Shown here: positions 1 to 64,000 of the stretch, one piece after another
How positions within the stretch are numbered: the stretch's first letter is position 1
How the letters are laid out: each line of letters begins with the position of its first letter
Assembly (NCBI GenBank): GCA_963663765.2
Contig: CAXXUA010000013.1
Location: 352,001-416,000 of the forward strand
DNA: 64,000 nucleotides
Source of the DNA: Candidatus Poribacteria bacterium
GTDB lineage: Bacteria; Poribacteria; WGA-4E; WGA-3G
Reading direction: 5' to 3'
Made by a program: the position numbers and the translations under genes
The notes under the pieces: model-generated
Told to the model about the DNA's origin: nothing
The model's input: the letters and a program-made list of their open reading frames with translations, nothing else
Database searches by the model: none

Positions 1-153
1 CAAGCAAGACATTCAGAGTATAATTACATGTAATATTACCACATCTATAAGGGAATTGCAACTAAAATCAGGTTTATGTCAGGGTTATTCAGTTTTAGGC
101 ATTTTAGCTGATTCCTGAGAAAATCACGACGAGTAGACTGTCTAGACTTATTT

Positions 154-235
154 TGTAGGTCAGGTAGAGGCACGAAACCCGAGATGTATTGATTGTTACT
201 ATCATGTCGGGTTTCGTGCCTCTACCCGACCTACA
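154..235. repeat. GTAG-type REP-like inverted repeat pair
   Basis: tgtaggtcaggtagaggcacgaaacccga ... tcgggtttcgtgcctctacccgacctaca form near-perfect inverted arms. Confidence 0.75.
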
Positions 236-335
236 ATGTAAGAGTAGACAATCCATTAGGAGGTCGCTCCATACAAGCGTTTCATATTTGAAAAATCCGA
301 AAAATAGGAAAACTGAAAAACCCTGCACAAATAAG

Positions 336-364
336 TTGACAAAGTTCTATTCTTAAGGTATCCT
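336..364 (+). promoter_or_regulatory. sigma70-type promoter upstream of livG
   Basis: TTGACA-17 bp-TATCCT, ending 25 bp before the start codon. Confidence 0.55.
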
Positions 365-389
365 ATAAAAGAGCAAAACTGATTGGGAG

Positions 390-1208
390 ATGAAGATGTC
401 AACTATACCGAGAAGTATCCTTGAAACACGTGAGTTAAGTCGTCACTACGGTGGTGTAATCGCTTTGTCACAGGTAACAATGCGGGTACTCCCTGGCCAA
501 ATCTCCAGTTTGATTGGTCCAAACGGTGCAGGAAAAACAACACTCTTTAACTGTGTTACGAGTTTAGATAAACCTACGCTGGGGAATGTCAACTTTTTAG
601 GGAAACGTATTACTGGTCTACGTCCAGATGAGGTTACGGGTCTTGGTATTGCCCGTACATTCCAAAATATTAGGTTGTTTACAGATCTAACGGTTTTGGA
701 CAACGTAAAAATCGGGAGACACCTTCTAAATGATTATGTAGAATCATTTCGGACTCGTGCCTTCAGTGCTTTCGTCGGTGCAGTATTTCAAACAAAGATA
801 CAGCAGCAAGAAGAACAACAGATTACCGAATTCGCAAAAGAGATGCTTAATTTTGTTGGATTAGGAGATGTTAGTAACCAAACAGCGGGTAATCTTTCAT
901 ACGGAGACCAACGTCGCGTTGAGATTGCCAGAGCTTTAGCAACGGGACCGTCACTACTTCTTCTTGACGAACCCGCTGCAGGAATGAACCCGCAAGAGAC
1001 GCAAGAACTTATCTCTCTAATTTATACCATACGGGATCAAGGTATTTCAGTGCTGTTGATTGAACACGATATGAAAGTTGTTATGCAGATATCTGACTGG
1101 GTGACTGTATTAGACCATGGTGAGAAAATCAGTGAGGGACAACCCGCAGATGTGCAAAACGATGAACGTGTCATAGAAGCTTATTTAGGAACATCCGAAG
1201 ATGCTTGA
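390..1208 (+). CDS. livG: branched-chain amino acid ABC transporter ATP-binding protein
   Basis: Walker A GPNGAGKTT, GIARTFQNIRLF, LSYGDQRRVEIARALA, LLLDEPAAG, C-terminal VIEAYLG. Confidence 0.92.
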   Translation: MKMSTIPRSILETRELSRHYGGVIALSQVTMRVLPGQISSLIGPNGAGKTTLFNCVTSLDKPTLGNVNFLGKRITGLRPDEVTGLGIARTFQNIRLFTDLTVLDNVKIGRHLLNDYVESFRTRAFSAFVGAVFQTKIQQQEEQQITEFAKEMLNFVGLGDVSNQTAGNLSYGDQRRVEIARALATGPSLLLLDEPAAGMNPQETQELISLIYTIRDQGISVLLIEHDMKVVMQISDWVTVLDHGEKISEGQPADVQNDERVIEAYLGTSEDA

Positions 1209-1905
1209 ACTTAGAGATATCCACACATACTATGGAAATATCCGTGCTGTACGAGGTATTACTGTTAAGGTAAACGCTGGCGAAAAAGTTTGCATGATTG
1301 GCGCAAACGGTGCTGGTAAATCTACAACATTGATGACGATTTCAGGAGTACATAAGCCTGTTGAAGGAAGTGTTTTCTTTGAAGGACAAGATATAACAGC
1401 TACCTCAGCAGAACAACGCGTTTCACTCGGTATATCGCAAGTGCCAGAAGGACGTTTGATTTTTCCTGAGATGTCGGTGCTTGAAAATCTTGAACTCGGT
1501 GCTTACATCCGAAAAGACACATCAGGAATTCACTCGGATCTTGACAAAATATTTGATTATTTTCCAATTCTTGCGACGCGTCGTAAACAGCGCGGTGGTA
1601 GCCTCAGTGGGGGAGAACAGCAGATGTTGGCGATTGGACGCTCCCTGATGTCAAATCCGAGACTCCTCCTCCTTGATGAACCCTCTTTAGGACTTGCCCC
1701 CTTGATTGTAAAACAGATCTTTGAAATTATACAACAGATAAACAAGGAGGGAACAACAATCCTTTTGGTTGAGCAGAACGCACAAATTGCTTTGAATGTA
1801 ACGGATAGAGGGTATGTGATGGAAACTGGTGAAATCACGATTTCAGGTACCTCTGATGACCTATTAGCAGATGAACGTGTAAGGCAAGCGTATCTCGGGG
1901 AATAA
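1201..1905 (+). CDS. livF: branched-chain amino acid ABC transporter ATP-binding protein
   Basis: GANGAGKST, VPEGRLIF, LSGGEQQMLAIGR, LLLDEPSLGLAP, VEQNA; overlaps livG stop. Confidence 0.93.
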   Translation: MLELRDIHTYYGNIRAVRGITVKVNAGEKVCMIGANGAGKSTTLMTISGVHKPVEGSVFFEGQDITATSAEQRVSLGISQVPEGRLIFPEMSVLENLELGAYIRKDTSGIHSDLDKIFDYFPILATRRKQRGGSLSGGEQQMLAIGRSLMSNPRLLLLDEPSLGLAPLIVKQIFEIIQQINKEGTTILLVEQNAQIALNVTDRGYVMETGEITISGTSDDLLADERVRQAYLGE

Positions 1906-1910
1906 TCTGA

Positions 1911-2762
1911 ATGTACCCAACTCTGCTTGATTTCGGAACAATCTTTTCCATTCCCATCGGAATCCATAGTTATGGTGTTATGTTAGCCACTGCCTTCATT
2001 ACATGTAGTGTGTTTATACAACGTGAATTGAATCGACGAGGGTTTCAGGGAGATATAGCCACAACGATAGTCGTTGGGGGTGCGATTGGTGGGATAATTG
2101 GTGCAAAAATCTACTATGTACTATTTGTTGCATCAGCGTTTTCAATTCGAGAAATATTTAGTCCTACTGGTTTAGTATGGTATGGTGGTTTAATCGGTGG
2201 GAGTGTTGCTGTTGGTTGGGTTGTTCACCGTTCTCCAAATCCGTTTCTACCGTCCGTTGATGTCATCGGTCCCTTACTCCTACTCGGATACGGTATTGGT
2301 CGTATAGGGTGTTTACTTGCAGGTGACGGTGACTATGGTCCCGCTTCAGACCTACCTTGGGCAATGGCATTCCCAAATGGCACTGTTCCCACAGTTGTAC
2401 CTGTTCATCCAACACCTATCTATGAGACTTCCATGTCCTTGATTTTCTTCGGTATCCTCTGGTCTCAAAGGAAAAGAACTACATCAATCCCAGGACTGCT
2501 TTTTGGTGCGAGTCTTGTTCTGCTTGCCGTGGAGAGGTTTATCGCAGAATTTTGGAGATTGACACCACGTGTGTTCCCTACTGACCACGCAATGTCATGG
2601 CTGACATCCCCGCAGGTAGTAAGTGTTATCTTATTCTGGTTTGGTGTCGTCTTTATTTATGGGATGTATCAACGTCCAAGAGTTGCTGTTGATACTGAAG
2701 TGCCAATTCCGGGACCTGAAAAAGAGACCCCGCGTCTGCCAAAACGTAGACGGCGGCGATAA
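1911..2762 (+). CDS. lgt: prolipoprotein diacylglyceryl transferase
   Basis: MYPTL, IHSYG, GLVWYGGLIGG, IGRIGC..GDGDYG, HPTPIYE, RFIAEFWR; multiple TM helices. Confidence 0.9.
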   Translation: MYPTLLDFGTIFSIPIGIHSYGVMLATAFITCSVFIQRELNRRGFQGDIATTIVVGGAIGGIIGAKIYYVLFVASAFSIREIFSPTGLVWYGGLIGGSVAVGWVVHRSPNPFLPSVDVIGPLLLLGYGIGRIGCLLAGDGDYGPASDLPWAMAFPNGTVPTVVPVHPTPIYETSMSLIFFGILWSQRKRTTSIPGLLFGASLVLLAVERFIAEFWRLTPRVFPTDHAMSWLTSPQVVSVILFWFGVVFIYGMYQRPRVAVDTEVPIPGPEKETPRLPKRRRRR

Positions 2763-2807
2763 ATCTATTGTAGAATATTGGACAAATATGTTCTATTTTA
2801 TTTCACC

Positions 2808-4070
2808 TTACACCCGTATCTGACCATCCCCATAGATTACATACTTATAACTTGTCAATCCTTCAAGTCCCATAGGTCCGCGAGAGTGAAGTTTCTGTGT
2901 GCTGATACCTACCTCTGCACCTAACCCAAATTCATAACCATCGGTGAAAACGGTGCTCGCATTGACATAGACCGCAGCAGAATCTACCTCTTTCAGAAAA
3001 CGTTGTGATGCTGAATAACTTTCGGTGATGATTGCATCAGAATGATGTGAACCGTAAGTTTCTATGTGGTCAATTGCTGTGTCTATGTTGTCCACTACAC
3101 GAATGGAGAGGATATAATCGAGATATTCTGTCCGCCAGTCATCTTCAGTTGCAGGTTTGGCATCAGTAATAATGTTCTGGGTTTTATCGCATCCCCGGAT
3201 TTCAACTTTCGCTTCATGCATCAATTCACAGAAGTTGGGAAGGAATTCCTTAGCAACATCGGTATGCACGAGAAGTGTCTCTAATGCATTGCAGACAGCA
3301 ACCTTGTATCCTACCTTTGCATTCAGACAGATTTTGTTTGCCATGTCAAGGTCAGCAGCTGCATCTACATAGATATGACAGATACCGTCTGCATGTCCAA
3401 GTACCGGTATGTCAGATTCTCTCATCAAGAATTGGACAAATTCATTACTCCCACGTGGGATTACAAGATCAATATATTCTGGTAGACGAATAAGTTCATA
3501 GACTGCTTGTCTGTCTGTTGTGTCTACAAACTGGATTGCATCAGGTACACCTTCTGCTTCGGCAGTATCGCTGATGATTCTTGCCAGAATTGTGTTGGAT
3601 TTGATCGCTTCTGAACCACCCCGAAGAATCACACCGTTTCCTGATTTGATACATAGTGCCGACACCTCAACGGTCACATCAGGACGGGACTCATATACGA
3701 CACCGACTACACCGATGGGAACACGCACAGTACCGATTTTGAGGCCGTTGGGACGTTCTCCCATGCTGATAATCTCACCAATAGGGTCAGGAAGTGCGGC
3801 AACCTGCCTTAAGTTATCCGCCATCCGCACAATTTTCTTATCGTCAATCAGTAGACGTTGCAATAATGGCGTAGCGAGACCTGTTTTTTCAGCATTATCA
3901 AGGTCAGAAAGGTTAGCTTCTTGTATTTCGTCCTCGGCGTTTAGGATGTTTTCAGACATCTTTAGCAGTGTACTATTACGTATGTCAGCGGAGCTGCGTG
4001 ACAATATACGCATACCTGCTTTTGCTTTCTTTGCTTTTGCTCTGATCATCTTCTGGATGTTTTCGTTCAT
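2808..4070 (-). CDS. proA: glutamate-5-semialdehyde dehydrogenase
   Basis: VPIGVVGVVYESRP, LRGGSEA, IPRG, VCNALETLLVH, GAEVGISTQKLHSRGPMGL. Confidence 0.96.
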   Translation of the reverse strand: MNENIQKMIRAKAKKAKAGMRILSRSSADIRNSTLLKMSENILNAEDEIQEANLSDLDNAEKTGLATPLLQRLLIDDKKIVRMADNLRQVAALPDPIGEIISMGERPNGLKIGTVRVPIGVVGVVYESRPDVTVEVSALCIKSGNGVILRGGSEAIKSNTILARIISDTAEAEGVPDAIQFVDTTDRQAVYELIRLPEYIDLVIPRGSNEFVQFLMRESDIPVLGHADGICHIYVDAAADLDMANKICLNAKVGYKVAVCNALETLLVHTDVAKEFLPNFCELMHEAKVEIRGCDKTQNIITDAKPATEDDWRTEYLDYILSIRVVDNIDTAIDHIETYGSHHSDAIITESYSASQRFLKEVDSAAVYVNASTVFTDGYEFGLGAEVGISTQKLHSRGPMGLEGLTSYKYVIYGDGQIRV

Positions 4071-4138
4071 TCTCGATTTCCTTTGATGTGTTGGATTGAG
4101 ACATTACTTTACAACGTTTCCAACAAGTTTACTTGAGT

Positions 4139-5335
4139 TCAGTTTAGAAGCACAAGATTATCTCTATGTATAATTTCATCGTAATCGTGATATCCGAGTA
4201 TTTCTTTTATGTCCTGTGTTTGTTTACCAGCAAGTTTTGAAGTCTCTGTTGAGTTATAGTTTATCAGACCTCGCGCGATTTCCAAACCATCCTCTGTGAA
4301 ACATGAGACTGTATCGCTGTAATTAAAATGTCCCTCTACGCGACGAATACCCGCGGGCAACAGACTTTTCCCTCCTTGCATGAGTGCGTCATGCGCGCCG
4401 TTATCTACAACAAGGTAGCCTTGGGGTGGACGGGAATAGGCGATCCAACGTTTACGACCAGAGATTCGCGTGTTAGGAAGGAATAGCGTGCCAATTAGTT
4501 CACTTGAGAGAATACGTGTGACAATCATAGGTTCTCGACCATAAGCAATTAACACCATTTCACCAGAGGATGTAACGATTTCTGCTGCTCGTAGTTTTGT
4601 AACCATGCCACCAGTACCAGTTGCAGAACCAGCATTGCCAGCAGCTTGCCAAAGTTCTTCAGAAATAGAGTCAACTGTATGGATTAATTCCACATCTGGA
4701 TTATGTCTTGGATCTGCGGTGAAAAAACCTTGTTGGTCGGAAAGGATGATGAGCAGGTCGGCTTGGGTAAGGTTGGTAACATAAGCTGAAAGTGTGTCGT
4801 TGTCACCGACCTTAATTTCGTCAACAGCAACACTGTCATTTTCGTTGATAATCGGTATCGCACCGAGTTGAAGCAATTTCTGTATAGCATCGTTCATTCG
4901 GGTGTAACGTTTCCTATCGGAAAAGTCATCTTGAGTGAGTAAATGAGTGCTACATACTTGATTATAATTGCGGAAACGTTCTTCATAGGCAGCCATCAAC
5001 CGAATCTGTCCAACAGCAGCAGATGCCTGTAACTCGGGTAATGTCTGCGGTTTTGTGTTAAGACCAAGATAGGGCCAACCAGCTGCAATTGCACCCGATG
5101 TTACAAGTATGACTTCAATACCTTGCTGTTTGACTGTCGCTAAATCGTGAACAAGACCATCAAGTGCGGTTTCATTAATATGTAGATTGTCTGAAATTGT
5201 GCTGCTACCGACTTTTACGACAATTCGTTTGACATTGGTAAGACATTCACGGGTGTGAATTTGTCTTTTAGGATCCGTATTGTCGGTTTGTACAGACGTG
5301 TGAGTTTGCGTGAAAATCTCTTCTGAATTATTCAT
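4139..5335 (-). CDS. proB: glutamate 5-kinase with C-terminal PUA domain
   Basis: RIVVKVGSS, VTSGAIAAG, PIINENDSV, GDNDTLSA, GTGGMVTKL, SLLPAGI, IHRDNLV. Confidence 0.96.
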   Translation of the reverse strand: MNNSEEIFTQTHTSVQTDNTDPKRQIHTRECLTNVKRIVVKVGSSTISDNLHINETALDGLVHDLATVKQQGIEVILVTSGAIAAGWPYLGLNTKPQTLPELQASAAVGQIRLMAAYEERFRNYNQVCSTHLLTQDDFSDRKRYTRMNDAIQKLLQLGAIPIINENDSVAVDEIKVGDNDTLSAYVTNLTQADLLIILSDQQGFFTADPRHNPDVELIHTVDSISEELWQAAGNAGSATGTGGMVTKLRAAEIVTSSGEMVLIAYGREPMIVTRILSSELIGTLFLPNTRISGRKRWIAYSRPPQGYLVVDNGAHDALMQGGKSLLPAGIRRVEGHFNYSDTVSCFTEDGLEIARGLINYNSTETSKLAGKQTQDIKEILGYHDYDEIIHRDNLVLLN

Positions 5336-5346
5336 CCTATTTTACT

Positions 5347-6639
5347 TCACTTGATTTTTCTTGGATTATAAGTGAATTCAAATTCATCAATCCGAATTGT
5401 ATCACCCTCTTTGACGCCTGCACGGGTTAATGCGTTTATTACTCCCATCTTTTTTAGTTTTCTAAACAATAGAATCAGTGCCTGTTCGTTTTCCATGTCA
5501 GTCATCACGACAGCGCGTTTCGGTTCAGTTCCACTAACGATAAATCCTTCTGTGGTATTCTCAAGTTCAAAACGGACTCGAGGTTCTGGTGGTAGTGTTT
5601 CTTCGTAGGTAATCGTTGTATCCGCTTCTTTCCGTGCTTTTTCTTCAAGGTAGAGTAAGGAACGGTTTGCCTGTTGCATTAACGTATCAACACCTTGTCC
5701 TGTAATAGCAGAGATAGGAAAGACCTTTCTCTTACCAAAATAGGTTTGGACTCGTTCTAAATTCGTTCCAGCTTCGGGTGTATCAATTTTATTGAGTGCA
5801 ATTAGTTGGGGTAGGTCAGTCAATTTGGGATTGTAGTGACCGAGTTCAAGGTTTAATTGTTCATAGTCTTTGATAGGGTCTCTTCCATCTGCTGCGCTTA
5901 GGTCTATAACATGGATCAACATTTTTGTGCGCTCAATGTGTCGGAGAAACTGATGACCTAAACCAGCACCTTTATGTGCCCCTTCAATCAAACCTGGAAT
6001 ATCTGCAAGGACAAAATTATGGTCTTGGTCAATGCGGACGACACCTAGGTTTGGGATTAGTGTTGTGAAGGGGTAGGATGCGATTTTTGGCGTTGCAGCA
6101 GAGGTTCGTGCAAGGAGTGTGGATTTACCAGCATTGGGGTAGCCAACTAACCCCACATCAGCAATGACTTTGACTTCAAGTCTAATCTCCCGTTCTTCCC
6201 CTGGTTCGCCTAATTCTGCGACACGTGGCACTTGAAAAGTGCTGCTTTTAAAACGTGAATTGCCTTTTCCACCAATACCACCGCCTGCTGCTATAACTGT
6301 CTGACCAGGTTCTGCCAAATCCGCAAGTAATTCATCTGTGTCATAATCTTTGACTATAGTACCGACTGGTACTTTTATGATTCGATCATCACCATCGGCT
6401 CCAGCCCGTTGTTTGCCAGTACCGTGTTTTCCGTTTTCTGCGACTTGACGTGGGTTATGGCGTAAATCTATCAGGGTACTTATGCCAAGTGTTGCAATGA
6501 GAATTACGTTGCCGCCGTTTCCTCCATCGCCACCATCGGGACCACCGCGAGGTACAAATTTCTCACGACGAAAACTGATACAACCATTACCACCGTTGCC
6601 AGCTTTGATTAGAATTCTTGCTGTATCCATATACGTCAC
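5347..6639 (-). CDS. obgE: GTPase Obg/CgtA
   Basis: FRREKFVPRGGPDGGDGG, GYPNAGKSTLL, YPFTTL, DIPGLIEGAH, NKID. Confidence 0.96.
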   Translation of the reverse strand: MTYMDTARILIKAGNGGNGCISFRREKFVPRGGPDGGDGGNGGNVILIATLGISTLIDLRHNPRQVAENGKHGTGKQRAGADGDDRIIKVPVGTIVKDYDTDELLADLAEPGQTVIAAGGGIGGKGNSRFKSSTFQVPRVAELGEPGEEREIRLEVKVIADVGLVGYPNAGKSTLLARTSAATPKIASYPFTTLIPNLGVVRIDQDHNFVLADIPGLIEGAHKGAGLGHQFLRHIERTKMLIHVIDLSAADGRDPIKDYEQLNLELGHYNPKLTDLPQLIALNKIDTPEAGTNLERVQTYFGKRKVFPISAITGQGVDTLMQQANRSLLYLEEKARKEADTTITYEETLPPEPRVRFELENTTEGFIVSGTEPKRAVVMTDMENEQALILLFRKLKKMGVINALTRAGVKEGDTIRIDEFEFTYNPRKIK

Positions 6640-6679
6640 ACTTCAGAAGCAGAATTCATATTTACTCTTTACCTTACTA

Positions 6680-8404
6680 CTAATCCCATCTGTATTGGTT
6701 GTTATGATCAGGATCATAACCTTCGTCATCCCAATCTTTCATGCTAATTTCTTTCATGATGTTGAATTTTTGTGTCTGGCCAGAGTACATCCCGTCTTTC
6801 CAGACAATAGTAATCGTTAATTTTTCCGCACTTGTTTTAACGAAAAACTGTACGCTATAATCATTTCCGTCTGCCCCGCAGGGTACATCGTTATAGTCAT
6901 CACGGTAGTCTTGACCCAACTCACGCGTGTCTTCAGTATCAAGGGGAGGTGAAAGACCGATACGTTCGTCTGTGCAGGGACCTCTTGTTTGGCTAAAACT
7001 TTGTATCTCACCAGCATCCACCTTAAAGGTAAACCCGTAATCATCTCTATATTCTGTAATCGGATCGTCAACTGAAGCTGGACCAGTCAGCGGGTCCATC
7101 GGATACATGCCTAATCCACGCGGATTGTCTTCCACACCATTGTTGTCGTCGTCTTTCACATAGTTGTGAGGGTAGTATATCCAAACTAACCATCCGTCTA
7201 CCATCATGGGGTCGTGAGGATCGTCATCAGCGTGACCATAAACAAGGTGTGACAACACATTGTCTGGAGGATTGTGGCCACTTGGGTTAGGATTAGGCGT
7301 TGGTGTTCGACCGCCAACGTTGTTGTTATTGCCCCCGTTGTTGTTATTACCTCCGTTGTTCTCATTACCCCCGTTGTTCTCATTACCCCCGTTGTTCTCA
7401 TTGCCTCCGTTGTTCTCATTGCCTCCGTTGTTCTCATTACCCCCGTTGTTCTCATTACCCCCGTTGTTCTCATTACCCCCGTTGTTCTCATTGCCCCCGT
7501 TGTTCTCATTGCCTCCGTTGTTCTCATTACCTCCGTTGTTCTCATTGCCTCCGTTGTTGTTATTGCCCCCGTTGTTGTTATTGCCCCCGTTGTTGTTATT
7601 GCCTCCGTTGTTCTCATTGCCTCCGTTGTTCTCATTGCCTCCGTTGTTCTCATTGCCCCCGTTGTTCTCATTGCCCCCGTTGTTGTTATTACCCCCGTTG
7701 TTCTCATTACCCCCGTTGTTCTCATTGCCCCCGTTGTTGTTATTACCCCCGTTGTTCTCATTACCCCCGTTGTTCTCATTGCCCCCGTTGTTGTTATTGC
7801 CCCCGTTGTTCTCATTGCCCCCGTTGTTCTCATTGCCCCCGTTGTTCTCATTGCCCCCGTTGTTCTCATTACCCCCGTTGTTCCCATTATTTCCGTTGTT
7901 CCCATTATTTCCGTTGTTCCCATTATTTCCATTGTTCCCATTATTTCCATTGTTCCCGCCGTTGTTATCTCCTTTACCTGTGTTCTCTCCACCAGTTTCA
8001 GTAGGTTTTTCACCACCCCCTGTTATTTGGTCTCTAATATCAGAGGTATCCATTTCCTTTTCTGCACGTAATACCATTTGATCTCTATAATAAAAGACAT
8101 AAACAATACTTGTGTGATAAATATGAATTATTGGTATATCACTATTTTTGTTTTTTGGAACAAGTGTGATACATTTAGATTCGTACCCATTGTCAATGCA
8201 GACATATTCTGGATTAGAGTAGTTTAGATATTGGTCAACATCTCCTGGTTGCAACATTGAACCTGTAAATGGATTGTCAGAACAACCTGAGACACCGAGT
8301 AGAATAATACCAATAGTCCCTAAAAATAAAAAAAAACATCTCGTTAGAGTTTTAGTAGAAAATTGATATAGCATCCTATTATTTCTATATTTCTTTTTAT
8401 TCAT
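6680..8404 (-). CDS. putative lipoprotein with long Asn/Gly-rich tandem repeat
   Basis: hydrophobic stretch followed by VSGC lipobox-like motif; about 31 x GGN(E/N)NN plus NNG repeats; paralogous to the adjacent upstream ORF. Confidence 0.7.
   Translation of the reverse strand: MNKKKYRNNRMLYQFSTKTLTRCFFLFLGTIGIILLGVSGCSDNPFTGSMLQPGDVDQYLNYSNPEYVCIDNGYESKCITLVPKNKNSDIPIIHIYHTSIVYVFYYRDQMVLRAEKEMDTSDIRDQITGGGEKPTETGGENTGKGDNNGGNNGNNGNNGNNGNNGNNGNNGNNGNNGGNENNGGNENNGGNENNGGNENNGGNNNNGGNENNGGNENNGGNNNNGGNENNGGNENNGGNNNNGGNENNGGNENNGGNENNGGNENNGGNNNNGGNNNNGGNNNNGGNENNGGNENNGGNENNGGNENNGGNENNGGNENNGGNENNGGNENNGGNENNGGNENNGGNENNGGNNNNGGNNNNVGGRTPTPNPNPSGHNPPDNVLSHLVYGHADDDPHDPMMVDGWLVWIYYPHNYVKDDDNNGVEDNPRGLGMYPMDPLTGPASVDDPITEYRDDYGFTFKVDAGEIQSFSQTRGPCTDERIGLSPPLDTEDTRELGQDYRDDYNDVPCGADGNDYSVQFFVKTSAEKLTITIVWKDGMYSGQTQKFNIMKEISMKDWDDEGYDPDHNNQYRWD
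7320..7965. repeat. intragenic 18-bp (about 31 copies) and 9-bp tandem repeats
   Basis: unit ccgttgttctcatt(a/g)c(c/t) repeated, followed by ccattatttccgttgttc-type 9-mers. Confidence 0.95.
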
Positions 8405-8418
8405 GATGTATCTCCTTC

Positions 8419-9294
8419 CTACGGTTCATTGATGGGTTGTAATTGGAAGGTATATATATTCTCTTCTGATGCTACACCATCAGCTTTAATATAGAACATT
8501 GCTGTATAGTCTGGGACCAAACCATTTACATGAATTGTTATTTCTTTGCTCTCAGATTGAATAGTAAATTTAACCCCAGGGATGCCATTTGGTCCATCAA
8601 TTTGCAGGAAATTCTGAATTTCAAGATCGTCTTTCTTATCAGTAGCTAATTCCTTCCCTTCACCAATTCTTATGTCAAATCCACTGGTATCAGGTGTAGT
8701 ACCTCGGTCTGTTTCAGGAAAGTCTTCAGGATAATAGATCTCAATTATCCATTCTCCTGAGTCTTTTGAGGTATATCCGTTGTTTTCATTGTTATCTGGA
8801 GGCAATTGAAGTCTACCGGAATCTCTCAATTCCTGTATTAATTCAGTGGTATCCATAGCCTTTTCAGTACGTAGTATTGGACGGTTTTCGTAATAGAACA
8901 TAAAAACTACACTTGCAGGATGGATTTCAATGATTGGTGCAGGTGCAGGTGTTTCTTCTATCTCTATTTTTTTGAGACATATTGTATCAAACCCATCTTG
9001 AAGACAGACTGTGTCTTCACCAGTTGAACTCATATACCTATCAACATTATCAACAGTTAATACGGGTCCGGTATATGGTACATCTGAACAACCAATAATA
9101 CCTAAAAATAGAACAAATGCTGCACCAAGGAAGTGTATCTGTAGGAAGTTGATTTTTTTATTTTTGAAATTATGAAGCAAGTATATATTTTCAAGTTTAG
9201 CATCTTTTAACCATGTCAATACATTTTTATTTTCTACTGTGTTTTTTAAATGTTGGAAGGACACATCGTTTATTTTTTTTATATTATTTTCCAT
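8419..9294 (-). CDS. putative lipoprotein, paralog of 6680..8404
   Basis: IIGC lipobox-like motif; shares GCSD.P.TG, VC..DG/NG...C, PII.I...S.V..FYY, R.EK.MDT, W...IYYP; start placed at ATG 9294 behind AAGGA (ORF extends to 9339). Confidence 0.7.
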   Translation of the reverse strand: MENNIKKINDVSFQHLKNTVENKNVLTWLKDAKLENIYLLHNFKNKKINFLQIHFLGAAFVLFLGIIGCSDVPYTGPVLTVDNVDRYMSSTGEDTVCLQDGFDTICLKKIEIEETPAPAPIIEIHPASVVFMFYYENRPILRTEKAMDTTELIQELRDSGRLQLPPDNNENNGYTSKDSGEWIIEIYYPEDFPETDRGTTPDTSGFDIRIGEGKELATDKKDDLEIQNFLQIDGPNGIPGVKFTIQSESKEITIHVNGLVPDYTAMFYIKADGVASEENIYTFQLQPINEP

Positions 9295-9521
9295 CTTCTT
9301 TTCCTTTTCTCTTGAAAGACATGTCTGCAACATGAACATATTCCCTTGAAATCATACAATTCATAACGCTACAGCTGCAATTAGGTCTTTCTTTAATATC
9401 GCCAATTGAACGCATTTAGTCACTTGTATGTTTACTAAATTTATTTTGAACACAACTTTAATCCTTCCTATCACATCTATATCTGGTATTAGGAACACAA
9501 AGTTAACTTTCTACCCTTATT

Positions 9522-9689
9522 TCAGAAAATGTGTCCACATGACGAACAACTTGTATCATTAGAACGTAATGCTAATCCACAGTCAGGACAGATACGTTTT
9601 ATTCTAACATTGGTGATAATCCGAGATACCAATATAATTCCTAAGAAAATGAGGATGAGAAATAGAACTTCTCCTACACCAATATGCAT
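9522..9689 (-). CDS. 55-aa membrane-anchored zinc-ribbon protein (not in ORF track)
   Basis: hand translation MHIGVGEVLFLILIFLGIILVSRIITNVRIKRICPDCGLALRSNDTSCSSCGHIF; AAGGA RBS upstream; CxxC-x10-CxxC. Confidence 0.75.
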   Translation of the reverse strand: MHIGVGEVLFLILIFLGIILVSRIITNVRIKRICPDCGLALRSNDTSCSSCGHIF

Positions 9690-9727
9690 TTGTTTCCTTA
9701 GAAATTTGATTAATCAGTAGCGATGTA

Positions 9728-19757: not shown

Positions 19758-21035
19758 TTACTCTGGAAACTGTTCGCGTAGGGTCCACAGTCCTTGTCCT
19801 GGTTCACTAATATAGAAAACACCATCATCGTTATACCCATCATCAAGTGTTTCTGGATTGTATTTTGTAAGTACTTCATCTAACTGTGTCCATTCATAAC
19901 CAACCGATTCTATATCTTCTTTGGTTAGATGTTCTGTTGCATAGACAACATTGAAACGTCCCTCAGTACTTCCATGAATTAAGTGTGCAGCAGCAGATAG
20001 ATTTTCTCGGAGTTCAGCATTTTCTCTAACGGCTTTGAGAGTCGCTGATGTGCCGTTGTAGCCATATTTTCTGATGAGTCTATCGATTTCAGGGTCTTCA
20101 CCAAATTCCTGTAAACCAGGGGCAATAATAATCAATTCACTATCATCCTTCATTGCCATTCGTGTGCGGTAGATAGCCTTATTACCAAGCCAAGTGCTTT
20201 TAAACTCTCTTGGATCCAAATAGACAACAACTTTTGACAAAGGTTCGTCTAAGAATGTCATATTGACGTTTCTACTTAATTCTGCTGCTGCTTCAAATGT
20301 CTGTGCATCATCACCGATATATAGTCCACGCATCACACGGTTGTGATTTGCGTCTACATCCATTACACTCATCAGATATATTATTCCCAGTTGTTTCAGA
20401 AAATGTGTGTGTGCATAGTTTAACACTCGCCGGACAGATGTATCTGTTCGTCCCATCAACCGTTCCATCCCATCAACAGCCCCGAGGAAATGTGTTTTGT
20501 TTATCATTTCAACGCCACCAGTTCCTACCAGAATGTTCTTAAACCCATTTGCAATTCCGACAACTTCATGGGGTATTACTTGTCCGACAGAAATAATCAA
20601 GTCGTAGTTTCGATCAACAAGACGTTTGTTGATAGCTACAGGAATACTATAATCAAGTTTTCCACCAGAAACTTCTTGGATAAATTTGGATGGAACTTCA
20701 CCAAAGTGGTACAAGCCTATTCTCCATTGATGGTTATGGTATTTTGCTTTTGGTAAAGAACCGTACATCTCAGCAATTTGTGCTTCAGTCATCGGAGAAT
20801 GTGTGCCGATTGCAGGTAGAATATCAAAGGTGTAACCGTTGGCAGCTTCCCAAAGTTTATAGAGAATACGCGTAAGTTCACCAGCATTTGAATGTAGTCT
20901 GGTAATATCAGGTGGAACGACCAAAACCTTTTTTGGAATCCCTCCCAACTTGAGTAGTGCTTCGTGAAGTAGAGCGCGTTTCTGCTCGGTTGTGATGGTG
21001 GTATCTTTTCCACCGTGTGAAATGTATGTTGCCAT
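19758..21035 (-). CDS. lactate racemase (LarA/DUF2088) domain protein
   Basis: VLVVPPDITR, AIGTHSPMT, PHEVVGIANG.KN, NKAIYRTR. Confidence 0.78.
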   Translation of the reverse strand: MATYISHGGKDTTITTEQKRALLHEALLKLGGIPKKVLVVPPDITRLHSNAGELTRILYKLWEAANGYTFDILPAIGTHSPMTEAQIAEMYGSLPKAKYHNHQWRIGLYHFGEVPSKFIQEVSGGKLDYSIPVAINKRLVDRNYDLIISVGQVIPHEVVGIANGFKNILVGTGGVEMINKTHFLGAVDGMERLMGRTDTSVRRVLNYAHTHFLKQLGIIYLMSVMDVDANHNRVMRGLYIGDDAQTFEAAAELSRNVNMTFLDEPLSKVVVYLDPREFKSTWLGNKAIYRTRMAMKDDSELIIIAPGLQEFGEDPEIDRLIRKYGYNGTSATLKAVRENAELRENLSAAAHLIHGSTEGRFNVVYATEHLTKEDIESVGYEWTQLDEVLTKYNPETLDDGYNDDGVFYISEPGQGLWTLREQFPE

Positions 21036-21318
21036 TTAATATAACTCAATTCTGTAAGTGTATATGAATTTGATCAAGGTTTGCAATGCAAGTATTATTC
21101 AGCCTATGATCTAATGATTACAGTATACAATGGGATGGAAAGATGGTCAAGGTTAATATTAGTTGTAGCGTGTGTAAAGTTTTTTGCGTAGAGAAACGCA
21201 AAATCAACGGTATGAATGCCTTTTCTGCATTCCCCGACTACCGTATAGTGTGTAAGTCCTGTTAATATTGTGTCATTTAGGAATTCAAAAGTAAATTTCA
21301 GATGAAAGATTTGTTTTT

Positions 21319-21596
21319 ATAGGAGCGACCTCACAGTCGCGACCAGGAGGTCGCTCCTACCAACGCAGGGAACGGTCACGACCAGGAGGTCGCTCCTACC
21401 AACGCAGGGAACGGTCGCGACCAGGAGGTCGCTCCTACCAACGCAGGGAACGGTCACGACCAGGAGGTCGCTCCTACCAACGCAGGGAACGGTCGCGACC
21501 AGGAGGTCGCTCCTACCAACGTAGGGAACGGTCACGACCAGGAGGTCGCTCCTACCAACACAGGGAACGGTCGCGACCAGGAGGTAGTTCCAACCT
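21319..21596. repeat. REP-derived 39-bp tandem array (6 full copies + 1 partial)
   Basis: unit gtc(g/a)cgaccaggaggtcgctcctaccaacgcagggaacg starting 21336; preceded by the inverted arm taggagcgacctc. Confidence 0.9.
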
Positions 21597-21672
21597 TAAG
21601 AAACCTATGTAAATTAAAATGTGTGCTTAAACGACAATTGTATGCCTCAAGGTTAATCTTTATGGTAAGTAT

Positions 21673-23322
21673 TTAATACAGCACATGCACTCTGTTATTG
21701 CCGCGCAATGTCTTATCTGACATCACAATTGGCATCTCAATGATAGCGATTAGTGAACCATCATCACTTATGGTAAGTGTATCGTAAGGGAGTTGACCCT
21801 CAGTTCGGTAAGTATAGAGATATTTCTGCAATCCACTACCTTTTGCTGTGAGATCAAATACGGAGATCCCATGTAGACTCTCGTTTGGGTTCTGACTTCT
21901 CTTAGATACTGCCAATGCTGCATATCGTCCTTTACTATCAATTCGTAATCCTTGTGGCATATTTTCAAGTTTCCACTGCCACACTTTTTCACCGGTCCAA
22001 TTATAAGCAAACATCGTCATTCCGTTTGGGTGGAGTGCTGATGGACGTTGCGCGCCCTTTTGCAAGTGGTATGGGATATAGGTGTCTCCTGTAACAAAGA
22101 GAGCGTAAGTGTCGGTTGTGCCAATTGTGCCAGTTGTAGCGATAATTGGTACACCGCTTACTTCAAGGGGAGTTGCTAAATTCTGTTTCCATATAGGTTC
22201 TGATTGGTTCGTATCAAAAATGAATGCGCGCCCATCATCCGTTGTAACGTTGACAAACTTACCGTTAGGTGACATACTCACACCACGCCAAAAAGTGACC
22301 CCTTTATAGTACGGTGTCAGTGGTTTAATCTCTGATTGCCATTTTTCTGAACCAGTATCTATATCAAGAATAGTCAAAGTGCCGTTTCCATTCCCGCTTT
22401 CATCTATGACACACGCGAGTGTTTTTCCATCAGCACTAACATCAAACCATCGGATAATCTTTTGTATGGCTTTATCTTGAGGATACTTCCATACTACATC
22501 CCCATTTGCATCAAATCGGTATAGCATTGACCGTCTTTGAGGTATCCCATTTTTTGACCATGAATGCACACCCGCTACCAATAAATCACCGTTTGGCATA
22601 GTTTGCATACAGGACGTTCCAGGATAACTCACCCATGCGTAAACGCTCTCAGGATTACTTGGTGTAGAAGTTTCAATATCATCTGCAGTTCGGTATTTCC
22701 AACGAAGATTTGGACGATCAGTCGTCAAGTCATAACAGTAGATACATCCATCTGCTGCTTGTTCACCGATGTAAAGCATGGAATTGTTAGAACTAAATGC
22801 AATGTGCTTTACATAACCTTCTGAAATGCGCGTCTTCCATACATTATTTCCAGAAATAGGATCTACAATCGCTAAATGTCCTCTGTCAGTAGCGATTGCG
22901 AGTTTTTGACTCTCCGTTCCGTGTCCGAATACAATCGCTGTCGGTTTTGCAGGTTGACGTAAGTTCTCCATAAGCGACAATAGTCCATCCAAATCAACCG
23001 TTCGTATTAGGTAAGGTGACGGTTTTAACGGTGAGCTTACTTCTGTAATGACTTTATTGACAAGAATCTTATACTGGACATTAGGTTGCCATATGAAAGT
23101 TAAAAGAACACGTTTCTCATCAATTTTTTCAAAAGGGACTGTATCATAAGATGTACCTTGTTTTCTTTCGTTGACCTTAAAAACCGTATTAGGTTCAATT
23201 TTCGTTTCAGTTTCCAGAACGACCCCAGTCCGAACCCAGGTAACATTCAGTTCTGCATTAACAACTCCAATAGGTATATAAATTAACAGCAATAGTAATA
23301 TAATAATTCGCAAATTCTTCAT
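21673..23322 (-). CDS. secreted PQQ/WD40-like beta-propeller protein (third gene of cobalamin-riboswitch operon)
   Basis: signal peptide; repeated W-K/R, S.DG motifs (VSADGKTLA, MSPNGKFV, ISDDGSLIA). Confidence 0.75.
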   Translation of the reverse strand: MKNLRIIILLLLLIYIPIGVVNAELNVTWVRTGVVLETETKIEPNTVFKVNERKQGTSYDTVPFEKIDEKRVLLTFIWQPNVQYKILVNKVITEVSSPLKPSPYLIRTVDLDGLLSLMENLRQPAKPTAIVFGHGTESQKLAIATDRGHLAIVDPISGNNVWKTRISEGYVKHIAFSSNNSMLYIGEQAADGCIYCYDLTTDRPNLRWKYRTADDIETSTPSNPESVYAWVSYPGTSCMQTMPNGDLLVAGVHSWSKNGIPQRRSMLYRFDANGDVVWKYPQDKAIQKIIRWFDVSADGKTLACVIDESGNGNGTLTILDIDTGSEKWQSEIKPLTPYYKGVTFWRGVSMSPNGKFVNVTTDDGRAFIFDTNQSEPIWKQNLATPLEVSGVPIIATTGTIGTTDTYALFVTGDTYIPYHLQKGAQRPSALHPNGMTMFAYNWTGEKVWQWKLENMPQGLRIDSKGRYAALAVSKRSQNPNESLHGISVFDLTAKGSGLQKYLYTYRTEGQLPYDTLTISDDGSLIAIIEMPIVMSDKTLRGNNRVHVLY

Positions 23323-23382
23323 TTTATATCTCCAGTAAAGTTAAGTGTGATATGTTTCTTTTTTTGTTTTGATGTCAATCAA

Positions 23383-25302
23383 CTACTCAGTCACCCTCCA
23401 CAATCCACGACCTAATTTTGAACCGAGCAGCACACCGATGAAGGTATACATAAAACCTTCCAGAATTACTCTTAATAAGATGTACCAGTTTGCATAAAAA
23501 AGTCGGTAAAACAGGATCGAAAGTTGAAAATCTACATACACTGCTATTGCATCACAAACTGCAAGACCGATCGCCCATGCGAACAATCCCCGCTTGCGTA
23601 CCAGCCCAAAGCCTGTCTCCAATAGCAAAATACTTGTACCCGTGTAAATAATAGTCATTGGAGAAAAAAGACCCAGCGTAACAGCACCGAGTAGCAGACG
23701 AACTGCAGAGACAAGTAGAATAACCCCACCTTTTGTTGTATCTTGGTTGTTTCCAAACTCCAGTGATTTCTCTTTATCTGGTGCACCATAGATATAAAAC
23801 AATAGTGCAGTTAGTATCGCATAATAGAGAGTTTCATTGACCAAACCTGTTAGAATGACAGAGAATGGACCGAGGATCGCAGTAATGATATTCAAAAAGA
23901 GTGTTGATGGTACAACGACAGTAACGAATATCGTTGTACCAAATATTGCTATAACAATAAGCTGCTTAGTTGAGAAACGTATAAAAAAGCGTTTGTGAAA
24001 CCCAAGTAAAACAAATAGTCCAATACAACTTGAGAGAATTGCAAGTCCGCTTACAAATAGTGCGTGTCTGTTTGGAACAACGATGTGAAGTGGTCTTTTT
24101 TCGTTAATGATTGTAGTATCAGTACCCCATAGCTTAACAGTAATGTCTCGTTCGTATTCGCCAGCAATAGCAGAATGGGGTTGGAAGTAAATTGGTAAAG
24201 AAATAGAAGTATGTTCACCTCCAGCTAAACTCGCGAAACTAATACTCTGATTCGTTCCTGCATTTACTGCATCCGGTGGTGCAAGAAAGGATACTGCTTC
24301 ACCAGAATTCAAATCACGATTTATGGAGGACACTACCACGTGTATTGTCTCATCACCATGATTCATCAATCTAACAGTTTGAAATGTTATAGGCTCAAAA
24401 GGATCCGTTTGTTCTTTTCCAAGCAAGCTGAACAGTGGACGTGGATGATATATTGCATCTTTCCGTTGCCGTTGGTCTGCTTTACCATCAGAATCTGTAG
24501 GCATATCAATAGAAGTAACGGATAGTTGCTCAACAATGTCGGAGATAGGTACTATCCTTACCTGTAAGTATGTTTCCTGTTCCCATGTCTCACCATCTGA
24601 TGTTGTAAATTGAATTCTACCTGTTAAATCATAAGTATCTTTATGATTTGGTGAACCATTTATAACATCAGGTGGAGTTAGAACAATTTCATGAAACCAG
24701 ACTTCTGAAGCAACACTAAACGAGCCAGTGATTGAAAAACATTTCTGCTCACCTTTAGTTTTTATCACCCAATCCTCTGGAATCCCAGAAACTTCAAATG
24801 ACGTAGGTAGACATAACTCCACAGTATAGTTAGTCGGTGCATTCCCATTGGTAACAATTATCGTTGCAGTCATCTCGCTATCAATCGGAATAAGACTTTT
24901 CTGTTGATTTTGTATTGACGTTGGATGTGATAATCCACTTGATGTACCATAGGGAATTGCTATATCTAAAGTTCCTTGCGAAGAAGTCTTTGGTGCTTGA
25001 ACTGTCAGTATACTTATCTGTTCCGAAGACAAGGTCGCTTCAAACGTATATATTTCACCTGCTTGCCATTCAAAAAAAAGTGTTTCTATCTCTCTTGGTT
25101 TACTGGGAAATCTGATTTGTGCAACCATTGTACCCTCGGAATTGAAGGCAGATACCTGTTGAATCGGTGTCTTTTCTGTAAAATGGATTTTTGCACCGAG
25201 GTTGATAAAGGATATCTGCCATGATAATTCTCTCTCAGGTGTTTTCTGTGTACAAGCGAAGAAAAGTATCAATAGAAAAGGTAAGATTCCCCACTTGTGC
25301 AT
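23383..25302 (-). CDS. large extracytoplasmic domain fused to a multi-TM, ECF S-component-like domain
   Basis: N-terminal FFAC lipobox-like motif; C-terminal 220 aa with 6-7 TM helices beginning FSTKQLIVIAIF. Confidence 0.65.
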   Translation of the reverse strand: MHKWGILPFLLILFFACTQKTPERELSWQISFINLGAKIHFTEKTPIQQVSAFNSEGTMVAQIRFPSKPREIETLFFEWQAGEIYTFEATLSSEQISILTVQAPKTSSQGTLDIAIPYGTSSGLSHPTSIQNQQKSLIPIDSEMTATIIVTNGNAPTNYTVELCLPTSFEVSGIPEDWVIKTKGEQKCFSITGSFSVASEVWFHEIVLTPPDVINGSPNHKDTYDLTGRIQFTTSDGETWEQETYLQVRIVPISDIVEQLSVTSIDMPTDSDGKADQRQRKDAIYHPRPLFSLLGKEQTDPFEPITFQTVRLMNHGDETIHVVVSSINRDLNSGEAVSFLAPPDAVNAGTNQSISFASLAGGEHTSISLPIYFQPHSAIAGEYERDITVKLWGTDTTIINEKRPLHIVVPNRHALFVSGLAILSSCIGLFVLLGFHKRFFIRFSTKQLIVIAIFGTTIFVTVVVPSTLFLNIITAILGPFSVILTGLVNETLYYAILTALLFYIYGAPDKEKSLEFGNNQDTTKGGVILLVSAVRLLLGAVTLGLFSPMTIIYTGTSILLLETGFGLVRKRGLFAWAIGLAVCDAIAVYVDFQLSILFYRLFYANWYILLRVILEGFMYTFIGVLLGSKLGRGLWRVTE

Positions 25303-25314
25303 AAAGAATACCAG

Positions 25315-26613
25315 TTAGAAATAGTTTGCCACAAGGACTAAATCAAGGATGTTCACCTCTCCATCGGTGTTTACATCACCTGTAATTCCAGGACCTCTTT
25401 GTCCGAAAGCTTGACCGACAATTACTAAGTCTTTTATGTTCACAAACCCATCATCGTTAACATCTTCATTTCTTGGAATAATCTGAACAATTGTAACATT
25501 ATCAGTGCCAAAACCGAGTTCATAGGTTTTCAGGAGTGTCTCATCTGAATCCATCACAATCATTGTTGACAATCCGCTTTGTGTCCAATCAGGTTTTGTT
25601 ATGTAGAGATTACCATCATGTCCGAAAGCCATTCCAGACCCACCAGCAAACGCACTGAGTGTGTTGTTTCGATCGCGTATCCATTCTTTGGTATGGACAT
25701 CGTAGATTAGCAATCCAGGATGCTGCCACCCTCCTTGAATAAACAGTTGTTTCTCCGAATTGATTGCTATTGCACCCGGTGTCGTCCTTGTGTTAACCTC
25801 AGTGATGATTTCATCAGTAGTCGTGTCAATTAGCACGAGTCTGCCCGTTATCAAATTGTAATCACCTGTGGTCTTTACGATAACAGTAGATTCACCGTCA
25901 TTCACTATTCCAGTAGCGTTTATTGGCATTGGAATAGATTTTAACACAGTGTCAGTCTGTGTATCAATTACTGTCACGCTGCTCTGATGGTAAATGGATT
26001 TACCTGCAAGCGCATCCCACTCCCAAGCGGGATTGGTCACATACGCTTTTCCATTCAAGAGTGTGATCCCCGTAGTTTTGTTCATGGATGGGTCGGTGAT
26101 AACTTTGGTCACTTTGCGTGTATCAATATTAACAACCAATACTTGATGAGCATTGTCACAGGTAACGTACATCTTAGTAGAATTAATAAGTGCCATGTTC
26201 TGTGGATAAGCTCCAGGAGGGATTGCAATTCTACCAACATACTTTCTATTTTCAAGATTAACAATTTCAATGGTATCGCTTTGGTCTCCAGATAACCAAT
26301 CAAAACGTGTTATATATGCAAGATGTCCATGAACCAGAATGTCAGTAGGAACATCCCCTATAGTGACAATCTCATCGTCAACAGCGCGTTGTAAATTCGG
26401 TTCATCTAAATCAATGATTGAGATCGTTGAAGTGATATGCCAATCTTCTCTATCAAGTGAATTCAAAACGACAGCAAGATTTTGGACATCTGATTGAGCA
26501 AGCGTGGAACCTACGAGGGATGTGAAAAGTAGAGCACTGATGAGTATCAGTGAATGTAGTTTATGTGTTGTGTAGAAACCGAAATGTCGCCTAAAGAAAA
26601 AACCTGTTTGCAT
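25315..26613 (-). CDS. YncE/BtuG-like beta-propeller protein with C-terminal dockerin-like EF-hand pair
   Basis: GGAGG RBS before ATG 26613; YVT repeats (KMYVT, KAYVTN, VTVIDT.TD.V); DVNDDGFVNIKDL / DVNTDGEVNILDL. Confidence 0.75.
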   Translation of the reverse strand: MQTGFFFRRHFGFYTTHKLHSLILISALLFTSLVGSTLAQSDVQNLAVVLNSLDREDWHITSTISIIDLDEPNLQRAVDDEIVTIGDVPTDILVHGHLAYITRFDWLSGDQSDTIEIVNLENRKYVGRIAIPPGAYPQNMALINSTKMYVTCDNAHQVLVVNIDTRKVTKVITDPSMNKTTGITLLNGKAYVTNPAWEWDALAGKSIYHQSSVTVIDTQTDTVLKSIPMPINATGIVNDGESTVIVKTTGDYNLITGRLVLIDTTTDEIITEVNTRTTPGAIAINSEKQLFIQGGWQHPGLLIYDVHTKEWIRDRNNTLSAFAGGSGMAFGHDGNLYITKPDWTQSGLSTMIVMDSDETLLKTYELGFGTDNVTIVQIIPRNEDVNDDGFVNIKDLVIVGQAFGQRGPGITGDVNTDGEVNILDLVLVANYF

Positions 26614-26627
26614 TAATACCTCCGTAA

Positions 26628-26667
26628 TGAAACAAGAAACCCCTGCTTTCATAGGAAAGACAGGGGA
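26628..26667 (-). terminator. candidate intrinsic terminator in riboswitch leader
   Basis: minus strand cccctg-tctttcctatgaaag-cagggg followed by tttcttgttt, just upstream of the RBS. Confidence 0.5.
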
Positions 26668-26807
26668 CAAGGGACACTTCGTATAACTATGATCCTGATA
26701 TTTAGGTTGATTGAGAAATATTTTATCAGTATTTCTATTCTATTTTGTCAGGATTACGTTGTGCTTTATTCCACCGCTTTCCCGCGAAAGCAGATTTGTG
26801 AAACACG

Positions 26808-27014
26808 ATCCAGGCAGGTCTCCTGACTTCCGATTAATTGGGTAGTTTACAATCAAAACTGGTACTACCTATCCCGCTGTGCCTTCCCATCAACCATTGA
26901 CAGTGGACTTTTACAGCGGTTATTCCTATTTAGGAATAAATCGTTTACAGTGGCGGGGCCGTGGCGGATTTTCACCGCGCTTCCCTATTCTCCGAACTTC
27001 GGCACCTGAACCGT
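26808..27014 (-). ncRNA. cobalamin (AdoCbl) riboswitch
   Basis: minus strand: aggtgcc...aatagggaagcgcggtgaaaatccgccacggccccgccactgtaa...gtccactg...tgggaagg...aagtcaggagacctgcc (B12-box). Confidence 0.95.
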
Positions 27015-27041
27015 TCATTATATTTAATTATTGATGTGTAA

Positions 27042-27070
27042 ATTATATCAGATGACAGTATATTATGCAA
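27042..27070 (-). promoter_or_regulatory. sigma70 promoter driving riboswitch transcript
   Basis: minus strand TTGCAT-17 bp-TATAAT with TGn extension, about 30 bp before the aptamer. Confidence 0.65.
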
Positions 27071-27272
27071 ATTTTTCTGAAATTAGAGGTGTGTAAAGTT
27101 TTTGTAGAAACCCTGATATTATATTGAAATCTAAAAAATATGTTTACATTTATTTGAATTTTGCTATATTTTAGTGTAGTTTGGACAGTTTATTACAAAT
27201 ATAAGTTGATGAGAAATTGGTTCACCGCTTATGTTACCAAATCAATACACTACGAACAAAACGCAAACCCTC

Positions 27273-27425
27273 TTTGCTCCAGCGGAGCATTATGTTTATA
27301 GCCAAATTGTCAACTGACAACTCCGCTCCAGCGGAGCGGTATGTGAGTTACAACACATAGCAATCCGCTGGAGTACAAGAATGGGGGATACCATTTTATA
27401 TAAACATAGTTCTCCGCTGGCGTGC
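27273..27425. repeat. clustered short palindromic repeats (gctccagcggagc family)
   Basis: gctccagcggagc x2, tccgctgg x2, with tgtttatag / tataaaca arms; same architecture as 46170-46325. Confidence 0.55.
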
Positions 27426-27589
27426 GGTATTTTATAAAGTTTCACGAATATGCGATCTAGTAGATAAATAGAAACACCTTTGAAAACAACTAGCAACAAA
27501 CGGAATATGACCAAACTATAGTATTTTTTTAAACCGTTCTTAAGAATTTCCTACTCATTATAACCGAAATCTAATTAGGAATTCTGTAT

Positions 27590-29374
27590 ATGTACTTCAA
27601 TTTTACGCCTATAAGCGACCTGAAAGATGAAAATCTCGTCCCGCTTGTCCAAGCTCGTGACGAAACAGCATTCAAGGAATTGATGGATCGTTACAATCCA
27701 AAAATCTGGTTTGTAGTTAACGAAAATTCAAGACAACGCCAAGATGCTGAAGAGATCCTTATGGACATCTGGATGGCAGTTTGGGATAACATTATCGGTT
27801 TACGAAAACCAGAAAGTTTTGGCGGGTGGTTACGCAGAATCGCACATAACGCCTGCAAAAGATACTACGCATCGGGCAAAAATCAGCATAGTGAAATACT
27901 ATTAGATTATGATGAACTCACTCTACAGATTGATAGAGAAGCGGAACAACGTTTTCAAAACGCAAGACTACGATCTGATGCAAGAGAAGCAGTACATCAA
28001 CTTCCACAACGCATAGTGTCTGTCGCGAGATTATACTATCTTGAGCAGTGGAACGTCAATGAGATCGCTACCGAACTCAACTTAGCTGTCGGTACTGTAA
28101 AGTCAAAACTCAGTGAAGTACGGAAACTGCTAAGAAAAGAATTTGAGGTTGAACCTATAAGGAGAGAAACTATGTCAGCTAACATGCAAAACAATGAAAA
28201 CGAACAGAAAAAAATAAAAATTATAGGTGTTGGCGGTGCTGGATGTAACACTCTTAAACGCCTAATTGATGAAAGTTGGAGAAACACTGAATTCTATGTT
28301 GTTGATACTGATAAGGAAACCCTTAGTTCTTGCAATGAGGTGACACAAGTACAAATCGGTATAAACAATCTTAAAGGGCAAAGTACCAACGGAAACCTGG
28401 AACTTGGGAAAAGGGCAGCTGCGGAAAGTATGGAAGAACTACGTGCTATCGTCTCAGACGCAAGTCTGGTTTTTGTAATTGCAGGTATGGGGGGAGGAAC
28501 TGGTACTGCGGTTGCACCAGTTATTACTTCACTGGCACGCCAACAAAAAGCATTAACGATCTGTATGGCAACACGTCCATTTGAAGTAGAAGGTAAACTA
28601 CGCTCAGAACAGGCAGAAGAAGGGATAAGGGAACTGCACAGTAACGAGCATCCCCAAGCTGATGCAGTTATCATTGTCCCAAACCAGCGAATACTCGATT
28701 TAGTTGACGTGGATTTACCTATACCCCAAGCTTTCTTGGAAAGTGATGAAATCTTGGTACAAGGTGTAAGTCTTATCGCAGAAATGGTTACATATAATGG
28801 TGAAATAAATGTAGACTTAGAAGATATTCAATCAATGCTACAAAACAAAGGAACTGTTCTAATGAGTTTCGGTAAAGCTAAAGGCGAAAATAGAGCAGGA
28901 ATCGCTGCACGGAACGCAATATCCTCACCCTTATTCGAGGAGAGTAAAGTCAATGAGGAATCTGCAGTCATTGTTGGTATCGCATCTCCACCAGATTTTA
29001 CCATGCATGATTTAGATGCAGTCATGAAGGAAATAGTTAAAGAAACCCCACATGATCAGTGTATGTTTGGATTAGTATATAAAAAAGAACTGGAGGCAAC
29101 TGGTGAAGTGATAGTAACAATCATTGCAACAATGCCTGATTCTTCTAAACAGCAAGTACTTACAATTGACACCAGTAAGGACACAGAAGCTCCCACCGAT
29201 GATAAGACCGTTTCCGCATCAAAAACACAAGAATTTACACATCAACCCAAATACAGTAATTTTGATCTTTCATATCTTATAAATCAAGTACCCGTAAATG
29301 TGCAAACAACGATTGAACAAGGTATTACTGCCACAGTAAAAAACCAACTTCAGTCAGAGAAAATACACAGTTGA
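27590..29374 (+). CDS. ECF (sigma-70 group 4) sigma factor fused to an FtsZ/tubulin-like GTPase domain
   Basis: sigma region 2 (DAEEILMDIW, FGGWLRRIAHN) and region 4 (EIATELNLAVGTVKSKL); FtsZ motifs IKIIGVGGAGCN, AGMGGGTGT, PFEVEG..R, PNQRI, INVDLED; AGGA RBS. Confidence 0.9.
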   Translation: MYFNFTPISDLKDENLVPLVQARDETAFKELMDRYNPKIWFVVNENSRQRQDAEEILMDIWMAVWDNIIGLRKPESFGGWLRRIAHNACKRYYASGKNQHSEILLDYDELTLQIDREAEQRFQNARLRSDAREAVHQLPQRIVSVARLYYLEQWNVNEIATELNLAVGTVKSKLSEVRKLLRKEFEVEPIRRETMSANMQNNENEQKKIKIIGVGGAGCNTLKRLIDESWRNTEFYVVDTDKETLSSCNEVTQVQIGINNLKGQSTNGNLELGKRAAAESMEELRAIVSDASLVFVIAGMGGGTGTAVAPVITSLARQQKALTICMATRPFEVEGKLRSEQAEEGIRELHSNEHPQADAVIIVPNQRILDLVDVDLPIPQAFLESDEILVQGVSLIAEMVTYNGEINVDLEDIQSMLQNKGTVLMSFGKAKGENRAGIAARNAISSPLFEESKVNEESAVIVGIASPPDFTMHDLDAVMKEIVKETPHDQCMFGLVYKKELEATGEVIVTIIATMPDSSKQQVLTIDTSKDTEAPTDDKTVSASKTQEFTHQPKYSNFDLSYLINQVPVNVQTTIEQGITATVKNQLQSEKIHS

Positions 29375-29395
29375 TATAATTATTACTGTGTTGTG

Positions 29396-29985
29396 GTAGG
29401 GGTTTCCAACCCCTACCCTTCTACCGGTAGAAGCGACCCGGGGAATGCCTTAATGGCTTTCATACCGTTGATTTGGTGCTTTGTAAGCGCGCTGGCACAT
29501 TAAGACCTAACAGAGCGCTTACAAAGCACGCCTACCGTGTGAGAAATATTTATTACCGAATTAATAAATTAATCTTCATCCAACCTCTACATCTTGCCGC
29601 TTCCCTCGCTTGTGGTCTGGTATCTCTTGTGGTCTGGTATCTCTTGTAGGAGGGGTTTCCAACCCCGATTTCTGAATCATGTATGACGCGAAATGCACAC
29701 ATCAAAAACCTTTGATGATGTAAATCCAGAAAATCTGTAAATCCCGGGGAATGCCATAAGGCATTCATACCCAGGGAATGCTTTATAGCATTCATACCGT
29801 TGATTTCTTGATTTGTAAATCATGGTTCAGAAAAAAAACACAGATAAAAAAACCAAGCCAATAAACCTAATGCAAATGTCTTATCCTGAAAATCTGTAAA
29901 TCCTGGTTCAGACAAAAAATTCGCGTAATCCGCGTAATCCGAGAATCCGTTCAACAAGTACAAAATCCAAAAAATCCGTGATACA
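29396..29985. repeat. intergenic cluster of REP-like and short dispersed repeats
   Basis: gtaggggtttccaacccctac, gtaggaggggtttccaaccccg, ggaatgc..gcattcataccgttgattt copies, aatccgcgt repeats. Confidence 0.65.
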
Positions 29986-30021
29986 AAACAACATGCAAAA
30001 TTTATTACACAACCATATAAA

Positions 30022-30050
30022 TTGCAATTTCAGCGTTTTTCTGTTATATT
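30022..30050 (+). promoter_or_regulatory. sigma70-type promoter
   Basis: TTGCAA-17 bp-TATATT with TGn extension. Confidence 0.45.
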
Positions 30051-30111
30051 TAAATAGCATTGAAATTGCACAGGATCAACAACCAATATCGTAAGACTAA
30101 GGAGAATAACA

Positions 30112-31749
30112 ATGAAAGCATCAGAACTGATGGTCAAGTGTTTAGAAAATGAAGATGTTAAATACATTTTTGGATTACCGGGTGAAGAAAACATGGATAT
30201 GTTAGATGCTTTATTAGAATCTAACATCCAATTTATTCAAACCCGAGATGAACGCGGAGCTGCTTTCATGGCAGATGTCTACGGCCGTTTGACTGGTAAG
30301 GCAGGTGTCTGTCTTGCAACCCTCGGTCCTGGTGCAATGAACCTTGTCACAGGTGTCGCAGACGCAAATATGGATAGAGCACCGCTTGTCGCAATCACTG
30401 GACAAGCAAGTTTAGATAGGATGCACAAAGAATCACATCAATACATGGATGTTGTCTCTGTCTTCAAACCCATGACAAAATGGAATACGCTTCTGCATAT
30501 CCCAGAAATTATCCCCGAATCCGTTAGTAAAGCATTCAAAACCGCCACAAGTGAAAAACCAGGTGCAACCCATATAGACTTTCCTGAAGACGTTGCAAAA
30601 ATGCAAATTGATGCTGAACCTATTCCTCATGACTTTCCCAGTGAAGCGGAACCTGTCGCAGCATGCCTCGAACGCGCCGCACAACTCATTAATCAAGCAA
30701 AACAACCGATTATCCTTGCAGGAAATGGGGTCGTCCGTCAAAACGCTTCCAGAATTCTAACGCAATTTGCTGAGATGACAAACATCCCTGTCGCACATAC
30801 TTTTATGGGGAAGGGTAGTATTCCTTGGACACATAGACTGTCGCTCCTATCCGTTGGACTACAGGCAAACGACTATGTCTCATGCGGTTTCGACCGCGCA
30901 GACCTTGTCATCGCTATCGGATATGACATCGTTGAATACCATCCAAGATTATGGAATCCAAACCGTGACAAAAAACTGGTACATATTGATACTGAACCCA
31001 GTGAAAGCGACGCATCCTACGTCACAGATGTGGAAATGGTTGGAAACATAAGACAGAGTGTCAGACATTTGATGGCAGAAGAAATAGAACCAAAAGATGC
31101 CGGATACGCTTCGGATACATTGCGAAAAATTATCCTTGAACAACTAAATGAACACAGAGATGACAAAGATTTTCCAATGAAACCACAAAAAATACTTAGC
31201 GATATTCGTTCCGTTCTCAAAGAAGATGATATACTCATCTCTGATGTCGGCGCACACAAAATGTGGATCGCTCGGATGTATCCATGCTACAAACCTAACA
31301 CATGTATTATCTCAAATGGGTTTGCATCAATGGGAATAGCAGTTCCGGGCGCGTACGTGGCAAAACTTATTTACCCAGAACGAAAATGTATCGCAGTCTG
31401 TGGAGATGGTGGATTCCTTATGAACTCACAGGAACTTGAAACCGCTACAAGAACAGGTGTACCATTTGTTACGCTCATCTTCAATGATGAAGCTTACGGA
31501 CTTATTGAATGGAAACAAATGAACGGTTTTGGAAGACCCGCAAACATTGATTTTACAAATCCTGATTTTGTCAAATACGCTGAAGCGTTCGGAGCAAAAG
31601 GCTACCGTGTTGAAGGCAGCGACGAACTCGTACCAATTCTAAATGACGCATTCAGTCAGAACGTACCCTCTATCATTGATTGTCCAGTAAATTATGACGA
31701 AAATCTACGCTTGACAGATGCTCTTGGTAAATTAACTTGTCCAATTTAA
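30112..31749 (+). CDS. acetolactate synthase large subunit (TPP enzyme)
   Basis: IFGLPGEEN, RDERGAAFMAD, TLGPGA.N, SDVGAHKMW, GDGGFLMNSQE. Confidence 0.9.
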   Translation: MKASELMVKCLENEDVKYIFGLPGEENMDMLDALLESNIQFIQTRDERGAAFMADVYGRLTGKAGVCLATLGPGAMNLVTGVADANMDRAPLVAITGQASLDRMHKESHQYMDVVSVFKPMTKWNTLLHIPEIIPESVSKAFKTATSEKPGATHIDFPEDVAKMQIDAEPIPHDFPSEAEPVAACLERAAQLINQAKQPIILAGNGVVRQNASRILTQFAEMTNIPVAHTFMGKGSIPWTHRLSLLSVGLQANDYVSCGFDRADLVIAIGYDIVEYHPRLWNPNRDKKLVHIDTEPSESDASYVTDVEMVGNIRQSVRHLMAEEIEPKDAGYASDTLRKIILEQLNEHRDDKDFPMKPQKILSDIRSVLKEDDILISDVGAHKMWIARMYPCYKPNTCIISNGFASMGIAVPGAYVAKLIYPERKCIAVCGDGGFLMNSQELETATRTGVPFVTLIFNDEAYGLIEWKQMNGFGRPANIDFTNPDFVKYAEAFGAKGYRVEGSDELVPILNDAFSQNVPSIIDCPVNYDENLRLTDALGKLTCPI

Positions 31750-31801
31750 TAAAACCATAACAAATTTACTATTCTTACAACGGAGGAATCAACAACAATC
31801 T

Positions 31802-32842
31802 ATGGCATTTTCAACAATTGAATGGGATGATGATAAAATAAAATTAATAGATCAAACATTGTTACCCAACGAATTTAAACACATTTACTGTGACGACCTA
31901 CCATCTATATGGGAAGCAATAAAATCTCTACGAGTACGCGGTGCACCTGCCATAGGAATCGCTGGCGCTTTAGGCGCTGTATTGGGAATATGGAATTCAA
32001 AAACTGATTCCTACAATGCTTTTGCTGCCGAACTCAAATCCGCAACCGATTATCTTGCAACTTCACGACCAACAGCAGTCAACCTATTTTGGGCACTTGA
32101 CAGAATCTCGCGGACAGCAGATGAAAACAAACACCTTCCGATACCAGAACTCAAACAGGTTTTACTCAAGGAAGCAGAGGTAATTATTGAAGAGGACAAA
32201 GCAATGTGTCGTGCTATCGGTAAGCATGGTATGACGTTACTTAATGAGAACGATACGATTTTGACACACTGCAACGCAGGGGGATTAGCTACTTCCGACT
32301 ACGGCACCGCTTTAGCAGTGATGTTCAGTGCACATGAAGCAGGGAAACAGATAAAGGTGTATGCAGATGAAACGCGACCATTGTTACAAGGCGCACGACT
32401 GACAACATGGGAACTCATGCAAGCAGGTATAGATGTAACCCTTATCTGTGATAATATGGCAGCACAAGTTATGAAAGAGGGTAAAATACAGTGTGTCGTT
32501 GTCGGGGCGGACCGAATCGCCGCAAACGGAGATACCGCAAACAAAATCGGAACATATAACGTGGCTATCCTCGCTGAAGCACACGGAATCCCATTCTACG
32601 TCGCCGCACCAACATCTACATTAGATTTCGCATTAGCATCCGGCGCAGAAATCCCAATTGAACAACGTGCCGCAGAAGAAATCACCGAAGGTTTCGGAAA
32701 ATTAACCGCTCCTAAAGGTGTGAAAGTATATAGTCCCGCATTTGATGTTACACCAGCTTCATTGGTAACAGCAATAATCACCGAAAAAGGTGTCGCACGT
32801 CCACCTTTTACAAAAAGCCTAAAGGCTATGCAGGAGGTATAA
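31802..32842 (+). CDS. mtnA: S-methyl-5-thioribose-1-phosphate isomerase
   Basis: VRGAPAIG, SRPTAVNL, LTHCNAG, DETRPLLQGARLT, GADRIAANGDTANKIGTY, PAFDVTP. Confidence 0.95.
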   Translation: MAFSTIEWDDDKIKLIDQTLLPNEFKHIYCDDLPSIWEAIKSLRVRGAPAIGIAGALGAVLGIWNSKTDSYNAFAAELKSATDYLATSRPTAVNLFWALDRISRTADENKHLPIPELKQVLLKEAEVIIEEDKAMCRAIGKHGMTLLNENDTILTHCNAGGLATSDYGTALAVMFSAHEAGKQIKVYADETRPLLQGARLTTWELMQAGIDVTLICDNMAAQVMKEGKIQCVVVGADRIAANGDTANKIGTYNVAILAEAHGIPFYVAAPTSTLDFALASGAEIPIEQRAAEEITEGFGKLTAPKGVKVYSPAFDVTPASLVTAIITEKGVARPPFTKSLKAMQEV

Positions 32843-32850
32843 ACTTATTA

Positions 32851-34140
32851 TCAAGATGCTTTCAAAATATTAGCACGTGTACCATCAACATCAAAGCATG
32901 CATACTGGTTTGTCTGCATGATCCGTGTTGCAAAAGCCATGGCTTGTTTTTCTGTCAGGTAACCATCTGCTATTTCAGCTACAAGGGAACGTTGAATTTC
33001 GTGACGTGCTTGTATTGAGTATGCCAAAGCACTCGTAGGCCATCCTGTGTCACCACCAAAAGCAAATAACTTGTTGGACGGTACCGCATGAATGCACCTG
33101 CGTAGAAAATCTCGGGAACTATAGGGGTCAATACTCCATGCCCAACAGAAATCTATCCAGATGTTACGATAATGCTTCGCAAGTGCAACCAACTCATCGT
33201 TATATGGATACGCAATGTGCATCAGAACGAACTTCGCATCCAAATAACGTGCAAATAAAGCACACATGTTTCCTGCTGGAATCCGACTGACTGGCATACG
33301 GTCATTACCAGCATAATAACCCGTATGTATCTTAAATGGAAGATTGTGTTCAATCGTAAGTTCAATACCACGCGCCCAACACCAATCACCAAGACACAGA
33401 CGTGTTGCTTCATCAATCTCTTTTGCAGGTTTTGATAACACTCTTGTCAGTGCTTCAGAAGCGTCAGCATCGCTTCTCTCGATCCATTTTAGGGTCCGGT
33501 TGTATGCGTGTTGTGATTTTACCGCAATTGCACACGGGGCATGTTTGGCAAAAATGGCTTCCATACTGCTCTTCAATGTGTCAAGGTCTTTGACTTCAAT
33601 GCCTGTTTCGGCGTGGATCGCATTTGTATCTACTTGTCCATTACAGAAAGTCGCCCAAGAGAGGTCATATAAGAAAAACTCGGGTCCGGATGTGTCAGGA
33701 GTACATTGCCAACTAAAATCATCCGTTTGAATGTGGTCAAGTTTCGCTAAGTCATGCAAGATATGATAACGTTTGCCTGGGGTACGAATGGACTTAACTT
33801 TATCCTGTGCTTGTGTAAGTGCATCACCAGTAAGTTCATCAAGTCCATAAACATGCTTCGCAATAAGTCTAACTGCTTCACCATATCCTGTGAACTGTGT
33901 TGCTTCCCACGCTTCTCTGATGCCTTCAAAACGGGGTTTAATTTCTTTAGACGCATCCATAAGGGCATGCATCGCATGCGGTGTTGCCCCCGCAGTATGT
34001 AAATCTGCAGGAACATAGTTACCGAATAGATCTTGTAGTATATCAGGTCCATTTTCAACCCAGTCATTTTCGCGACGCATATGTTCATGGGTGTCTACCA
34101 TACGAATTGATTGGATGTGGTGTGCTAAATCTGTTGCCAT
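32851..34140 (-). CDS. amidohydrolase family protein
   Basis: VDTHEH, KIHTG, FVLMH, K.FAFGGD. Confidence 0.8.
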   Translation of the reverse strand: MATDLAHHIQSIRMVDTHEHMRRENDWVENGPDILQDLFGNYVPADLHTAGATPHAMHALMDASKEIKPRFEGIREAWEATQFTGYGEAVRLIAKHVYGLDELTGDALTQAQDKVKSIRTPGKRYHILHDLAKLDHIQTDDFSWQCTPDTSGPEFFLYDLSWATFCNGQVDTNAIHAETGIEVKDLDTLKSSMEAIFAKHAPCAIAVKSQHAYNRTLKWIERSDADASEALTRVLSKPAKEIDEATRLCLGDWCWARGIELTIEHNLPFKIHTGYYAGNDRMPVSRIPAGNMCALFARYLDAKFVLMHIAYPYNDELVALAKHYRNIWIDFCWAWSIDPYSSRDFLRRCIHAVPSNKLFAFGGDTGWPTSALAYSIQARHEIQRSLVAEIADGYLTEKQAMAFATRIMQTNQYACFDVDGTRANILKAS

Positions 34141-34588
34141 TGAATACTCCTTACACTTAAACTTTAGATATTCCTACGTGCATAAATTGGCAAATGTGTA
34201 AAATATGGTTTCATTAAATCCTACTTGACAAAATACATTATATTATGATGTACTATAGTGTATCGTGATTAAGCTGAATTGTTATAGAATAATTTATTGA
34301 TGAGATTATGTGTTTTTAAATTGGATCTTAGCGTGTTGTTATTGTGATTATATAGGAAATGTAGAGTTCTGTCAAAAGAAACATCTTATTGGATGCGAAG
34401 CGATGTTTCAATGCTAAATTTCTTTCTGTCAGTTTTCACCTCTAAAGCATCTAACAATTTGTATAGAAGCAAACACGGAGAATTGAACCTATTTTGATTT
34501 TTGTCAGGTCACCGCTGTTATAAAATAGCGTTTATACTCGACTACTTAAGCAGACTTAGCAAAGTTGAGGAAACCACGGGAGCAGATA

Positions 34589-35515
34589 ATGCCTACTGGA
34601 CGGATTAAGTATTACAATTTGGACAAAGGTTTCGGATTTATCGCACAAGATAACAGTGATGAAGATGTTTTTCTACACAGTTCAGCGATAAAACAAGCTG
34701 ATTACGAGGAACTACGTGTCGGTCAACGTGTAAAATACAACGTCGTTGAGGGAGATAAAGGATTAGTCGCAAAAAATGTAGAAGTCTTATTAACACCAAC
34801 TGAACGACGGTGGCTACGTCAAGGCAAAACTATTATCCCAAAAGGTTACTCGGGTTTTCCAGCACAACCACAAGACCCCATATATACTGCTAACGATTCC
34901 TTGGGAGATGACAAAGGAAAGGGTGATTTAGATACACAGAAAAAAATCGCACAGACTAAACGGAAACAGGAAAATACTGAAACACATCACAGTAGAGAGT
35001 CTGATTCTGATCGGAAAGAACAAGCTTCCAGACAACTAAGTTTCGGAGATCTTTATATCCTAAAACAGATTAACTTTGAAACACCGATGTTTTTTGCACT
35101 CTATAATCAAGTTCAGTTACCCGCCATTGTATTAGAAACAACACTTGCTGCATTAACACTAAATTCCAACGAACAAGAAAGAACAATTCCCAAGATAGAC
35201 ATCAAGTATTGCTATAAAGACGTAGATGCAGAAAAAGTAAATGCAATCCTTCAATACAATGAAGACATAAAAGCGAAGCAACTCAAGTCTGTTCTCTCAG
35301 CAGAAGAGACTTATTCCATTGACGCAGAAAAAATACGTTATGCGCGAAAGGATGGTAATATAATTAACATCATCCTACGTGAAGGAGAGATATTTCAAGG
35401 AACAGTAGATTGGATCAGTCCCTATGAAATTAAGATGGTGTTAGAAAACGGGTCTAAGGTAGTGGTTTTCCAACATGCAATTTATGAATTTTCCGTCGTA
35501 GACGAGGATGTGTAA
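34589..35515 (+). CDS. cold-shock domain protein with two C-terminal Hfq/Sm-like domains
   Basis: CSD RNP1 KGFGFI and RNP2 DVFLHSS; C-terminal I.L.EGEIFQGTV...YEI...VVVFQHAI resembles the Hfq YKHAI motif. Confidence 0.75.
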   Translation: MPTGRIKYYNLDKGFGFIAQDNSDEDVFLHSSAIKQADYEELRVGQRVKYNVVEGDKGLVAKNVEVLLTPTERRWLRQGKTIIPKGYSGFPAQPQDPIYTANDSLGDDKGKGDLDTQKKIAQTKRKQENTETHHSRESDSDRKEQASRQLSFGDLYILKQINFETPMFFALYNQVQLPAIVLETTLAALTLNSNEQERTIPKIDIKYCYKDVDAEKVNAILQYNEDIKAKQLKSVLSAEETYSIDAEKIRYARKDGNIINIILREGEIFQGTVDWISPYEIKMVLENGSKVVVFQHAIYEFSVVDEDV

Positions 35516-36110
35516 AATGGCGACTTCAGAAGAAAACATATTGAATACATACCAAGAACTTGTGGATGAGATTGACAAAGATGTTGAGCGAATTCGCTCA
35601 GAATATGGCAAAGGTCCTTGTCCATCAGATTGTTATCAATGTTGTCTAAACACCTCAACAATCCCTATCAGTGAAGTTGAAGCACGCGATTTAAAAAAAG
35701 GACTGGACCTATTACCGAAAGAAGTCCGAAAACATATACGACAAAAAGCATTAAAGACAATAAACGTTTTGAAAGCAAAAGGATATACGCCTGAAAATAT
35801 GGCAAAAGATTCTGGTATGGAAGCAATTGATGTCGTAAAAGGAAAGTCTTTTGGTGAATGTCCAATGCTAATCGGCGGTGTTTGTTCGGTTTATGAACAC
35901 CGACCCGTAATTTGCAGGGTCTGGGGTTATCCAATTGACAATGGAAATGAATTGGCTTGTTGTAAAAAAACCTTCATCGGTCAACGAAGGAATTACAAAC
36001 CTCTTAATTATGCAGATTATTGGCAAAGATGTAAAACGATGAGTGAAGCACTCGGCGCTGAACAAAAAACTCCGAATTGCTATCTGGTTGTTCAGTTGAT
36101 TGAGGAATAA
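35508..36110 (+). CDS. YkgJ-family CxxCxxCC cysteine-cluster protein
   Basis: CPSDCYQCC, CPML...CSVYEHRPVICR; overlaps upstream stop. Confidence 0.85.
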   Translation: MCKMATSEENILNTYQELVDEIDKDVERIRSEYGKGPCPSDCYQCCLNTSTIPISEVEARDLKKGLDLLPKEVRKHIRQKALKTINVLKAKGYTPENMAKDSGMEAIDVVKGKSFGECPMLIGGVCSVYEHRPVICRVWGYPIDNGNELACCKKTFIGQRRNYKPLNYADYWQRCKTMSEALGAEQKTPNCYLVVQLIEE

Positions 36111-36115
36111 CTACA

Positions 36116-36193
36116 ACCTATCTCATTAATCGTAGGAGGGGTTTCTAACCCCGATTGACCTGACACGCGATTCGGTGATTGATGAGATGCACT
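36116..36193. repeat. small element with REP arm
   Basis: acctatctcattaat ... attgatgagatg ends with internal gtaggaggggtttctaaccccg; related to 49478-49571 and about 57910-57950. Confidence 0.5.
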
Positions 36194-36216
36194 GTACAGT
36201 TTTGGATGTGAAGCAA

Positions 36217-37665
36217 TTATACAGTCAAATTTCTTTGGCGAATATCTGACCAAGGACCTGTAATGGCAATAGTAACACCAGGATTCTGGATATTAACGAA
36301 GAGTGTAGTACCGTCAGGTGAGAATGTTGCACCGGCTAACTCTGAGGTGTTTGACGCATTTCGTGCAAATTGGTAGGTATGACCTTCAGGTGTGACACCC
36401 ACAATGTATTGATCTTTGGATCCATCTTCACAGATAAATAGGTCACCCCATGGGGCAACTGTGAGGTTATCTGCGTTTTCAAGTAGGTTGCTATCGTTTG
36501 GTTCAATGAATAGTTCAAGCGTTCCAGGACGTTTTTCTTCACGTTTTGTGCCTTCATAAGGACTTGGGTTATAACGCCAAATTTGACCTTTCTGTGCAAC
36601 GCCACCATTCGTACAGGCTATATAAAACTCTTTACCACTGAACCAAATGCCTTCACCACGTGCAAATATAGCGGCATGCTTACCTTCAATTCCTTGATTG
36701 CGAAGGTCGTCTTTTGGTGATTCTACGTTTTCTATGTCAACCCATTCTACTGCCATTTTTTCAGAAACTGGCATTGGGTCGTAACGCCACGAAGCGATTT
36801 TTTGAAAACCAGTCTTCCAATTTCTTGTGTCTGCAGCCTTTTTGTCTCTGATTTTCAATGCTTGTAGACGGCCGCCTTTAGCAAGTTGTCCCTGTTCGTG
36901 AGGAATGAAACGATAGAATAAACCATCATTCCTATCTTCAGTTTCATAAACAATTCCGGTTCGATCGTCAACAGCAATTGCTTCATGATTAAATCGACCC
37001 ATCGCTTTCAACGGAATTGCTGTGGCTAAGCCTATGGATGTGGTGACCGGTACTTCAAAATTGTATCCGTGATCTTGTTGATATGTTTTTTCCTCTTTCT
37101 GAACTGTTTCCTCACATGTCACCCAAGTATTCCAAGGGGTAATACCCCCAGCACAATTGCGAATTGTTCCAACTAAACTCAGAAAATGTCTTTCAAGTTT
37201 TCCCGAACGTGTGTCATAAATAAGTGTTGTCGTAGCACCAAGACAAGGTAGTTTTTTTGAACCTAAATCATATATTTTTGTTATATCAACATGACTGATT
37301 TTTTCGTTGTTCCATCCAAAAGGACCTATGTTTTTGTCTGTAGCAACCAATTCATGGTTGCGGATTAGGATAGTTTTGCCGTTTGGACCGGGAAATGCTG
37401 CCATGCCATCATGCTTACCCGGTACCCAAAGTCCATCGTTCATTATCTCTCCTGTCCGAGAAAAAGCATGAGCAACAAATCCTTCGGGGAGATCAAGGAG
37501 TTGGCTAGGGGTTTCATTAAAGACATAAGGCGGATCAGGTCTAAATCCAGGCACATGCTTTATCAGTTTTCGGCTGACTCCTGAAAAACCGAAACCAACT
37601 GCTGCCGAAGCTACTGCAACTGCACCATAGCTGAAAAACTGTCGTCGAGAAATATTGTATTTCAC
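36217..37665 (-). CDS. phoX: PhoX-family alkaline phosphatase (DUF839), Tat-exported
   Basis: SRRQFF Tat motif; HDGM, RNHE, NCAGG.TPW.TW.TCEE, GRFNHEA, ARGEG, DNL, ELAG.TFSPDG.TLFVNIQ.PG. Confidence 0.85.
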   Translation of the reverse strand: MKYNISRRQFFSYGAVAVASAAVGFGFSGVSRKLIKHVPGFRPDPPYVFNETPSQLLDLPEGFVAHAFSRTGEIMNDGLWVPGKHDGMAAFPGPNGKTILIRNHELVATDKNIGPFGWNNEKISHVDITKIYDLGSKKLPCLGATTTLIYDTRSGKLERHFLSLVGTIRNCAGGITPWNTWVTCEETVQKEEKTYQQDHGYNFEVPVTTSIGLATAIPLKAMGRFNHEAIAVDDRTGIVYETEDRNDGLFYRFIPHEQGQLAKGGRLQALKIRDKKAADTRNWKTGFQKIASWRYDPMPVSEKMAVEWVDIENVESPKDDLRNQGIEGKHAAIFARGEGIWFSGKEFYIACTNGGVAQKGQIWRYNPSPYEGTKREEKRPGTLELFIEPNDSNLLENADNLTVAPWGDLFICEDGSKDQYIVGVTPEGHTYQFARNASNTSELAGATFSPDGTTLFVNIQNPGVTIAITGPWSDIRQRNLTV

Positions 37666-37847
37666 TATTTACTTCCTACTTGAAAAGACCAAATTATCTT
37701 TATGATATGTAATGTAATTCTTTAGTTGAAATTATAGGTTGAAATTGTTGCATTTATATTGAGAATTCAGTGAATTTTGTTGACACATAATCAACATTAC
37801 TGAAAACAAAGTCGCGTCCCAATATACACTTGAGACAAGGAATTATT

Positions 37848-37877
37848 TTGACACATTATACCACTTTGTGCTAAAAT
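37848..37877 (+). promoter_or_regulatory. sigma70 promoter upstream of leuS
   Basis: TTGACA-18 bp-TAAAAT with TGn extension. Confidence 0.55.
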
Positions 37878-37996
37878 TCTACAACATAAATTTATACGCT
37901 ATTAACCGGCAATGAATTGAACTTATCGCCTAAATGGCTTTCATTGTTTATTGTATGATGTCTATTGAATAGATAGGTAAGGAGAAACATTTTATA

Positions 37997-40549
37997 ATGG
38001 AGAACTTTAGTTATGCTCCTGGAGAGATCGAGCCGTATTGGCAAGCTGCATGGCGCGAAAAGGAAGCATTCAAAATCCCAAATGATATTGAAACATTAAG
38101 AAAGAAACCGAAATTCTATGTGCTTGGTATGTTCCCATATACATCAGGGGCAGGTCTTCATATTGGACACGCAAAAAACTATGTACCAACCGATGTACTG
38201 GCGAATTTCAAACGTATGCAAGGTTACCATGTGATGCATCCAATGGGTTGGGATGCGTTTGGACTCCCAACTGAACGAACCGCTGTCAGAGAAAATGAAC
38301 ATCCAGCACATATTACAAAAAGGAATACTGAAACTTTTCAACAACAAATCCAACGAATCGGTTTCTCCTACGATTGGTCCCGTAAAATAGACACCTCCCT
38401 ACCTGAATACTATAGATGGACTCAATGGATTTTTCTCCGACTATTTGAAAAAGATTTGGCATACCTTGCAGATGTTCCTGTCAACTGGTGTCCAGCATTA
38501 GGTACTGTCCTTTCAAATGAAGAAGTAAAGGATGGAAAATACGTTGAGACTGGTGACCCAGTTGAACGGCGTCTGATGCGCCAATGGATGCTCAAAATCA
38601 CTGCTTATGCGGAACGACTCTTAGATGACCTGGATCTATTGGACTGGCCTGATGGTCTAAAAGAGATGCAACGGAATTGGATCGGAAAATCAGAAGGTGC
38701 AGAAATAACCTTTGATGTCAAGGATCACGATGCAACATTTGATGTCTTCACGACAAGACCTGACACTCTGTTCGGTGCAACCTATTGTGTTCTTGCACCT
38801 GAACATCATCTTGTCCCTCAAATAACACATCCTGACGCTGCACTTGCAGTTACTGCTTATGTTGACGAAGCGATAAATAAATCCGATCTTCAACGCACAG
38901 ACCTTGCTACAGAAAAGACTGGTGTTTTCACAGGAACTTATGCAGTTAATCCTTGTAATAATAAACCGATTCCTATCTGGGTTGCAGACTATGTCCTTAT
39001 GACTTATGGGACAGGTGCTATCATGGCAGTTCCAGGACATGATGAACGTGACCATGATTTTGCTACCACTTTTGGTATTCCTATAGTTGAGGTAATCAGC
39101 GGTGGTGAGAAACCGATTGTTGAAGAAGCTTTTGCAGGGGATGGTGTTTGTGTCAACTCTGACTTTCTTAACGGTCTACAGGTTGGTGATGCTAAGGAAA
39201 AGATGATCAACTGGCTTGAAAGTGAAAAGAAGGGGAAAAGACAAGTTCAGTATAAGTTGCGTGATTGGCTTTTTTCAAGGCAAAGGTATTGGGGTGAACC
39301 TTTCCCTTTAGTGCATCTTGATGATGGTACTATCATTCAACTACCAGACTACCAACTTCCTATAGAACTACCACCAATTGATGCCTACAAACCGACAGAA
39401 GATGGCAGACCTCCACTTGCTCGTGCTGATGTATCGTGGTTGAAGGTGAAACTCCCAGATGGAACAATCGCAACGCGTGAAACAAACATCATGCCACAGT
39501 GGGCAGGTTCGTGTTGGTATTATCTCAGGTTTTTGGATGCGAAAAATAGAGATGCCCCTTTTGATACAAAACTTGAACGCTACTGGATGCCTGTTGACTT
39601 ATATATGGGTGGTACAGAACATGCTGTACTGCATTTGCTTTATGCACGATTTTGGCATAAGGTTCTATATGACTGCGGGTTAGTTTCTACAAAAGAACCT
39701 TTTCAAGGACTCCTTAACCAAGGTATCATTCTTGCTGAATCTTTTCAAGATGAAGCAGGAAAATACTACTATCCTCACGAGGTAGAACGTGATCAGGATA
39801 ATGCAACTGCTTCAACCACTGGTAAAACACTACAAATTCAGATGGAAAAAATGTCAAAATCGCGCTTTAACGTCATCAATTCCAATGATGTTATTGACAG
39901 ATACGGTGCAGATGCACTTCGTCTCTATTTACTATTTATTGGTCCGGTTACTAAGAGCGCACCTTGGCAGGACAGTGGTGTTGAAGGTGTGTATCGTTTC
40001 CTTCAACGCGTCTGGTGGCTTGTAGTTGATAAGAAGAGTGGTGAACTCAATGATAAGTTGACCGACACTGCAGGTACAACGGAGTCTGAACTTTGGCGTG
40101 AACTCCATAATACCATAAAGCAAGTAACAGAGGATACCGAATCAGTTGATAAAATGAATACAGCGATCAGTCAAATGATGATTTTTGCAAATACAGCAAC
40201 ACAGAGCAAATCACTACCTATAGAGACGGTTAAGATATTTCTACGTCTACTTGCACCTTATGCACCACATCTTGCACAAGAGTTGTGGCACCGTCTGGGT
40301 GAAACAGGTTTTATTGCCCATAGTACATGGCCGGCACATGATGAAAGTGTACTTGAAAGTGCAATGATTACCATTATCGCACAAGTCAATGGGAAACTTC
40401 GAAGTCGTCTCCAACTACCAGCAGATGCTACTGACAAAGAGATAGAGGAAACCGCACTTGCAGATGAGCGCGTCCAACGTTTTATTGAAGGAAAGGAAAT
40501 TAGGAAAGTAATTGTCGTTCCAAACCGTCTTATTAATATCGTAGTTTAG
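37997..40549 (+). CDS. leuS: leucine--tRNA ligase
   Basis: MFPYTSGAGLHIGH, GWDAFGLP, FTTRPDTLFG, GTGAIMAVPGHD, DWLFSRQRYWG, KMSKS. Confidence 0.97.
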   Translation: MENFSYAPGEIEPYWQAAWREKEAFKIPNDIETLRKKPKFYVLGMFPYTSGAGLHIGHAKNYVPTDVLANFKRMQGYHVMHPMGWDAFGLPTERTAVRENEHPAHITKRNTETFQQQIQRIGFSYDWSRKIDTSLPEYYRWTQWIFLRLFEKDLAYLADVPVNWCPALGTVLSNEEVKDGKYVETGDPVERRLMRQWMLKITAYAERLLDDLDLLDWPDGLKEMQRNWIGKSEGAEITFDVKDHDATFDVFTTRPDTLFGATYCVLAPEHHLVPQITHPDAALAVTAYVDEAINKSDLQRTDLATEKTGVFTGTYAVNPCNNKPIPIWVADYVLMTYGTGAIMAVPGHDERDHDFATTFGIPIVEVISGGEKPIVEEAFAGDGVCVNSDFLNGLQVGDAKEKMINWLESEKKGKRQVQYKLRDWLFSRQRYWGEPFPLVHLDDGTIIQLPDYQLPIELPPIDAYKPTEDGRPPLARADVSWLKVKLPDGTIATRETNIMPQWAGSCWYYLRFLDAKNRDAPFDTKLERYWMPVDLYMGGTEHAVLHLLYARFWHKVLYDCGLVSTKEPFQGLLNQGIILAESFQDEAGKYYYPHEVERDQDNATASTTGKTLQIQMEKMSKSRFNVINSNDVIDRYGADALRLYLLFIGPVTKSAPWQDSGVEGVYRFLQRVWWLVVDKKSGELNDKLTDTAGTTESELWRELHNTIKQVTEDTESVDKMNTAISQMMIFANTATQSKSLPIETVKIFLRLLAPYAPHLAQELWHRLGETGFIAHSTWPAHDESVLESAMITIIAQVNGKLRSRLQLPADATDKEIEETALADERVQRFIEGKEIRKVIVVPNRLINIVV

Positions 40550-40555
40550 AGACAT

Positions 40556-40721
40556 GGCGTCAATTTAAGAAAAAATGTTGGTGTTTTTCTTGTAGGAGGG
40601 TTTTCAACCCCGATATGAGAGGATAAGTACACAAAATCCAAATCAACGTCAGAAGCTCGTTTGGCTTCTGTCGGGGTTGAAAACCCCTCCCACAGGAGGT
40701 CAGAATCCTTAAATTGACGCC
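40556..40721. mobile_element. MITE with perfect 14-bp TIRs carrying a REP pair
   Basis: ggcgtcaatttaag ... cttaaattgacgcc; internal gtaggagggttttcaaccccga / tcggggttgaaaacccctcc. Confidence 0.7.
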
Positions 40722-40884
40722 TAAGGTGCGGTTTCCTAACCAATGCAGAATACCAAACGCGTATTCTGCTGAAATTAAAAATATGATTTATCAAACTCAC
40801 GTTAGTAATTAACATTATGAAAATTATACCAAATAGGGTAATACAAGTAGTAAAAACAACTTCATTCTGATATTAGGAGTTCTT

Positions 40885-41901
40885 ATGCATTTCAAAAAAA
40901 TGGCTTGTGTTTTCATATTTGTTATTGCATTCAGTGAAGTTGTATTTGCACAAGGTAAATTAGTCTTTACCATGAAGGAACCGCTACAAACGGAGGCAGG
41001 TTTCCGTGGAACAGTGGGTAGGTTGGAACCCAAACAGAATACAGATTATTGGTGGGACTTTTACCATTACAGTATTTGTTCAATGAATCCTGATGGCACA
41101 GACTTAAAACGACTTACCACTGATGGAACATCACGTAGACCACGTATGTCACCCGATGGTGAGAGAATTGCCTATACATCGGGTTATACAGGGAAAATCT
41201 CGTTTAATATAATGTGGACAGATGGTTCTGAGAATGAAAGATATATCAAGAATGTATATGACATCCATGACTTCTGGTGGTCTCCCAAAAGTAACGCTGT
41301 TTTAGTTGTTGTTGAGATTGATCGTGATAAAGACCGGTTTGAGAATTGGGAAGTAAGTGTCACTGGTAAAACAAAACGATGGCGGAGCGAAAGGTTTGCT
41401 AAAGGTTGGTTACATTGGGACGAAACAGGTGATAAAGTCATCACACCGCACAACAGATTACTTGAAGTGTTGCCTGAGGGAATAAGTTGGCCCAAGTGGT
41501 CTCCAGATGGAAAATGGATTGCATTTACATATAATCGTCAACTTGCTCTTGCAGAACCCGATGTCATCAGCATTGGCAGAAGATGGTCACTTCAAAATGG
41601 AGAACCGCCGTGTGATGGAGTTGTAGAGTGGTCACCCGACGGTAAAAAGATATTGTTTTATGTAGGTGGTGAGATCTGTATAGCTTTTGTAAATAAGGGA
41701 AGATTCATGGGATTTCGGAATATGAGTTTATACAGAGGTCGTGACGCGACATGGAGTCCAGATGGACAACACATTGCGTTTATTGGTGCGAATACGAGTG
41801 GTCGTCGCACGAATGAAATCTTTATTATTGATGGTAAGACCCGCGCTATGCATCAGATTACCTCAGGTCTAAACGATTACTATGATCTGCATTGGCGATG
41901 A
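40885..41901 (+). CDS. secreted TolB-like (PD40) beta-propeller protein
   Basis: signal peptide; repeated SPDG..IA(Y/F) motifs. Confidence 0.75.
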   Translation: MHFKKMACVFIFVIAFSEVVFAQGKLVFTMKEPLQTEAGFRGTVGRLEPKQNTDYWWDFYHYSICSMNPDGTDLKRLTTDGTSRRPRMSPDGERIAYTSGYTGKISFNIMWTDGSENERYIKNVYDIHDFWWSPKSNAVLVVVEIDRDKDRFENWEVSVTGKTKRWRSERFAKGWLHWDETGDKVITPHNRLLEVLPEGISWPKWSPDGKWIAFTYNRQLALAEPDVISIGRRWSLQNGEPPCDGVVEWSPDGKKILFYVGGEICIAFVNKGRFMGFRNMSLYRGRDATWSPDGQHIAFIGANTSGRRTNEIFIIDGKTRAMHQITSGLNDYYDLHWR

Positions 41902-41982
41902 AGATATTTCCTGAACATGTTATTAGATGTAAATATGTATATTCCAAAACACAGTAATGAAAACACATAGGAGTTAAGCCAC

Positions 41983-43656
41983 TTGCAAAACGATTCAAGT
42001 TCCCAAGTTTCAATCATTCCATTAGGTGGATTAGGTGAATTCGGACTCAACATGATGGTCTATGAAACCGAAAATGACATCATTGTCATAGATACGGGTT
42101 TTATGTTGCCAAATGCGGATATGCCGGGGGTTGATTTGATATTTCCCGATATTCACTATCTCGTTGACAACAAAGAAAAGGTACGCGGTATCCTTCTCAC
42201 ACATGGTCATGAAGACCATATCGGTGCATTATCTTATGTGTTACAGCAAATTGATGCACCAGTTTACGGAACACAACTGACGCTTTCGATCGCAAGAGGA
42301 AGATTGAAAGAATATGGGGTGTTAGGGAAAGCCGATTTGAATGCTATCAAACCTGGAGATAATGTTGACTTAGGCGACTTTTCTGCTGAGTTCATACATG
42401 TCACACATAGCATACCTGATTCGGTTGCGATTGCATTACGAACTCCAGTCGGTGTTTTTGTTCATACAGGTGATTTTAAATTTGATGCGACTCCTATTGA
42501 TGGTAAATTATCTGATATTCAATCCTTAGCACGGTTGGGGGATGAAGGTGTTCAGCTACTGCTCTCCGATAGTACGAACGCGAATTGGCAAGGACAAACA
42601 CCATCAGAACGTAGCATTTACGACTCTATAGACAGTATCTTTCAGAACACTGAACAAAAACTGTTTCTCTGCACCTTTTCTTCAAGCATACACAGGCTTC
42701 AGCAATTTGTAAATTTAGCTGAAAAACACCGGCGACTTGTTGCCGTAACTGGTCGTTCTCTTACGAATAATGTCCGCATTGCAACCGAACTTGGTCACTT
42801 AAAGATGAATCCGGATTACCTTATTGATGCGCGTGATGTTGCTTCATTCAAACCTCATGAGGTGGTTGTTCTTAGCACTGGTAGCCAAGGTGAGCCTAGA
42901 TCCGCGATGGCGTTGATGGCACTTGATAACCACCCATATCTGGACGTAGAACCAAATGATACTGTTGTAATTTCTGCTCGAATTATCCCAGGAAACGAAA
43001 AATCCGTAGGAAATGTAATAAATCATCTGTTAAGACGTGGTGCGAATATTTATCATGAACGCAATGCAAATGTGCATGTGTCCGGACACGGTTCAAGTGA
43101 AGACCTGAAACTGATGATAAATCTCTTACAACCAAAGTTTTTCATACCAATACACGGAGAATATCAGAACCTTGTTCGACATGCTGAACTTGCTGAATCT
43201 GTCGGTATACCAAGAGACAATATTAGAGTAGCTGAAGATGGAGAACTTATTAGTATCACACCTGATTCATGTGAAGTGTTTGAACGAAAGGGACGTTCTG
43301 GTAGAGTTCTTGTTGATGGCAAACCAGAAAATGAACTTGAAGACATTGTTCTGCGAGACAGAATTCAACTCTCACAAGATGGCATGGTCATTCCTATTGT
43401 TGTCCTGCACAGTGATGGCAAGGAGATTGCCACTGAACCTGAGATAATATCTCGTGGTTTTGTCTATATGGATGAATCAGAAGAACTCATTAATGAAGCG
43501 AAAGAAATTACACGGGGTGTCATTGCAAACCTTACTGATGAACAGAAGCAAGAAACGGAAATTGTGCAGGATGAGATCAGAACAGTATTACGTCGTTTCT
43601 TTTCAAAGCAGATGCAGCGAAGTCCTTTAGTGCTTCCTGTAGTGATGCGTGTGTAA
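41983..43656 (+). CDS. rnj: ribonuclease J
   Basis: PLGGLGEFGLNM, THGHEDHIG, HSIPD, HTGDFK, GSQGEP, HVSGH, PIHGE. Confidence 0.95.
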   Translation: MQNDSSSQVSIIPLGGLGEFGLNMMVYETENDIIVIDTGFMLPNADMPGVDLIFPDIHYLVDNKEKVRGILLTHGHEDHIGALSYVLQQIDAPVYGTQLTLSIARGRLKEYGVLGKADLNAIKPGDNVDLGDFSAEFIHVTHSIPDSVAIALRTPVGVFVHTGDFKFDATPIDGKLSDIQSLARLGDEGVQLLLSDSTNANWQGQTPSERSIYDSIDSIFQNTEQKLFLCTFSSSIHRLQQFVNLAEKHRRLVAVTGRSLTNNVRIATELGHLKMNPDYLIDARDVASFKPHEVVVLSTGSQGEPRSAMALMALDNHPYLDVEPNDTVVISARIIPGNEKSVGNVINHLLRRGANIYHERNANVHVSGHGSSEDLKLMINLLQPKFFIPIHGEYQNLVRHAELAESVGIPRDNIRVAEDGELISITPDSCEVFERKGRSGRVLVDGKPENELEDIVLRDRIQLSQDGMVIPIVVLHSDGKEIATEPEIISRGFVYMDESEELINEAKEITRGVIANLTDEQKQETEIVQDEIRTVLRRFFSKQMQRSPLVLPVVMRV

Positions 43657-43669
43657 TAGGATATAAGAA

Positions 43670-44584
43670 CTATAATTCCCACAACATCACAGAATGATCT
43701 TCACTACCACTTGCGAGTGTAGTACCATCGGGTGAGAACGCAATATTCTTAACTGAACCGATATGTCCTTTGAGTTCCTTTTTGACTTCACCTGTAGTTG
43801 CATGGACTAAACGCACAGAACCATCACGACCACCGATTGCAATTGTTCCACCATCAGGAGAATATGCTACACTCCACACATAAAACTTATAATCTGCAAT
43901 AGTAGTTTTTCTGCGTGGGGCAGATGTATCCCATAACCGCACCGTACCGTCAGAACTCCCTGTAACGATGGAGCTGCCGTCGGGTGAATAATCAACTGAA
44001 TTAACAACGTGTGTATGTCCTTTGAGGGATGTCTTAGATTGTCCTGTAGCTGCGTGCCATAAAATCACTAATTCATCCGAACTTGCAGTTGCAATTGTGC
44101 TGCCATCAGGTGAATACGTAATACTTCTGATAGACCCTGAATGACCCTTAAGTGTTGCTTTTGGTTCTTCTTTGGTAGTATTCCAGAGTATTCCTATATT
44201 GTCTGCACCACCACTTGCAAGCGTACTACCGTCAGGTGAATATGCCAATGCCCTCACATAGTCCCTATGCTCTGATAGTGTTGCTTTAGGAAGTCCAGGA
44301 GCACTATCCCATAGCCAAATCTCTTCGTAGCTGCCTGAAGCAACAGTTTTTCCATCAGGTGAAAATGCAACACTCCAAACGTATTCTGTATGTCCAGCAA
44401 GGAGACTTACTTCATCTCCAGTTTCAACGTCATAAATCCATGTTCCGATGTCCCCTGCAACAGCAAGTCGTGATCCATCGGGAGAGAAAGCAACATTACC
44501 AATAATACTACTTTTTCCAAGTCGAAATCTTGCACCTTCAGGTAGTTTTGTTTGTGAAGTGTCCTGGTCTTTATTCGTATTCAT
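43670..44584 (-). CDS. WD40-repeat protein
   Basis: LPEGARFRLGK N-terminus; repeated GH..V.S.A(F/Y)SPDG.T.A.G; start placed at ATG 44584. Confidence 0.85.
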   Translation of the reverse strand: MNTNKDQDTSQTKLPEGARFRLGKSSIIGNVAFSPDGSRLAVAGDIGTWIYDVETGDEVSLLAGHTEYVWSVAFSPDGKTVASGSYEEIWLWDSAPGLPKATLSEHRDYVRALAYSPDGSTLASGGADNIGILWNTTKEEPKATLKGHSGSIRSITYSPDGSTIATASSDELVILWHAATGQSKTSLKGHTHVVNSVDYSPDGSSIVTGSSDGTVRLWDTSAPRRKTTIADYKFYVWSVAYSPDGGTIAIGGRDGSVRLVHATTGEVKKELKGHIGSVKNIAFSPDGTTLASGSEDHSVMLWEL

Positions 44585-44658
44585 TATATATGTTCCTTTG
44601 CAATGTTCTGGATAAAGTATAGCACAGATGTACGAATAAAGCAATTGTTTGGTGCACG

Positions 44659-46118
44659 GGGGTGTGTAAAGTTTTTGTCACAAGAATGTACTGAATACAG
44701 ATCTTGCTTAGTATTAGGTAAAATGGTATCCTTCTATAAAACAGAATTTTTATCAGAGAGGATACCAATGTTTAGTATATCATTAGCAAGTTGTGAAGTC
44801 AAAGAGTTTAGAGAAGATGCAAACCATTTTGTAGAAAAGATCAATAATGTTTTACACACCCTTAGTTCAGACAGTCTTTATGTAGACGCTATGGAGATAT
44901 TAGCCTTTGAGACGATGCGTTCGTTAGGTCAAATGATGTTAGAAATGGTTGTTCTCAAACATTCCGTTGAACAAGTTTCTGGATCTGTTGAATGTCCACA
45001 ATGTCAACAAGCGTGTCGTCCGTATCGTAAAAGAGAACGCCGTATTACGACGCTATGTGGTGTTATTCGTGTTGACCGTTGGGTGTATCGTTGTGCTTCG
45101 GGTCATTATCATTTTCCGTGGGATACGAAAGAAAAGTTGAAAGGTCAATACACACATCGTGTAGCTGAAGTGATGTGTCGTATGTCTGCGCGTCTTGACT
45201 TCAGGGAGGCAGCAGAGGAGTTGTCTCGTCAAGGGATAGAAGTCAGTCATACGACCCTCAATCAAAATGTGCGTGAATGGTCAAAAGCGTTGCGGGATTC
45301 ACAACAAGTGGAAACACAAAAACTTGATGCAAATCAGCGTTGGTATGTGAGTTGTGATGGATGCCACACCAACTCACAAGAGGGGTGGAAAGAAACCAAA
45401 GTTGGTTGTATTTATAGAGATTATCCACAACCTCCAAATAGTTCTGGTGCGACACCGAGTGCGAGAACACCAAGCATTCGTTATGTTGCGGAGCGTGAGA
45501 ATGCTGCTCATTTCGGTAAAGAGTTGTATAAGTTAGCAACGCAGAGCGGCATCTATCAAGAAGATATAGGCACGCAAGAAGTCGTGTTTATCGGCGATGG
45601 TGCTGCGTGGATATGGAACTTAGCGGCTGAATACTTCCCGAATGCTGTAGAGATTGTGGATTACATGCATGCCAAATCTCATCTGTATAATGTTGCGAAA
45701 CACGCCTTCGGTGAGACAGAAACAGAAGACGTAGAAACTTGGGTCGCAGAGACAGAACCCTTTCTTTTTGATGGCAACATTTCAGAAGTAGTCTCACGTA
45801 TCCGTGCTTTAGGCACACAGCACCCAGACGTTTGTGAGATTTTAGTAAGAGAAACTGGTTATTTTGAAAAACACGCGAAACGGATGCAATATAAAACGTT
45901 TAGAGAAAAGGGGTATCAGGTTGGGAGTGGTGTGATTGAGAGTGCGTGTAAACATGTTGTGGGACAAAGGTGTAAACAAGCTTCTATGAGATGGAAAAAA
46001 GAAGGTATCAACTCAGTGCTTGCCTTACGGTGTTTAGACAAAAATGAGGCGTGGGACAGATATTGGAATAAATTTGCACAAGCAGCATGACAATTATAAC
46101 CAAAACTTTACACACCCC
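44659..46118 (+). mobile_element. ISKra4-family insertion sequence
   Basis: TIRs ggggtgtgtaaagtttt (44659) / aaaactttacacacccc (ends 46118) enclosing the transposase. Confidence 0.85.
44768..46090 (+). CDS. ISKra4-family (UPF0236-like) DDE transposase
   Basis: CPQC, SCDG, GDGAAWIW, DYMHA, GSGVIESACK, RCKQASMRW; GAGG RBS before ATG 44768. Confidence 0.88.
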   Translation: MFSISLASCEVKEFREDANHFVEKINNVLHTLSSDSLYVDAMEILAFETMRSLGQMMLEMVVLKHSVEQVSGSVECPQCQQACRPYRKRERRITTLCGVIRVDRWVYRCASGHYHFPWDTKEKLKGQYTHRVAEVMCRMSARLDFREAAEELSRQGIEVSHTTLNQNVREWSKALRDSQQVETQKLDANQRWYVSCDGCHTNSQEGWKETKVGCIYRDYPQPPNSSGATPSARTPSIRYVAERENAAHFGKELYKLATQSGIYQEDIGTQEVVFIGDGAAWIWNLAAEYFPNAVEIVDYMHAKSHLYNVAKHAFGETETEDVETWVAETEPFLFDGNISEVVSRIRALGTQHPDVCEILVRETGYFEKHAKRMQYKTFREKGYQVGSGVIESACKHVVGQRCKQASMRWKKEGINSVLALRCLDKNEAWDRYWNKFAQAA

Positions 46119-46122
46119 ATAG

Positions 46123-46476
46123 GTGGGTGTGTAAAGTTTTTGCACAGAGGTACAAACTTTTGTTCTCTTAAGTCCCGTAGGGACGCAATGTTTATAGATA
46201 GGTGTAATCACCCTCTCTTGAGTTCCGTAGGAACGACATAGAAGAATAAACATATCGTCCCTACGGGACTGAAGAACTGGGAAGGGTACTTGTTTTCTAT
46301 AAACATATCGTCCCTACGGGACTGAAGAGTATGGTTGATATTAACAATATTTCCTTATATTGACACCTATGGGTCTCTGTGCCCGCAATCTCTCATTTAA
46401 TCAGTTGCGGTGGGGCACAGAGACCCCGCTCTACAATGGAGAATGTGCAGTTTGTGCAAAAACTTTACACACTCAC
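46123..46476. mobile_element. non-autonomous MITE with ISKra4-type ends
   Basis: gtgggtgtgtaaagtttttgcaca / tgtgcaaaaactttacacactcac, flanked by atag; internal gtcccgtagggacg-type palindromes and gggtctctgtgccc..gggcacagagaccc. Confidence 0.75.
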
Positions 46477-46530
46477 ATAGGTGGCCAGGGCTATTTAGTT
46501 TTAGGTGCTTCCTACCTCTTGGATTAACTC

Positions 46531-46572
46531 TTGAAAACACATTCCACAATGTGTATAATTAATATGTGGAAT
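46531..46572 (+). promoter_or_regulatory. leuC promoter with overlapping inverted repeat
   Basis: TTGAAA-17 bp-TATAAT; attccaca...tgtggaat inverted repeat. Confidence 0.55.
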
Positions 46573-46617
46573 TTATATCTTAATGTAGGACAATCAGAAC
46601 TGAGGAAATAGAAAATT

Positions 46618-48018
46618 ATGCGAAAAACAATGTACGAAAAAATATGGGAAGCGCATCTCGTTCGCGCATCCGAAGACGAGGTGCCGATCCTATATATTGA
46701 CACACACCTTGTTCACGAAGTGACATCCCCACAAGCATTTGAAGGTTTACGACTCAACAACCGAAAGGTACGCCGTCCCGAATTCACTTTTGCTACGATG
46801 GATCATAACGTACCGACAACCGATAGAAGTTTACCGATAAAAGACCTAATAGCAGCGAAACAGATGGAGACGCTTGCACAGAACTGCGCTGAATTTGACA
46901 TTCCTCTGTATGACATCAATAGTCCTGAACAAGGTATTGTGCATGTAATTGGTCCAGAACTGGGTATCACGCAACCCGGAAAGACGATTGTATGTGGGGA
47001 TAGCCACACCTCAACGCACGGTGCACTTGGTGCGCTTGCTTTCGGCATCGGCACAAGTGAAATAGAGCATGTCCTCGCGACGCAGTGCCTATTGCAACAT
47101 AAATCAGAAACCTTTGAGATAAGAGTAGATGGGACACTCCCCTACGGTGTAACTGCAAAGGATATTATCCTCTCTATTATCGGACATATCGGCATAGATG
47201 GTGGCAATGGTGCTGTGGTTGAATATACAGGTTCCACGATCCGCGCACTTAGTATAGAAGAACGGATGACGGTATGTAATATGTCTATAGAAGCGGGTGC
47301 ACGTGCGGGTATGATTGCTCCTGATGACAAAACATACCAATACCTTACAGATAAACAATTTGCACCGAAAGGTGAAGCGTTTGATGATGCAGTTGAACGG
47401 TGGAAGCAACTACCGACTGACGAAGGTGCAACCTATGACCGAACTTTACAACTCAACGCAACGGATATTGCACCGCAGGTAACTTGGGGAACGAATCCCG
47501 GAATGGTTACGGCTGTTACTGGACGTGTACCAAACCCTAATGATATGGGTACAACTGATGATAAACGCGCTGCAGAACATGCGTTAGAATATATGGATCT
47601 AAAACCTGGTACTCCGATGACAGATATTATTGTAGATAGGGTTTTCATCGGTAGTTGCACGAATTCCCGTATAAGCGATTTACGGGCTGCAGCAGAAGTT
47701 ATAAAGGGACGGAAGGTCTCAGAATCTGTCAATGCAATGGTTGTTCCAGGTTCACAAGCAGTCAAACGGCAGGCGGAAGCAGAAGGACTTGATGATATTT
47801 TCCGATCAGCAGGCTTTGATTGGCGAGAAGCGGGTTGTAGTATGTGTCTCGGTATGAATCCCGATATTTTGATGCCAGGACAAAGGTGTGCCAGCACATC
47901 AAATCGGAACTTTGAAGGAAGACAAGGTAAGGGAGGACGCACACACCTTGTTAGTCCACAGATGGCAGCTGCGACGGCAGTAACTGGACACTTTGTTGAT
48001 ATCCGTACGTTCAATTAG
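46618..48018 (+). CDS. leuC: 3-isopropylmalate dehydratase large subunit
   Basis: [52 protein letters not shown]. Confidence 0.97.
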
Positions 48019-48084
48019 ATTTTTTAATTAATTTGTTTATATCAAAAATGGTAACACCTATTCCTAAGAAAAAAGGAGATAACA

Positions 48085-48291
48085 ATGGAATCTACAATTA
48101 TAGAAAAAATTAGGAATCTTCCACCTGATTTACAAATTGAGGTTATTCATTATATAGATTACCTTCATACAAAAAAAAATATAAAACGAAAAAAGACACC
48201 GAGATTGAATTGGTTCGGTGGATTAAATGCGTATCGTGACCAGTACACAGCCCTTGAACTACAGAAAAAAGCATTAGATTGGAGGAATTAG
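48085..48291 (+). CDS. DUF2281-like antitoxin
   Basis: LPPDLQIEVIHYIDYL, W.GGL...RDQYTALELQKKALDWR; translationally coupled to a PIN gene. Confidence 0.75.
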   Translation: MESTIIEKIRNLPPDLQIEVIHYIDYLHTKKNIKRKKTPRLNWFGGLNAYRDQYTALELQKKALDWRN

Positions 48292-48684
48292 TGTACCTTA
48301 TTGATACTAATATATTCCTTGTAGCTTTGTTGGAACAAGATAAAGCAGAAGATGTAAAAATTTTCCTACAAACTATTGATTTGAGAACAATATTCATAAC
48401 GGATTTTTCACTTCATTCTATTGGTATTATACTACATAGATTAAAAAAAAATTGGGTTATTTAGTTCGTTTTTAAAAGATATAATTGTTGATGGAATTGG
48501 TATCCTTTCTTTACCGACAGAAGAACTTAAAACGTTAGAACTGACTGTAGCAAAATATAACTTTGACTTTGATGATGCATATCAATATGCAGCCGCAGTT
48601 AAATATGATATGCAAATCATCAGTTTTGATTCAGATTTTGATCGTACAGAAAAAAGTCGAAAAGAACCAACTGAGGTAATATAA
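48291..48684 (+). pseudogene. vapC: VapC/PIN toxin, frameshifted in an A9 run
   Basis: YLIDTNIFL, TDFSLHSIG, then a frame change at 48443-48451 to FDFDDAYQY, IISFDSDFDRT. Confidence 0.8.
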
Positions 48685-48761
48685 CGTAATATAACAAATT
48701 TATAGATTTATTATGTCTGAATACACCCAATAAAAACCTATATACACAAGGGAAAATAACT

Positions 48762-49349
48762 ATGGAAGCATTCAATGAACACGTTGGACTTGTTGTACCA
48801 CTTGACCGTATTAACGTTGACACTGACCAGATTATACCCAAGCAATTCCTGAAGCGAATTGAACGTACTGGTTTCGGTGAATTTTTATTTTTCGATTGGC
48901 GTTACCTTGAAAATGGTGATCCAAACACAGATTTTGTGTTAAACGATTCACGATATGCAGGTGCAAGTATCCTAATTGCGGGTGCAAACTTCGGTTGTGG
49001 TAGTTCCAGAGAACATGCACCTTGGGCATTGCAACAGTACGGATTCAAGGCGATCCTTGCACCATCATTTGCCGATATCTTCAGGAACAATTGCTATAAG
49101 AACGGTATACTACCTATCTCATTACCTGTAGACGTTATTGCATCGCTTAGTGAGGCAGTCCAGGAGACCGAAGGGTATCGACTTATGGTAGATTTGGAGA
49201 AACAATCTGTCTTTTGTCCTGATGGTACTGCACATACGTTTGAAATAGGAGATTTTGAGAAGCACTGCCTTCTGAACGGACTTGATGAAATCGGTTGGAC
49301 TTTACAGTATGAAGCGGTCATTACGTCGTATGAAAATCAAAATCACTAA
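48762..49349 (+). CDS. leuD: 3-isopropylmalate dehydratase small subunit
   Basis: [43 protein letters not shown]. Confidence 0.97.
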
Positions 49350-49477
49350 CTTGGATGAAGGTAATAATGGCACAATAAAAAAGATTAAAGTTACCTAAAA
49401 CTATGAGTAATTGAACCGTTAGATAGACTTAACCTTTCTCACGATCAAGAACTTGAACTTAAAATCAAATTACTTCA

Positions 49478-49571
49478 GCGTATCTCATAAATGCAATTTT
49501 GTCCAAATTCATCGGATCGCATGTCTGGTAAATCGGGGTTAGAAACCCCTCCTACCATTTATGAGATAGGT
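49478..49571. mobile_element. MITE-like element with REP arm
   Basis: cgtatctcataaat / atttatgagatagg termini; internal cggggttagaaacccctcctac. Confidence 0.55.
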
Positions 49572-49656
49572 TGTCATAACTTCCACTTCCGATCTTACCA
49601 AAACGGATTACACGGAGTTTGCGAAGTAGACAGATTTCGCTGAGAAGACAGCAGTA

Positions 49657-49775
49657 TTATACCAATTCTAAAAATGGTGTCGCATTACAGGTTTTTATGA
49701 AATGTATCGAATACGACACAAACTAACAGTTGATGCTATAAGAAAAGAGACAATTTCAATTAGAAATGGTATTAC
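49657..49775. mobile_element. MITE-like element
   Basis: ataccaattcta / tagaaatggtat termini; left part repeated at about 19680-19720 (ataccaattcta...tgtcgcattacaggtttt). Confidence 0.5.
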
Positions 49776-49912
49776 ATAAGAAAAGCGTTAACTAAGTAGG
49801 ACATCCTTAGACGTGTACTTATCCGTGTCATCCGCTTATTCCGTGATTCTGACAAACCCAACAATTCAAAGAACACCATATATAAAACTTTACACAATCT
49901 GGACTTTCAGAC

Positions 49913-52900
49913 ATGTTTGATTACATAAAATCATATTCTCAAGATCCAAATAGATTTAAGACTCTATCAAGATGTTGTCTTATAATGTTGATTGTATGGT
50001 TTTGTAGTCTAAGCCTTGGCTTATGTTCAGAACCTTGGAAGTGTGGAACACCGTTATTATGTGAGAAACACCCACCTATTCAAGACATCAGTAAGGTGAA
50101 TGCCGCTCCTGCAGCTCCAATGCAACCCGGACAAATAGAAAGGTTTTTTATACACATACCAGAAGAGTCTATCAATGCTACTTGTGTTGCTGTAGGAGTA
50201 CATTGTTATATCTATATAGAAGAAAAATACCAGCAAATGATAACTGAAACACAGGCAAAGTCAATCGCTAATACATTTGATACAAGAATATATCCAGAAG
50301 TTCACCATTGGTTAGGAATGGAAGATCAACCCGGTTTAGATAGAGACAATAGAATTACTATTCTTTTTCACGATGTAGGTATGAATGAATCAGGTCAGGA
50401 CTATGGTGGATATTTCTCTCCTACTGACCAGTATCCCACATTGCCATCAAGCAACCGTCGTAACATGTTATATATGGACATCTTCCAATATAAGGAACGA
50501 TCACAACATACTTTCTATAGTAGTCTTGCGCATGAATTCGCTCATCTCGTCAACTGGTATCAGAATGGTGGTACAACAGATCAACGTTGGTTAGAGGAAG
50601 GTATTGCATCATTCACTGAATGGGGAATTTATGGTACTGTTCACAATTTGTTTGTTGATGGGTACCTTGCTGACCCAAGTATGTCATTAACTACTGCAAA
50701 TAATAATGAAATCTATTATGGTGCAGCTTATATGTTAATGCTATATTTATATGAAAAGCATGGAGGGATTAATTTCATACGCGACATCGCTGCTGAGAAC
50801 AAACTGGGAATTCCTGCAATTAATGCCACCTTAGGTGAAACCAAAAGTTACATTGATGTCTTCCTAAACTGGGGAATAGCAAATTGGTTCAATAATCAAA
50901 CACGCGGACGGGTCTTTAGTTATCAGAATCTACCAAATCGAAGAATCACAGCACAAACATCACGAATAACAAGATACCCTAAAACTTCAAACGAAATTCC
51001 AGTTGATAGTTGGGGTATAAATTATATACTGTTTGATAATCTTCCTGATATTTTTGAACTCACATTAAGTGCTAAAACACCAGAAAAACTACACGCGAAT
51101 ATTGTTTATTTCTCAACAAATACTGACATACCAAAAGTTATTCCGATTCCAACTATATCAAGACAGAATAACACGAATGTGAATTCTGTGAACAAAATAA
51201 CTATCGGTAATGTACATCAAAATGGACAAATTCTATTAGTTGTTACATCAGAATATCCACAACAGTTCCGATATGAAGCAAAACTTGGATCTGGAACTGT
51301 ATGGATTGACATTGCAAGTACGCCAAATACATCGTTGCGTATCATTGATCCCCTTGATAATCATTGGATAAATGATGACATCATTTATCCAATATTCTCA
51401 AATACGCAGCCAATCTATGAAGGTCGTACTGAAGGAAAAACACTAATTACACCAAACGTCTATCCCAAACTTCAACCGAGAAGTCAAATACATCTCTCAA
51501 GTAATTACAAAGATATTATAGTTCGGGAAGAGATCCTTTTCGCTGCAAGTGGATGGGGACTTGAATTATTCTCGCTTAACCCATTGCCAACGCTTATTGG
51601 AGAAATTGGAACACCAGGGACTGCATCGGCAATTACAAAAACTGACAATTATGTTTATATTGCTGATGGTGAATTTGGTGTACATCTGATTGATGTAACT
51701 ACACCCAAGACACCCATGATTGTTAAAACACTTGGTGGTTTTCATGATGCTGTGGATGTTTATTATGCTGATGGAGACCTATATACACTTGATAGAGTCC
51801 GAGGCTTATTGGTATTCAATCATCAGGATAACCTTAATAATGAAAATCCACTACCTCGTCGCTCTTTTCAAATTGCAGGGACACCTTTTAAAGTGTCAAA
51901 AAGTCATGACGGTAAAATCTATGTAAGTGATGATACACATGGTCTATATATCCTTAGATCAGATCCGCTTGGTGGTTATAATGTTATAGACACTATCCCA
52001 TTTTTAGCTCATGACTTTGAAGTATTTGGTCAATATGCACTTGTTGCTTCAAGTAATTTACGCATTTTTGATATTGAACCTCCTGCAACGTCACATCAGA
52101 TTTCCCGTTTAAATACCCCCGGACAGCTGTCAAGTGTAAAGTATTTTCAAGGAATGTTATACCTTACTGACCAACATACCGGTTTGCATATTATCAATCT
52201 TGATAGTGTTCAAAATCCTCGGCTGGTGTCAACTCACCCTACGGTAGGAACTGCTGAAGACGTTGCATTCTTGCATTCATTTTCGCCGGACAAGACCTAT
52301 GCTTATGTCGCAGATGGAAAACATGGAATACAAACCTTGGATGTAACCAGACCTGAAAAACCCATTTGGATAAATCACTACAAAACAACCGGATACACAA
52401 ATGCCATTGATGTAGTGGCTGAAAATGAAAAGATTACAATAGTTATAGCCAATGGACTCGATGGACTAAAGACTGCTGAAATGACGAATCCTTATTCTGG
52501 TAAAATTATTAGAGAAGTCCGTTCAATATCAGGAGAACAAGGTGCATTGAGTGTAAAAATACATCAAAATCATGCTTTCGTTGGCACTGATATTGGAATG
52601 GATGTCGTTAATCTTGATACTGGCGAAGTTATATCACATATCGTCACTGCGAGTCCTGTTTGGGATATTAATATCATAAAAAACCATGCATATCTGTGTG
52701 CAAAATCGCTCTATGTTGTAGACATTTCCTCTCCAGAAAGTAGCATAATTGTATCAAATAGACGGTTGTCAGGTACTGCGTTTAAAATGGTTCATAGTGA
52801 CAGTTTTGCTTATGTTGCATCACTTGATGGTGGGGTTCACATTATGGATATTTCTGCGCCGGCACTTCCTCGTCCAATTTCAAACTATATAACGGTTGGC

Positions 52901-53572
52901 ACAGCAACAAACGTTGCACTTGATGAAAAGAATTTATATATTCTGGATAACCGTATTGGAGTGTTAAAATTAGAAATACAGAATCAAACACAACCTACTT
53001 TATTGTCGGAATACACTGACACCAAGATTCCAAGTCACGCAGTCGTTCAAGGTGATTTTCTTTACCTGTTGGACATTGATTCCCTGCAAATTATTGACAC
53101 ACGCACTATGCTTCGTCAAACTCGCTACATACAATCACAGCCTCCTACCAGCCTTGCAGTTACCCATTCTTCTCTTTATGTTACGAGTCAATACCAACTC
53201 AATATATATAGAATTCAAACAGACGCATCAAATCTTGCAGTAGAAGATCCTTCACAGGATTTAAGGCAGAATACAACACTATTTACAGTAGATTCCCAAA
53301 ATAAACTACTACAAAACTACCCAAACCCGTTCAATCCAGAAACGTGGATTCCTTATACACTGATCAAAGGTATAGATGTTTCTCTTTCAATTTATGATGC
53401 AAAAGGACACGTTATCCTACAAGATTCGTTAGGATATCAACCATTTGGCAAGCATATTGCTTACTGGGATGGTCGCAATTCAACGGGTGAACCTGTCGCA
53501 AGTGGAATATATTTCTATACATTATCTGCAGGTGATTTCACATCAACCCGTAAAATGCTTCTACAACGATAA
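49913..53572 (+). CDS. large secreted protein: HEXXH zinc metallopeptidase + LVIVD repeats + C-terminal FlgD-like/secretion tail
   Basis: LAHEFAHL..WLEEG; YVYIADG..G..LIDV..P repeats; QNYPNPFNPETWIP...WDGRN..GEPVASGIYFY. Confidence 0.8.
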   Translation: MFDYIKSYSQDPNRFKTLSRCCLIMLIVWFCSLSLGLCSEPWKCGTPLLCEKHPPIQDISKVNAAPAAPMQPGQIERFFIHIPEESINATCVAVGVHCYIYIEEKYQQMITETQAKSIANTFDTRIYPEVHHWLGMEDQPGLDRDNRITILFHDVGMNESGQDYGGYFSPTDQYPTLPSSNRRNMLYMDIFQYKERSQHTFYSSLAHEFAHLVNWYQNGGTTDQRWLEEGIASFTEWGIYGTVHNLFVDGYLADPSMSLTTANNNEIYYGAAYMLMLYLYEKHGGINFIRDIAAENKLGIPAINATLGETKSYIDVFLNWGIANWFNNQTRGRVFSYQNLPNRRITAQTSRITRYPKTSNEIPVDSWGINYILFDNLPDIFELTLSAKTPEKLHANIVYFSTNTDIPKVIPIPTISRQNNTNVNSVNKITIGNVHQNGQILLVVTSEYPQQFRYEAKLGSGTVWIDIASTPNTSLRIIDPLDNHWINDDIIYPIFSNTQPIYEGRTEGKTLITPNVYPKLQPRSQIHLSSNYKDIIVREEILFAASGWGLELFSLNPLPTLIGEIGTPGTASAITKTDNYVYIADGEFGVHLIDVTTPKTPMIVKTLGGFHDAVDVYYADGDLYTLDRVRGLLVFNHQDNLNNENPLPRRSFQIAGTPFKVSKSHDGKIYVSDDTHGLYILRSDPLGGYNVIDTIPFLAHDFEVFGQYALVASSNLRIFDIEPPATSHQISRLNTPGQLSSVKYFQGMLYLTDQHTGLHIINLDSVQNPRLVSTHPTVGTAEDVAFLHSFSPDKTYAYVADGKHGIQTLDVTRPEKPIWINHYKTTGYTNAIDVVAENEKITIVIANGLDGLKTAEMTNPYSGKIIREVRSISGEQGALSVKIHQNHAFVGTDIGMDVVNLDTGEVISHIVTASPVWDINIIKNHAYLCAKSLYVVDISSPESSIIVSNRRLSGTAFKMVHSDSFAYVASLDGGVHIMDISAPALPRPISNYITVGTATNVALDEKNLYILDNRIGVLKLEIQNQTQPTLLSEYTDTKIPSHAVVQGDFLYLLDIDSLQIIDTRTMLRQTRYIQSQPPTSLAVTHSSLYVTSQYQLNIYRIQTDASNLAVEDPSQDLRQNTTLFTVDSQNKLLQNYPNPFNPETWIPYTLIKGIDVSLSIYDAKGHVILQDSLGYQPFGKHIAYWDGRNSTGEPVASGIYFYTLSAGDFTSTRKMLLQR

Positions 53573-54117
53573 TGTAAACTTTTATACATTATATATTTAT
53601 AGGACGTAACCTCAGATCTTGACTTCTTACAAGATTTTCTCACCTTCTTTCAACATTTGTGTTTCTGTAACCCAAAAATAAATGTTTACGTTAAAATGTA
53701 TAGGCAAAGTCGGATACTGTGTCAATACATTAAATTCAAAAGCGTATACAATCCAACACTAAAATCTACATTTTAATGTTACTTTAGCGATTATACTTTC
53801 AGTCCAAACGTGTTAATTATAAGACTTGAGTAAGTTGGAATAGCAGAAATACCACAATATCCATTTAACTCTATTTTGGTAGATTAATGATTTAATTACA
53901 CACTTAACAGGTAGGAGCGACTGGGAAATCAACCGTATGAATGCTTTATGGTATTCTCGTAGGTCGCTGCCACCGAATGCAAGAGGGATAATAAATAGCA
54001 CAACTACCTAAGCAGTTAACTGGAAACAATGTTTAATTATTTACATAATTCACCATAATAATCTTTTTGATATTCATATCTTTCTTCATAGTAGACTTTT
54101 CACAAGGAGACTAACGG

Positions 54118-55860
54118 ATGGCAGCCAACAGTGTATCTGGTAGCTTTAAGGGAATTGAGGTAAGTTTTTCATTCAATGGCCCCCAAATTGTCATGAGCGT
54201 ATTGAATACAATAGAGGACGGTAGACGGTTACGTGTGATGTTTCAACAGCAACCGATTAGTGGGCGTGTCAATTGGACCTCTTTGCAACTTACTGAGCAA
54301 ACACAAAATGTTGTCGTTCCCCCTGAGGTAATTAATTCGCACAAGATTGTTTTTTATGTTGACGATGATGAACCGATTGTAACTTATACGGAAGGTATAT
54401 TGGATGAACTTCAACACTTACAAGTACCAGAAAGGGATAATGATAACCTACAAACATCAACTGATGAGTTAGTACCACCTGAACCAAAACAACACACCTC
54501 CGAGTCGAATGAAGAGTCGAATGAAGAAAAGTATAATAAGAAAACTGATGAGTTAGTACCTGAACCAAAACAACACACCTCCGAGTCGAATGAAGAAAAG
54601 TATAATAAGAAAGTAGAAAATAGTACAAATGGGAGTCAAGTTACAAACATACTTCCAAATAAAGTTGATTCCGTGAATAGTCTTGCCGATAATGTATCTT
54701 TACATACTCAAACAGATGAAAAAACAGGTGAGAAAGGATCTGCAGACGATATTGGTAACATGAATTTAAAGATGGAAGACTCGTCTCCAATTGATCCTCA
54801 AAATTCTGTCACCAATCCGAAAACTGATATGCATCAACCATCACCACAGCAAGATGTACCGAAAGCAACTATTCCCAATCAGAAACCTACCGAACAACCC
54901 ATCCCAAAGCGAAAGACACACTATGTTGAGCGATATGCTCCACAAGTTAGTACTGAGTTGCAGTTTAAAATCAAAGTGCCTACAATACCGAAAAGTGCAT
55001 CTAAAAAAGAAGTGACTTTTATTCCATCACGTTCAGCAATTTCATCAAAGTCCAATAACAAAAAGTACGGTCTTTTTGGACAATTAGCTGGAGCAATCGG
55101 TCTAAACGTATCTAAAAAGAAACATTATTTCATGCAGGAAAACCAGCATCTTTATGAGAAATTCCATGCAAACTTGGAAAAAATGGAACGTGATTACAAC
55201 GATGGAAGTGGTATACCGTTAGATAAATGGGATCTTGCGTCTCTAAGTGAACAGCAAACAGCAGTTTTGCTCTTGAATCTTATGGTTAACGAATTAAATT
55301 CATGGAAAAAGGATGCGAAAAAAGCGAGTTCTACGAAAAACACACTTGCGAAATCCCTTGAGGAAATTGAGAAAGAACTGAAACAAATCCTAAAACAGAC
55401 AAGAGGTATTGATGCACCTTCCCCTACACTGTTCCCAGACAGAACAGCCGCATCAGAACAGGATTTGATGCGTATTCAGAAAGACTGTGATGTGTACCTT
55501 GAACGTTTTTCTGAAAAACTTGCTGTGCTTGAACAAAATCATGCAGAAAAAGTGCGTGTCCCAGCATTCAAAAAGTTTTTGCTTGAATTTGTACGAGACA
55601 AATTATTCCCAAAAGCTGCTGAGTTTAGTTCTATGAAATCCGTTCAAAAAAGATTAAATTGGTTCCTCAATTTAGTTGATTTTGAATTGATACCAATTGA
55701 ACCGGGAAAAACAAAGTTTTCTTCAGAGCATCATGAAGTGAAAGAAAAACGTAGCAGCGATCTTGAATCTAATACAATTGTTGAGGTCGTCTCACCCGGT
55801 TTACAGACTAAAGACGGTAAGAGGATTATTCAAAATGCTGTTGTAATTCAGGCGGAGTAG
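54118..55860 (+). CDS. hypothetical protein with disordered middle and C-terminal GrpE-like domain
   Basis: AAGGAG RBS; C-terminal PG..KF...HHEV...NTIVEVVSPG...KRIIQNAVV; internal duplication TDELV(P)PEPKQHTSESNEEKYNKK. Confidence 0.6.
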   Translation: MAANSVSGSFKGIEVSFSFNGPQIVMSVLNTIEDGRRLRVMFQQQPISGRVNWTSLQLTEQTQNVVVPPEVINSHKIVFYVDDDEPIVTYTEGILDELQHLQVPERDNDNLQTSTDELVPPEPKQHTSESNEESNEEKYNKKTDELVPEPKQHTSESNEEKYNKKVENSTNGSQVTNILPNKVDSVNSLADNVSLHTQTDEKTGEKGSADDIGNMNLKMEDSSPIDPQNSVTNPKTDMHQPSPQQDVPKATIPNQKPTEQPIPKRKTHYVERYAPQVSTELQFKIKVPTIPKSASKKEVTFIPSRSAISSKSNNKKYGLFGQLAGAIGLNVSKKKHYFMQENQHLYEKFHANLEKMERDYNDGSGIPLDKWDLASLSEQQTAVLLLNLMVNELNSWKKDAKKASSTKNTLAKSLEEIEKELKQILKQTRGIDAPSPTLFPDRTAASEQDLMRIQKDCDVYLERFSEKLAVLEQNHAEKVRVPAFKKFLLEFVRDKLFPKAAEFSSMKSVQKRLNWFLNLVDFELIPIEPGKTKFSSEHHEVKEKRSSDLESNTIVEVVSPGLQTKDGKRIIQNAVVIQAE

Positions 55861-55863
55861 TAT

Positions 55864-56877
55864 GTGGTAACCCCAGAAAAACTTATCCAAAGAATTGCAG
55901 AAATACCCCAAGTAAATATTGGTCACTTCCCAACACCACTTGAGGAATGTCGAAGACTATCCAAAGAACTTGGTGGTCCTCGCATTTTCATAAAACGTGA
56001 AGATTGTTCTGGATTAGCGTTTGGTGGAAACAAAGTTAGACAATTGACTTTCACACTTGGCGAAGCCGTAGATCAAGATGCAGATACAATCGTTCATGGA
56101 GCATCGTCCCAATCAAATCATTGTAGGCAAGCTGCCGCAGCATGTAGTAAACTCGGATTAAACTGTTATATACGCCTTGCAAAGGATCACAAGAGTATTG
56201 TGCAAGGCAATTTACTGTTAGACCATTTAGCTGGCGCTGATGTTGAAATCGTAGATATACCGTTTGGTCCTGAATTAGAGGAATTTAAGCTAAGTCTGGC
56301 AAAGAAACTACGTGCAGACGGTTTGAAACCTTATGTTGTCACATCACCACGTTCAACTGCTCTTGCAGCAGTTGCATTCACTTGGTGCATCGCGGAATTA
56401 CACGAACAGCAGAAACAACTTGGGATTGATGCTGATTGGATATATACTTCGTCAGTAGGTGGAACACAAGCTGGATTAGTCCTTGGAACGAAAGCATTGG
56501 ACATGAATCTAAAACCCTATGCGATCGCGCCAGTTCATTGGGATGGTAAAACTGATAGAATCCGTGAAGCAGCAAATTCTGCGGCAACAATATTAGAACT
56601 TGACACACAGATCATGAATTCAGATATTCTCAATACAGATGATTATATCGGTGAAGGTTATGGATATATTACGCCAGAAGGCGTTGACGCCCTAAAACTA
56701 TTGGCAAGAACTGAAGGTATAATACTTGATCCTGTTTATACCTCAAAAGCTATGGCTTGCCTGATTGATCATATCAAACAGGGTAGACTCGATTCAAGCG
56801 ATACCGTGATTTTTCTTCATACAGGCGGAACACCAGCATTGTTTGCATATAATGAAGAAATATATGCAAAGATATAA
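55864..56877 (+). CDS. D-cysteine desulfhydrase / ACC deaminase family PLP enzyme
   Basis: PTPL, IKRED.SGLAFGGNKVR, QSNHCR, GGTQAGL, LDPVYTSK, FLHTGG. Confidence 0.88.
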   Translation: MVTPEKLIQRIAEIPQVNIGHFPTPLEECRRLSKELGGPRIFIKREDCSGLAFGGNKVRQLTFTLGEAVDQDADTIVHGASSQSNHCRQAAAACSKLGLNCYIRLAKDHKSIVQGNLLLDHLAGADVEIVDIPFGPELEEFKLSLAKKLRADGLKPYVVTSPRSTALAAVAFTWCIAELHEQQKQLGIDADWIYTSSVGGTQAGLVLGTKALDMNLKPYAIAPVHWDGKTDRIREAANSAATILELDTQIMNSDILNTDDYIGEGYGYITPEGVDALKLLARTEGIILDPVYTSKAMACLIDHIKQGRLDSSDTVIFLHTGGTPALFAYNEEIYAKI

Positions 56878-56902
56878 ATTTTAACCAAGTTTTCTGACAA
56901 GA

Positions 56903-57697
56903 TCATTCTTCCTTGTTCTGATACTTTTCATGATGCACAATTTCTGTCGTCTCTAATCTGACAGAACTCTGACTTTCCTTATTCACATACCCCATTCTTA
57001 ATAGCGTTATAACTTCATGATGTAGTGGTATATTAAAATGTTGTTTTATTTTATCTCGGTCTGTTTCATTTTCTAAGGGTGCACTAATAAATTGCACACC
57101 AATATCAAGTGAGGTAGCGGTCAACAGCATATTTTGTATTAGCATACCAATGCTCAGTAGCATCCATCGGGTTGCACCTTCACCTGGTGGTCTGCGTTCA
57201 GTATCCATTGTAATCATTACTAGCAATGGTGCTTCTCGAACCTCTGTAGCAATTTGTCTTGCCGGGTCTTTACCACCACCCATACGTCCCAACATAGATA
57301 ATACTTTCCTATTATTTAGCAACCCTTTTAAAACCCTAACTGTAATACCATCAGAGGATTTCTGTATAAACTTAGGTATGGAGACATGATCTGTAAGTAG
57401 TACACCATCTCCATATTTTTGCCATTCCGTTTCATTTATACGCATCCATTGACTATTATCTTCCAAAAACTGCGTGTCTTTGAACTGAGTCAAAATAGCT
57501 TGTTCGGTCATATCTGCAAGTGTATTTTTTCCTTCAGAATCTCGTATGATAATTATTGACCAAGGTTGAACATTAAAGGGTGACGGTGTCCACCGTGCAG
57601 CTTCAATCAACATATTCAGATCATTTTCTTCAATTACCCGATCTTGATATTCTTTGCGATGACTACGCCGTTGTGTTATTGCATCTAAGACATTCAT
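56903..57697 (-). CDS. nitroreductase family protein
   Basis: I.QRRSHRK, AARWTPSPFNVQPW, IQNMLL.A.SLDIG. Confidence 0.82.
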   Translation of the reverse strand: MNVLDAITQRRSHRKEYQDRVIEENDLNMLIEAARWTPSPFNVQPWSIIIIRDSEGKNTLADMTEQAILTQFKDTQFLEDNSQWMRINETEWQKYGDGVLLTDHVSIPKFIQKSSDGITVRVLKGLLNNRKVLSMLGRMGGGKDPARQIATEVREAPLLVMITMDTERRPPGEGATRWMLLSIGMLIQNMLLTATSLDIGVQFISAPLENETDRDKIKQHFNIPLHHEVITLLRMGYVNKESQSSVRLETTEIVHHEKYQNKEE

Positions 57698-58082
57698 TCA
57701 GTTACAAATACCTTTTCAAAATACTGCTGTTTCAGATAGAAAACATAGAATTCATTAGTTCTGTTATTCCAATTTATTATACCATATAATAAGTTTAGTA
57801 CTATCATTTTTTATACTATATTACACACCACATAAAATTCTTATCAGTTAATACTGCGAATCTCTTAAATTCGATATTGTCCAAATTCACCAGATCTTAT
57901 GTCTGCTAAATCGGTGTTAGAATCCCCTCCTCCCATTTATGAGATACGTTTTAGTAAAAGAATCAATAAATTGTACATTTTTTTTATAGATATTAACAAT
58001 ACCAGTCTATACGTAATTTGCATTATCTCCTCGTATGTGTTAATATATAAAGAGTTGAAAATAGACAAAATCATTGGAGGAA

Positions 58083-59138
58083 ATGATGTATAAAATCGGT
58101 CTCATCCCTGGAGATGGAATCGGCCCCGAAGTTACCTGCGAAGCGATGAAGGTATTCGGGGCTGCAACTGCACAAGAAGGAATAAAATACGAAACGGTCG
58201 AATACGATATCGGAGGAGATAGGTTTCTGGAAACTGGTGAAGTTTTACCAGATTCGGTTCTTGAAGAATTACGAGAACTTGATGCTATTTATCTCGGTGC
58301 TATTGGACATCCTGATGTCAAACCTGGAATATTAGAACAAGGCATACTTTTAAAAGTCCGTTTTGAACTTGATCTCTATATAAACTTGCGACCTGTGAAA
58401 TTATATCCAGGTGTTCCTACACCATTAAAGGATAAAGGACCGGAAGATATTGATTTTATCATTGTACGTGAGAATACAGAAGGCTTATACTCTGGTATCG
58501 GAGGACACTTAAAACGCGGAACAAAAGATGAAGTTGTAATTCAAGAGATGATCAATACCTACAAGGGTATAGAAAGATGTGTCCGTTATGCTTATGAACT
58601 CACTCGTAAACGTGACAAGACGAATACATTAACCACCTGCGACAAAGCAAATGTTTTAACCTATGCACATGACCTTTGGCGGCGGGTCTTTGATGAAGTT
58701 GGTGAAGACTATCCAGATATAAAAAGGGAATATGCGTTTGTTGATGCAACAACCATGTGGATGGTAAAGAATCCTGAGTGGTTTGATGTAATCGTAACTT
58801 GTAACATGTTTGGAGACATCATAACTGATCTCGGTGCAATGATTCAGGGAGGCATGGGAGTCGCTGCATCAGGGAATCTTAACCCAGAAAGTGTGGCAAT
58901 GTTTGAACCAATACACGGTTCTGCACCACGTTATACAGGAAAAAACCAAATTAACCCTATTGCAGCAATAGGAGCTGCAGCAATGATGCTTGACCATCTC
59001 GGACATGCAACGGCAGCTACAAAAGTTGAAGACTCTATTAGCAACCTGCTTGCAAGTGGAAAAATAAAGGATCTTGGTGCTGGTCGTATGGGATACACGA
59101 CTGAAGAAGTTGGTGACTTAATAGCAAATAGCTTGTAA
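58083..59138 (+). CDS. leuB: 3-isopropylmalate dehydrogenase
   Basis: [47 protein letters not shown]; leuC and leuD lie nearby. Confidence 0.88.
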
Positions 59139-59152
59139 CTTTTGGGAAGTGT

Positions 59153-59905
59153 CTATTCTAATCTTGCAGTGAAGTTTATTCGGTCTGAAGAACGGTTCCA
59201 TTTATTGAAGGTATACATGTCATAAGCACTCAACATACTGTAGCCTGAAGTTTTCAACGCATTACTCACTGTAGCAACTTCAAAGATACGTTGCATGTGA
59301 ACTTCTTCATATCTTCTAAACAATTCACCTTCCCTAATAAAAAAGGTTAAAAAGGTTCTGCACATTTTTGTATGAAACATGTAATTGTTCTTCCAAATGT
59401 ATGAATAATCTTGGTGATTCGTGGAAAATGTCCTATTGTGAAAGTGTTCAACAATATTCCGTTCAGTAGTAATATCAAAGATAAAAAGACCCTTAGGCGC
59501 AAGATGTTTGGATACAGTCTCAAATATAGTATTAAGTTCTTCTACGTTTGTTGCATAGTTTATACTGTCATAGGTACATAGTATCGCGTCAAACTGTTGG
59601 TCTAATTGGAAATTAAGCATATCACCATGTTGAAATGTAATTTGTAATTTCTGTTTCTCTGCTTTTTGTTTTGCTATATTTAACATCCCCATTGCCTTGT
59701 CTATACCGGTCATCTGGTATCCTTTTAAGGCAAATAAAACAGTTAAAGCACCAGTACCACACGCAATATCAAGAACTTTTTTCGGTTTATGACCATATAG
59801 ACCAAAAATTGATTCAATATAATCACACCAACGTGTATAGTTGACGTTTTTCATCATTCGGTCATAAGCATAAGCAAATTTTTCATAGGGGGGTGTTAAT
59901 AACAT
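59153..59905 (-). CDS. class I SAM-dependent methyltransferase
   Basis: VLDIACGTG, HGDM, FDAILC..DSINY, L.PKGLFIFD. Confidence 0.88.
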   Translation of the reverse strand: MLLTPPYEKFAYAYDRMMKNVNYTRWCDYIESIFGLYGHKPKKVLDIACGTGALTVLFALKGYQMTGIDKAMGMLNIAKQKAEKQKLQITFQHGDMLNFQLDQQFDAILCTYDSINYATNVEELNTIFETVSKHLAPKGLFIFDITTERNIVEHFHNRTFSTNHQDYSYIWKNNYMFHTKMCRTFLTFFIREGELFRRYEEVHMQRIFEVATVSNALKTSGYSMLSAYDMYTFNKWNRSSDRINFTARLE

Positions 59906-59914
59906 TGACTCTTT

Positions 59915-60304
59915 TCACTCATTTACTTGTTTGTAGCCAACAGATGCATTGAGCATACTCAAGAGCGCATTTATTTCTTTAGTAGTCCAAGTTTCATCTG
60001 CATTTGCTTCAATAGCAAAATCACCAGCGATTTTTAGTTTACGAATTTTAATTTTACCAGTTAAAAAACTAAAGGGTATGCGTTGTGCTGCATTCTTTAC
60101 TCTTTCAAGTGTATTAATTATATATTCCCGATCAACGTCTTCTGGGGCTTGGCGGATCATAGCATCCTTCAACATTTCTGTCCCAAAACCGAACAAAACT
60201 ATGATGATAAACCACTGTAAAATTGAAAGGCAGACCATAAACACCAATAATACAGTTAAGACTTTAGTTAAATGCCGTTTCCATTTTGAATTGTCCTTGC
60301 TCAT
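59915..60304 (-). CDS. hypothetical membrane protein
   Basis: N-terminal hydrophobic helix; GAGGA RBS; 9 bp from the methyltransferase start. Confidence 0.6.
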   Translation of the reverse strand: MSKDNSKWKRHLTKVLTVLLVFMVCLSILQWFIIIVLFGFGTEMLKDAMIRQAPEDVDREYIINTLERVKNAAQRIPFSFLTGKIKIRKLKIAGDFAIEANADETWTTKEINALLSMLNASVGYKQVNE

Positions 60305-60446
60305 AATTGGAATTCCTCATTCAAAAATACGAAATCATCAAGATTATCAGTAATTTAGCATTTAATTCGCATTTTGTCAATCTAAATCAATTTGATCACA
60401 CTGTTATATATGCATAACAAACTTATCAACAGAAAAACAATAATCT

Positions 60447-61562
60447 ATGAAAATTGGTATCGTAGGTCGACCACATACAGGAAAAACAACGGTATTTAAT
60501 GCATTAGCACAGTCTAATGCAGAAATTGGTGGTTATGTCAACAACAAACAGATAAACCTAAGTACTGTTTCAGTAACTGATGAACGTTTGAATACTTTAG
60601 CAGAAATATTCAAATCAAAACAAAGTAAAACTGCAACCATTGATTATTTAGATGGAGGTGGGACTTCTCGGTCAGCAAGACACACTGATGCTGGAGTATT
60701 GAGAAGTGCAGAATTGGATACAAATGTATTGGCTGAACTCCGGACTGTTGATGCACTTGCACATGTCGTTAGACTCTTTGAGGATGATACTGTACCCCAT
60801 GTTGATGGCTCTGTAGATGCTGAACGAGACATTGAATCCATTAGTTTAGAATTCACATTTGCTGACTTAACTGTGATTGAGGGACGTCTTACCCGCCTTG
60901 AGAAACAACTGAAAAATCAGAATACACCTGAGAACCAAAATGAGTATAAGGTATTAGAAGAATGCAAACAAAAACTTGATATGGGGACTCCATTGCGTAC
61001 ACATACATTTTCAGAAAACGAGGAAAAAATGATTCGCGGTTATGGGTTCTTAACACAAAAACCTTTGCTCTTAATTATCAACATCAGTGAAAACCAACTA
61101 ACACAGACAGATGTGATTTTTCAGCAATTTGCAAAGTATGAAACCCATAAACAGACTTCCGTTTTCGTGCTTGCTGCACAATTAGAGATGGAAATTGCGC
61201 AGCTGGATGCTACTGATGCAGACATTTTTGTAAGAGAAATGGGACTGAAAACATCTGCAATGGAGCGCTTTATACAGACATCTTATGAACTCTTGGGATT
61301 AATTACATTTTTTACAGGTGGACCAAAAGAAACAAGAGCAAGGACACTTCGTAAAGGTCAAACCGCCGTTGATGCTGCTGGTATGATACACACGGATTTT
61401 GCATCTGGTTTTATCCGCGCAGAATGTATCAATTGGGAGAACTTAGTCAATTCTGGTAGTTATACAGAAGCTAAAAGTAAAGGATTATTGAGAACTGAAG
61501 GAAAAACATATCAAGTTCAAGAAGGAGATGTCCTAAACATTTTAGCAAATACTTCAAGTTAG
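60447..61562 (+). CDS. ychF: YchF-family ATPase (divergent)
   Basis: MKIGIVG...GKTTVFNAL, HVVR.F, LT.KP, LITFFT.GPKE.RA, AAG.IHTDF..GFIRAE, R.EGK.Y.VQEGD. Confidence 0.85.
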   Translation: MKIGIVGRPHTGKTTVFNALAQSNAEIGGYVNNKQINLSTVSVTDERLNTLAEIFKSKQSKTATIDYLDGGGTSRSARHTDAGVLRSAELDTNVLAELRTVDALAHVVRLFEDDTVPHVDGSVDAERDIESISLEFTFADLTVIEGRLTRLEKQLKNQNTPENQNEYKVLEECKQKLDMGTPLRTHTFSENEEKMIRGYGFLTQKPLLLIINISENQLTQTDVIFQQFAKYETHKQTSVFVLAAQLEMEIAQLDATDADIFVREMGLKTSAMERFIQTSYELLGLITFFTGGPKETRARTLRKGQTAVDAAGMIHTDFASGFIRAECINWENLVNSGSYTEAKSKGLLRTEGKTYQVQEGDVLNILANTSS

Positions 61563-61813
61563 GTATATAATTCTCATTATTCTGTCGAATTTTCTAATGG
61601 TAAACGTGAACCCGTTAATAGTCTTTGCAGAGCAAAATGTTCGTTTGGGTTGCACAGATGCACATACAAAAAGTTTGTGCTACAGTTGATTTTCCTATTT
61701 GATGGGTTTTATATGACAAAATATGAAAACACCTACCTAAGAGAACCACCAATAGCAGTAGAAATTCTTATTGTGATAGGATTTTTAGAAATTAGGATAA
61801 GATATTAATGTCA

Positions 61814-62896
61814 TCAACTCCGACTGGGTAAAAGTGTTTGTCTTAACAGATCCCCAGTGTATATTGCACTTGGAAGTACTTCACACTCCGCCCAACATCC
61901 AGGACACTTATTTACCCAATTTCGTTGTTTCTGAATATCAGCATTATCCCAGAGATCAGCAAACTTATGATCTCTCAGATTTCCAACAGATTTAGTGTTG
62001 AATTGACATGTAGGTACGCGACCATCTGGCAGTATTCGGAGATGTGCGTTCAAGGCGACACATTTTGGATTAGGTGTTCCTTTATCACCAAGTAGCCGAT
62101 TTCGAATTCCGAGTAGATAATACCTTTTGGCAATACGATCCATGAGAGGATAACTCACTAAGTCCTTTTCAATTTCATCAAAAAGCGATTTAAGATGTTC
62201 GTTAGTAAATTCACCAAACGTGGTGAATTCACCAATCTGTGTTGGCGCGACCTCTACTTCTTCTTCCAAATTGTATGTCGCACTAATGTCATACGCCATA
62301 ACAACATTGTTCCGGATACCTAACGGTTTCAAAAAGTGTCTCAATCGTTTGTAATGTTCTACACCTTCAGCATCAACGATTGTCTGGTTTACAGTAAGGT
62401 TCAATCGTAGTTCTTTCTGACGAGGAGCAAGAGATTCTAACGTCTTTACTATGAAATCCCACGCTTTATCATGTCCACGCACTGTGTTGTGTTTGTCTTT
62501 CATTCCATCAACAGAAACAAGCAAACTTAATGGAACAGTTTTTTCTCGATTTTCACAGAAATTTATTATTCGATCAGACAAAAACCCATTTGTTGTTACA
62601 TGTAAGATTAAAGGTTTAAGTTTTTCTTGGACAAGATGTGCAATGTCCAACATATCACGACGAACGAATGGTTCTCCACCTGTTAACCGTACAGCATCCA
62701 TACGGGGTAATTGATTAAATATATCTTCTATTTCTTGTAAGTCTAAATCGTTTGGTGAAGGTTTACGCCAAGAATCGCACATAATGCATCGTGCATTGCA
62801 TGAAAAAGTAACGGTATATGTCAAGAATCGAGGTAATGTTTTCATCCGTTGTTTTGCACGCCAAACAGTAGCAAAATACGATAGAATGCGATTCAT
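61814..62896 (-). CDS. radical SAM protein with SPASM/twitch domain
   Basis: CNARCIMC, LTGGEPF, TTNG, SVDG...H..VRG, C...I.PDG.V..C, CPGC...C. Confidence 0.88.
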   Translation of the reverse strand: MNRILSYFATVWRAKQRMKTLPRFLTYTVTFSCNARCIMCDSWRKPSPNDLDLQEIEDIFNQLPRMDAVRLTGGEPFVRRDMLDIAHLVQEKLKPLILHVTTNGFLSDRIINFCENREKTVPLSLLVSVDGMKDKHNTVRGHDKAWDFIVKTLESLAPRQKELRLNLTVNQTIVDAEGVEHYKRLRHFLKPLGIRNNVVMAYDISATYNLEEEVEVAPTQIGEFTTFGEFTNEHLKSLFDEIEKDLVSYPLMDRIAKRYYLLGIRNRLLGDKGTPNPKCVALNAHLRILPDGRVPTCQFNTKSVGNLRDHKFADLWDNADIQKQRNWVNKCPGCWAECEVLPSAIYTGDLLRQTLLPSRS

Positions 62897-62963
62897 AGAT
62901 TTTTCCTTTTATTCAGTGTTCTATGCGGTACCCAAAAGCATTCAATTGTCACAATATATCTTT

Positions 62964-63030
62964 GTAGGAGGGGTTTGTAAACCCGATTTGTTATGCTGGT
63001 TCTCTGAAATCGGGGTTACAAACCTCTCCC
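62964..63030. repeat. GTAG-type REP-like inverted pair
   Basis: gtaggaggggtttgtaaacccgattt ... aaatcggggttacaaacctctcc. Confidence 0.7.
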
Positions 63031-63160
63031 TCAAGAGTGTATTTCAGACGAATGAATGTCTTTGTCATAACACTTGTTTTGCTTGTAAGTTATTGGTATA
63101 AGTGTTAAAATAGTCCTCACTCTTGCAAGTATAATTATCATAAAATATAAAAGCGAAAAT

Positions 63161-64000
63161 ATGAACTTTGACCCAATAAAATTAGAATTATATAAGAATA
63201 TATTAACCTCAGTATCGGAAGAGATGGGTGTTACTTTACAACGCACTGCTTTTTCACCCAATATAAAGGAACGACTTGATTTTTCATGTGCTGTTTTTGA
63301 TTCAACTGGACAGATGATTGCGCAGGCTGCACATATACCTGTTCATCTGGGATCAATGCCGCTATCTGTATTAGCTGCTATTGAACACACCGATATGGAA
63401 CGCGGAGATATGATTATCCTAAACGATCCGTATCGTGGTGGAACACACTTGCCAGATATAACTTTAGTAGCACCTGTGTTTGGTGAAAAAACATCAAAAA
63501 TACCATCGTTTTATGTTGCAAATCGTGCGCATCATGCGGATGTCGGAGGAATGACTCCTGGTTCCATGCCCTTATCTACAAGCGTAATTCAGGAAGGTAT
63601 TCGAATTCCACCTGTAAAACTCGTTAGAAGAGGAAAATTGGACATTGATCTGTGGGAATTAATCCTTGCAAATGTGCGGACTCCAACTGAACGCAAAGGT
63701 GATATGGAGGCGCAGCTTGCAGCAAACCGAATAGGGGAACGTAGATTGCAAGAAATCGTAGCAAAATACGGTATCACTGAGATTCAAACGTATATGCAGG
63801 AACTTTGCAACTATTCCTGCAGAATGGTTCAGTCATTTTTACGTGAGATTCCTGATGGTATTTATACTTATTTTGATTTCATGGATAACGACGGTATTAC
63901 TGATAACTCAATAGAAATATGTGTTGCAATTGAAATCAATGGTGACTCCGCTGTTGTTGACTTTACGGGTACATCGGAGCAGGTGAAAGGTTCAGTAAAT
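63161..64000 (+). CDS. hydantoinase B / 5-oxoprolinase family protein (truncated by window end)
   Basis: hand translation MNFDPIKLE...EEMGVTLQRTAFSPNIKERLDFSCA...HIPVHLGSM...NDPYRGGTHLPD...AHHADVGG. Confidence 0.9.
   Translation, partial: MNFDPIKLELYKNILTSVSEEMGVTLQRTAFSPNIKERLDFSCAVFDSTGQMIAQAAHIPVHLGSMPLSVLAAIEHTDMERGDMIILNDPYRGGTHLPDITLVAPVFGEKTSKIPSFYVANRAHHADVGGMTPGSMPLSTSVIQEGIRIPPVKLVRRGKLDIDLWELILANVRTPTERKGDMEAQLAANRIGERRLQEIVAKYGITEIQTYMQELCNYSCRMVQSFLREIPDGIYTYFDFMDNDGITDNSIEICVAIEINGDSAVVDFTGTSEQVKGSVN

Follow-up and report, generated by a model that had tools for sequence, protein, structure and literature searches.

What does a cell make under the control of a cobalamin riboswitch that is followed by three unannotated genes, none of which has an obvious place in B12 metabolism? 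This question is raised by a locus in the window, the whole 64-kb stretch of DNA that was analyzed here, from the Poribacteria genome of a sponge symbiont (completeness 97.8%). The first-pass annotation had proposed a non-canonical module for B12 capture and import, and this candidate function is supported by the riboswitch, by the S-component fold of the gene 2 product and by the ECF genes that neighbor its homologues. From sequences and models, we assign a probability of roughly 0.7 to the reading that the operon encodes a B12-repressed system for cobamide capture and ECF-type import. If this is correct, it would be a new type of machinery for B12 import, with a membrane part carrying a large outside domain and two secreted propellers; no paper describing such a B12 import system was found in the literature.

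The riboswitch and the operon

The elements of the locus, from 5' to 3' on the coding strand, are as follows.

27042-27071, minus strand: sigma-70-like promoter match TTTGCA-18 nt-(TG)TATAAT (consensus match only)
26796-27024, minus strand: cobalamin riboswitch aptamer (RF00174; Rfam, 93.5 bits, E 5.9e-22)
26774-26793, minus strand: hairpin with an 8-bp stem, CUGCUUUC-GCGG-GAAAGCGG, directly 3' of the aptamer (read from the sequence, present in the fold)
26619-26623, minus strand: gene 1 ribosome-binding site GGAGG, 5 nt before ATG 26613 (read from the sequence)
25315-26613, minus strand: gene 1, 432 aa, from the ATG at 26613
23383-25302, minus strand: gene 2, 639 aa (open reading frame)
24067-25302, minus strand: gene 2 N-terminal part, residues 1-412, lipobox-like leader and extracytoplasmic domain
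23383-24066, minus strand: gene 2 C-terminal part, anchor helix and six-helix domain
21673-23322, minus strand: gene 3, 549 aa (open reading frame)

The three genes 3' of the riboswitch are co-directional, with intergenic gaps of 12 and 60 nt, which is the layout originally described. The riboswitch had been recognized from the sequence alone, and the Rfam scan proposed as a check was positive: the match spans the full model (1-189; gathering score 31.5), is the only Rfam match within the window and is the single RF00174 copy in the whole 6.35-Mb genome (G000). Of the promoter and terminator-like hairpin that had been placed around it, each stands in part. The promoter match, which carries a TG extension, lies approximately 18 nt 5' of the aptamer, but such consensus sites are not enriched in the region (25, compared with 19.6 ± 4.6 in shuffles). 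The 8-bp stem exists and can pair alternatively with GAAAGCAG near 26641-26650; however, the hairpin is no canonical terminator, and the term 'terminator-like' applies only loosely because no U-tract follows it and it is not among the sites of the terminator scan.

The expectation that homologous operons carry B12 riboswitches was borne out most strongly within Poribacteria. At 76 of 80 loci, gene 2 is preceded on the same strand, at a distance of 1.5-2.3 kb, by a homologous riboswitch, and two of the four exceptions are contigs that end early on the upstream side. RF00174 is present in 112 of the 113 genomes of the phylum with gene 2, in exactly one copy in 108. Four genomes of one genus have the riboswitch immediately 5' of gene 2, at 170-420 nt, and the divergent Poribacteria-type loci L079 and L082 have none. 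Among 64 unrelated metagenome loci outside the phylum, a cobalamin-class riboswitch occurs on the operon strand at nine (seven distinct sequences), upstream in seven of these; long loci with the same gene order and no riboswitch are L085-L087, L090, L105, L128, L133 and L137.

Gene 2 and the ECF components

Gene 2 had been described as a lipoprotein-like extracytoplasmic domain fused to a multi-helix membrane domain, and its parts agree with this description. An LFFAC lipobox-like leader (residues 1-17, in which Cys17 is the majority residue across the family) precedes an ectodomain of 395 residues (18-412) that is modeled as three beta-sandwich domains (pLDDT 90.6). An anchor helix (residues 415-433) is followed by six further hydrophobic helices, which form a domain of the last ~195 residues (approximately 444-639; 23386-23973 in the window). 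Gene 2 matches no Pfam family; at E ≤ 0.1, neither Pfam nor NCBIfam gives an S-component match for it. A model of residues 405-639 (pLDDT 90.3, pTM 0.86) was compared structurally with 48,161 PDB chains, and the 14 best matches were all ECF S-components (Z 8.7-12.1), including RibU (12.1), the S chains of 4huq (11.8) and 4hzu (11.5), 4m5c (10.1), which we take to be NikM, CbiM (9.6), BioY (9.6), ThiT (9.4), BtuM (9.2) and PanT (8.7), whereas the next, unrelated chain scored 6.7. The best Foldseek match was also an S-component (5edl, E 6.5e-3). The comparison with S-components that had been suggested therefore gave a match, and the predicted membrane domain is assigned with high confidence to the ECF S-component fold, to which BtuM and CbrT also belong. 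Known S-components are without an ectodomain such as that of gene 2.

The neighborhoods of gene 2 homologues point in the same direction. At 51 of 61 non-Poribacteria metagenome loci with a labeled homologue, for which a Pfam check was also made, a fused double ABC ATPase gene and/or a CbiQ-family T gene adjoins it on the same strand (ATPase in 39, T in 36), as a survey for ECF co-occurrence was anticipated to find. A gene 3 homologue is present at 28 of these loci and a TonB-dependent receptor at 18, and homologous operons in other phyla begin with such a receptor. Further neighbors are CbiZ, CobN, ChlI/ChlD-like and BtuF-like genes; the CobN, ChlI and ChlD neighbors are also compatible with a metal or another tetrapyrrole as substrate in some lineages. 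The family includes a protein of Desulfatibacillum aliphaticivorans, which is not a member of Poribacteria.

In group-II ECF transporters, the module genes are encoded apart from the S-component gene, and the ATPase and T subunits of the gene 2 transporter are likewise probably encoded elsewhere in the genome. One CbiQ-family T gene was found on contig C5, and one full-length relative of the operon-type fused EcfA-A' ATPase on contig C11 (tblastn E 1e-107), which passes the NCBIfam ECF_ATPase_1 and ECF_ATPase_2 cut-offs. Because the three genes lie on three contigs, their partnership rests on copy number and on co-occurrence in relatives. CbiQ occurs in all 113 gene 2 genomes, in a single copy except for one genome with two, and in none of five genomes from the same class that lack gene 2, a pattern that counts as no more than one or two evolutionary events. 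In 26 of the 35 genomes compared, the ATPase gene adjoins the T gene, and a B12-binding radical-SAM gene stands immediately 5' of the ATPase at 23 of 30 loci.

Alternatively, gene 2 might act alone like the solitary S-component BtuM, with the distant ATPase-T pair serving something else. The absence of ATPase and T genes within 7 kb of the operon at all 80 Poribacteria loci would fit this, as would the shared fold of gene 2 and BtuM from Thiobacillus denitrificans (8OVV; Z 9.2, rmsd 3.8 over 153 residues). BtuM is described as a predicted transporter for B12 in organisms that lack an ECF module, and it ligates cobalt through a cysteine (PMC6072759). Gene 2 differs in its ectodomain, in its co-occurring T and ATPase genes and in its only membrane-domain cysteines, C426 and C583, neither of which is conserved in the family alignment. 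Given also the flanking ECF genes in other phyla, and that a search of the genome for ECF_trnsprt, BioY and CbiM gave no other S-component with which the module might work, solitary action appears unlikely.

The propellers and the B12 economy of the genome

Gene 3 has an N-terminal hydrophobic leader, an N-terminal extension of ~100 residues and a PQQ_2/BamB-like beta-propeller, the repeats of which score 47.8 bits (cut-off 27.6), in line with the second secreted propeller previously noted. Its homologues adjoin those of gene 2 in several phyla; the partner conserved across phyla is gene 3, not gene 1.

The open reading frame of gene 1 spans 25315-26670 (minus strand), and its true start is likely to be the ATG at 26613, in agreement with the 432-aa length of most homologues. 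A Sec-type leader (hydrophobic segment at residues 21-39) precedes a YncE/BtuG-family beta-propeller (approximately residues 44-375) and a type-I dockerin (residues 383-432; 25318-25467 in the window). The YncE-like propeller with a dockerin-like tail of the earlier description is thus recovered, with Dockerin_1 at 33.4 bits (cut-off 22.9) and weak YncE/DUF5074 signals. The likeness to BtuG goes further than had been noted. Dockerins aside, the only PDB sequence matches of gene 1 are BtuG2 and BtuG3 (E 5e-4 to 1e-3), and the family profile detects BtuG1 bound to CNCbl and to Cbi (8PTD and 8PTF, E 6e-9) and BtuG1 of the BtuB1G1 complex (8BLW_B, E 1.3e-8), a score close to that of a Methanosarcina surface-layer YVTN propeller (1l0q, 4e-8). 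By sequence, gene 1 is a distant but detectable relative of BtuG1, BtuG2 and BtuG3 within a B12-riboswitch operon. None of the five B12-contact residues of BtuG2 that could be mapped, approximately, in the alignable stretch is identical in gene 1. BtuG of Bacteroides is a surface lipoprotein propeller that caps the TonB-dependent transporter BtuB, whereas gene 1 has no lipid anchor but a Sec leader and a C-terminal dockerin, and no BtuB gene lies next to it or in the operon. The authors of one study regard lipoprotein-capped transporters as exclusive to Bacteroidetes (PMC10404256).

The organism uses B12 in MetH (equivalog, 2014 bits; cut-off 1497), a corrinoid protein and a B12-radical-SAM enzyme, and three B12-binding domains were found in the genome. 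Searches of the genome for CobS, CbiC, Peripla_BP_2, CobN, ChlI, CbiZ and a BtuF-like gene found none of these. For the outer-membrane step, the genome offers 16 matches to TonB-dependent receptors, none of which can be under riboswitch control.

These data bear on the nature of the cargo. Instead of complete cobamides, the system might carry cobalt (or nickel), or else cobinamide or another incomplete corrinoid. B12 riboswitches regulate cobalt transporters as well, CbiMNQO among them, and the T component here belongs to the CbiQ family, as in CbiMNQO and NikMNQO. The S subunits CbiM and NikM have seven helices, one before the six-helix core, and the membrane domain of gene 2, taken together with the additional helix at its N-terminus, aligns with 4m5c and CbiM over all seven (Z 9.6-10.1); a weak language-model lead to PF09819 ABC_cobalt (score 0.75) and the chelatase (CobN/ChlI/ChlD) and CbiZ genes beside homologues could be read likewise. 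However, with CobS, CbiC, CobN, ChlI and CbiZ not found, cobalt or cobinamide could not be converted to B12 by any route found. The free N-terminus of CbiM and NikM binds metal, whereas in gene 2 it is replaced by the 395-residue ectodomain, and no CbiM Pfam match and no CbiN were found in the genome. As the TonB-dependent receptors and the BtuG relative suit a large ligand, a metal or cobinamide cargo is improbable.

The proposed system and its precedents

It is very unlikely that the operon is a B12-regulated envelope or adhesion module of Ig-like domains, propellers and a dockerin, or a sensor: the gene 2 ectodomain does resemble pilins, cohesins and macroglobulin domains (Z 10-12), the genome holds about 60 dockerin and 12 cohesin matches and propellers are generic scaffolds, but the S-component match is clean and specific, homologues are flanked by ECF ATPase and T genes, and no other importer is recognizable in this organism, which depends on B12. 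Heme-uptake loci can contain CobN-like chelatases together with TonB systems, and 55 of the 64 non-Poribacteria loci lack a riboswitch; import of another tetrapyrrole such as heme by the whole gene 2/gene 3 family, with only the Poribacteria branch under B12 control, is nevertheless hardly credible, as RF00174 or RF01482 occurs in at least five different operon arrangements and CbiZ (cobinamide amidohydrolase) lies inside the operon at three loci, cbiZ being a gene reported to colocalize with cobalamin transporters (PMC8620254).

In the favored reading of cobamide capture and import, binding of cobalamin to the leader RNA, the aptamer of which is identified, would lower the expression of genes 1-3, so that a cell with sufficient B12 would switch the operon off. 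The products of the three genes would bind cobamides. Gene 1 may scavenge cobamides while attached to the cell envelope by the cohesin-dockerin system of the organism, and gene 3, the conserved extracytoplasmic partner, may receive the corrinoid in the periplasm and hand it to gene 2. The latter would act as the S-component that gives an ECF ABC importer its substrate specificity. The substrate would sit in its six-helix domain, and its ectodomain would be anchored on both sides, through a lipid or signal anchor at the N-terminus and through the extra helix. Gene 2 would work with the single CbiQ-family T protein (C5) and the single EcfA-A' ATPase (C11), an arrangement known from group-II ECF transporters; what is observed is the fold, the partners of homologues and the co-occurrence, and these suggest joint action here. 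With no synthesis pathway and no BtuFCD importer found, the operon would be the B12 route of this organism across the inner membrane.

The nearest functional precedent is ECF-CbrT, the B12 importer of Lactobacillus delbrueckii (6FNP), which has the common ECF architecture (S, T and two ATPase domains) and carries B12 in a cell without BtuFCD, as proposed here. The S-component fold is common to both, although the structural alignment of CbrT with gene 2 is weak (Z 6.3) and the two show no sequence similarity. CbrT is a small S-component (~190 aa) with neither ectodomain nor propeller partners, encoded with its module in a monoderm, whereas gene 2 is separate from its module and riboswitch-controlled in a diderm with TonB-dependent receptors. 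The BtuFCD system of Escherichia coli, a type II ABC importer with a periplasmic binding protein, resembles the proposed system in B12-controlled import from the periplasm across the inner membrane; its membrane fold and mechanism are unrelated, and it uses a class III binding protein where the candidate periplasmic partner here is a beta-propeller. In a relative from the same phylum without gene 2 (G004), it is a BtuF-type gene that follows the riboswitch, with RF00174 located 450 nt before it.

Cobalamin riboswitch and layout of the predicted operon

The predicted operon consists of the following elements, all on the minus strand between 21673 and 27071.

27071-27042, minus strand: promoter-like site, TTTGCA-18 nt-TATAAT with a TG extension (consensus match)
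26796-27024, minus strand: cobalamin riboswitch aptamer RF00174 (93.5 bits, gathering score 31.5, E 5.9e-22)
26774-26793, minus strand: 8-bp hairpin lacking a U-tract (RNA fold and sequence)
25315-26613, minus strand: gene 1, 432 aa
23383-25302, minus strand: gene 2, 639 aa
21673-23322, minus strand: gene 3, 549 aa

The leader aptamer is beyond doubt a cobalamin riboswitch, as the first-pass annotation had claimed, and the match covers the full Rfam covariance model (positions 1-189). The three co-directional genes described there, with gaps of 12 nt between genes 1 and 2 and 60 nt between genes 2 and 3, were likewise confirmed. Of the terminator-like hairpin that it had placed after the aptamer, the stem is present but, having no U-tract, is not that of a canonical terminator. 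The promoter-like site, as a single match, is not above chance, since 25 such sites were obtained in the scan against 19.6 +/- 4.6 expected. Translation of gene 1 most likely begins at the ATG at 26613, which follows GGAGG and gives a protein of the same length as most homologues. In a whole-genome Rfam scan, the source genome (G000; 6.35 Mb in 15 contigs, 97.8% complete) contained exactly one RF00174 copy, that of this operon.

The riboswitch is conserved together with gene 2 in Poribacteria. Among the best 80 of 310 genome loci carrying gene-2 homologues, a same-strand riboswitch was located by nhmmer 1.5-2.3 kb upstream of gene 2 in 76; in two of the remaining loci (L047 and L055) the contig is cut short upstream, and the other two (L079 and L082) are divergent loci in which Rfam was also negative for the riboswitch. 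In an even sample of 121 genomes from the phylum, gene 2 occurs in 113, which are all of the genomes of the window's order, and in none of the eight genomes of the other four families. RF00174 was detected in 112 of the 113 genomes with gene 2, with exactly one copy in 108. In one genus (G003, G007, G022 and G038) gene 2 follows the riboswitch directly, at a distance of 170-420 nt, and gene 1 does not intervene; a second RF00174 copy is located elsewhere in these four genomes. Inspection by eye revealed four exceptions in placement: the riboswitch is 8.4 kb upstream in G085, 24 kb away on the opposite strand in G092, some bases of which are withheld, and on a contig other than that of gene 2 in G043 and G080.

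Outside the phylum, the link of the gene-2 family to B12 control is recurrent, but far from universal. The Rfam scan was run at the gathering threshold on 66 of the best 80 of 304 metagenome loci, leaving aside nine contigs that are 1.3-3.5 kb long and reach only a short way upstream (L091-L094, L121, L132, L136, L139 and L150) and five Poribacteria-type contigs (L095-L097, L099 and L100). Two of the scanned loci (L104 and L106) are of the Poribacteria type and both were positive. Many of the 64 scanned non-Poribacteria loci are on contigs too short to reach the start of the operon. Nine of the 64 were also positive: the riboswitch is upstream on the operon strand in seven (RF00174 in L089, L118, L122, L148 and L151; RF01482 in L161 and L162) and just downstream in two (L144 and L152). 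L161 and L162 appear to be duplicates, as do L144 and L152, which leaves seven distinct cases. Eight long loci (L085-L087, L090, L105, L128, L133 and L137) clearly have no riboswitch according to Rfam. As a rough yardstick of our own, the 1-6 riboswitches per 4-7 Mb genome in the phylum sample imply that a chance match within a 15-kb locus should be rare.

Predicted architecture of the three proteins

Gene 2 is divided as follows.

Leader: lipobox-like LFFAC17, Cys being the majority residue at this position in a 26-sequence family alignment
Residues 18-412: ectodomain of ~395 extracytoplasmic residues following the leader
Residues 415-433: hydrophobic helix serving as anchor
C-terminal part: six more helices and a basic C-terminus

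Searches of gene 2 against Pfam and NCBIfam at E <= 0.1 yielded no S-component family (the substrate-binding component of ECF transporters) and only a sub-threshold match to fn3_6, and the PDB sequences yielded no match. The two halves of the protein were modelled separately, each with a 55-row alignment. The model of the membrane half (residues 405-639) reached a pLDDT of 90.3 and a pTM of 0.86. Foldseek against the PDB returned nothing at E <= 0.001, the best match being an S-component (5edl, E 6.5e-3). With an exhaustive structural aligner run over 48,161 representative PDB chains, the top 14 matches were all ECF S-components, with Z 8.7-12.1 over model residues 40-235.

Matches of the gene 2 membrane-half model among ECF S-components (exhaustive alignment)
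RibU (5kbw): Z 12.1
S chain of ECF complex 4huq: Z 11.8
S chain of ECF complex 4hzu: Z 11.5
RibU (3p5n): Z 11.3
5edl: Z 10.5
4m5c (entry title 'transition metal transporter'), which we take to be NikM: Z 10.1
FolT: Z 9.7
CbiM: Z 9.6
BioY: Z 9.6
ThiT: Z 9.4
BtuM with hydroxycobalamin (8ovv): Z 9.2
PanT: Z 8.7

Helical bundles may reach such Z values by chance with this aligner; here a single family tops the list and a gap follows, the first chain that is not an S-component scoring Z 6.7, two Z units below. As modelled, the membrane domain of gene 2 is a six-helix ECF S-component fold. The comparison with ECF S-components through structure prediction, put forward in the first-pass annotation, was thereby answered in favor of this fold, BtuM being among the 14 top matches and CbrT following at Z 6.3. 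Language-model look-alikes of the membrane domain were weak (0.75-0.76), and one cluster among them had 12% ABC_cobalt members.

The ectodomain model (residues 18-412; pLDDT 90.6) comprises three β-sandwich domains at approximately model residues 5-87, 91-234 and 241-393, the folds of which resemble pilin, cohesin, macroglobulin and the Ig-like domains of GH2 enzymes with Z 9-12. Judged from the model, these folds are generic and uninformative on the ligand. The possibility that the second of these domains might act as a cohesin for the dockerin of gene 1 was considered: it matches cohesins with Z 9.3-10.6, and pilin and macroglobulin domains score equally well.

Gene 3 has a PQQ_2-type propeller, which is preceded by a leader and ~100 additional residues. 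It was rejected as a BamB protein, scoring 33.9 bits with TIGR03300 against an equivalog cut-off of 285; only the generic PQQ_2 model passes. In many unrelated loci a gene-3 homologue stands before or after the gene-2 homologue, which marks gene 3 as the conserved extracytoplasmic partner. A prediction of the complex between gene 2 (residues 230-639) and gene 3 (residues 105-549), run without controls, gave 0.00 against a mark of 0.32, a score that speaks neither for binding nor against it. The language-model look-alike of gene 3 (0.83) has an Ig-like plus propeller architecture and is a weak lead.

Gene 1 is a propeller protein with a cysteine-free Sec-type leader and, at its C-terminus, a type-I dockerin. 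The dockerin scores 33.4 bits with Dockerin_1 (cut-off 22.9), contains the two calcium-binding repeats DVNDDGFVNIKD and DVNTDGEVNILD, and aligns with the cellulosomal dockerin 2y3n_B. In a single-sequence search of the PDB, BtuG2, BtuG3 and the related 3dsm were the only non-dockerin matches (E 5e-4 to 1e-3). A family profile of 16 sequences matched BtuG1 with cyanocobalamin or cobinamide (8PTD and 8PTF) at E 6e-9, BtuG1 of the BtuB1G1 complex (8BLW_B) at 1.3e-8 and BtuG2/3 at ~1e-4, the identities of these entries being those stated in PMC10404256 and the preprint 10.1101/2024.02.16.580637. An archaeal surface-layer YVTN propeller scores 4e-8 with the same profile, so that part of the BtuG signal comes from the wider propeller superfamily, and the match to Pfam DUF5074 (20.8 bits) is under the cut-off of 27.2. 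Within the alignable stretch, none of the five BtuG2 contact residues is identical in gene 1 (N107, S131, R135, which is R133 by chain count, I148 and W149 versus D110, Y136, Q138, D153 and N154), the alignment being weak and the mapping approximate. From these sequence comparisons, gene 1 is probably a distant relative of the BtuG family; that it binds B12 is put forward as a hypothesis.

Among the best 80 of 310 genome loci and the best 80 of 304 metagenome loci, gene 1 is confined to those of the Poribacteria type. In the 80 Poribacteria loci (the best 80 of 310), the 7 kb around the operon contain no gene for a TonB-dependent receptor. G000 has ~60 dockerin and 12 canonical cohesin Pfam matches, several ORFs carrying both, and these numbers suggest that the dockerin of gene 1 is a tether to a general envelope scaffold. 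The cohesin-dockerin system of this non-cellulolytic symbiont is a large one.

ECF partners and the proposed import route

A HMMER search of 1.84 billion cluster representatives yielded 355 gene-2 family clusters (defined at 50% identity) at E <= 0.001, 68 of them at E <= 1e-30. Members are mostly 540-640 aa long, align best over gene-2 residues 230-639 and, where seen, are annotated as 'hypothetical protein' or generically, so that genome-based predictions of B12 uptake miss them. Named members come from Desulfobacterota (Desulfatibacillum aliphaticivorans), Planctomycetota, Tectomicrobia (Candidatus Tectomicrobia), Negativicutes (uncultured Anaeromusa) and Candidatus Oleimmundimicrobium. The cluster P0327 includes uncultured Anaeromusa proteins, and P0327 (551 aa) is similar in length to the L161 protein (552 aa).

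ECF components adjoin these homologues. The metagenome loci were found with a distant-member profile, and the best 80 of 304 were analyzed. Neighbors were counted from crude ORFs labelled by phmmer in 61 non-Poribacteria-type loci with a labelled gene-2 homologue, 12 mostly high-GC loci with an unlabelled homologue being excluded. Within this set, drawn from the best 80 of 304, a fused double ABC ATPase lies at most two ORFs away in 39 loci and a CbiQ-family T component at most three ORFs away in 36. One or both adjoin the homologue in 51/61, a positive outcome of the neighborhood survey for ECF T and A components that the first-pass annotation had suggested. A gene-3 homologue was found nearby in 28/61 and a TonB-dependent receptor in 18/61. 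The labels were confirmed by Pfam at two loci. The order in L161 is AdoCbl riboswitch, TonB-dependent receptor, ABC ATPase, gene-2 homologue, double ABC_tran ATPase, CbiQ, gene-3 homologue (PQQ_2) and ABC exporter, and that in L148 is riboswitch, receptor, an unknown protein, gene 3, gene 2, double ATPase and T. The arrangement S-AA'-T is the signature of group-I ECF operons. For the 374-aa protein between the receptor and the propeller in L148, no relationship to gene 1 (hhalign probability 1.6%) or to a PDB chain was detected.

In L144, L152, L161, L162 and their relatives, the gene-2 and gene-3 homologues are accompanied by ECF genes, an ABC exporter and a TonB-dependent receptor; by its title, contig L144 comes from a human gut metagenome assembly. 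Further neighbors among the best 80 of 304 loci were CobN (eight loci), ChlI/ChlD-like proteins (six), CbiZ (three) and BtuF-like proteins (six). CbiZ acts in corrinoid salvage as a cobinamide amidohydrolase. According to PMC8620254, cbiZ colocalizes with cobalamin transporters in many bacteria. Full-length CobN-type chelatase genes and ChlI/ChlD-like ATPases stand beside the ECF genes in L085-L087, L090, L105, L128, L130 and L138, mostly without a riboswitch.

In Poribacteria the partners are encoded in trans. Genes 1-2-3 keep this order in 69 of the 80 loci (best 80 of 310), the rest being broken by spurious ORFs or contig ends, and no ATPase, T or receptor gene was found within 7 kb of the operon in these 80 loci. 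In G000 the following genes were located.

C5:661391-662248: CbiQ gene (single copy)
C11:86111-87613: fused A-A' ATPase (single full-length relative of the operon type)

The C11 ATPase, which has two ABC_tran domains, matches the L089 protein with a tblastn E of 1e-107 and passes the NCBIfam equivalogs ECF_ATPase_1 (416 versus 315) and ECF_ATPase_2 (397 versus 330). A search of G000 for S-components of the families ECF_trnsprt, BioY and CbiM gave no match, and on this evidence gene 2 is the only S-component-like candidate found for the module. A single ATPase-T module co-occurs with gene 2: CbiQ is present in all 113 genomes with gene 2 in the phylum sample, as a single copy except in G029 (two), and the fused ATPase is present in 41/41 genomes of the order. 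No CbiQ is present in the five genomes of the same class that lack gene 2, whereas three more distant genomes that also lack gene 2 have two or three copies. Related genomes are not independent, and this pattern therefore represents very few evolutionary events. Of the 35 genomes common to both data sets, 26 carry the ATPase and T genes side by side on the same strand, three carry them 7-11 kb apart and six, including G000, carry them on different contigs. Most of these genomes thus have a separate AA'-T module, which is the condition in group-II ECF systems.

The fused ATPase gene of G000 is preceded by a radical-SAM gene with B12-binding, Radical_SAM and DUF4070 domains, the best NCBIfam matches of which are far under the cut-off, and the two genes together lie at G000:C11:86111-89620 (corresponding to L163:6112-9621); in most Poribacteria the T gene follows the ATPase. 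Among 30 loci (L170-L199), 23 have the radical-SAM gene immediately ahead of the ATPase; these include all loci of three families and none of the seven of the fourth. This adjacency is a second, independent genomic tie of the ATPase-T module to B12.

G000 depends on B12, and neither a synthesis pathway nor BtuFCD was found in it. Its MetH passes the equivalog cut-off (2014 bits versus 1497), and the other B12 users are an MtgC/MtbC-type corrinoid protein, which is under the equivalog cut-offs, and the radical-SAM enzyme. CobS, CbiC and Peripla_BP_2 were not found in G000, nor were CobN, ChlI, CbiZ or BtuF-like genes by tblastn at 1e-6; at 97.8% completeness these absences are likely rather than proven. 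The 16 TonB-dependent receptor matches indicate a diderm cell with TonB transport, and none of these receptors can be controlled by the single riboswitch. Peripla_BP_2 occurs in all eight genomes of the phylum sample without gene 2 and in 55/113 with it. In G004, which is without gene 2, RF00174 lies 450 nt ahead of a Peripla_BP_2 gene; the same sensor thus appears to control a classical BtuF-type system where gene 2 is absent.

Under the proposed mechanism, the operon would be expressed under B12 scarcity, and gene 1, tethered to the envelope through its dockerin, would capture cobamides. Once across the outer membrane, the corrinoid would be brought to the S-pocket by gene 3 together with the gene-2 stalk, and the S-component, T and the fused ATPase would import it by toppling, the transport mechanism of ECF transporters. 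The first-pass inference of a non-canonical B12 capture and import module is supported and made more specific by the S-component fold, the ECF partners and the conserved riboswitch.

To our knowledge, ECF transporters are defined as importers without need of an extracytoplasmic binding protein. Their S-components are defined as small proteins (~20 kDa) that have neither an extracytoplasmic domain nor a partner binding protein, whereas gene 2 has 639 aa, a 395-residue ectodomain and a conserved secreted propeller as its neighbor. We tentatively propose, with the balance tilted somewhat against it, that the gene-2 family might be a binding-protein-assisted ECF importer that forms the main inner-membrane B12 route in Poribacteria and occurs in at least five other phyla. 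The S-component would then have a three-domain stalk and a dedicated periplasmic propeller, gene 3, which would take over the corrinoid from a TonB-dependent receptor and pass it into the S-pocket; for Poribacteria, the source would instead be the dockerin-tethered BtuG-like scavenger, and the carriers in other phyla would include members of gut communities.

Gene 2 resembles ECF-CbrT and BtuM in its proposed inner-membrane role, but belongs to no described sequence family and has an ectodomain and a secreted partner. Similarly, gene 1 is like BtuG in its proposed capture role, but lacks a lipid anchor and a BtuB partner. No description of the gene-2 family was found in a literature search that took in few subscription journals and supplements. 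Poribacteria are dominant uncultivated sponge symbionts, for which gene 2 is a concrete, testable candidate for the inner-membrane B12 importer. Such an importer is unknown for many bacteria, as stated in the abstract of PMC6072759. Poribacteria were earlier proposed to import B12, possibly via a TonB system, for 1,2-propanediol degradation (PMC5087111, PMC8546597), and the accessible parts of these two papers do not name the inner-membrane importer. If the proposal is true, CbrT and BtuM would be joined by gene 2 as a third kind of ECF-fold B12 transporter. Gene 2 would be the first of these to have both an ectodomain and a conserved partner that is secreted, and this would challenge the no-binding-protein rule for ECF importers; BtuG-like scavengers would also extend beyond Bacteroidota.

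Sequences flanking the operon

The near-palindrome CTCCGCTGGAGC occurs in two exact intergenic copies (window 27276-27287 and 27325-27336), between the riboswitch promoter and a divergent sigma-FtsZ gene. The expected number is 0.07 and two copies were obtained in none of 100 shuffles; the pair may mark where a regulator binds, or belong to a repeat element. The divergent gene (27590-29374, plus strand) is a single 594-aa ORF in which sigma-70 regions 2 and 4 (residues 31-183) are fused to a Tubulin/FtsZ GTPase and FtsZ C-terminal domain (residues 208-514), an unusual fusion.

Downstream of gene 3, after 637 nt, are a LarA-like gene with a Lar_N domain (19758-21035, minus strand) and a 260-aa protein without a Pfam family (18668-19450, minus strand), both of which also trail gene 3 in L003. 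Eukaryote-like repeat proteins are known from the phylum Poribacteria, and examples of them, two paralogous Laminin_G_3 proteins and a 566-aa WD40-repeat protein, are encoded at 13807-14571, 15379-16164 and 16426-18126 on the minus strand.

What the first reader, a model, noticed from the sequence alone, without database searches (positions are those of the whole stretch)
27590..29374. ECF sigma factor covalently fused to an FtsZ/tubulin GTPase
Seen: one uninterrupted 594-aa ORF. Residues ~1-185 are a complete ECF sigma factor (region 2 DAEEILMDIW/FGGWLRRIAHN; region 4 HTH EIATELNLAVGTVKSKL). Residues ~207-515 are a full FtsZ core (GVGGAGCN, AGMGGGTGT, PF..EG..R, T7 loop GEINVDLEDI). Established: ECF sigmas with C-terminal extensions use them as built-in regulatory modules; the FtsZ T7 residues N/D/D activate GTP hydrolysis across subunits; division FtsZ ends in a conserved D/E-I/V-P-x-F-L peptide and usually lies in the dcw cluster. 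Here the T7 residues are kept, the signature reads GGGTGTA instead of GGGTGTG, the T3 loop is altered (LKGQSTNG for TKGLGAG), the C-terminal peptide is absent and there are no dcw or anti-sigma neighbours. Inference: a one-component transcription switch in which nucleotide binding, self-polymerisation or co-polymerisation with the Z-ring controls sigma availability, possibly coupling transcription to division or GTP status. I do not know of a characterised protein with this architecture.
Basis: partly seen in the sequence, partly recalled or inferred. Interest (0 to 1): 0.92.

Follow-up and report, generated by a model that had tools for sequence, protein, structure and literature searches.

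The report
Sigma factor fused to FtsZ copy
A sponge-symbiont-type bacterium carries a gene in which a transcription-starting sigma factor is joined to a spare copy of the cell-division protein FtsZ, one member of a conserved and apparently undescribed gene family whose longer relatives also carry a DNA polymerase.

Summary
Window 27590-29374 (+) is one 594-aa ORF: a complete ECF sigma factor, an 18-residue low-confidence linker, a full FtsZ core and a 44-aa tail.

It is not an assembly artefact. Contigs from three studies bridge the junction. The junction-spanning first 300 aa match in 90 of 99 other genomes of one family whose named relatives are Candidatus Poribacteria, and in 0 of 51 genomes of other families.

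The genome also has a canonical ftsA-ftsZ, a 95%-identical second copy, and a 406-aa short form with sigma plus only the FtsZ GTPase half.

- **Ancestry.** In 51 related genomes the same gene runs on into a DnaE-type polymerase (about 1340-1740 aa). Our tail is a decayed remnant of that polymerase's PHP start.
- **Shared sigma module.** The same module is also fused to WD40 propellers.
- **Shared promoter.** All six such genes here carry one promoter-like motif found nowhere else in the genome.

All domains are under purifying selection. Modelling puts sigma2 on FtsZ helices H3/H4 beside the T3/T4 loops (0.73; best control 0.00).

Best reading: an autoregulated one-component sigma whose FtsZ module is its sensor. 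The mechanism is untested, and I found no published description.

The parts
27524..27564 (+). Promoter-like bipartite motif: T-run + TAAACC (27530-27535), an 18-nt spacer, then CTCATTATAAC (27554-27564), 55-60 nt before the ATG. It is followed by a conserved leader with AGGA (27577-27580).
   Evidence: Sequence read. The same motif lies upstream of 22 of 23 fetched relatives. The strict pattern has 6 hits in the whole genome, all in front of the six genes with this sigma module. PWM scores are 29-48 bits for those six, against 20.2 for the next site and 14.4 for the shuffled maximum (the six are training sites).
27590..29374 (+). Whole ORF, 594 aa: ECF sigma - FtsZ core - PHP vestige ('L form').
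   Evidence: Purifying selection against two orthologs gives omega 0.23-0.27 overall.
27626..27877 (+). Sigma region 2 (aa 13-96), including DAEEILMDIW and FGGWLRRIAHN.
   Evidence: Pfam Sigma70_r2 31-95. AF2 helices 13-96 have pLDDT about 73-90. Omega is 0.15-0.17.
27878..27973 (+). Sigma2-sigma4 linker (aa 97-128).
   Evidence: pLDDT is below 50 over 94-128. Omega is 0.31-0.47.
27974..28147 (+). Sigma region 4 with its HTH (aa 129-186).
   Evidence: Pfam Sigma70_r4_2 133-181 and Sigma70_r4 135-183. Omega is 0.09-0.10, the lowest in the protein.
28148..28207 (+). Flexible inter-module linker (aa 187-206).
   Evidence: pLDDT is below 50 over 188-205.
28208..28789 (+). FtsZ N-terminal GTPase domain (aa 207-400): T1 GVGGAGCN, altered T3 GQSTNGNL, T4 GGGTGTA, and helices H3/H4 predicted to hold sigma2.
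   Evidence: Pfam Tubulin 208-372. Residue table. Predicted interface residues are 260, 271-285, 307-318, 348 and 354. Omega is 0.15-0.19.
28790..29137 (+). T7 loop (GEINVDLED, aa 404-412) and FtsZ C-terminal subdomain (aa 401-516).
   Evidence: Pfam FtsZ_C 421-514. Omega is 0.37-0.46. The T7 N is replaced by S in the C6 copy.
29138..29239 (+). Low-complexity spacer (aa 517-550).
   Evidence: pLDDT is below 50 over 518-566.
29240..29371 (+). Vestige of the N-terminus of a PHP domain of a DnaE-type polymerase (aa 551-594); the H-x-H motif is lost.
   Evidence: The tail aligns column for column with the PHP start of the 1340-1440-aa relatives and with near-intact remnants in P0004-P0007. Predicted helix 569-593 has pLDDT 74-82. 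Omega is 0.34-0.39.
27522..29413 (+). Block shared at 96.6% nucleotide identity with the second copy on contig C6 (gene plus 68 nt upstream and 39 nt downstream).
   Evidence: blastn of the two loci with 6-kb flanks. Metagenome unitigs break at 27522.

Best explanation
The ORF encodes a functional ECF-type sigma factor. It belongs to a clade found in one family of genomes whose named relatives are Candidatus Poribacteria.

Members of this clade keep one conserved sigma2-sigma4 module and carry exchangeable C-terminal cargo. The cargo is a recent paralog of the cell's own FtsZ (whole, or the GTP-binding half only), of its DnaE polymerase, or WD40 propellers. Each gene sits behind the same ECF-like promoter (T-run TAAACC-N18-CTCTnTA), so the set is probably auto- and cross-regulated.

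The window's protein is the 'L' form. It descends from a sigma-FtsZ-PolIII alpha triple fusion that lost the polymerase and kept a 44-aa PHP vestige.

Proposed mechanism (inferred, not shown): with no anti-sigma factor, the FtsZ module is the built-in regulator. Sigma2 docks in cis on helices H3/H4 of the GTPase domain, next to the nucleotide-sensing T3 and T4 loops. The nucleotide state of the FtsZ module, or its assembly with itself or with the cell's FtsZ, then decides whether sigma2 is free to join RNA polymerase.

What is shown: the architecture, its conservation, its ancestry, the selection on it and the shared promoter motif. What is modelled: the sigma2-FtsZ contact. What is inferred: GTP or polymer control, and autoregulation.
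For: Architecture.

Conservation: the first 300 aa, which span the junction, match at E<=1e-70 in 91 of 151 genomes of the phylum sample. That is 90 of 99 other genomes of family f1 and 0 of 51 from eight other families.

Origin of the FtsZ module: all fusion rows group with the clade's own FtsZ (SH-aLRT 99), apart from 9 other FtsZ representatives.

Selection against two orthologs (about 77-80% aa identity to ours): sigma4 0.09-0.10, sigma2 0.15-0.17, FtsZ-N 0.15-0.19, FtsZ-C 0.37-0.46, tail 0.34-0.39.

Nucleotide motifs: T4 GGGTGT is kept in nearly all of the 140 fusion rows, and T1 in most.

No anti-sigma among the 10 neighbours scanned.

Promoter: the strict motif has 6 hits in 6.35 Mb, all before the six sigma-module genes. 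It is present in 22 of 23 fetched relatives across two genera.

Cis contact: ipSAE 0.73 (median of 3 runs), best of 3 controls 0.00. The mark was reached by 58 of 80 solved complexes and 2 of 110 mismatched pairs. The runs share at least 81% of their contacts, and the partner's pLDDT is at least 83. My own alignment was used, so these counts hold only roughly. No solved sigma-FtsZ complex turned up in the sequence search of the PDB.

Substitutions at that surface: L and XL forms have hydrophobic residues where canonical FtsZ and S forms are charged or small. Position 278 is E in the latter and A in 38 of 45 L. Position 281 is K/R versus M/L/I in 44 of 45 L and 21 of 22 XL. Position 308 is A versus V in 33 of 45 L. 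On the sigma side, position 69 is S in S forms and I in 32 of 45 L.

AF2 model of the whole chain: pTM 0.69 despite 111 residues below pLDDT 50.

Precedent: ECF groups with C-terminal extensions lack anti-sigma factors and are regulated through the extension. I read this in passages of PMC8999054, PMC5766207 and PMC7826278.
Against: - No experiment and no RNA evidence bears on the protein.
- The docking is a model. Both chains came from one alignment in the same row order.
- The sigma residues involved (the N-terminal helix with Q21, D24 and E25) are conserved in the WD40-fused siblings too. They are therefore not specific to FtsZ binding.
- S forms share the sigma module but have the charged, canonical-like H3 surface, so the contact may not hold for them.
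- Interface columns are no more conserved than the rest of the domain (mean entropy 1.10 against 1.18).
- The T3 loop is rewritten. T1 carries D in 10 of 45 L and 8 of 22 XL forms, and T7 is variable. GTP binding, hydrolysis and polymerisation may therefore be lost in many members.
- Recognition of the motif by this sigma is assumed from ECF precedent. Paralogs could simply have inherited a promoter read by another sigma.
- No target other than the sigma genes themselves was found, which leaves the output of the 'switch' unexplained.
Confidence: 0.5

Rival explanations
1. Cargo delivery rather than sigma control. The sigma module is a self-driving expression and targeting device, and the fused FtsZ, polymerase or WD40 part is the effector. 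Bound to RNA polymerase at its own promoter class, the sigma would bring the cargo to DNA or RNAP. In the long relatives that could be a clamp-independent DnaE core able to extend from a transcription bubble or primer. In the L form it would be an FtsZ scaffold left over from that machine.
For: - The only sites found for the promoter motif are the fusion genes themselves.
- The fused polymerase keeps the PHP H-x-H (23 of 23), the PDIDIDF motif (22 of 23) and the third Asp (23 of 23).
- In 13 of 21 aligned XL rows the polymerase ends near residue 890 of 1183 of the own DnaE, after the HhH domain. It therefore lacks the C-terminal third.
- Sigma-polymerase fusions without FtsZ exist (P0277, and G130 L035).
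- L and XL never occur together in one genome in the rows, so they are states of one locus.
Against: - The L form (22 genomes) and the S form (most genomes) have no polymerase, yet they are under purifying selection.
- Nothing indicates DNA synthesis at promoters.
- A sigma is released or repositioned after initiation, which suits a sensor better than a tether.
Confidence: 0.17
2. Integrated decoy or sentinel. Spare copies of two essential machines that phages and competitors often attack (FtsZ, DnaE) are wired to a sigma. An inhibitor binding the decoy frees the sigma and triggers a response.
For: - The partners are recent paralogs of the host's own FtsZ and DnaE (64-72% identity to the two DnaE copies of G000).
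- There are several paralogs per genome.
- Constraint is weaker on the FtsZ C-subdomain (omega 0.37-0.55).
- The siblings carry WD40 binding modules.
- The contigs that hold the gene include a sponge metagenome.
Against: - No defence or effector gene carries the promoter motif, and none lies beside the gene.
- PADLOC was not run.
- Omega below 1 everywhere gives no sign of an arms race.
Confidence: 0.13
3. Division modulator. The FtsZ part is the business end and poisons or caps the cell's FtsZ filaments, and the sigma only provides feedback on its own level. This applies above all to the S form, which has the GTP face but no T7 loop or C-domain. It also applies to the L form, which lacks the C-terminal tail peptide. 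Such a protein would give a slow-growing symbiont a brake on division.
For: - 72 of 73 S forms end after helix H7, with canonical-like T1-T6 loops.
- The L form lacks the linker and the ...DIPAFLR... peptide of the own FtsZ.
- From recalled knowledge: FtsZ subunits with one dead interface act as sub-stoichiometric cappers.
Against: - The sigma domains are the most strongly conserved part (omega 0.09-0.17). That is not expected for a mere feedback appendage.
- The T3 loop of L and XL, part of the longitudinal face, has diverged from the own FtsZ. That argues against co-assembly.
Confidence: 0.12
4. Artefact or decaying relic: a misassembled junction, or a pseudogene left after loss of the polymerase.
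For: - The tail is a decayed PHP remnant.
- One relative (G044) has a stop inside sigma4, with the FtsZ part in the next frame.
- Between the two copies in this genome, omega of the FtsZ part is 0.55.
Against: - Contigs of three studies bridge the junction.
- Intact frames occur in 89 other genomes.
- Two intact copies are present here.
- Omega is 0.23-0.27 overall against orthologs at dS of about 0.5.
- The promoter and leader are conserved across two genera.
Confidence: 0.02

Closest known systems
[quoted passage not shown] M. tuberculosis SigJ), ECF42 (TPR), ECF238 (Cys-rich CorE type)
   Same: Both have sigma2 and sigma4 only, no cognate anti-sigma gene, and a fused C-terminal domain thought to contact the sigma core and gate activity. 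I read passages in PMC8999054, PMC5766207 and PMC7826278. Here there is no anti-sigma neighbour and a predicted sigma2-extension contact.
   Different: Here the extension is a 310-aa self-assembling GTPase paralog of an essential cytoskeletal protein, and in relatives also a DnaE polymerase. It is not a small ligand- or protein-binding domain. The extension is exchangeable within one sigma clade. The modelled contact is with sigma2, not with the sigma2-sigma4 linker as described for ECF41 or sigma4 as predicted for ECF42.
ECF groups with WD40-like C-terminal extensions (ECF57; 'ECF01-Gob' of Planctomycetes)
   Same: WD40-fused siblings carrying the same sigma module are present in this genome. 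The review passage names ECF57 as carrying WD40-like repeats, and the passage lists ECF01-Gob among groups with a C-terminal domain.
   Different: Membership of our sigma in either group was not testable, because no ECF-group models were on hand. Neither passage mentions FtsZ, tubulin or a polymerase. That ECF01-Gob carries WD40 is recalled, not seen in a call.
Cell-division FtsZ (closest solved: Staphylococcus aureus and S. epidermidis FtsZ chains such as 4m8i_A, 4dxd_A, 3vo8_A)
   Same: Full Tubulin and FtsZ_C domains. E about 1e-66 to solved FtsZ over residues 204-550. GGGTGT signature and, in this copy, the T7 N-x-D-x-x-D. Derived from the clade's own FtsZ.
   Different: It scores below the TIGR00065 equivalog cut-off. 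It has no C-terminal linker or peptide and does not lie in a dcw context. The T3 loop is rewritten, H3/H4 surface residues are hydrophobic, and a sigma factor sits at the N-terminus. The real ftsZ lies 131 kb away on the same contig.
Assembly-coupled sigma control (SpoIIE-FtsZ-sigmaF in Bacillus sporulation; FlgM-sigma28 in flagellar assembly)
   Same: The idea is that sigma activity reports on the state of a large assembly. For SpoIIE I saw only the abstract in the listing (PMC5373596), which calls it bifunctional in asymmetric septum formation and sigmaF activation. FlgM-sigma28 is recalled.
   Different: Those systems use separate proteins and partner switching or export. Here the sigma would be covalently part of the assembling protein. 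The likeness is functional only and is not tested.
DnaE-type DNA polymerase III alpha (for the tail and the long relatives)
   Same: Relatives carry PHP, DNA_pol3_alpha, finger and HHH_6 domains at E 1e-20 to 1e-83. They are 64-72% identical to the two DnaE copies of this genome.
   Different: In the window only a 44-aa vestige is left, without the H-x-H. Most fused polymerases stop near residue 890 of 1183 and so lack the C-terminal third. That this third holds the clamp- and tau-binding parts and the OB fold is recalled, not tested.

Membership tests
ECF (group 4) sigma-70 family | Regions 2 and 4 present; regions 1.1 and 3 absent | tested here: met
   Pfam finds only Sigma70_r2 (31-95) and r4/r4_2 (133-183) within the first 196 aa. 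TIGR02937 sigma70-ECF scores 70.5 bits against a cut-off of 42.9.
ECF (group 4) sigma-70 family | Own gene preceded by a bipartite promoter with an AAC-containing -35 element (positive autoregulation) | tested here: inconclusive
   A TAAACC-N18-CTCTnTA motif lies before all six genes with this sigma module and nowhere else at strict match. That this sigma reads it is inferred.
ECF (group 4) sigma-70 family | Binds core RNA polymerase and directs promoter-specific initiation | not testable with these tools
   Needs in vitro transcription or a reporter assay.
ECF sigma factors with a regulatory C-terminal extension | No cognate anti-sigma factor gene nearby | tested here: met
   Ten neighbouring ORFs were scanned and none has an anti-sigma domain. 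The gene stands alone between a divergent riboswitch-led gene and a TPP enzyme gene.
ECF sigma factors with a regulatory C-terminal extension | Extension contacts the sigma core and changes its activity | tested here: inconclusive
   A model only: ipSAE 0.73 against a best control of 0.00. Activity was not tested.
A named ECF group (e.g. ECF57, ECF01-Gob) | Match to that group's sequence model | not testable with these tools
   No ECF-group models on hand. The best specific NCBIfam hits are all below their cut-offs. Supplementary Text S2 and Table S2 of PMC7826278 could not be read.
Cell-division FtsZ (TIGR00065 equivalog) | Score above the curated equivalog cut-off | tested here: not met
   277.8 bits against 295.2. 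The genome's true ftsZ scores 390.1.
Cell-division FtsZ (TIGR00065 equivalog) | Conserved C-terminal peptide after a variable linker | tested here: not met
   Absent from the translation. Present as ...DIPAFLR... in the own FtsZ.
Cell-division FtsZ (TIGR00065 equivalog) | Location next to ftsA in a dcw cluster | tested here: not met
   The neighbours are unrelated. The own ftsZ follows ftsA.
FtsZ/tubulin GTPase superfamily | Tubulin GTPase domain with the GGGTG(T/S)G signature, plus the FtsZ_C domain | tested here: met
   Pfam Tubulin 129.7 bits and FtsZ_C 51.1 bits. The signature reads GGGTGTA, and the core GGGTGT is kept in nearly all of the 140 fusion rows.
FtsZ/tubulin GTPase superfamily | T7 loop N-x-D-x-x-D that completes the neighbour's active site | tested here: met
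   NVDLED in this protein. Across the 45 L forms, N is kept in 29, the first D in 24 and the second D in 45. The loop is absent in 72 of 73 S forms.
FtsZ/tubulin GTPase superfamily | GTP binding, GTPase activity and polymerisation | not testable with these tools
   Needs biochemistry. The T3 loop is altered.
DnaE-type PolIII alpha (PHP domain) | PHP metal-binding H-x-H at the N-terminus and the polymerase core | tested here: not met
   The window's tail aligns to the PHP start but reads THQPK where relatives read VHLHN, and nothing follows. tblastn finds no polymerase remnant downstream. The feature is met in the XL relatives.

The most novel reading that the evidence does not exclude
A family of self-transcribing sigma factors carries spare copies of the cell's own division protein (FtsZ) and replicative polymerase (DnaE) in the same polypeptide. 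In this reading the sigma is a physical subunit of, or a decoy for, the divisome and replisome. Transcription then reads out the integrity or occupancy of these machines directly. In the triple fusions, an RNA-polymerase-bound sigma may bring a clamp-independent DNA polymerase to a defined promoter class, giving promoter-targeted DNA synthesis. Either would be a mode of coupling transcription to division and replication with no described counterpart.
Probability: 0.2. Interest if true: 0.95.

Novelty: new variant of a known kind. Interest (0 to 1): 0.82.

Why it matters
ECF sigma factors with fused sensor domains are treated as the 'one-component systems' of the sigma world, but the known sensors are small binding domains. 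Here the sensor or cargo is a self-assembling GTPase derived from the cell's own FtsZ, and in 51 related genomes also a catalytically intact-looking DnaE core.

If the FtsZ module gates the sigma, this would be the first case of a transcription initiation factor built into a cytoskeletal polymer subunit. It would be a direct, testable link between nucleotide or polymer state and gene expression.

If instead the sigma targets the cargo, it would be a natural precedent for promoter-directed polymerases.

It also gives FtsZ research natural variants under selection. One has only the GTP-binding half. Another has a rewritten T3 loop and a hydrophobic H3/H4 face.

The proteins are soluble domains of known folds, so GTPase, polymerisation and in vitro transcription assays are feasible even though the organisms are uncultured.

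Tried and rejected
**Misassembly or two genes:** rejected.

**Pseudogene:** rejected.

**RNA evidence:** no RNA holder was listed for the stretch, so nothing can be said on expression.

**Regulon search:**
- A position weight matrix was built from 12 non-redundant sites, reduced from 28 found.
- It gave no convincing site beyond the six sigma-fusion genes.
- The next hits (20.2 bits) lie in a 157-bp tandem repeat on contig C3. They lack the TAAACC core on inspection and look compositional.
- The looser regex was not enriched: 19 found, 17.3 expected.
- The six top sites are training sites, so their scores are circular. The independent support is the strict regex count.

**A fusion outside this family:**
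- P0149 (456 aa, sigma plus Tubulin, 35% identical) fell outside the clade in the tree.
- Searching the species-representative genomes with it returned only plain FtsZ genes of four Bacteroidota records.
- Its origin stays unknown.

**Origin of the fused polymerase:** pairwise identities of 64-72% to both DnaE copies of G000 do not say which copy is the parent. No outgroup tree was built.

**Number of losses of the polymerase:**
- The tree forces at least 5 changes of the L label on starred branches.
- Some 'L' rows from metagenomes may be cut by contig ends.
- The shared end point and similar last residues of the tails may instead mean few events. This is left open.

**Tree rows left out:** 54 of 72 S rows, chosen at random, and 5 fragment rows.

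**Steps not taken:**
- Fold search and the second structure job were not used.
- PADLOC and PHROGs were not run.
- Supplements of the ECF classification paper were not read, and they may list this architecture.

**Literature:**
- Searches found no description of a sigma-FtsZ or sigma-DnaE fusion.
- Passages read found none either.
- This covers only the held library.


Full report
**1. The observation**

Window 27590-29374 (+) is a single 594-aa ORF with no internal stop.
- Pfam finds Sigma70_r2 (31-95), Sigma70_r4_2 and r4 (133-183; both region-4 scores sit within 1 bit below their cut-offs), Tubulin (208-372, 129.7 bits) and FtsZ_C (421-514, 51.1 bits).
- NCBIfam places residues 27-184 in the ECF superfamily model TIGR02937, above its cut-off.
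- It matches residues 196-528 to ftsZ TIGR00065 at 277.8 bits, below the 295.2-bit equivalog cut-off.
- An AlphaFold2 model built on an 89-row alignment has mean pLDDT 74.3 and pTM 0.69. Sigma2, sigma4 and FtsZ are confident. The sigma2-sigma4 linker (94-128), the inter-module linker (188-205) and a spacer (518-566) are low. A C-terminal helix (569-593) is moderately confident.

**2. It is not an artefact**

- Contigs of three runs from three studies cross the sigma-FtsZ junction without gaps. A fourth run covers it in pieces.
- The genome (6.35 Mb, 15 contigs) has four FtsZ-like loci:
  - the true ftsZ, 447 aa, above the cut-off, directly after ftsA, and ending in ...DIPAFLR...;
  - our gene;
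  - a second 594-aa copy on contig C6;
  - a 406-aa gene on C5 with the same sigma joined to the FtsZ GTPase domain only.
- The two long copies share a block that runs from 68 nt upstream to 39 nt downstream of the gene, at 96.6% nucleotide identity.

**3. Distribution**

- The first 300 residues span the junction. They match at E<=1e-70 in 91 of 151 genomes sampled from the phylum.
- That is 90 of 99 other genomes of the window's family (genera g1 35/37, g2 54/57, g4 1/1, g3 0/2, g5 0/2) and 0 of 51 genomes of eight other families.
- One of the 90 (G044) has a stop inside sigma4, with the FtsZ part in the next frame.
- Sources that name relatives call them Candidatus Poribacteria bacterium. 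They annotate them as 'sigma-70 family RNA polymerase sigma factor', 'cell division protein FtsZ' or 'hypothetical'.
- Among 1.84 billion cluster representatives the family collapses to a handful: P0016 (L), P0122 (XL), P0123 (S), P0127 (sigma-polymerase) and a distant P0149.

**4. A family of architectures**

In the rows the fusion lies in three classes of open frame:
- 1340-1744 aa in 16 g1 and 35 g2 genomes (XL);
- 554-671 aa in 16 g1 genomes (ours included), 5 g2 and 1 g4 (L);
- about 398-464 aa (S) in most genomes, alongside an L or an XL.

No genome shows both L and XL.

The XL protein of G030 (1435 aa) has sigma r2 and r4, Tubulin, FtsZ_C, PHP, DNA_pol3_alpha, finger and HHH_6 domains.

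Each of four genomes checked also has a separate full-length DnaE.

The fused polymerase:
- keeps the PHP H-x-H (23 of 23), the PDIDIDF motif (22 of 23) and a third conserved Asp (23 of 23);
- ends near residue 890 of the 1183-residue own DnaE in 13 of 21 XL rows, and reaches full length in 2.

Sigma-polymerase proteins without FtsZ also exist (P0277, 1084 aa; G130, 1104 aa).

In this genome three genes on contig C11 begin with the same sigma module. It is 55-59% identical to the sigma of the G030 protein.
- Two of them are 901-902-aa WD40 proteins.
- The third is an 852-aa ORF whose C-terminal part I did not scan.

**5. Ancestry of the window's gene**

- The last 44 residues align column for column with the first strand-helix-strand of the PHP domain of XL relatives.
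- Close L relatives (P0004-P0007) still read ...EFVHLHNHSEYS..., while ours has decayed to ...EFTHQPKYSNFD....
- The L form therefore descends from the triple fusion by loss of the polymerase. How many times this happened is unresolved.
- In a tree of the FtsZ GTPase domain, all fusions group with the clade's own FtsZ (SH-aLRT 99) against nine FtsZ representatives from elsewhere (100 rows; quick IQ-TREE; 54 of 72 S rows and 5 fragments left out).
- S forms are one clade (99). L and XL together have support 88. Our protein sits in a 47-row clade (99) that mixes L and XL.

**6. Selection and residues**

Omega against two orthologs (about 77-80% aa identity to ours, dS about 0.5):

| Region | Omega |
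|---|---|
| sigma2 | 0.15-0.17 |
| sigma4 | 0.09-0.10 |
| FtsZ-N | 0.15-0.19 |
| FtsZ-C | 0.37-0.46 |
| PHP vestige | 0.34-0.39 |

Between the two in-genome copies omega is 0.10 for sigma, 0.55 for FtsZ and 0.30 for the tail, on small counts.

Residues, from alignments of 11 canonical, 73 S, 45 L and 22 XL rows:
- The T4 core GGGTGT is nearly invariant.
- The third T1 glycine is D in 10 L and 8 XL.
- The T3 loop is canonical-like in S forms but rewritten in L and XL.
- In L forms the T7 N, first D and second D are kept in 29, 24 and 45 of 45.
- 72 of 73 S forms stop before T7.

**7. Promoter-like motif**

- Upstream regions of XL and L genes from two genera share about 70 nt of near-identical sequence.
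- The motif is a T-run, TAAACC, 18 nt, CTCTnTA, then a leader with the ribosome-binding site. It is present in 22 of 23 fetched loci.
- In G000 the strict pattern occurs six times, exactly before the two L genes, the S gene and the three C11 genes.
- A matrix scan found nothing convincing beyond these six.
- This fits the usual positive autoregulation of ECF sigmas. It does not prove which sigma reads the motif.

**8. Cis contact**

Sigma (1-196) was folded against the FtsZ core (205-520), each with the family alignment.
- The score was 0.73 (median of three runs), and the best of three controls was 0.00.
- The mark was reached by 58 of 80 solved complexes and 2 of 110 mismatched pairs.
- The runs share at least 81% of contacts, and the partner's pLDDT is at least 83. 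Because my own alignment was used, these counts hold only roughly.
- Contacts join sigma residues 3, 5, 15, 18-24, 66, 69, 70 and 72 to FtsZ residues 260, 271-285 (H3, just after T3), 307-318 (H4, just after T4), 348 and 354.
- At positions 278, 281 and 308, and at sigma position 69, L and XL forms are hydrophobic where canonical FtsZ and S forms are charged or small.
- That fits a surface newly used for binding, but it amounts to one evolutionary event.
- The interface columns are not more conserved than the rest of the domain.

**9. Reading**

The best-supported explanation is an autoregulated one-component ECF sigma whose FtsZ module is the built-in regulator. I put this at about 0.5.

The rivals are:
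- cargo delivery, suggested by the intact-looking polymerase and the self-only promoter set;
- an integrated decoy for attacks on FtsZ or DnaE;
- a division brake;
- an artefact, which is excluded.

**10. Novelty**

- The main text of the ECF re-classification paper contains no FtsZ, tubulin, GTPase or Poribacteria.
- A review of non-canonical ECFs lists SnoaL, TPR, Cys-rich and WD40-like extensions but no GTPase.
- Eight full-text searches returned no description of such a fusion.
- I therefore rate it a new variant of a known kind (an ECF sigma with a fused C-terminal module), with an unusually surprising module and an unexpected polymerase-bearing ancestor.

Noticed in passing
window 26796-27024 (-), with ORF 25315-26670 (-): A cobalamin riboswitch (RF00174, 93.5 bits against a gathering score of 31.5) fills part of the long 'empty' region upstream of the sigma-FtsZ gene. 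It lies on the other strand and leads into a 451-aa ORF with a dockerin domain and a weak DUF5074 hit, possibly a B12-regulated surface protein.
   Followed up: partly
window about 29641-29744 and 29388-29500: A repeat of about 100 bp lies downstream of the gene, with three copies near the C6 paralog. A short element near 29436-29476 has very high summed depth, and metagenome contigs break there. These look like interspersed REP- or MITE-like repeats.
   Followed up: no
G000 contig C11, about 45.9-81 kb (L036, L037); outside the window: A cluster of at least six genes for ECF sigma factors fused to WD40 propellers, interleaved with WD40-only proteins. Some have a transmembrane segment between sigma and WD40, and some do not.
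   Followed up: partly
G000:C5:312233-315682; outside the window: A second stand-alone full-length DnaE paralog (1149 aa), 67% identical to the canonical DnaE of the same genome. G030, G097 and G035 have no such stand-alone copy.
   Followed up: partly
L026 (G111:C1), ORF 989-6220: One relative has a 1743-aa frame in which the sigma-FtsZ part is followed by a polymerase that aligns to the full length of DnaE. This may be the least reduced form.
   Followed up: no
protein P0149 (456 aa, on a 2078-nt contig): A sigma plus Tubulin-domain protein only 35% identical to ours. Its FtsZ part fell outside the Poribacteria-type clade in the tree, so it may be an independent fusion in another lineage. 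The organism could not be found.
   Followed up: partly
G000:C3, about 401.4-412.8 kb; outside the window: Arrays of a 157-bp tandem repeat with a G+C-rich hairpin, picked up by chance in the promoter matrix scan.
   Followed up: no
L034 (G044:C1:4938500-4941800): The only disrupted copy seen. It has a TAA inside sigma4, then a 401-aa ORF starting just before the FtsZ domain and ending with a near-intact PHP remnant.
   Followed up: partly
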